Shown: positions 1 through 27,121 of the stretch, one piece after another
Layout: the number at the start of each line of letters is the position of its first letter
Numbering within the stretch: the stretch's first letter is position 1
From: Octopus sinensis
Lineage: Eukaryota
NCBI RefSeq assembly: GCF_006345805.1
Contig: NW_021834076.1
Span: 1 to 27,121, forward strand
Reading direction: 5' to 3'
DNA: 27,121 nt
Translations under genes and position numbers: made by a program
The notes under the pieces: generated by a model
Told to the model about the DNA's origin: nothing
The model's database searches: none
What the model saw: the letters and a program-made list of their open reading frames with translations, nothing else

Positions 1-414
1 CACACACCACACATCACTACATCACATCGCTCCACCCTGCACACACTAGCATTGACCACCTACTCATGAACACACCCACACATCAAGGTCACCAGCCCCA
101 ATCCACATGCTTACACTTACACGCTCTCACAAACACACGCACGTGAACCTTCGTTTTTGGATCACCCCTACTTTATTATCTCCCCTTCTTCCTAGCTCTC
201 CTGCCTGACCATCTCCGTCCAGCAATCGCTATGATCGACCGCTAGCCACTAGAGCTTTGTTTTTTAAATTCTCTTTCTGTTTATTTTCTCTTGTTACTTT
301 CTATTGAAGAGCGTAGGCTCGAAACGTAAAAGATTTTCTCACCATCCCGATCGTTAAACTAATACAACTGTTTGTTGGTAATACCCCTATTTTTCGCCTT
401 TTGTCTTTTTGTGA

Positions 415-420
<6 letters not shown>
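1..420 (+). mobile_element. 3' part of a Penelope-like (PLE) terminal repeat or non-autonomous element with a hammerhead-like motif, ending in (TA)n
   Basis: C-rich region followed by a motif at 297-332. Shares GCTAGCCACTA, GAAGAGCGTAGGCTCGAA, CGTTA.ACTAATACA and TGTTTGTT in the same order with 18745-18930. Both copies run directly into (TA)n. Confidence 0.6.
297..332 (+). ncRNA. Minimal type I hammerhead-like motif with a variant core
   Basis: CTTT-CTATTGA-A-GAGC(GTAG)GCTC-GAAA-CG-TA-AAAG: stem I CTTT/AAAG, 4-bp stem II, palindromic ACGT stem III. The core CUAUUGA deviates from CUGANGA. Confidence 0.55.
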
Positions 421-489
<69 letters not shown>

Positions 490-495
490 TATATA
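419..495. repeat. (TA)n microsatellite
   Basis: Direct reading of the sequence. Confidence 0.95.
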
Positions 496-1094
496 ATATG
501 AGATTATAAACGTGATGTAAGCACGCTAATGTGTGCGTAGTATTTAACATGGCTAACGTAATTCTGCGCTGAAATTGTTTGTTATTGTTTCAATGCACAT
601 ACTCAGATAAACATAAATATTACCAAACAAAAACAACTCTTCTGAAATGGGTAAAATAAAGTTAGGCAATAAATAATGTTATATTTAATGCTTACATTTC
701 ACATATAGCAGCCTACTTTAACAGAAACTACGTAGTTTGTTTGTCGATATAGTCATGAAAATGGTATCAATAATTTAAATATCGTATTTACTCTTTCATG
801 TACTGTTTTGGGGTTACTTTGTAGCTTTATGTTTAACTTACAGTTATTTATTGTTTTCTCTCTCTCACACTTTCTTTCCCGCCATCTCTCTACCTTCTCT
901 CTCCATCTCTCTCTCATTCTCTACCCCCTCTCTCTCTCTTACCTAAGAGTAACTATTGTTGCATTAAATCTTATAGCTAGATAACATCATAAAATCAGGT
1001 TGTATCATTGTTTTCTTTTTCTCTCAACCAATCACAATTATTTCTCTTTTCAGGTGTATCATCTATCATTTTTCAAACATTTATATTTCAAAGA

Positions 1095-1315
1095 CGCACA
1101 CACACACACACATACACGCACATGAACACACCACACACACACACACCACACACACAAGCACACAAACACACACATCACATAGATGCATATCTACACATGT
1201 ACGGATATGGGTATGTACAAATGCATAGATGTTAATATACACATATATACGTATACGCACATACACACATACACACAATCATTCATACGTGTGTTTGTGT
1301 GTGTGTGTGTGTATG
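1095..1315. repeat. Imperfect (CA)n/(TG)n low-complexity tract
   Basis: Direct reading of the sequence. Confidence 0.85.
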
Positions 1316-1937
1316 TGAACATCACCTACGTATGTAGGTATGCTTGTATGTATCTGATTTCAACGTACAGCATTCAGTTTAATATCGTAGATATGCAATG
1401 TCCATACAGCGTGTGGCTATCATTATTCTTTTCCATATGTTTTCATATTAAACATCACAACTGTGTTCGTATTTTTGTTCGGAAAAACAGTAAAAAAGTA
1501 ATGTGCTTCCTTTTATACTCTCTATTGCACACAAAAATCATTTTCTGTTTCTAGCATTCATAGATATTTACCCTAGAACAGGGATGCTTAACTAGAACGT
1601 TTCTGTCTCAGATGATCATAGCAAGTGCCTAAAAATCTGTGTAGGAGCACATGTCCTGCGAAAAGTAATCTATAATTCTAGGACATTTCCTATCTAAAGA
1701 TTATTTCAAATTATTTTGTTGGTGTTTAGGCTGAATGATTTTTTCATATGAGTGTTTTAAGTCTTCGCCAGTGCGTAGTTCAGTTTCAAAAGTGAGCAAA
1801 GACACTTCCCTTATTTGTATTAATATAATATATACATACATTCACAACCTCACACACAATCACCTACATGCATGCACATACACATTTTTATGTATCTTTC
1901 TCCCCCTCTCTCTCTCTCTCGCTGTATGTATGTATAC

Positions 1938-2153
1938 ATAATAATAATGAGGATGATGATGATGATGATGATGATGATAATAATAATAATATAATTAATA
2001 TGATATAATAATAATAATAATAAGAATATATAAGTAATAATAATATAATAATAGTAATAATATAGTAAATAGTAATATAGTAATAATAATAATAGTAGTA
2101 GTAGTAGTAGTAGTATAATAATATAATAATACTAATACTATAATAATAAAGTA

Positions 2154-2201
<48 letters not shown>

Positions 2202-2203
2202 TA
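1938..2203. repeat. (GAT)n/(TAA)n/(TAG)n compound microsatellite
   Basis: Direct reading of the sequence. Confidence 0.95.
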
Positions 2204-2204
2204 T

Positions 2205-2744
2205 ATTGCCTTGATGCAGTACCAGACAGTAGCTCGCGTGGCTTCTGATCTTAACTGATTGGAAGTGTTATTACGTACATTGTTTTGTCTTGGTATAAAA
2301 GATTGCCCAATACCACAGATTTGCTACTCAGTTGCTTGACCTTAACCAGTTGAGCATGTCCCTTAGTGACTGACGATATGTGCATCTCTAATTACGAGCA
2401 GAAGTAGTGGGAAGGGCATCATAGTTATGTGTTGAGAGGGATTCTTTGGGATATGAATAATTCACCTCTAGAAACATGGGTGTTTCGTTCAACATCCTTA
2501 AACAACCCTTATTCAGGGACCTTTTGAACGGAATGGGTTACTCGACCACAAAAAATTCTAACTGGGCCCCCACCTGCAAGGTTATGTTCTGTTTATCTTG
2601 ATAAGAAATCACCATGTCACGCACATATGGTTGTGATGCAAGTGCCTGGTGTACCCTCATCAGACGGGTAGTCATGATGGATATAATGGGCTTCGTATAT
2701 TTTACCCCAGTGTCACTTTGATGGTATGCACTGCTCTCTCACTC
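2205..2744. mobile_element. About 540-bp non-coding interspersed element inserted in a (TAA)n array
   Basis: Complex, higher-GC block with sharp borders and (TAA)n on both sides in the same orientation; no long ORF. Confidence 0.65.
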
Positions 2745-2762
2745 AATAATGATAACAATATA

Positions 2763-2807
<45 letters not shown>

Positions 2808-2824
2808 TATAATAATAATAATAA
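2745..2824. repeat. (TAA)n microsatellite
   Basis: Direct reading of the sequence. Confidence 0.95.
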
Positions 2825-2825
2825 T

Positions 2826-3006
2826 GGGTTAAAATTTTGACACAAGGGCAGCCATTTGGCGGGAAGGGATGTGTCGATTACATCGACCCCAGTGACTGGT
2901 TCTTATTTTATCGACCCTGAAATTATGAAAGGCAAAGTTGACCTTGGGGGAATTTGAACTCAGAACGTAGCGACTAGCAAAATACCGCTAAGCATTTAAT
3001 CCGGCG
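2826..3006 (-). mobile_element. tRNA-derived SINE family A, diverged and 5'-truncated, with the alternative tail
   Basis: Reverse complement matches the body of 12878-13110 (TTCTGAGTTCAAATTCC...GTCAACTTTGCCTTTCAT...GGGTCGAT). The tail (CCCTTGTGTC) resembles 13230-13275. Confidence 0.8.
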
Positions 3007-3011
3007 AGTCT

Positions 3012-3243
3012 GCCCTCTTTCCCCTTCCCTCCTTACTTGCCTCCCTAGTACCTTTTCCTCTCTCCTCCACTTCTCTCTTATTCTCCTGCCTCTTATTTTT
3101 CCCTCTTTCCTTCCCTTTCTCTGATCTTCCCTTTCTCTCTCTTTACCTCTCTCTTATTCTTTAGTCCCTCCGCTCTTTCTTTCTCCCTCCCTTACCCCTC
3201 CCTCTCTCACACCTAAGTACCTACATCATTCTTCCTCTCTCCT
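3012..3243 (+). repeat. Polypyrimidine low-complexity tract
   Basis: About 230 bp of almost only C and T. Confidence 0.85.
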
Positions 3244-3515
3244 ACCAGGTGACAGGTGTCTAGACCGGTGCGCGTCATTCATTTTTGGTCTGTCGCTGAA
3301 CAAACCAGACACGTGTGTCTACTGTCCGCTAAGATATTTTTTCCAGTTCTTTGCGCTACCTTCCTACGTCTGTTTATAGTCGAAAGGCCCTTTCTCTTTC
3401 TATTGTACATGTCTAACCATTCCTTTTGCTATTCTATAGCCGAAAGGCATTTTCTATAGTAACTGTACTATTCCTTATTTTATTGTACACGCTATATTAT
3501 TTTGTTCTATTCCTC

Positions 3516-4322
3516 GGTTCTTTTCCTTTTGAGCGGCAGATGTCAACACAATTTCTAGTTAACTAAACACTTTTAAACTTCGTATACTGGTAGAATGTGT
3601 TTATAAAACATCATTTTCGCTTGCTTTTATTGAGAAAATTCTATAGTTTGTAAGATATTTCGTCTGAAAATCCGAACATTTCGGCAATTTTAACCAATCG
3701 ATTACCTCCTTTTAAGCAAGCAACATTTGCTGCGTCTAAAACTGAGACAACATCCTGTAACTAACCCTCAGCCTCCCCCTAACCCTAACCATAATTTTTT
3801 TTCTTAATTGTTAAATTAATTTAATTGTTACGCGTGTAAAAAAACTAAAGCAATGGAAAATATTTTAAACAATTAACATACAAAATAATTCTATAATTTT
3901 ATACACACGCTTTCCGTACGTATACGGAAAGCGTGTATTACGGAAAGCGCGTGTATAAAATTATAGAATTATTTTGTATGTTAATTGTTTAAATAATTTT
4001 CCATTTAATTGTTACACGCGTAACAATTAAATTAATTTAACAATTAAGAAAAAAAATTTAGGGTTAGGGTTAGGGTTAGGGGGGTTAGGGTTAGTTACAG
4101 GATGTTGTCTCAGTTTTAGACGCAGTAAATGATTTTAGCTCAAAAGAGAGCATAGGATAGGTTAAAATTCGAAAAATTAAACTACGTTAAACAAACAAAT
4201 TACAATTTTCTCAAGAAAGCCAAGAGAAAAAACTGTTTTATTTTGACACATTCTACCAGTATACGAAGTTTTAAAGTGTTTAGTTAACTAGAAATTGTCT
4301 GCCGTTCAAAAGGAAAATATCC
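3516..4322. mobile_element. Foldback/MITE DNA element: about 800-bp imperfect palindrome with internal (CCCTAA)n/(TTAGGG)n
   Basis: Termini GGTTCTTTTCCTTTTGAGCGGCAG and CTGCCGTTCAAAAGGAAAATATCC; arms are reverse complementary to a centre at about 3905-3945; flanks CTATTCCTC / CTATCCTC form a degenerate TSD. Confidence 0.9.
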
Positions 4323-5067
4323 CTATCCTCGCATATATTCGTTAGCTTTTTCTTGAAGCTTAATGCTTTGGCACTTCCGTGATAACAGTGGCCATGGTTT
4401 AATGATGTCTCGGAAATCAACTGATGAGAAAAATCCGCCGAGAAGCCGGGTAATTTTAGGTGGAGATCCATGATCAGTCCAAACAGACTATAAGTGTTGC
4501 ATCGTTTCTCTCAGCGTATACCCACAGAAATGTAACTGAAGAAGAGTACATTACGTACACATTCAATGAAAGTAACAGCTTGTGAATAGGTAAAATATCC
4601 CTAAGAGTTACTCTGATAGTACTGCTTCTACATGTGAAATGTACCGGGGAGCCACAAGATATCCAAACCTTTGAAAATAAGAAAAGCTAGGGAAACACTC
4701 CAATGAAAACATCCCTCAGTTGTTGAAAAGAAAACGAAAGGAGTATTATTTACTGAGAATATCAATGTCGCACCTAGATTAGGGAAAAAAGAGAACATTT
4801 ATCACGAACTAAATTGGAACATAAAAGTCTTGTGTGCTGGGATATAGATTTTCATATGCACTTATTATCGTAAGTGCATTGCGAAAGGTAACAAGAGAAG
4901 AAAAGGCACACGCCAAATTGAAGTAATTAATGAGGAGGTGAATTTGCAAAACATCTGCTTTGTCGAGAATCTACGAAATGCACATAATTGCATGTTTCTA
5001 GATGGCATAAACTTATACGTAACAAGGTAATCAAGCATACAAACACATATTCACATATACTCATCCA

Positions 5068-5369
5068 TATATGTATATATATTGTATGTATGTATGTATG
5101 TATGTATATGTATGTATGTATGTATGTATGTATATAGGTAAAGGCAAAGATAGACACACACACACACAGATGTAAATAGCCATACAAACAATGCATAATA
5201 CATTGGTGCAAAATGGAAGTATAATTTGTTCGCCATTCATGCCGTTCAATAATTATATATATATATATGTATGTATATATATGTATATATATCATTATTA
5301 TTATTATTATTATCATTATTATTATTATTATTATTATCATTATTATCATTATTATTATTATCATTATTA

Positions 5370-5442
<73 letters not shown>

Positions 5443-5445
5443 CAT
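5068..5445. repeat. (TATG)n, (CA)n, (TA)n and long (TTA)n microsatellites
   Basis: Direct reading; (TTA)n spans 5293-5438. Confidence 0.9.
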
Positions 5446-5652
5446 ACACTTTTATTGGTGTCTTTATTTACTCTGCATATATTGTTGTTTTCTACTGCGT
5501 CACGATTTCAGACACGATTGTTCGAATCAATTGATGAACTACAGAAGTAAAACTAAATACTAACCGTACGATTCAGTTAAATTAAACCGCCTAAAGTGAG
5601 ATGATTTACTACTTCAATTGTCTCAAGCGAACGACGCGAAATGTCAGCCTCA

Positions 5653-5676
5653 TTATATATATATGGTTTGTATGAG

Positions 5677-5709
<33 letters not shown>

Positions 5710-5977
5710 TATATAAATACATATATATAAATACATATATACATACACACAAAAGAAGGAAGTGGGAGGTGAAGACAAACAGATATGTACGTCTATATAT
5801 AATATATATATATTATATATATATATACATAGAGAGAGAGAAAGGGATATATAAATATAAATATAACTATATATGTATATATATATGTATATATATATAT
5901 ATATATACATACATATATAAATACATACATACACACAGAAGAAGGAAGCGGGAGACAAAGACAAACATATATGTACA

Positions 5978-6030
<53 letters not shown>

Positions 6031-6053
6031 GTATATATATATATATATATACG

Positions 6054-6090
<37 letters not shown>

Positions 6091-6190
6091 CGAAGGAGGG
6101 AGAGAAAAGGATATATAAATATAAGTAATATATATATATATATGAATATATACATATATATATATAAATATATACATATATATATATATC

Positions 6191-6228
<38 letters not shown>

Positions 6229-6238
6229 ATATATATAT

Positions 6239-6291
<53 letters not shown>

Positions 6292-6296
6292 GTGTA
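5653..6296. repeat. (TA)n-rich tract containing a duplicated non-microsatellite module
   Basis: AGAAGGAAG.GGGAG...AAGACAAACA.ATATGTAC.TCT occurs at about 5753 and about 5940, each followed later by (GA)n-AAA.GGATATATAAATATAA. Confidence 0.85.
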
Positions 6297-6599
6297 TATC
6301 CTTACGTTTACCAACTTCAACATCATAAAATCACATTAACCTGGAAAATCACGCACACAATGCCATATCGAGGACTGCTTTATTGTTATATTGTAATAAT
6401 AGGATGTATGATGTTTCCAAATCTATCCAAGAATATGCTTATTCAGTATCTTGTATAGTGTGATACAGCAAATAATCGTAACGCTGTACATATGGTTTTA
6501 CTCTGTAAAGTTGCAAGCGTAATAATATGATAATACAATTTTAGGTAGAATAACTTTCCAAACAATGGCAATTCTCTTGTGTGTTCGTATATTATACAT

Positions 6600-6697
6600 A
6601 TGTGTATGTGTATACATCAATATATATGTGTGTGTGTATGTATATATACATAAATATTCATATATATATATATTATATATATATATATATATATATC

Positions 6698-6730
<33 letters not shown>

Positions 6731-7025
6731 TATGAGTATGTATGAAATGTATATAGACACTCATACATGAATACATGTATCAAAAATTCATTGCTAACTA
6801 AGAGTTTTGCGCATGGCCGTTCACATATTGTTTGCCCAATATCTTTTGCATACTCTACAATCCATGTATTAAAACATATATATATATATGTATATATATA
6901 TAATATATATATATTATATATATATTATATATATTATATATATATATATATATTGTTGGTGTTTAGGCTCAATGATTTTTTATATAAATAGACAGACTGA
7001 CAGATAGATAGATAGACAGATAGAC

Positions 7026-7070
<45 letters not shown>

Positions 7071-7082
7071 TATTGATTGATT

Positions 7083-7170
<88 letters not shown>
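6600..7170. repeat. (TA)n tracts and (GATA)n/(GACA)n microsatellite (6987-7170)
   Basis: Direct reading of the sequence. Confidence 0.9.
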
Positions 7171-7199
7171 TTGAAATATTGTAATAAAGATTTTGGTCG

Positions 7200-9132
7200 A
7201 ACTATTCAACCATTATATTTAAGTTGAATAGTTGTTCTGGCGATCTCATGTGAAGAACCGAGGAGAGGTAAAAGAAAAAAACAGCACAGATTTTCGTGCC
7301 TCCTAAAAATTTGTGAGAATTGCCGTTTTGGGGGAGTGTCTTTGCCTCCGAAGATTGAACGACTTGTACAACAGTTTATGTGGAAGTTGGGTTCCAGTTG
7401 TGGAGATCCGGGTTCGACCTTGGCCGGGAGTACCTAATGGACGGAAGATTTTTCTTTTGCTGTTTTTGAACAATTGATTTTCTTGCTTCTAAACTTTTTT
7501 GACTTTCTTTTTTCGTGAATTGTTTTCTTTTTTCTTCCTTCCATTGTATTGGGACTTCCCTTTGATTTCTTTCTTTTTCTTCTTCTTTCTATTAAAGTTT
7601 TATTTTGATCTATCTTCGAACTTTTATTACAAAAAAAACATGGCAATGAAAACCGACAATGTTTTAGAGTGGGAAATGGTACCACCCAAATAGTGGTTGA
7701 AAGACCTTGAGGAGAGGACGGTGGTGTTGAGGACTTACTCCAAGTCGCTCGACACCATAGCCCTATTTGAAAAGATTGTAACTGAAAAGAAGTTGGTAGA
7801 GGAGAAAAAAATACTCAACAGTGAGGCTGCTATTTGACACTCCTCAAGAGGCTCGCAAATTTGTGAGCCAGCCCTTAGACGGCAAAGAAATTTTGTTTCT
7901 TCGCACCCATTGTGGAAAGAGGTTGACAAGAGCTTGGCTTTGCGGGTTGCCACCCGTAATGTAGCCCGAGTGGATAGAGCAGACTATCCCCCGGGGTCTG
8001 GGTGGCAGCGGAGCTAAGCTCCTAAATGTGAAAAATTTTCCTGCGGCTGATTGGGTTAGCTGTTTTGACCCTGTGGACCCAATCAGCCAATCTGGTTTTT
8101 CCAGAAAATGGCCGGGTGCAGGTACCCGGTGATTCTTCTGGGTCGCCTCACCAGGTGTCATCGGTGCCTGGAGCCTGGCCATATAAAGGAAAACTGCTCC
8201 CAGGAACAACGTAAGGTCCTGGAGCAGTTGGCCCTGGAACGAAGGCGGCCGAGGAGGCGGAGTACTCCTCAAAGAAGAGCTGCAAGAGTAAGAAGGTGAA
8301 CAACAATAGGTGCTCACCGAAGGAACCTAGGGATGAGGGAGGGGAGGCGAATCTCCTGGTTACGGAGGAGATTCACCACCACCCTCAGATGAGAAGAACT
8401 AAAAGAGGAACATTGCCGGCAGTCGTTGGCATAGTACCGGAATGTCCCGGAACCTCTTCGGTAGGGGCTGTGCCACCGGTAGGAGAAAAGACACCGTCGG
8501 TGGGATTTGTGCCGCCGACGGTAGAAGTGACTACTTCGTCCCCGGAGGAAGACGAATTATTGGTCTTCTTCTTCTTCTTCTTCTTCATAGGTGGAGAGGT
8601 GGAGGTATTGGAAAAGCAACTTAACGGAGTACCTTTAGCCTTCACACGGGATCCTGAATGGCCTCCACAGATAGCTGTGGAGGTCACAACGTTACTCGTG
8701 TTGCGTACGCTGCAGGTAACCAATGAGGAATATCGCTTGTGGCTGGGCGACGCCGACACGGCACTCACTTTGTGCTTGTATGAGGCGTGGGTGATGGCGG
8801 AGGATTGGGTCACAAGCGATGTTGGGGAGGAATATGGATAAGAGGTTGAAAAGCCTCAGTGTTATTGAAAGTTCCTAGTTGGGAAAAAATGGTAACAGGC
8901 TTAGTTCCTCATTTTGTTATTGAATATCGTGAACAATGTAAGAGGTGTGTTGCCCCATGAATAATATAAGACTTCAATGTTATCGAGAAATAAAACGATC
9001 GGCGGGCTTCGCTTTTTCACCCCATTAATCATCATTTTCGTTTTTCATTTCATATAACATTATGTCTGTGTCCAGCCCTCAGCTTCCTTTCTCTATATAA
9101 GGCATTTGTGGCCAATATAATGAAATAAAGAA
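7200..9132 (+). mobile_element. Non-autonomous ORF1-only non-LTR element (HAL1-like architecture), decayed
   Basis: Higher-GC block with a leader, a disrupted reading frame from about 7640 to 8841 containing a CX2CX4HX4C knuckle, then about 290 bp of UTR ending AATAAAGAA. The tail resembles the LINE tail at 10059-10099. No EN or RT motifs seen. The 5' border is approximate. Confidence 0.6.
7640..8841 (+). pseudogene. Disrupted gag/ORF1-like nucleic-acid-binding protein with a zinc knuckle
   Basis: CHRCLEPGHIKENC at 8156-8197, preceded by YPVILLGR and followed by a basic then P/S/T-rich region; in-frame stops and frameshifts. Confidence 0.65.
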
Positions 9133-9310
9133 GCTTGCTTCCGGATTCCGTCTGTCTGCATGGCACCTTCGGCAACTGTCTTCTACTATAGCCGCGGGCC
9201 AATCAAAGCTTTGTGAATATACTTTTAGTCGGAAACTGAAAGAAGCCCTCCTGTATGTGATTGTGTGTGTGATTTTGTGTCGTGAATGTATATTTGTATT
9301 ATTGTCTGTG
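9133..9310 (+). mobile_element. Diverged fragment of SINE family B
   Basis: TGGCACCTTCGGCAACTGTCTTCTACTATAGCC...CGGAAACTGAAAGAAGCCC matches 24240-24331. Confidence 0.8.
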
Positions 9311-9926
9311 TGACCGTCTGTCTCTTATAAGTATGTGTGTATGTATTATGTACAAATGTATGTATCTATCTATTTTTCTATTTATCTATCTATGTGTATA
9401 AAGCGAAACATATCGGCAGAAATTTCTCAATACTGAAAACACAGTAAAATATCAGATTTCAATGAAAAATAAATTCACATCCTCTTTCTTCCACCGAATA
9501 AGGATGTAAAATGGCAAGATGTTTCGTGATCACCGGATGCATTAATCATGGGAAGCAATGAACTCTGATGAGATGTAGCTTGCTTTTAAGTTTGGTTTCT
9601 GGGATGTGAATGGATAATCCATATGACCGTTAACTCTCACATATATGTCAAAATGAATAAGCAGATCCTCGCATAAATGTTAGACCTGACAAAGAAACAA
9701 GGAAGATGGACGGATAAGAAAGAGGAAGGAGAAGACATGTGGAAGAAGCAGAAAAACAAAATCCAGAAAATAATAAGGGTAAGGAGGGGAGAGCAAATAA
9801 GATGATGCATAGTTCGAAAACGACAAAGAATATGGGTTCGTAACAGAGAATATGCGTATAAAATACAAATATATGCACATGGAGACACATGTACCCAATC
9901 TACGCATAAATATATACACATAAACA

Positions 9927-9959
9927 CAGATAGATCGATAGGGAGATAGATAGATAGAC

Positions 9960-10056
<97 letters not shown>
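9927..10056. repeat. (GATA)n microsatellite
   Basis: Direct reading of the sequence. Confidence 0.95.
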
Positions 10057-10145
10057 TGTTTCTTTATTAGCCACACAAGGCTGCACAGAGACGGGACAGA
10101 TTAAAAAGCTTTTCTTTATGGGGAGAAAAGAAGAAAAGAAAAAAA

Positions 10146-10245
10146 TAAGGGATCGTAAAAGGGAAAGGAAAGAAAAATAAGGGATCGTAAAAGGGAAAGG
10201 AAAGAAAAATAAGGGATCGTAAAAGGGAAAGGAAAGAAAAAAAAG
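10146..10245. repeat. About 32-bp tandem repeat, three copies, in the LINE 3' UTR
   Basis: TAAGGGATCGTAAAAGGGAAAGGAAAGAAAAA repeated three times. Confidence 0.9.
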
Positions 10246-10725
10246 GAAAGAAAAGAAAAAAACGATCAATAGGGATCGTGTATGACAGAAATGTCTTAAT
10301 GTAAAGTGTAAAGGGGGAAGCAGATAGGGTTTATCCATGGTAAGAAAAGCCTACGGAAAAGACCACGGTAACCTCGGTCAATAATGTCACCTGTTAACAC
10401 ATTTGTTTGCAAGTAGATAACCCTCTGTTTTAAATTTTTCCGGGTTCATAGGATTATGCTCAAGGTGGCTTCGTCATTCATACGTGCCATCCTTGTTACA
10501 TTCACCCATCTTTTTTAGAAACATTCGCTAGAAAAACTTGCCTCTCTACTCTCACATTCCTTTTCAAGTGATACTTGAAGAAGTTGATGAGAGATTGACC
10601 AGAGAGCAAAGTGTTTGTCTCCAACCCTTTCAGACGCGTTCAGTCATGGAGACGAGTTACGGGAAAGCGTGCCTCACAAACGGCGACCACACCTGTTCAC
10701 CGTCGTCTATGTAGAGCCTGAGATG

Positions 10726-11754
10726 TCACGCGCTGAGACTGCGCATCATCAACCACGACATGCCTAGTCCTCCTTTTAACAGGTGTTGACAGTAAATGTA
10801 TCGCCTACCCATCGGGGCGCATCCTTTCCACAAGAAGCGAAAGACAATGCGCTCTAGTTTGGTGATGGTAGGGTCGGGACAAGGCACGACGGTCAGGTGG
10901 TAGTAGATGACGGACGCGATGTACTTGTACGCCACCTCCACCCGACATTTTAGGGACAGTTTCCCTTCGGCCCATTGCCGAATGAGAGTGACCTCCCTAC
11001 TCGTTATCTTGTTCCAGTTCTCCATTTGGATGTCCGGACCAAACCAGACCCCGAGCAACTCGACCGGACCGTCGGTCCAGCGTCCCACGACGGAGGCGCT
11101 GGTGGACGGCATGGGCTTGCTTCTCCAGGTGCCGAGCCGCAAGCCCAGTAACTTTTCCCGGTTGATTTTCGCTTCTGTCACTGCTTCGTACTTTTTCAGT
11201 GTCTCGCCGACCTGCTCGATGTGCTGGTGGCTAGACACTATGACGGTGACGTCGTCCGCATATGCAAACACGCTCGTCCCGCACCCCAATTCTCGCGGGA
11301 TGCCCCTCAAAGTTGCCAGCTTCCGCAATAATGGCTCGAGAGTCAATACGTAGATAAGCGACGAGAGGAGGCATCCCTGAAGGACCGAAAGTGCAATGTC
11401 GAAAGGTCTTGATAGATATCCATTTACGCGAATTACCGAAGGGATACCTCTGTACAAAGCGGCTATCCAGCCGCGGAAGACGGGACCGAAACCAGTCGCT
11501 CTGAGGACAGCCTCCAAGTATCGATGGTCTACCCTATCGAAAGCTTTCGATTGATCCAAATTGGTCAGGGCCCCACCCATGCCAGGTTCCTTAACTACCC
11601 TGTCTATGATGTAGCGCATCAGATGGAGGTTCTCATGGATGCTCCGGCCCGGCACGGCAAACATTTGCGCCTTGTCGACCAGTTTGTCGATGACAAGCGC
11701 CAACCTCTCAGCTAACACCTTGACCAAATGTTTCAAGTCTGCATTAAGTAGAGT
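10726..11754 (-). pseudogene. Non-LTR reverse transcriptase domain (ORF2 fragment)
   Basis: Part of the 422-aa ORF. The first roughly 80 aa of that ORF are microsatellite and flank read-through; no endonuclease domain is present. Confidence 0.9.
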
Positions 11755-11870
11755 ACAGACAGACAGGTAGATTGAGAGACAGACAGACTGAAAAGCAGGC
11801 AGATAGATAGATAGATAGATACATACATACATACATACATACATACATACATACATACATACATACATAC
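11755..11870. repeat. (GACA)/(GATA)/(CATA)n microsatellite
   Basis: Direct reading of the sequence. Confidence 0.9.
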
Positions 11871-12877
11871 GGTTATTGATCATTACATATATTATGAATA
11901 CGTTGTTAGTATACATTTCACACACGCAGAAAACTCCAGGCATACGCGAACGCATACTAGAACAAGGACCGCACAAACTGGCTGAAGGATGCATTTACAT
12001 GTTCGGGTAATAATATTCAAGTCTTAAGAAAAAGGGGAAAAGTGAGCTTTAAGAGCGTAATGAAGCAGAGATGATGGTCGTGACGCGTTGTTTCAAAGAT
12101 TTTTTTTCAAAGTTTCGATAATGAAACTTAATCTAAAATAATATATTTAATATAATTTTAAAAAGATAAGTCGCGTTAACAGTGAGAATGACTACAACAA
12201 AGCGCGTGAACTTACAAATATATCTAGTTTAATCGTACAGAACTGATAGATGAATGGCTTAAAACCTGTAGAAATCCGGAAGGATACGAATAGAAATGAA
12301 AAAGTCTTTATCAACGAGAACAAAATGTTGAAGTAAATGGTTTTTATCGAGTTTTAGCATTGAAAAAGTGTCAAACAGAAAATGGATAACGTAATAAATT
12401 ATCAAAAATTTTGAAAATGGTATGTGATTTTATTGTGATTCAATATATTCCATTTTGCTGATGCTGTTCAAAAAGTTCAGATTACATAACACATGAGGCA
12501 GTGAAAGATTAGAAATATAAAAAATAAAGATGAGAGAAAAAATAGGAAACGAACGAAAAAGAAAAACCACCTAAGTGAAATCTGCAAAACGGTTTTTTTC
12601 TTTTCTGTGTTCGAAACAATATATTTTTCAAAACAAAGCAGAAGCAAAATGCTAGCTTCCTTTCCGCTCAATTATTACCATAAGAGCTGTGTTCGGATGG
12701 GTTCGCGTATTCTGGAATAGTCTATTATGTTTGAAAAGGAGTTCAAGACGATTCTTTCGAAAGGAAACATATTCGAATATTCTAATGAAAATTTTTTGGT
12801 AGACAGATAAAAGTCTTCTCATACGTGAAAAGTTATGTCTTAAATATATTTTCCGTTACATTAATGCACGCCTTCTA

Positions 12878-13277
12878 GGGCGGCGAGCTGGCAGGGTCGT
12901 TAGCACGCCGGGCGAAATGTTTAGCGGTATTTCGTCTGCCGCTACGTTCTGAGTTCAAATTCCGCCAAGGTCGACTTTGCCTTTCATCCTTTCGGGGTCG
13001 ATTAAATAAATACCAGTTACACACTGGGGTCGATATAATCAACTTAATCCGTCTGTCTCTCCTTGTTTGTCCTCTCTGTGTTTAGCCCCTTATGGATAGT
13101 AAAGAAATAGGTATTTCGTCTGTCTTCACATTCTGAGTTCAAATTCTGCCGAGGTTGACTTTGCCTTTCGTCCTTTCTGGGTCGATGAAATAAGCACCAT
13201 TTACGCACTGGGGTCGATATAATGGAGTAGTCCCCTTACCCAAAAATTTTCAAGGCCTTGTGCCTAGAGTAGAAATA
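12878..13277 (+). mobile_element. Dimeric SINE family A: full monomer (12878-13110) plus a headless monomer with a different tail
   Basis: A-box-like GAGCTGGCAGGG and B-box GAGTTCAAATTCC; body repeated from 13110; degenerate TSD ATTAATGCACGCCTTCTA / ATTAATACACTTTTTCTA. Confidence 0.88.
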
Positions 13278-13825
13278 ATTAATACACTTTTTCTAAATGT
13301 TGCAGCTGTCGATTCACGCTGTCATTATTTTTTCCCTTTTTTAAATTTAAACTGCATTACTTTACAAGGGCTTTTAAAATTAGTTTTGATTCATATTCAA
13401 GTGGGTTTATTTCTACACTTATGACTGACTTACACGTGCAAGTTGTTAAAAGTTATTTCCTTTATCTTTTTTATTGTTGTAACGTTACCTTATTAATTTT
13501 CGTCGGGTTCTTTTTTCTTCTTTTGCCTGTTGATTGATTTTGTTATTAAATCATTTATCTCTAGATCATCATTGGTTTTCCTTAATTAATTCGTATGCCA
13601 TTTTTAGATATTTTGTAGATCAAGTTATCATTACGATTTCTCTATCGTGTTATTCCCCTAAGCTTGATATTCTCAACGAATGAAGTGGTTCTGGTACTGC
13701 TAATATTAGTCTGCTTTCCCATGTCTTTAGAAAGCTTCTCTAAATTGTTATCCGTTTCGTTAATTAATGTTAATAATACAACGATGTAGCGAAATCATAG
13801 AAAGAAAGTATACAATGAATAACCA

Positions 13826-13867
13826 CTCACACACACAAACACATACACACACACACAAACACACACA

Positions 13868-13901
<34 letters not shown>

Positions 13902-13985
13902 AACACACACACAAACACACACACAAACACAAACACAAACACACTCACAAACACACACACACACAAACACACACACACATACACC
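13826..13985. repeat. (CA)n/(CACAAA)n microsatellite
   Basis: Direct reading of the sequence. Confidence 0.95.
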
Positions 13986-13993
13986 TACACGTA

Positions 13994-14300
13994 AAAATCT
14001 TCTTTGATCATGGATGACCACGGGATTGCACCTAGAAAGTTACCCTCCAAGGCACAAGTCCAGACAAGATTCATCATGGAAAGCCAGCAGTCACCCATGT
14101 ATACCAGCAACCAGTGTTGTCCAAGGGAAAGGCAAAGGCCGATACAGCTTGGCACCAGTGACGTTGCAACTGATTCTTATAGCAGAGTGAACTAGAGCAA
14201 CCTAAAATAAACTTCCTCGCTCATACAGACCAGTCCCGGAACTGAACTCACTGCCATATTATTGTCAGCGCAATGTTCTAACCACTGACCTACGTGTCTT
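13994..14300 (-). mobile_element. Diverged tRNA-derived SINE (family C)
   Basis: The minus strand starts with A-box-like TAGGTCAGTGGTTAG and B-box-like GAGTTCAGTTCC; about 300 bp, non-coding. Confidence 0.65.
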
Positions 14301-14358
14301 AACACATACATTTACACACACACAAACAACCACACACAATTATATATATATATATATA

Positions 14359-15372
14359 CAGGGTGCAGGGAATAAACTGTCGTCTAAATTAAGCAAAAGG
14401 GAAAATAACACTGACATCTCATTTTAAGAGATTTATTTACCAAAATTACATAAAAATATATTGGAAAACGAATGAGTAAGTTTATTGAATAAAATCGCCA
14501 TTGGCTTCAACCACAGCCTCCAGACAACGTTGGAATCTACAATTCTTCTGGGAAGTCTCCTTAAGTCGATGAAGGCTGCTATAACCCTGCCTTCAGTTCA
14601 TATTTGGTGTTGCAAGGAGTTTTGTTGGTCTCTCGCTCAACTGCGCCCTACGCATAATAATCAAGGCGGTTGTCGTCTAGGGAGTTAGGTGGCCAGATGT
14701 TAGGGGCGACGTGGTCGTAGAAATTGCCTGACAGCCATGACTGGGTTCTCCTGCTTGTGTGGGATGGTGCAGAGTCCTGTTGTCGGACATAGGATCTTCC
14801 AGCATCCAACCTGTTGACCCAAAACAGTACTACCTCTTCCAGGCAATAGATGTAGACTTCCGTGTTCAATCTGAGGTCATGTGAGAAGATGAATGGAGGC
14901 CCTTTCTCATCTTGTATGAGGAATACCGAATCATGCACTACTTGCTTGAAAACAAACTCAAACATCCCCATGCCTTTGGTGATGGACCTGATTGACTTGG
15001 ACGGATAGCCTGGATCTCACCAACAAATACAAGAGATCTTTTCTTATCAGAACGACCAGAGTGAGTTTTCCTCGCTACCGGACATTCATATTCTCCATGA
15101 GACGCATCTTTCCGAATTATCTGCACTGTCCACAGATTGACACCTAAACACTCTAAAATGCACGTATTGGAGCTTCCGGCGAAAATGCCAAGCAGTACAG
15201 CATGTCATTTCCAGGTTTCTGGCAGAGTGAATTGCGTCTTGGTGCTCTTTTTCTTCACATACGGTGCCCAAATGACCCTGCTATACTGTGTAGTCGACAA
15301 AATCAAAATCAAGCAAAGTGCATGCGCGAAATTAAAAATATAAAATGGTGACAATTTACCCATCGTACCCTG
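14359..15372 (-). mobile_element. Tc1/mariner superfamily, maT (DD37D) remnant with both TIRs
   Basis: TIRs CAGGGTGC... / ...GTACCCTG with TA on the left. QQDSAPSH...WPPNSLDDNRLDY has 37 residues between the second and third Asp. Frameshifted and internally deleted. Confidence 0.88.
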
Positions 15373-15395
15373 TGCGCACACACACATTTATATTT

Positions 15396-15475
<80 letters not shown>

Positions 15476-15574
15476 GCAGGCAGACAGACAGACAGACAGG
15501 CAGACAGACAGACAGACAGGCAGACAGACAGACAGACGTACGGACGGACGGACGGACGGATGGATGGATGGATG

Positions 15575-15646
<72 letters not shown>
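15396..15646. repeat. Compound tetranucleotide microsatellite GATA-GACA-GGCA-GGAC-GGAT-GATA
   Basis: Direct reading of the sequence. Confidence 0.95.
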
Positions 15647-16174
15647 TACAATCAATTCAAGGATGTCAAGTCCTCATTGGGGATTAAATAATCGAACATT
15701 TCCACTGACTAATCGCTATCATATACGAAGAAAGTCTCAATGATATGTTAGGTATTATCATAATAATACATATTTCTATAGTAAGGTATATATTAATACA
15801 TATAGTAATACATATTGTAACACATAATGGAGAATTATAGATGCATAATTAAACTTCTTAGTACTTCGCTTGCTTCCTTTCAAGAAATATGTTAATCTTT
15901 GTTGTATAAGCTCACAAACCCTCATGAGATTATGCCCCACATAGTTGAAACTGAGGACCAAGTCTTAATATTTGACGCTACCCAAAATGCTTAGAATTGC
16001 GAATTACCTACGGTCATGAATGGAAACATATACGTAGGTTTTTGGCATCTGCCATTTCTTTTTTTTTTTTTGAGCTTTTTAATTTATAATTTCTTTTGTT
16101 GTTTTTTTTAAATTTCAGCCTCATAAATAAATCAATTATACGTCCATAATTCGCCATTTTCTTTCTTTCATTAT

Positions 16175-16178
<4 letters not shown>

Positions 16179-16226
<48 letters not shown>
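16179..16226. repeat. (TA)n microsatellite
   Basis: Direct reading of the sequence. Confidence 0.95.
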
Positions 16227-16229
<3 letters not shown>

Positions 16230-16948
16230 TGGCTATTGTGTAGTCTATATTAGCGTGTAGTTTCTTTTGAATTGATTTAAATATTTATTTTTGAAATGAA
16301 ACACACCTTGAAATGGAATATTACTCACGCATTTCATGTGATTATAATTCATCAATATTCAACGACACACTCCACTCATAACCTATTTTCAGTTTACATT
16401 TTGTTAATATAAATTTTGTTTTCACATGGTTTTCCACAGAAATTTTCAATTATCATTATATATCTCCATTATTAAAGATGTTTTTTTTTTTTTTTTTCTG
16501 CGAGCTAGTTTCTCTTTTAATTATGTGATACATTTTAACTCTTTGTAGTATTTCCTTGTTTGTTTGGCAATGGATATTGTAAATGTTAACACGCGTTTCA
16601 ACTAATCTGGCGTCGTGTTTGACAATACGAAGTGCATTTAATAAATCAACGGACGTTTCGCACAAACTGAAAACCATAAACCATCACCAAATCTTCAGGT
16701 AGAATTAATATGACATTATATCGGTGATTACTAGAGTTAAAGTTTGAATTAAAGTATATATCATTCCAGTAAACATTCTACTGTGTACCGTTTTCCTTGA
16801 CACGTGATAGAATCAGTGCTGGTCATTATTATTGCGAAGTGAACATCTTAACTATGCAGGCATACCTGAAAACACATACAAGTTCGGATTCGCTCATACA
16901 TATATACATACACACTCAAATATAGAACTCATACATATATGTAGTATA

Positions 16949-17185
16949 TATTTCTTTACTGTCCACAAGGGGCTAAACATAGAGGAGATAAACAAGGACA
17001 GACAAAGGGATCAAGTCGATTACATCGACCCCAGTGCGTAACTGGCACTTATTTAATCGACCGCGAAAAGATGAAAGGCAAAGTCGACCTCGGCGGAATT
17101 TGAACTCAGAACGTAACGGCAGACGAAATACGGTTACGCATTTCGCCCGGCGTGCTAACGTTTCTGCCAGCTCACCGCCTTTACT
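16949..17185 (-). mobile_element. Full-length SINE family A with an 18-bp TSD
   Basis: Reverse complement of 12878-13110; TSD ATACATATATGTAGTATA at 16931-16948 and 17186-17203. Confidence 0.93.
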
Positions 17186-17354
17186 ATACATATATGTAGT
17201 ATAGTCAACATCTCATGTGACTCAAAATTATCATGATAGCAAGTAAGGTACCAGAAAGTTTAGAATGTGTAATACTTGCAATATTTATGCTTTCAGTCGT
17301 CTTACGTTCTGAACACAAATGTTACCCAGTTTCTACCTTGATTCCATATACCCA

Positions 17355-17589
17355 TTTCTTTACCACCCACAAGGGGCTAAACACAGAGAGGACAAACAAG
17401 GACAGACAAACGGATTAAGTCGATTACATGGACCCCAGTGCGTAACTGGTACGTAATTAATCGACCCCGAAAGGATGAAAGGGAAAGTCGATCTCGGCGG
17501 AATTTGAACTCAGAACGTAGCTGCAGAGACGAAATACTGCTAAGCATTTCGCCCGGCGTGCTAACGATTCTGCCAGCTCGCCGCCCTTA
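17355..17589 (-). mobile_element. Full-length SINE family A with a 14-bp TSD
   Basis: Same family; TSD ATTCCATATACCCA at 17341-17354 and 17590-17603. Confidence 0.93.
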
Positions 17590-18465
17590 ATTCCATATAC
17601 CCAGGATCCGTCTGCGTGTTGTTTACAGTCGATTCAGAGGAACGTTTCTTTCGAGCGAGTCGATTTGGCGGCTCGATTTTGTTCATCATTTGAATTACAT
17701 TTCATTCAAGTATGTAATTAACACGCTGAGAAACATCACAACATTCTGTTTCTTATATAAATAGTAATATTTTATTCACCAAAACAAATCGATATTCTGG
17801 TTACAACATGCTAGTTATATTGCTACAATTGACAACAAACTATATCCAAATTTTCATATATATTATAAAATTCATAAGCATTAAACGAAGAGTCTATTTT
17901 GAAACGTTATCTGCTATTTAAAATTTAACATCAGTTTATTATGTTTCAACATATAAAACATTATGCCCTGTCACAACTCTGTTTCCCCCGACTCTGCATT
18001 ATCATACTGATACGACAAAGACACAACTCAACTGCGACATGAGAAAAAGAGCGAAAAATGTTTAGAGTGTTAGATTATATAGACAAATTGGTTAGTGCAA
18101 GACTGAAAGTTTGGATGTCAACGGCTTGTGTGCAATGTAGACAGGAGACTAGTTTCTTAAAAATAGAAATGAAGTGAAAAAACAGTAAATCAGAAGAAAA
18201 CGTTTGTAGAAACGGAGCTTTACAACAGACGGGAGATTAGAGAGGTAATGTGAGAAAATAAAGGCATAGTGAATGAGCAAATTATAGACCGAACGACTGA
18301 AACAAAAAGGAAAGCGAAAGGGTGCAAGAGGGAGAAATTTCTGTATGGTCTGGAAACTGGGAATGTTGCAAGATGAAGTGAACACCTAATGGCAGAATAT
18401 CATTTCAGTAAAATTTATCAAACACAAAGAGAGCAAGGAAAAATACGATGTAGGCTCGTGGATTG

Positions 18466-18539
18466 AGGCGAATAACACTGGAGATGATTGGAAGTAAGGC
18501 GAATAACACTGGAGATGATTAGAAGTAAGGCGAATAACA
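18466..18539. repeat. 31-bp minisatellite, about 2.4 copies
   Basis: AGGCGAATAACACTGGAGATGATT(G/A)GAAGTA in tandem with no spacers. Confidence 0.9.
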
Positions 18540-18656
18540 ATAATTGAATAAAGAATAAATGAAACGCAAGAAGGAAATGCAAAATATACCAAGGCTTGAA
18601 TTTATATTATTAAAAGGTAGAAATATACCCCATCATTTTTGACGGGTACTACTCTA

Positions 18657-18660
<4 letters not shown>

Positions 18661-18703
<43 letters not shown>

Positions 18704-18741
18704 ATATATATGTATATATATAGAAAGAGAGAGAGAGAGAG
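18661..18741. repeat. (TA)n(GA)n microsatellite
   Basis: Direct reading of the sequence. Confidence 0.95.
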
Positions 18742-18744
18742 ACG

Positions 18745-18930
18745 CCATGTTAGATCGTTAGCCACTACACACATTTTTTCTCTCCTTGTTTTTTTCTGTG
18801 TCCCTTTCTGTAGAAGAGCGTAGGCTCGAAGCGTAAAATACTTTTTCTATTCCTGAGCGTTATACTAATACATATGTTTGTTTTGTACACCACCTGTCTT
18901 CGTTTTTTGTTTTCTTCGTAAACTCTCCCT
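18745..18930 (+). mobile_element. Short PLE-terminal-repeat-like element (same family as 1-420) with a decayed hammerhead-like motif at 18804-18839
   Basis: CTTT-CTGTAGA-A-GAGC(GTAG)GCTC-GAAG-CG-TA-AAAT; collinear with 240-420; ends in (TA)n. Confidence 0.65.
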
Positions 18931-18950
18931 ATATATATATATATATATAT

Positions 18951-19510
18951 AGTTATCAGTAATAATATAGGGTGAAATTAATTAATTTGGAATAATCATT
19001 AATTTTACCAAGTAGATTTCGGCATGTAAAAGCCTCATTCGAGGAAAGTTTAAGTAATACTAAGTAATTAAGGGTTTAGCAACGATTTGCCTCACCACAC
19101 ACCGAATTTAGAAATAGCAGTCAAAGAGTTATAGCTATTCTTTCTACTAAAAGGGAGATCTCAGTAAAACCGCAGCACTTGAAAGGCAAACACAAACAGG
19201 CAAGAGAGAAGGAAATGACTGCAATCTATCATACAATTTTAAGTCACCTACGGACGTACGTTTCGAAATTAAGTTTTAGGAAAGCATAAGAATTAGATAA
19301 TTATGACTTACCCAACTTCTTTTCTCATCAGCGTAGGACACAACAATTATGAATAATTGTATATTAAAGTTCGTGTGCATATGTCTGTTTGTGTGGGTTT
19401 GTGTATAGGTGTGAATTTGTGTGTGTTTGTGCCTGTGTGTTTTTGCGTGTCGGAGAGCTTAATATGTGATAATAGGTCTGTTTGATTCTCTGAATCCCTA
19501 TGTTTCATAT
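18951..19510 (-). mobile_element. Hammerhead-bearing non-coding element between (TA)n tracts (PLE terminal repeat or retrozyme-like)
   Basis: Contains a canonical hammerhead at 19247-19337; bounded by (TA)n on both sides; no ORF. Confidence 0.7.
19247..19337 (-). ncRNA. Type I hammerhead ribozyme with an intact core and extended stem II
   Basis: Minus strand reads CCTACG-CTGATGA-GAAA[about 52 nt]TTTC-GAAA-CGTACG-TC-CGTAGG: perfect 6-bp stem I, canonical core, palindromic ACGTACGT stem III, GUC cleavage triplet. Confidence 0.88.
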
Positions 19511-19521
19511 AATATATATAT

Positions 19522-19554
<33 letters not shown>

Positions 19555-19835
19555 TATGATTAATAAATATTAGGGAATAAATCCAAATTTACAGGGAAAA
19601 ATCAGATTTAGGATTGAATCCAATTTTATAGTAAAATATTAAGATAATATTAATTAGAGACAAAACCACTATTATGCAAATCAAACAAAGAAAGACTTAA
19701 TCCAATACATAAAAAAATTTATATAAATTAAATATAATTAAGATTAATTAAAATATCCACTACGATCGTTTCTTGTCATTTCAATGGACATTCATCTAAT
19801 TAATTAATGAATTAATTGTCTCTAATTAATATTAT
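19555..19835 (-). mobile_element. Third hammerhead-motif element between (TA)n tracts, 5'-truncated with an inverted segment
   Basis: Minus strand 19796-19756: GATGA-A-TGTC(CATTGAAAT)GACA-A-GAAA-CGATCG-TA-GTGGA. Perfect 20-bp inverted repeat at 19644-19663 / 19816-19835. Confidence 0.6.
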
Positions 19836-19847
19836 ATATATATATAT

Positions 19848-19848
<1 letters not shown>

Positions 19849-19933
<85 letters not shown>
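19849..19933. repeat. (GATA)n microsatellite
   Basis: Direct reading of the sequence. Confidence 0.95.
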
Positions 19934-19934
<1 letters not shown>

Positions 19935-19935
<1 letters not shown>

Positions 19936-20345
19936 GCGCTGGAGTGGCTGTGTGATAAGTAGCTTGCTAACCAGCCACATGGTTCTGAGTTAAGTCCCAC
20001 TGCGTGGAATCTTGGGCAAATGTCTTCTGCTATAGCCTCGGGCCGACCAAAACCTTGTGAGTGGATTTGGTAGACGGAAACTGAAAGAAGCCTGTCGTAT
20101 ATATGTATATATATATGTATGTGTATGTATATGTTTGTGTGTCCGTGTTTGTCCCTCTAGCATTGCTTGACAACCGATGCTGGTGTGTTTGCGTCCCCGT
20201 CACTTAGCGGTTCGGCAAAAGAGACCGATAGAATAAGTACTGGGCTTACAAAGAATAAGTCCCGGGGTCGATTTGCTCGACTAAAGGCGGTGCTCCAGCA
20301 TGGCCGCAGTCAAATGACTGAAACAAGTAAAAGAGTAAAAGAGTA
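19935..20345 (+). mobile_element. Full-length tRNA-derived SINE family B with an internal microsatellite
   Basis: A-box TGGCTGTGTGA; highly similar to 24173-24587; ends in (AAAAGAGT)n. Confidence 0.92.
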
Positions 20346-20379
20346 TATATATATATATATATAAACACACATATATATA

Positions 20380-20410
<31 letters not shown>

Positions 20411-20434
20411 TGTATGTATGTATGTATGTATGTA
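20346..20434. repeat. (TA)n/(TATG)n microsatellite
   Basis: Direct reading of the sequence. Confidence 0.9.
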
Positions 20435-21298
20435 TAGGAAACATAGGGGTTCAAAGAATCAAACACATCTCATATTAAGCTCTCCGACATATCTATAGGG
20501 AGAGAGAGAAAGAAAGAGTGAGAAGTGAGAGAATATAAACATTTTTACAATACAGAACAAGAACACTCAATCTAAATTAGCTTCTTAGAGCGTAAGGTTG
20601 AATACGAATATCTTAAATTAGATGGATGCCAAAACTGTGATTCCTGATCTATTTTCCTCGGTTCCCATAAGCCTGTTGTACCATTAATATGCAATATATT
20701 CCCCTGTCGTTCACGAATTAGCATTGAGGAGAGTACATGAAGTTATCCAGCTCAGAGTAGGACTGAAAACGTCTGCAATATATCATATGAAATGCTTCAA
20801 ACTCAAAATATGGAGGAGTGAATTCAAAATTGTCGCTTTAATTATAGACAGGACATTCATACATAGCATATAAGTTTTTTTGTCTGTGTATGTCTAAGTT
20901 TACGTGCATCGTAGTCTTCTGTGTTAGGCTTTATCGCAGATTCTGAATTCAGATTATATAAGAAACTTATTAAAACTGCTAGAATGTTTAACAAGTCACC
21001 TGAGAATGCGTAATTTGTACCCCTGATGCAAGACAATTGATTGAACAGCATCTCACCTGTGAGATACAGATGCAGAATTCGAAACAATTATAGTTCATTC
21101 GAATAAAGAATCTCGTGAATTCCATTTCTGTCTCTCAGCTATTTATATAAACTACACGGAAACCAAGGAATTCTTGAAGTAAATCTAGCAACATATGCTG
21201 CACTGATGATGTTTACATCAGGAAGCCAATACTTGTGAACGCACTTTATATAACGTTCTATAATTATAATTTTAATTATATTACGTATGTGTGTGTAT

Positions 21299-21302
21299 GA
21301 GA

Positions 21303-21345
<43 letters not shown>
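21299..21345. repeat. (GA)n microsatellite
   Basis: Direct reading of the sequence. Confidence 0.9.
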
Positions 21346-21349
<4 letters not shown>

Positions 21350-22256
21350 ATACCATATAACAGAGAGTGTTAGGAATGTACTTTTCGAACCTATGACAAT
21401 ATGAAATATCGTTACTTAGATACAATAATTGTAGTTCATTTTCAAATTTCATGGTTCATAGAAAATAATGAAATGGAGACTACTGTGCTTATTGAATCTC
21501 AGTATAATTTAATAAAACTAACTTTTCGTTTGCATATTTGCAATAAAGATGTCATCATCAAGAGATTAATATTATTTATGTTAACATGACAGAGTTAGCT
21601 TGACCAAAACAAGTACATCGTTATGTAAAAGTTAATGGCCTCTATACTCCGGTACTGGAACTGAAATATACGATTCCTACTTTTGAAACTTATTACAAGT
21701 AATAATTTTATCGTTTGGCAAATTACAGTAACATAAATTTTCTGTTTAGATTTGTCATACATTGTCAAATTTGATACGAATGCTAAAAACAATAATCGTT
21801 ACCTAGAAATTAATTAGGTATATAACATATTAATTAATTAATTCAGTATTCGTTGGTGATATATAAATAAATCGAAATAAATTTGAATAAAATAAGATGT
21901 ACTATATTAGCAATGACTACGTCATGCGGAGTGTGTCTGTCTTCAGATGTAAAGTCTTGAACTGAAATCTAACGACCGCGTACAAATTTGCATCGAACTA
22001 TTAGTAATTTGAGGAAGATACGGAAAATTTATCATAGTAGGAGATGAAAGTAGAAGAAGTGAATTTCTTCATTTAACTATGTAGTACATTTAATTTTGTA
22101 GTATATAGTAGGAGAAGGAGGAATTATTGAATAACAATAGTGGACAATGATAAAAAAATAAAGGGCTGTAATGACAACAGTTTACTGTGAGGGAAGCGGT
22201 TAGCAATTTATATAAGGTAGAATGCCGAAAACAAGCAAACTACAATTATGTGTATT

Positions 22257-22276
22257 TATATATATATATATATATA

Positions 22277-22320
<44 letters not shown>

Positions 22321-22460
22321 TATATATATATGTATATATATGTAAGTATATGTATATATGTATATATATGTATATATATATATGTATATATATATATGTA
22401 TATATATGTATGTATATGTATATATATATATATATATAATATATATATATATTTATATAC
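22257..22460. repeat. (TA)n/(TATATG)n microsatellite
   Basis: Direct reading of the sequence. Confidence 0.95.
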
Positions 22461-22461
22461 A

Positions 22462-22852
22462 CGAGGGGTGTATGAAAAGTCTTGAGTCTCAAGAAAAGCA
22501 AAACATGGAACAAGACTTCTGATGATTTATTTTTCAACATAGTCTCCCTCGATGGCTGAACACTTTCTCCAGCGGTGCTGAAGCGCCATTATCCCGGCGT
22601 AGAGGAACTATTTTGTTTGAGACTCCAAGAAACTTCCTACAGCGTCTACGACGTCATCGTCACTGGCAAAATGGCGACCAGCCAGGGCTTTTTCATTTTT
22701 GGGAATAGATGAAAGTCAGAGGGGGCTAAGTCTGGCGAATAAGGCAGATGGGGGAACAAGTTCGTAGTCACAATCACGAATTATTGCCATGGCAACCACT
22801 GAGGTGTGGGCTGGAGCATTGTCGTGATGAAAAAGGACTCCTCTGGTGAGCT
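22462..22852 (-). mobile_element. mariner (DD34D) 3' fragment with one TIR
   Basis: GVLFHHDNAPAH, then after a 1-nt frameshift YSPDLAPSDFHLFPKMK, giving 34-residue spacing; terminal CGAGGGGTGTATGAAAAGT. Confidence 0.9.
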
Positions 22853-24150
22853 TGTTTAGTTCCATTTCTTTCCTAATTCTCAGTGATTCAGGTGTAACCA
22901 ACTCCGTTGATCAGCTTCTCTCCCATCTATCTACAGCTTCGTGTTTTGTATTTGATATAAATACAATTCTCTCGTGTTATCCTACGACTACAGTATTCTG
23001 TGTGATACAGTCTGAGAACGTTGACATCTTCCCGTGGCTATCCTTTTGTTTTGATTGCGTATGGCCCTTTCAAAATCCAGACTATTGCAGAAAATAGACA
23101 TTACCGGAGACAAAGAAAGCAGCCGTTTTATTTGTTTTGTAGTAAGGCCTGAGTAGATATGCATGATGCTTTTTTTGTGTTATTTTAATATGAAATGTTG
23201 ATCCTCCATATACAGACTGCTGAATATCTCTAGAGTCTTTGCTCCAGATATGCTAGAAGTATAAGGCTTGTGAGCTCTACCGTACCTTTGTTTAAGGACG
23301 AGTATATTTCTTCCAGTTCAGTGGGGAATTTGGCATTATCATGCGATAATTTATGAAAGAATTAATCCAAGCGATTAAGAGTGAGTTTCCTCTACACATA
23401 GATGTCACATTGTGTAATCCTATTTGAATGATCTCAAGATCCATCTCTTCAGACGTTTGGAAGTTTTGTCATCTTTATGAATTGTGTGGTCACTCATTAG
23501 TTTCCAACTGTCTTACTGTCTCTGAATCTGTTAGAATAATTTTACCTGATTCTGTGATTATAGCTTCCACAGTGAAGGAATAATAGTGACATGGATCTTT
23601 TCGGTTTGAACAGCAATTTTTAAAAATAATTTCCACGTAACTAAACACTTTTAAACTTCATATACTGGTAGAATGTGTTTATAAAACATCTTTTTCTCTT
23701 GGTTTTATTGATAAAATTCTATAGTTTGTAAGATATTTGTTGCTTTTATTCTTCAATTTCTGCAATTTCAACCAATCAATGACGTCTATTGAGGCAAAAA
23801 AACATTCTGTGCCGTATGAATATGTCCCTCGTTTAAGAAACAAATTGGGTTAGTTTACATTTCTGAAGAAAAAAAGACACCCTTCTCCCCACACCTAACC
23901 CTAAAACAGATTCAAATGCAATAGATCGATACTAGGGTCATAATTATGGGTGACAATTTCACATGACACCGCTAGTAAAAACTGCCATTCAAACCGAAAA
24001 GAACCGTGACATCTTTGGAAATATCTAGCACTGATTTTTTTTCTGCAACCCTTATTGGGTTACTTCTGCAGGTTTTAGGTAACACTCTACTGGCTTTGTT
24101 ATTCCTGTTTGAAAAGCATAATTAGTGACTGTAATATTACTAATGACTAC
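22853..24150 (-). mobile_element. Possible highly decayed BEL/Pao LTR-retrotransposon pol relic, interrupted by a MITE
   Basis: Short peptides in the expected order: SRVLPK (24074-24091), ILTDSE (about 23520-23537), WILKG (23065-23079), WER..LI (about 22910-22925). Many stops and deletions. Confidence 0.35.
23593..24005 (+). mobile_element. MITE with GG...CC TIRs and a 7-bp TSD
   Basis: GGATCTTTTCGGTTTGAACAGCA / TGCCATTCAAACCGAAAAGAACC; TSD GTGACAT on both sides; the left part matches the arms of 3516-4322. Confidence 0.9.
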
Positions 24151-24172
24151 TTGTAAAGATATATCTACTATA

Positions 24173-24587
24173 GGCGCAGGAGTGGCTGTGTGGTAAGTAG
24201 CTTGTTTACCAACCACATGGCTCTGGGTTCAGTCCCACTGCGTGGCACCTTGGGCATGTGTCTTATACTATAGCCTCGGGTCGACCAAAGCCTTGTGTGT
24301 GGATTTGGTGGACGGAAACTGAAAGAAGCCCGTCGTATATATGTATATATATATGCGTGTGTGTGTTTGTATGTCTGTGTTTGTCTCCCTAGCATTGCTT
24401 GACAACCGATGCTGGTGTGTTTACGTCCCCGACACTTAGCGGTTCGGCAAAACAGACCGATAGAATAAGTACTAGGCTTACAAAAGAATAAGACCCGGGG
24501 TCGAGTTGCTCGATTAAAGTCGGTGCTCCAGCATGGCCGCAGTCAAATGACTGAAACAAGTAAATGAGTAAAAGAGAAAGAGAGTAC
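24173..24587 (+). mobile_element. Full-length SINE family B
   Basis: A-box TGGCTGTGTGG, B-box GGTTCAGTCCC; matches 19935-20345. Confidence 0.92.
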
Positions 24588-25381
24588 AAATATTGATGGT
24601 CGCAGTGGTGTTTGCTGCATCATCATTATTTCATACAACTACTTGTCTGCTTTTCACATTACGCCGAGAATACGTAAACTATGGATTGTTATCAAGTTTG
24701 CCCAAAACGCATTCAGTACTTTGTACGTATACGAATTTTATTTTTGTGTAGCAGTTTTTTTTAATGTATTCAGTTATAAATAAAGTGGTAGTAATTGTAA
24801 TTTTGCATGAGGCACTTTCTGCCTGAGATCATTTATCTCTGTAAAACTTTCTTCTCCAAAAACAGAATTAGATTCTCTTTAAAAATTCGTTTCACCATCT
24901 TGTTGATATCCGAAATCAGAGAGAGAGAGAGAGAGGGGGAGGGGGAGGAAGAGTTTTGTATTTTAAGCATCTGCCCGTTTCCCATCATTCTTTCAGGTAT
25001 TGTGCGTGTTCATCACATTCAAAGGAGCCTTAAAATGTTAACTGATGTCGCTATAGTAGTGCATTCCTGTAGGGGGAAATTGTTTGGAAACACGAGGGCT
25101 TGTTGCTGAGGTTAAACCGAATTTATCTATAACAGCTGTCGCTTCACTTTATTTAAGCCGCTAGAATCAATTTGCTGTTACTTCACCATGAAAATTTACA
25201 GAGTTACAGAAGCTTGATAGCGTTCACAAATAACATCTATATCAGTAGTGTGTGCATTAAATCAGCCTATTCAAACAATATTCAATATGTTTTAATACAC
25301 AAAAGAATATTGCATTGCTAAAGTTACTCAAATACTTGGATTTCGACTTATACTTCTAAAGCTCAACTACTAGTTACTTCT

Positions 25382-25496
25382 CCCTAACCCTAAAACAGAT
25401 TGAAATGCAATAGATCGATACTAGGGTCATAATTATGGGTGACAATTTCATATAACACCGGTAGAAAAAAACTGCCGGTCAAATCGAAAAGATTCC
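25382..25496 (+). mobile_element. Right-end fragment of the 23593-24005 MITE family
   Basis: CCTAACCCTAAAACAGATT...AACTGCC...GAAAAGA matches 23894-24005. Confidence 0.88.
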
Positions 25497-26099
25497 AGCT
25501 TTCTCTTTCAAACTTTAGATGGTTGATATGTTGAAATGCGTTTAAATGTTGTTGTCAATATGATCGGTGTATCCCTGTCCGCACAAATTATAGCGTTTGG
25601 CATACGTCAATAATCAATCTTATTTTAAAGTGTTATCAATGAAGCAGACGTGAAAGGTATATCGGCTCTATCATATTTGATCCAACTGGTGAAAATTCCT
25701 CTATGCCAGTGTGCTTCTCAATTAATTGTACGCTTTTAATGTGGGGGAAAAAACAGCAAGAAAAATTAGACAGCAAAGAGACAATATATTGGGAAACAGA
25801 TAATTAAACATAGAGAAAAGCAAACAGAGATAAACAAATAGACTGGTAGATAAATAAATAGACAGATTGATAGATGTATGAACATAAATACTAATAGAAA
25901 AACAAATATAGAGGAAAGCAAAGTGATATAAAAGGAGACAAAGTTTCATGGGAAACAGGTAGGTTGGGAGAGAGAGACGGGGGTGGGAGTGACGGAAAGA
26001 GAGAAAGGGAGAGAACGAGACGTGAAGGAGAAACCCATGATGGATGCAGTCATACTTAGAGAGAAATATTGACATAGAAATATACTGTGACAGTGGTAG

Positions 26100-26290
26100 A
26101 CACACATAGAGACACACACACGCACACACACACAAACACACGCACGTACACAGGCACGTACGTATACACACTCGCACGCAAACACACACTCTTTCAAACA
26201 CAGCACATAGACGCGTACACACACGCACGCACGCATACAAACACATACACACACGTATACAAACATACACACACACACACACACACACAC
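26100..26290. repeat. Imperfect (CA)n tract
   Basis: Direct reading of the sequence. Confidence 0.9.
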
Positions 26291-26737
26291 AGAGTTACCA
26301 GTTTATCAGTCACAGATAAAGTTATTTATTGTGATAGTAAAAGAAAAACGAAACTGGTGGAGATTGCCAGATCGTTATTCAAGAAATAATCTTTCACATA
26401 AATGAAATTTTATGCTAAACAAACTTTTATCACTGCAAGTGAAACCTCACAGAGTTTAATACAGTTATTCCGAGTGATTTATTTATGATTATTTGATTAA
26501 TCCTTTCGCCCTTTTAACCTTATGTTCGGAAACCACAATTTACGAGAAGACCGTTTCTTTCGACCAAACACAATGGTGTTTTGTTCTAATTTATTCAGTC
26601 AACAAGAAATCGTATAAGACACACATGACTTCACAAAATTTCAGGGTTTGATTTGTATAACACTTGTGTGTGTATGCCATGTCAAGTACGCCCCCGTTGC
26701 CTGATTTACTTAGACACAAAAGAACACTGTACCCACA

Positions 26738-27121
26738 GTGGAGGCGCAATGGCCCAATGGTTAGGGCAGCAGACTTGCAGTCGGAGGATCGCGGTTTCGA
26801 TTCCCAGACCGGGTGTTGTGTGTGTGTTTATTGAGCAAAATAATTTGTATTGAGCAAAAACACCTAAAGCTCCACGAGGCTCCGGCAGGAGGTGATGGCG
26901 TCCCCTGTTGTACTCTTTCACCCCAACTTTCTCTCACTCTTTCTTCCTGTTTCTTGTCCCCGACTTCCTACGCAACCGCTAAGCCTGGATGCACATTCAT
27001 CCATCCGTCGATGACCTGCTTTCTCTCCTGTTGGTCTTACGAATAGCAAAGGACCACGTTTCGGACTTTTCCCATCTTGCGAGCTCTGGGACGAAGACCG
27101 TTCGCTCAACATCAAGGGTAG
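26738..27121 (+). mobile_element. tRNA-derived SINE family D, running off the window end
   Basis: tRNA-like head with A-box TGGCCCAATGG (26750-26760) and B-box GGTTTCGATTCCC (26793-26805), no proper acceptor stem, long non-tRNA body; internal duplication of TATTGAGCAAAA. Confidence 0.8.

What the first reader, a model, noticed from the sequence alone, without database searches (positions are those of the whole stretch)
9063..17397. LINE, ORF1-only element and SINE share one 3' stem-loop tail: a three-partner system
Seen: LINE end (10059-10099, -) TGTCCCGTCTCTGTGCAGCCTTGTGTGGCTAATAAAGAAA; SINE A end (17355-17397 -, also 13068-13107 and 16951-16992) TGTCCTCTCTGTGTTTAGCCCCTTGTGGGTGGTAAAGAAA; ORF1-only element end (9063-9132) TCTGTGTCCAGCCCTC[insert]TGTGGCCAATA[insert]AAGAA. 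LINE and SINE both form a GCC...GGY hairpin. SINE copies have 14-18 bp TSDs. Known: stringent LINEs recognise a 3' stem-loop and partner SINEs borrow it; this is well documented for L2, CR1 and RTE and less so for L1/Tx1. Inference: this Tx1-type RT mobilises both the SINE and the ORF1-only element.
Basis: partly seen in the sequence, partly recalled or inferred. Interest (0 to 1): 0.75.

Follow-up and report, generated by a model that had tools for sequence, protein, structure and literature searches.

The report
Shared LINE tail in three retroelements
A LINE, a SINE and an ORF1-only element in this octopus-like genome carry the same short hairpin-bearing 3' module, so the SINE likely borrows this LINE lineage's copying enzyme. 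The ORF1-only element sits inside a second SINE and spreads through that SINE's end instead.

Summary

**LINE and SINE A.** The LINE (window 10059-11757, minus strand) belongs to the L1/Tx1 group. Its 3' tail is family-wide, with 5,384 exact genomic copies. SINE A ends in a homologous tail: 38 of 47 bases match, at the exact 3' ends of both elements, and 0 of 2000 shuffles score as well.

**ORF1-only element.** It also carries this module, most clearly in sister families (scores 42-44 against a shuffle mean of 10.3 ± 2.0). The 4-bp hairpin shows compensatory base changes between element classes.

Two things weaken the "one RT, three partners" reading:
1. Position 9132 is not a free end. The ORF1 segment sits inside a second SINE (SINE B), flanked by a 17-18 bp duplication. 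5'-truncated copies lack the SINE B head, so the composite moves as one unit through SINE B's own 3' end.
2. The LINE inserts into (TATC)n microsatellites (24 of 30 copies). SINE A never does (0 of 28). SINE A ends in TAGGTA with duplications that start GGTA: 38,155 junctions against 16 of the LINE type.

The shared tail module is shown directly. Mobilisation by this particular LINE is inferred for SINE A, and is at most historical for the ORF1 element.

Side findings: the ORF1-in-SINE composite is a large lineage under purifying selection, and SINE A forms tandem arrays flanked by a single duplication.

The parts
10059..11757 (-). 5'-truncated copy of an L1/Tx1-group LINE. It covers RT to the 3' end and has an internal deletion of about 555 nt.
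   Evidence: Pfam RVT_1, E 9e-24. blastn against a full-length copy matches LINE positions 4101-5226 and 5781-6383. The full-length copy L079 has ORF1 with a CCHC motif and a 1145-aa ORF2 with Exo_endo_phos, RVT_1 and zf-RVT domains.
10059..10108 (-). LINE 3' tail module: ...CTGTCCCGTCTCTGTGCAGCCTTGTGTGGCTAATAAAGAAA, with stem AGCC/GGCT.
   Evidence: Conserved in all 29 other copies fetched. 5,384 exact genomic matches of the last 22 nt including the CAT junction.
9925..10058 (-). (TATC)n microsatellite joined to the LINE 3' end through CATA; this is the LINE's preferred target.
   Evidence: 24 of 30 unbiased LINE 3' ends have at least 4 TATC units downstream, and 11 of 19 determinable 5' junctions do likewise. 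Full-length and truncated copies are flanked on both sides.
11758..11880 (-). Degenerate (ATCT/GTCT)n microsatellite upstream of the LINE's 5' truncation point.
   Evidence: Read. The same arrangement is seen in L079, L080 and L081.
17355..17592 (-). SINE A copy 1, with a TSD of TGGGTATATGGAAT(T/C)AAGG.
16951..17183 (-). SINE A copy 2, with an 18-bp TSD TATACTACATATATGTAT. Its tail stem is mutated (GGAC).
12877..13107 (+). SINE A copy 3, the first unit of a two-unit array.
13108..13285 (+). 5'-truncated second SINE unit, starting at GGTATTTCG, with a different tail (AGGC-CTTGT-GCCT...AGAAATA). One TSD, ATTAAT(G/A)CAC, flanks both units.
7290..9132 (+). ORF1-only (HAL1-like) segment. It is 5'-truncated and its ORF is broken; it carries a CCHC knuckle near 8150-8200.
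   Evidence: Homology to other copies begins at 7291-7372. The family's ORF1 is 27% identical to the LINE ORF1 over 138 aa, E 4e-18.
9088..9132 (+). Inner LINE-type tail module of the ORF1 element: TCTCTATATAAGGCATTTGTGGCCAATATAATGAAATAAAGAA. The family stem is GGCC/GGCC.
   Evidence: Sister families align to the LINE tail over all 38 nt, scores 42-44, 0 of 2000 shuffles. Stem covariation is shown.
9128..9248 (+). SINE B portion of the composite, from SINE B nt 22 onward; deleted and decayed in this copy.
24174..24595 (+). Free-standing SINE B copy, used as the reference for the composite's ends.
19936..20343 (+). Second free-standing SINE B copy.

Best explanation
A LINE of the L1/Tx1 group, SINE A and an ORF1-only element all carry a homologous 3' module of about 40-50 nt. 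It contains a 4-bp hairpin that keeps pairing through compensatory changes. This module is likely the recognition signal for the LINE lineage's reverse transcriptase.

**SINE A (inferred).** SINE A acquired the module and is, or was, copied in trans by this LINE lineage or a close sister. Where a copy lands is predicted to depend on pairing between the last bases of the RNA and the DNA 3' end that primes synthesis:
- The LINE RNA would end in (UAUC)n and land in (TATC)n.
- The SINE A RNA would end in UAGGUA and use primers ending in TACC.

**ORF1-only element.** It is a HAL1-like derivative of a distantly related LINE of the same group. It inserted by target-primed reverse transcription into SINE B, leaving a 17-18 bp duplication. 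It has since spread as a SINE-B-headed, SINE-B-tailed composite, which is predicted to be copied from SINE B's own 3' end by another, unidentified LINE.
For: **Shown directly.**
- *Tail homology.* LINE against SINE A: 38 of 47 at both termini, 0 of 2000 shuffles. LINE against ORF1-element families L118 and L129: scores 42 and 44 against 10.3 ± 2.0, 0 of 2000. SINE A against L118: 26 against 10.5 ± 2.0, 0 of 2000.
- *The tail is family-wide.* All 29 other LINE copies fetched carry it, and there are 5,384 exact genomic matches.
- *Stem covariation within ORF1-element families.* 82 of 88 cells pair, against 82.9 ± 1.8% in shuffles. Pair types are U-A 18 / G-C 4, and C-G 14 / U-A 4 / U-G 2.
- *Stem covariation across six tail classes.* 91.3% of cells pair, against 68.2 ± 3.4%. 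Slid controls give 21-56%.
- *LINE type.* ORF2 has APE, RT and zf-RVT domains. The best solved relative is human L1 ORF2p, E 4e-53.
- *Composite structure.* Five full-length copies of the window's family, and three of six diverse families, begin with the SINE B head. The remaining three diverse families were not resolved at the 5' end. SINE B resumes from nt 22 in six of six window-family copies mapped, in five of the six diverse loci (one only from nt 80) and at all 20 junctions found among 24 diverse loci.
- *The composite moves as a unit.* 8 of 9 truncated copies have unrelated upstream flanks without the SINE B head. Short TSDs flank whole composites.
- *ORF1 relationship and selection.* ORF1 is homologous to the LINE ORF1 (E 4e-18). 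It is under purifying selection, with dN/dS 0.21-0.39 in 15 of 15 family pairs.
- *The GGTA preference likely arises at priming, not at cleavage.* SINE A units in arrays join at the same GGTA as the target junctions, inside arrays flanked by a single TSD.
- *Overlapping ages.* LINE copies are 71-98% identical to a young copy. SINE A copies are 87-95% identical to the window copy.
Against: - *Terminal bases and targets differ sharply between LINE and SINE A.* The LINE tail followed by TAGG occurs 0 times, against 5,384 with CAT. The SINE A tail followed by CATATC occurs 16 times, against 38,155 with TAGGTA. 24 of 30 LINE copies lie in (TATC)n, against 0 of 28 SINE A copies.
- *No LINE-SINE A chimaera was seen.* None of 28 LINE 5' junctions carried a SINE A tail.
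- *Hairpin folding energies are mostly indistinguishable from shuffles*.
- *The class-level covariation set is biased.* I picked it with motifs that contained both stem strands, and it amounts to only about five independent lineages. Two of its classes (A2, A3) show no significant similarity to the LINE tail.
- *The hairpin's conservation inside the composite is unexplained.* If the composite is copied from SINE B's end, it is unclear why the hairpin stays conserved there.
- *The LINE that drives SINE B was not found*.
Confidence: 0.55

Rival explanations
1. One reading: one Tx1-type reverse transcriptase currently mobilises the LINE, SINE A and the ORF1-only element, each through the shared terminal stem-loop.
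For: All three carry homologous tail modules. The stem covaries. Two of 29 ORF1-element copies (L041, L052) stop within 5 nt of the inner tail with no SINE B after it. These could be stand-alone insertions primed at that tail.
Against: In 26 of 29 copies the inner tail is followed by SINE B. A search for the inner tail followed by any base but G found only 3 hits, all composites with a point mutation. 8 of 9 truncated copies lack the SINE B head, so copying starts at SINE B's end. LINE and SINE A differ in their junctions and targets.
Confidence: 0.12
2. The tails are related by descent only. SINE A is driven by a different, still unidentified sister LINE whose RNA ends in ...AAAGAAAUAGGUA and whose endonuclease cuts before GGTA. 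The (TATC)n-specific LINE in the window is a cousin, not the partner.
For: The junction types separate almost completely (0 against 5,384; 16 against 38,155) and so do the targets. Identity over the shared tail is only about 80%. A recent Octopus vulgaris repeat annotation lists 13 recently active L1-Tx1 families (PMC13282606, passages read), so sister families probably exist.
Against: No such LINE was seen in about 670 kb of held sequence. The LINE-type stem with a TAGG junction has 0 genomic matches. GGTA also marks the template-switch junctions inside SINE arrays, which points to priming and not to endonuclease specificity. 16 SINE A copies do carry the LINE-type CATATC junction, and 2-3 of the 12 inspected lie in (TATC)n.
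Confidence: 0.28
3. The ORF1 element is a site-specific inserter that repeatedly targets one position of SINE B, as Tx1-clade elements target other transposons. On this view the composites are independent insertions and not one amplifying unit.
For: The two copies of the 17-18 bp duplication change together between families: GAAG...TCCC on both sides in the window's family, and GTAG...TACC on both sides in L117 and L120. This is easier to explain by at least two separate insertions at the same SINE B site. Both SINE B variants exist as free copies.
Against: 8 of 9 5'-truncated copies have unrelated upstream flanks without the SINE B head. All 29 window-family copies share the same SINE B variant. 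Whole composites have their own TSDs.
Confidence: 0.12
4. The similarity of the tails is chance or low-complexity resemblance.
For: The hairpin is only 4 bp and is not thermodynamically distinctive.
Against: 0 of 2000 shuffles reach the observed alignment scores in three independent comparisons. The match lies at the exact 3' termini.
Confidence: 0.02

Closest known systems
Stringent LINE-SINE pairs with a common 3' tail (Ohshima/Okada model; for example eel UnaL2/UnaSINE1 and zebrafish L2 lines). General model as in passages of PMC3472496 and the abstract of PMC4176376; element names recalled.
   Same: The SINE's last 47 nt are homologous to the LINE's last 50 nt. A small stem-loop lies 10-25 nt from the end.
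   Different: The last 4-6 bases and the insertion sites differ between LINE and SINE here. No assay exists. The stem is only 4 bp.
L1-clade stringent pairs: maize LINE1-1_ZM with ZmSINE2/3, and a green-alga pair (Ohshima 2012, PMC3472496; abstract and opening text read).
   Same: A LINE of the L1 group that shares a structured 3' end with a SINE. [quoted passage not shown]
   Different: This is an animal (cephalopod-like) genome, and the LINE targets a microsatellite. A search of 7 of that paper's 8 supplementary files found no octopus entry; one file could not be searched.
Tx1-clade target-specific LINEs (Kibi and Koshi in (TC)n and (TTC)n; crocodilian Tx1 in (TTCC)n) and Tx1-Mar with SINEU (Kojima 2015, PMC4494074; passages read).
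   Same: An APE-type LINE inserted inside a specific microsatellite. A SINE is assigned to a Tx1-type driver from genomic signatures alone.
   Different: In crocodilians the argument was a shared target. Here the tail is shared but the target is not. Tx1-clade membership was not tested by phylogeny.
ORF1-only non-autonomous LINEs: HAL1 (L1), HeT-A (Jockey) and Ag-Sponge (CR1) (Kojima 2018, PMC5786205, passage; PMC5753468).
   Same: The element encodes only an ORF1 homologue, keeps a LINE-type 3' module, holds many intact ORFs, and shows dN/dS below 0.4.
   Different: The ORF1 unit is embedded in a SINE and is bounded by that SINE's head and tail. The cited passage says a protein-coding non-autonomous LINE cannot be the source of a SINE, so a protein-coding unit that shares both ends with a SINE is unusual.

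Membership tests
Stringent LINE-SINE 3'-tail partnership | The SINE 3' end is homologous to the LINE 3' end, at the terminus of both. | tested here: met
   38 of 47 identities, 0 of 2000 shuffles. The best whole-element match is terminus to terminus. The tail is family-wide in both elements.
Stringent LINE-SINE 3'-tail partnership | A conserved stem-loop in the shared tail. | tested here: inconclusive
   Compensatory changes are seen between classes. Folding z-scores are near 0, there are few independent events, and I selected the sequence set.
Stringent LINE-SINE 3'-tail partnership | The same integration signature (terminal repeat, target motif, TSD) in LINE and SINE. | tested here: not met
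   LINE: CATA followed by (TCTA)n, with 24 of 30 copies in (TATC)n. SINE A: TAGGTA, with 0 of 28 in (TATC)n. Exact junction counts are 5,384 against 0 for the LINE and 38,155 against 16 for SINE A. TSD lengths are similar: 10-14 bp for the LINE and 13-19 bp for SINE A.
Stringent LINE-SINE 3'-tail partnership | Trans-mobilisation of the SINE by the LINE's protein. | not testable with these tools
   Needs a retrotransposition assay.
Stringent LINE-SINE 3'-tail partnership (ORF1 element as third partner) | The shared tail lies at the 3' terminus of the mobilised unit. | tested here: not met
   The tail is followed by SINE B nt 22 to the end in 26 of 29 copies and at 20 of 20 junctions found among 24 diverse loci.
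Tx1 clade of non-LTR retrotransposons | ORF2 with an APE endonuclease, RT and a C-terminal zinc-binding motif; closest relatives in the L1 group. | tested here: met
   Pfam Exo_endo_phos, RVT_1 and zf-RVT. Human L1 ORF2p E 4e-53, against R2 at 3e-20.
Tx1 clade of non-LTR retrotransposons | The RT domain groups with Tx1 references in a phylogeny. | not tested
   No labelled reference sequences were available. The homology and atlas searches returned no clade names.
Tx1 clade of non-LTR retrotransposons | Target-sequence preference. | tested here: met
   (TATC)n lies on both sides of full-length and truncated copies.
HAL1-like ORF1-only non-autonomous LINE | Encodes an ORF1 homologue and no RT. 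| tested here: met
   ORF1 is 27% identical over 138 aa, E 4e-18. No ORF2 match lies inside the composites; the only strong ORF2 hit, in L115, lies 3 kb beyond the element.
HAL1-like ORF1-only non-autonomous LINE | The ORF1 is kept functional. | tested here: met
   Many open frames of 290-500 aa. dN/dS is 0.21-0.39 in 15 of 15 pairs.
HAL1-like ORF1-only non-autonomous LINE | Shares its ends with an identified parent LINE. | tested here: inconclusive
   The 3' module matches the window's LINE, but ORF1 is only 27% identical, there is no nucleotide similarity elsewhere, and no parent with an ORF2 was found.
tRNA-derived SINE (SINE A and SINE B) | A tRNA-like head with A and B boxes. | tested here: inconclusive
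   A/B-box-like motifs are visible by eye. ARAGORN found no tRNA in the window, and Rfam found no tRNA match even at E ≤ 1.

The most novel reading that the evidence does not exclude
A protein-coding passenger rides inside a SINE. An ORF1 gene with its own LINE-type hairpin tail sits between the head and body of SINE B. This composite has diversified into many families: 12,959 first-look loci, with ORF1 down to 45% amino-acid identity between families. Throughout, ORF1 stays under purifying selection and the internal hairpin keeps pairing through compensatory changes. This would be a two-tailed non-autonomous retroelement that exploits two different LINE machineries, a Tx1-like one through the inner hairpin and another through the SINE B end. 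The same Tx1-like RT system would choose its integration sites by pairing the RNA's last bases with the primer. That would explain the (TATC)n targeting, the GGTA targeting and the tandem SINE arrays made in a single event.
Probability: 0.3. Interest if true: 0.75.

Novelty: new variant of a known kind. Interest (0 to 1): 0.6.

Why it matters
Shared LINE-SINE tails are textbook for the L2, CR1 and RTE clades but rare for the L1/Tx1 group. A survey read here found 3 such SINEs among 58 pairs (PMC3472496).

Octopus-like genomes are about 12% SINE and 13% LINE (PMC13282606), and none of the full-text searches run here turned up a paper naming the drivers of these SINEs. A defined tail module with a covarying hairpin gives a directly testable recognition signal.

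Two further points go beyond the finding as handed over:
- The ORF1-in-SINE composite challenges the view that protein-coding non-autonomous LINEs and SINEs are separate categories.
- The junction data suggest that RNA 3'-end pairing with the primer, and not the endonuclease alone, sets target choice.

Tried and rejected
**Searches that found nothing**
- A stand-alone ORF1 element ending at the inner tail: the pattern gave 3 hits, all composites with a point mutation.
- A LINE carrying SINE B's tail, in about 670 kb of held sequence: 55 tails found, all SINE B.
- A LINE-type stem with the SINE-type TAGG junction: 0 genomic hits.
- Relatives of the LINE in metagenome contigs, sought in order to compare tails across species: 81 pattern hits, none confirmed.
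- Earlier findings of this scan: nothing was held for this genome.

**Clade naming**
- The homology search listed 120 proteins with no clade names. The best hits were 76% identical and an Argonauta protein at 69%.
- The protein atlas returned only generic names.

**RNA and structure checks**
- tRNA and Rfam scans of the SINE heads found no tRNA match.
- Folding energies gave no signal for the hairpin.
- A second upstream hairpin in the ORF1 element (AGC...GCT) never varies, so it is uninformative.

**Other tests**
- TSDs of truncated composites: none clear in 6 of 6 old copies.
- LINE tail against the A2 and A3 SINE tails: not significant. Only the ORF1-element tail of family L118 resembles A3, at 14 of 16 positions, where the two mismatches are a compensatory flip.

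**Explanation rejected**
- Nested insertion as the origin of the SINE arrays. The upstream flanks are not the host SINE's 5' half, and a single TSD flanks whole arrays.

Full report
**Setting.** The window is contig C10547 of a 2.72-Gb genome in 13,516 contigs. Its repeats look cephalopod (octopus-like). That is my reading and no tool named the organism. I checked the three claimed tails against other genomic copies of each element, because a single copy cannot show what belongs to the family.

**The LINE.**
- *Window copy.* It spans 10059-11757 on the minus strand and is 5'-truncated. It matches positions 4101-5226 and 5781-6383 of a full-length copy, so it also has an internal deletion. Its ORF has an RVT_1 domain.
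- *Full-length copy (L079).* It carries an upstream ORF, an ORF1 with a weak CCHC hit (E 0.0024, below Pfam's cut-off), and a 1145-aa ORF2 with Exo_endo_phos, RVT_1 and zf-RVT.
- *Relatives and group.* The best solved relative is human L1 ORF2p (E 4e-53); R2 proteins score only 3e-20. This places the element in the L1/Tx1 group. I could not test Tx1 against L1 by phylogeny, because the homology and atlas searches returned no clade names.
- *Abundance and age.* The family is large and partly very young. The RT search gave 40,104 first-look candidates with many equal top scores and open frames up to 1,246 aa. Thirty unbiased 3' ends are 71-98% identical to a young copy.
- *Outside context.* A 2026 repeat annotation of Octopus vulgaris lists 13 recently active L1-Tx1 families (PMC13282606, passages read).

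**The LINE tail and its target.**
- *Tail.* All 29 other copies fetched end in ...CTGTCCCGTCTGTGTGCAGCCCTGTGTGGCTAATAAAGAAA, followed by CATA and a (TCTA)n run of variable length. The exact last 22 nt, including the CAT junction, occur 5,384 times.
- *The microsatellite is the target, not just a tail.* Full-length copies L079 and L080, two truncated copies in L081 and the window copy have (TATC)n on both sides.
- *Unbiased sample.* 24 of 30 copies have at least four TATC units within 44 nt downstream, and 11 of 19 determinable 5' junctions have the same upstream.
- *Insertions outside microsatellites.* These copies end in AAAGAAACATA(T) and have 10-14 bp duplications (L003, L007, L008, L009).
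- *Comparison.* Microsatellite targeting is a known habit of Tx1-clade elements (Kojima 2015, PMC4494074, passages).

**SINE A.**
- *Copies.* Three copies lie in the window. Twenty-nine further copies are 93-95% identical to the first.
- *Tail and duplications.* They end in ...GTCTGTCCTTGTTTGTCCTCTCTGTGTTTAGCCCCTTGTGGGTAGTAAAGAAA, then TAGGTA. The 13-19 bp duplications usually begin GGTA.
- *Match to the LINE.* The tail aligns to the LINE tail with 38 identities over 47 SINE bases, score 45 against 13.2 ± 2.5 for shuffles (0 of 2000). The best local match of the whole SINE to the whole 6.4-kb LINE joins their exact 3' ends. The core observation is therefore correct.
- *Mismatch in integration signature.* SINE A copies are never in (TATC)n (0 of 28). 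Genome-wide, the SINE A tail is followed by TAGGTA 38,155 times and by the LINE-type CATATC 16 times. The LINE tail is followed by TAGG 0 times.

**A clue that could reconcile the two signatures.**
- *Arrays.* Fifteen of 29 SINE A copies are followed directly by one or more 5'-truncated SINE units that begin at the internal GGTATTTCG. These units carry several different tail types, and a single duplication flanks the whole array.
- *Examples.* One array has ten 184-bp units and one duplication. About a quarter of the first 100 listed junctions lie in such arrays (my count from the listing).
- *Inference.* The join is the same ...AAAGAAATA|GGTA as at genomic targets, yet no endonuclease cut is involved in a template switch. 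I infer that the GGTA preference arises when a DNA 3' end ...TACC pairs with a SINE A RNA that ends in ...UAGGUA.
- *Extension to the LINE.* By the same logic, a LINE RNA that reads through into its (UAUC)n flank would be drawn to (GATA)n primers.
- *Status.* This would let one enzyme serve both elements, but it is inference. A sister LINE with a TAGGTA end remains a serious rival.

**The ORF1-only element is part of a composite.**
- *The 'end' at 9132 is internal.* In 26 of 29 other copies the sequence continues into a second SINE, SINE B, from its nt 22 to its end, about 400 nt further on. Free SINE B copies lie at 24174-24595 and 19936-20343.
- *5' end.* Full-length copies start with SINE B nt 1 to about 40. 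The ORF1 segment therefore lies inside SINE B, flanked by a 17-18 bp duplication (TAAGAAGCTTGCTTCCCA). This is the footprint of a target-primed insertion.
- *It moves as a unit.* Eight of nine 5'-truncated copies have unrelated upstream flanks without the SINE B head. Whole composites have their own short duplications.
- *Stand-alone forms are rare at best.* A search for stand-alone ends found none. Two of 29 copies (L041, L052) do stop at the inner tail and may be stand-alone insertions.

**The composite lineage is old and diverse.**
- *Size.* An ORF1 search gave 12,959 first-look candidates. Scored matches are 55-82% identical to the query, and many have open frames of 290-500 aa.
- *Architecture in diverse members.* All six diverse members fetched carry SINE B sequence downstream of ORF1, from nt 22 in five of them. 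In three the SINE B head was also seen about 700 bp upstream. Twenty of 24 diverse loci show the junction.
- *Selection on ORF1.* dN/dS between families is 0.21-0.39 in 15 of 15 pairs.
- *Origin of ORF1.* It is homologous to the LINE's ORF1 (27% over 138 aa, E 4e-18), with no nucleotide similarity elsewhere.
- *Interpretation.* This is a HAL1-like, ORF1-only derivative of a distantly related LINE of the same group (compare Kojima 2018, PMC5786205, passage). It is unusual in being bounded by a SINE's head and tail.
- *Possible repeated founding.* The two copies of the duplication change together between families. This hints at more than one founding insertion at the same SINE B site.

**The inner tail is nevertheless a true homologue of the LINE tail.**
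- *Sister families.* In families L118 and L129 it aligns to all 38 nt of the LINE tail, with scores 42 and 44 against 10.3 ± 2.0 (0 of 2000).
- *Window's family and others.* In the window's family the score is 20 (2 of 2000). In three other families the similarity has decayed.
- *Correct alignment in the window.* The homologous stretch is about 9088-9132.

**The hairpin.**
- *Energies are uninformative.* For the LINE and ORF1-element segments, z runs from +0.2 to -1.4.
- *Covariation within ORF1-element families.* 82 of 88 cells pair, and two of four pairs show compensatory changes: U-A 18 / G-C 4, and C-G 14 / U-A 4 / U-G 2. Slid controls give 12-60%.
- *Covariation across classes.* Across LINE, SINE A, A', ORF1-element, A3 and A2 tails, 91.3% of 104 cells pair, against 68.2 ± 3.4% in shuffles. 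The outer pair reads U-A 11 / A-U 9 / G-U 2 / G-C 1. The third pair reads C-G 15 / G-C 9 / U-A 1 / U-G 1.
- *Caveats.* I picked those 26 sequences with motifs that contained both stem strands. They represent about five lineages. A2 and A3 are not significantly similar to the LINE tail. Between LINE and SINE A alone the stem bases are nearly identical, so that pair gives no covariation.

**Verdict.**
- *Shown.* The shared tail module is real, family-wide and probably structured.
- *Inferred.* That it serves as the recognition signal of this LINE lineage's reverse transcriptase follows from the established LINE-SINE tail model.
- *SINE A.* The partnership is plausible but unproven, because the junctions and targets differ.
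- *ORF1 element.* The tail explains at most its founding insertion(s). Its spread runs through SINE B's end, which has its own 5-bp hairpin (CAGTC AAAT GACTG) and (GTAAAAGA)n repeats. The LINE that drives SINE B was not found.

**Literature.** Full-text searches turned up no paper describing this octopus LINE-SINE tail pair, the ORF1-in-SINE composite or the single-event SINE arrays. The 1994 paper on the octopus SINEs was not available to me, and one supplementary file of PMC3472496 could not be searched.

Noticed in passing
window 12877-13285 (+); L181 (G000:C1:8969700-8972400); L084-L110: SINE A forms head-to-tail arrays of one full or longer unit plus 5'-truncated units (184-bp period, up to 10 units here). 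The units join at ...AAAGAAATA|GGTATTTCG, and a single TSD flanks the whole array. This suggests repeated template switching in one retrotransposition event.
   Followed up: partly
window 13108-13285 (+), window 2840-3006 (-); L017, L095, L105, L085, L100, L101: The SINE A body occurs with at least four different tails: A, A' (GCCC-CCTGT-GGGC-AATAAAGAAATAA), A2 (GGGC-CTTGT-GCCT-AGAGTAGAAA..., often followed by (ATT)n) and A3 (TGGC-CTTGT-GCCA-AAATTTGAAACCAAT). Each has a 4-bp stem around a CTTGT-like loop. A3 resembles the ORF1-element inner tail with a flipped base pair (14 of 16).
   Followed up: partly
window 24174-24595 and 17355-17592; SINE A and SINE B share an internal core, CTGGGGTCGAT...TCGAC. 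This may be a common central domain of a SINE superfamily.
   Followed up: no
L061-L066, L115-L138 (own genome): The ORF1-in-SINE-B composite is a large, diversified lineage: 12,959 first-look loci, with ORF1 down to 45% amino-acid identity between families and dN/dS 0.21-0.39. The two copies of its flanking 17-18 bp repeat change together between families.
   Followed up: partly
window 24530-24590 (+) and all SINE B copies: The SINE B tail has a perfect 5-bp hairpin, CAGTC-AAAT-GACTG, followed by GAAACAAGTAAAAGAGTAAAAGAG repeats. This looks like the tail of a different LINE clade. Its LINE partner was not found in the held sequence.
   Followed up: partly
window 10110-10260 (-): The 3' UTR of the window's LINE copy holds three tandem copies of a unit of about 33 bp (GGGATCGTAAAAGGGAAAGGAAAGAAAAATAA on the plus strand). 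Other copies have poly-T/C runs at this position.
   Followed up: no
window about 14480-15260 (-): A decayed transposase-like reading frame, which by eye looks like the C-terminal part of a Tc1/mariner-type transposase, lies between microsatellites.
   Followed up: no
window about 14000-14300 (-): Another short element with a tRNA-like start (...GGTCAGTGGTTAGAACATTGCGCTG...), flanked by (TG)n. It may be a third SINE family.
   Followed up: no
G000:C1:37459994-37460485, C1:31461995-31462276 (listing): LINE 3' tails recur 124-350 bp apart on the same strand. These are very short truncated LINE copies stacked in one microsatellite.
   Followed up: no

Follow-up and report, generated by a model that had tools for sequence, protein, structure and literature searches.

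The stretch of DNA analysed here, hereafter the window, comprised all 27,121 nt of contig NW_021834076.1 of Octopus sinensis. By inspection of its sequence, three unlike segments, designated E1, E2 and E3, were recognized in orientations +, - and -, flanked by TA tracts (Table 1). As originally predicted, these segments were unrelated, and the first two met tail-to-tail across the (TA)11 tract. The same prediction placed all three in one array, separated only by (TA)n, and this had to be revised: E2 ended at 19373, not at 19510, and was followed by unrelated DNA up to 19506. Owing to this 133-nt piece, two TA tracts were involved rather than a single array.

Table 1. Features of the E1-E2-E3 locus (window coordinates)
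Feature	Position	Strand
(TA)n tract, then (GA)n; 5' flank of E1	18661..18742	
E1: 5'-truncated 3' end (pLTR) of a putative Neptune-type PLE	18743..18929	+
E1 minimal type I hammerhead	18804..18839	+
(TA)11 separating E1 and E2 at their 3' ends	18930..18951	
E2: part (about positions 163-582) of a non-coding tandem unit of 582 nt, up to its long ('tail') 3' end; probably retrozyme-like	18952..19373	-
E2 intact type I hammerhead	19247..19337	-
Non-E2 DNA: GT-rich simple sequence and ~60 nt with a single inverted 81% match	19374..19506	
Second (TA)n tract; 3' flank of E3	19507..19554	
E3: 3' end (pLTR with tail) of a putative Hydra-type PLE, truncated inside the hammerhead core	19555..19796	-
E3 hammerhead remnant	19757..19796	-
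19-nt AT-rich filler, then 20-nt inverted copy (19816-19835) of the E3 short 3' end (19644-19663), a 5' inversion of PLE type	19797..19835	+
(TA)n, then (ATAG)n; 5' flank of E3	19836..19935	

The sole non-simple match of positions 19374-19506 in the genome search was an inverted copy, 81% identical, at 20438-20489. A fourth repeat family was rejected as an identity for this piece, which gave two matches, both in the window, in a search that skips very common words. Positions 19444-19508 and 20438-20489 formed a local inverted duplication of ~55 nt (81% identity), to which the genome search returned no further match.

A strict hammerhead descriptor matched once in the 27-kb window, on the minus strand inside E2. 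A hammerhead had been predicted in each of the three copies; that of E2 was indeed intact, but that of E1 was mutated (G at position 15.1) and that of E3 truncated. An Rfam scan of the window (E up to 1) returned 49 matches, none to a hammerhead family and most to miRNA models lying on simple repeats; for minimal motifs of this kind a descriptor is needed. The top Rfam score, from the MIR7993 model and under the gathering score, fell on a ~130-nt long hairpin at 3863-3992.

No PLE reading frame was found in the window by tblastn. The RT at 10726-11994 (-), a 422-aa frame with an RVT_1 match (E 9e-24), belonged to a LINE-type, non-PLE element, and further broken frames were present at 7434-8855. 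A second, diverged (79%) 3' end of the E1 family was present at 269-376 (+), followed by (TA)n at 419-499. Dispersed repeat copies, 84-91% alike and in inverted orientation, occurred at 12879-13237 versus 16949-17527, and at 2892-3006; we take them to be a likely SINE.

Family searches in the 2.72-Gb genome, with 40 candidates scored per search, gave 1912 first-look candidates for E1, 2577 for E2 and 609 for E3. Hammerhead patterns of the three families matched 11,623, 784 and 4,403 times, respectively, and their reversed controls never. The 3' end was followed by (TA)n at 23 of 30 E1 loci (background 8.3%), at 30 of 34 E2 ends (3.9%) and at all 30 E3 loci, which represented 23 insertions (11.9%); these flank counts covered all 30 loci each for E1 and E3, and E2 after removal of six overlapping pattern loci. 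The background consisted of 0.6 Mb of evenly spaced DNA, which contained 313 TA arrays (522 per Mb) and eight hammerheads from about seven families (~13 intact per Mb; none in three shuffles). Members of all three families displayed the PLE insertion signature of a (TA)n target, 5' truncation, an inverted piece and an optional tail, and two alternative 3' ends were observed in E2 and E3 but not in E1. None of the families was single-copy or had flanks without (TA)n enrichment, and the motifs were present in the consensi. The original prediction that several hammerhead-bearing, (TA)n-targeting families of PLE or retrozyme type occupy one niche was supported. At least nine more hammerhead families with differing stems and palindromes were encountered (loci L300, L314, L330, L350, L356, L357, L033, L237 and L164).

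The E1 hammerhead was composed of stem I CTTT/AAAG, a CTGTAGA core with U at position 6 (U6), an extra A, stem II GAGC/GCTC and the palindrome ACGT. The family motif reads CTTT, CTGTNGA, A, GAGC-GTAG-GCTC, GAAA, CG, TH, AAAG. The window copy carried G for A at position 15.1 (18831), a hammerhead position which we take to be invariant, together with a stem I mismatch (18839), and its palindrome read GCGT. Position 15.1 of E1 was A almost throughout in contigs of all four runs compared, the G being private to the window copy. Best-hit copies of E1 were mostly short 5'-truncated ends. The original prediction had proposed a search for RT and GIY-YIG frames 5' of the elements, and such linked frames were found for E1 (L033, L178) and for E3 (L093 and the Hydra frame of L204); at E2, no linked frame was found in the loci searched. 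At L033, a GIY-YIG EN frame and RT motifs lay upstream of an E1 end. With this EN as query, 150 matches were scored of 16,146 candidates and 30 loci were fetched, 28 of which (query locus included) displayed an E1-like tail of 76-95% identity 0.3-1.2 kb downstream of the EN. The open frame of L178 contained RT, DKG, YIDD, the linker CSRPRCRTC (CxCxxxxCxxC; CX2-5CxxC type), CVSCSLC and EN, and matched RVT_1 above the Pfam cut-off.

An RT with a C-terminal GIY-YIG EN was linked to the E1 terminal sequence, as in Neptune elements. According to the available part of PMC8557442, Neptune PLEs display an RT with DKG, a CX2-5CxxC linker, a C-terminal GIY-YIG EN with two internal cysteines, a hammerhead in the pLTR and microsatellite targets, all of which were shared by E1. 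These motifs fit an assignment of E1 as the 3' end of a Neptune-type PLE. The CX2-5CxxC-type linker is given there as common to the Neptune and Nematis clades and, because both have it, E1 could also belong to Nematis. The clade calls of E1 and E3 are based on such motifs.

The E3 family motif (CCAC, CTGATGA, stem II, GAAA, CGATCG, TA, GTGG) was complete, and only the window copy was truncated. The latter retained GATGA, stem II, GAAA, the palindrome ACGATCGT, TA and GTGG; the 5' strand of stem I and C3-U4 were missing. It started at G5, after the filler and the inverted copy of the short 3' end, and similar inversions began at the same place in many E3 copies. At L093, an EN frame was located 3.2 kb upstream of an E3-type end. 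A search with this EN gave 16,972 candidates, of which 30 loci were fetched; an E3-type end (83-86% identity) lay within 1.5 kb downstream at three of them (L116, L117 and L132). The sequence upstream of E3 at L084 matched sequence downstream of the EN at several other loci. An 859-aa frame of L204 displayed RIKWK, DKT, YRDD and CxCX5C and, compared with the Hydra clade as described in the available part of PMC8557442, shared RWK, DKT, CxCX5C, the absence of CCHH and a C-terminal CxxC. Pfam gave no match for this frame or for the EN piece. By these motifs, E3 is assigned as the 3' end of a Hydra-type PLE. The same source reports insertion into (TA)n for Hydra elements and a canonical hammerhead, both encountered here, and a general size below 3 kb; in some copies of this genome, by contrast, EN and hammerhead were separated by several kb of low-complexity sequence, and Hydra-type copies numbered thousands. 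Among 100 listed matches of the wider Hydra-type motif (4,403 in all), a hand count of palindrome centres gave GATT 55, AATT 30, ATTT nine and GATC six. A tandem array of several kb, made of CA-rich units of ~0.7-1 kb, was observed beside Hydra-type ends at L092 (2000-5900), and similar sequence lay between EN and hammerhead at L093.

E2 carried a hammerhead with stem I CCTACG/CGTAGG, CTGATGA, a long stem II, GAAA and the palindrome ACGTACGT; cleavage is predicted after the C at 19253. The CUGANGA and GAAA boxes, UH and stems I-III of type I hammerheads were all present in the window copy. The unit was non-coding, with a period near 582 nt and a folding z of -5.55. A clan of related tandem hammerhead units of ~566-590 nt (L285/L286, L108, L054, L296 and L283), all differing in stem I and palindrome, was also observed, with 520 matches to one common 27-nt motif. 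Relatives L108, L285/L286 and L054 aligned with the E2 unit; their hammerheads were kept, with stem I changed but still paired and with changed palindromes. Stems I and III covaried across the clan, and its palindromes (ACGTACGT, ACACGTGT and ACGCGT) were kept through compensatory change.

The structure of E2 insertions was derived from 40 scored of 2577 candidates and from the first 30 fetched of 784 pattern matches. Among 24 position-ordered insertions, ten displayed a head-to-tail junction, where the unit's own 3' end preceded unit position 1, and ten an inverted piece; free 3' ends occupied two positions, with 22 short ends and 12 long ones. These two ends match the 'tail' pattern of PLE ends, which the available text of PMC11167929 explains by two sites of internal RT initiation. 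E2 copies also share inversions and target with PLEs, and E2 might accordingly be regarded as belonging to an autonomous PLE, as its long pLTR, with coding copies that escaped the limited sampling of candidates and pattern matches. We consider this unlikely: what precedes unit position 1 in the ten junctions is the unit itself, the period is ~582 nt and L108 and L285/L286 (~566 nt) repeat the same type of closed unit. Moreover, when two PLE proteins were compared by tblastn with 59 E2 and 30 sister-family loci, five matches resulted, none of which could be placed as an upstream frame of the unit. A partner for E2 was also sought through the common 3' motif; this route led to a sister non-coding family without a linked frame.

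E2 is more likely to be a non-LTR retrozyme-like element mobilised by PLE enzymes. Like the metazoan non-LTR retrozymes described in the available parts of PMC7229834 and bioRxiv 10.64898/2026.07.22.740005, it is a non-coding, strongly self-paired tandem repeat in which every unit contains one type I hammerhead, and it co-exists with PLEs. It differs from them in its insertions, which are short and dispersed, contain no more than ~3 units and display the inversions, tails and (TA)n targets of PLEs. At 582 nt, it also exceeds the ~170-400 nt given for invertebrate retrozymes (PMC7229834, in part). No paper on cephalopod retrozymes was found by title or abstract in the literature searched. The PLE-type ends of E2 lend support to a proposed role of animal retrozymes as non-autonomous passengers of PLEs.

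Taken together, the locus very probably consists of two PLE 3' ends, one Neptune-type and one Hydra-type, plus part of a 582-nt non-coding hammerhead repeat likely mobilised by PLEs, the three having landed independently. They would have come to lie side by side because each inserts into (TA)n. Following published work on PLEs, the GIY-YIG endonuclease would nick (TA)n, reverse transcription would start at one of two internal sites, producing short or tailed ends, and it would usually stop early, so that only the hammerhead-bearing end is left. An insertion that leaves TA on both sides would preserve the target, which may then be hit again. In the source elements, hammerheads would cleave as dimers in tandem transcripts; as only the E2 motif is complete here, the cluster itself is likely inert. 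In one purified PLE system, hammerhead cleavage was protein-assisted and dispensable for insertion (PMC11167929, in part).

Neighbours from another of the three families were found at ten of 158 other loci, against 2.7 expected, nine of them within 170 nt. Within 600 nt, another family was present at 3/77 loci of the position-ordered sample (1.33 expected, P 0.15) and at 7/81 loci of the best-hit sample (1.4 expected, P 0.0006), with expected densities resting on 11 background matches. These counts exclude the window's own loci as well as overlapping pattern loci (six of E2, seven of E3) and overlapping best-hit loci (five of E2, one of E3). Pairs were modestly enriched, significantly so in the best-hit sample only, and no further E1/E2/E3 triple was seen in the 158 loci. 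A triple seems uncommon, yet would be expected somewhere among tens of thousands of copies. The excess of close neighbours might suggest a selected or functional arrangement, for instance a hot spot, or several ribozymes processing one read-through transcript. This is extremely improbable, as two of the three motifs are broken here, the strands differ, the 133-nt piece intervenes and the common target already accounts for close neighbours. It is also very unlikely that the junctions were created in assembly by joining repeats across TA tracts: although the window is a small unplaced contig in its entirety and no contig among the runs compared spans the E1-E2 junction, each copy displayed family-typical ends and private changes, and similar family pairs occurred on large contigs (L153, L162, L253 and L087). 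Independent insertion thus presents the stack as the outcome of common (TA)n targeting in a genome with ~520 TA arrays and ~13 intact hammerheads per Mb.

The stem III palindromes originally attributed to the three elements (ACGT, ACGTACGT and ACGATCGT) proved to be those of their families, the E1 copy of the window departing from its own. It had further been proposed that different palindromes confine dimeric cleavage to the same family. The palindrome would then act as a family barcode, alone restricting cleavage to kin, as might be suggested by its conservation through compensatory change in the E2 clan and in Hydra-type motifs and by the weaker E2xE3 stem III duplex (-3.0 kcal/mol) compared with the respective homodimers (-9.8 and -10.0 kcal/mol). 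Energies were computed for bare 4-8-mers, however, and on the same basis E1 paired with E2 as well as with itself (-2.4 and -1.7 kcal/mol, respectively). In addition, among 256 descriptor matches in 357 loci, six palindromes were combined with two or more different stems I each: ACGTACGT was present in both E2 and L350, families with different stems I and II, ACGATCGT occurred with stems CCAC and TTAG, and ACGT with several stems. Conversely, Hydra subfamilies with different palindromes had a common stem I and some cross-paired (-7.9 and -6.1 kcal/mol, also for bare 4-8-mers). Palindromes as sole barcodes are therefore rather doubtful. Palindromy appears clearly maintained, as published, without being private to families. 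Stem I cross-paired over 0-1 bases between E1, E2 and E3 and over 4-6 within a family; palindromes recur in unrelated families and stem I is the more reliable difference, so that both stems are likely required for any confinement. At the locus itself no dimer is expected, given a single full motif and the opposite strands of E1 and E2.

Much of the above is in print, namely PLE hammerheads, their palindromic loop 3, dimer cleavage, (TA)n targeting and the niche, and the cluster as such falls within ordinary PLE biology. The hammerheads found here share with the PLE minimal hammerheads of PMC4209133 (available part) an extra nucleotide between 9 and 10.1, a short stem I and palindromic 15.2-16.2 and loop 3, and would follow the same dimer model. 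The one point that might be unexpected to specialists is the U6 core of E1. With positions 6, 7 and 17 left free, the E1 pattern gave 11,623 matches, and the E1 clade accordingly counts at least that many copies. All 100 E1-clade motifs among the matches listed (of 11,623) displayed U6; in the same 100, position 7 was occupied by all four letters and position 17 by A or U, never G. Only these two positions varied, the remaining core bases, both stems and the palindrome being kept. The E1 family thus lacks the invariant A6 of the canonical type I CUGANGA and displays all other features. A pattern demanding A6 matched 3,888 times; two of the 100 listed had the loop of E1 and the rest represented a related family, which has the same ACGT palindrome and TTT/AAA of stem I. 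In this sister family (L358-L387), (TA)5 was observed within 130 nt at 21 of 30 loci, and many copies had a weak 3' strand of stem I (AAAT).

U6 thus distinguishes the E1 clade from Neptune PLEs, the related family of the same genome having kept A6. No description of a U6 core was found in the literature searched, although Lunse 2017 on PLE hammerhead variants or the supplements of PMC4209133 and PMC8557442 may hold one; the part of PMC4209133 available here names a U3-A8 core variant and none with U6. A natural change at position 6 is known from the A6C hammerhead of phage Bcep176, which displays low activity in Mg2+ and is rescued by Mn2+ (PMC3088659 and PMC7151607, available parts). That case concerns C rather than U and a single phage ribozyme, whereas U6 appears fixed in a clade of more than ten thousand retrotransposon copies.

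A bolder reading of these sequences, held only tentatively and with little expectation that it is correct, is that the U6 motif may be an active non-canonical ribozyme, dependent on protein or metal, or else a catalytically dead half that serves the A6 sister family as a substrate for cleavage in trans, with E2 belonging to a clan of ~580-nt retrozymes that integrate by the PLE mechanism. If true, trans cutting of the U6 motif by the sister family would mean that retrotransposon families share a ribozyme. The pair formed by the A6 sister clade and a successful clade whose core change is fixed offers a natural test of whether selection keeps catalysis.
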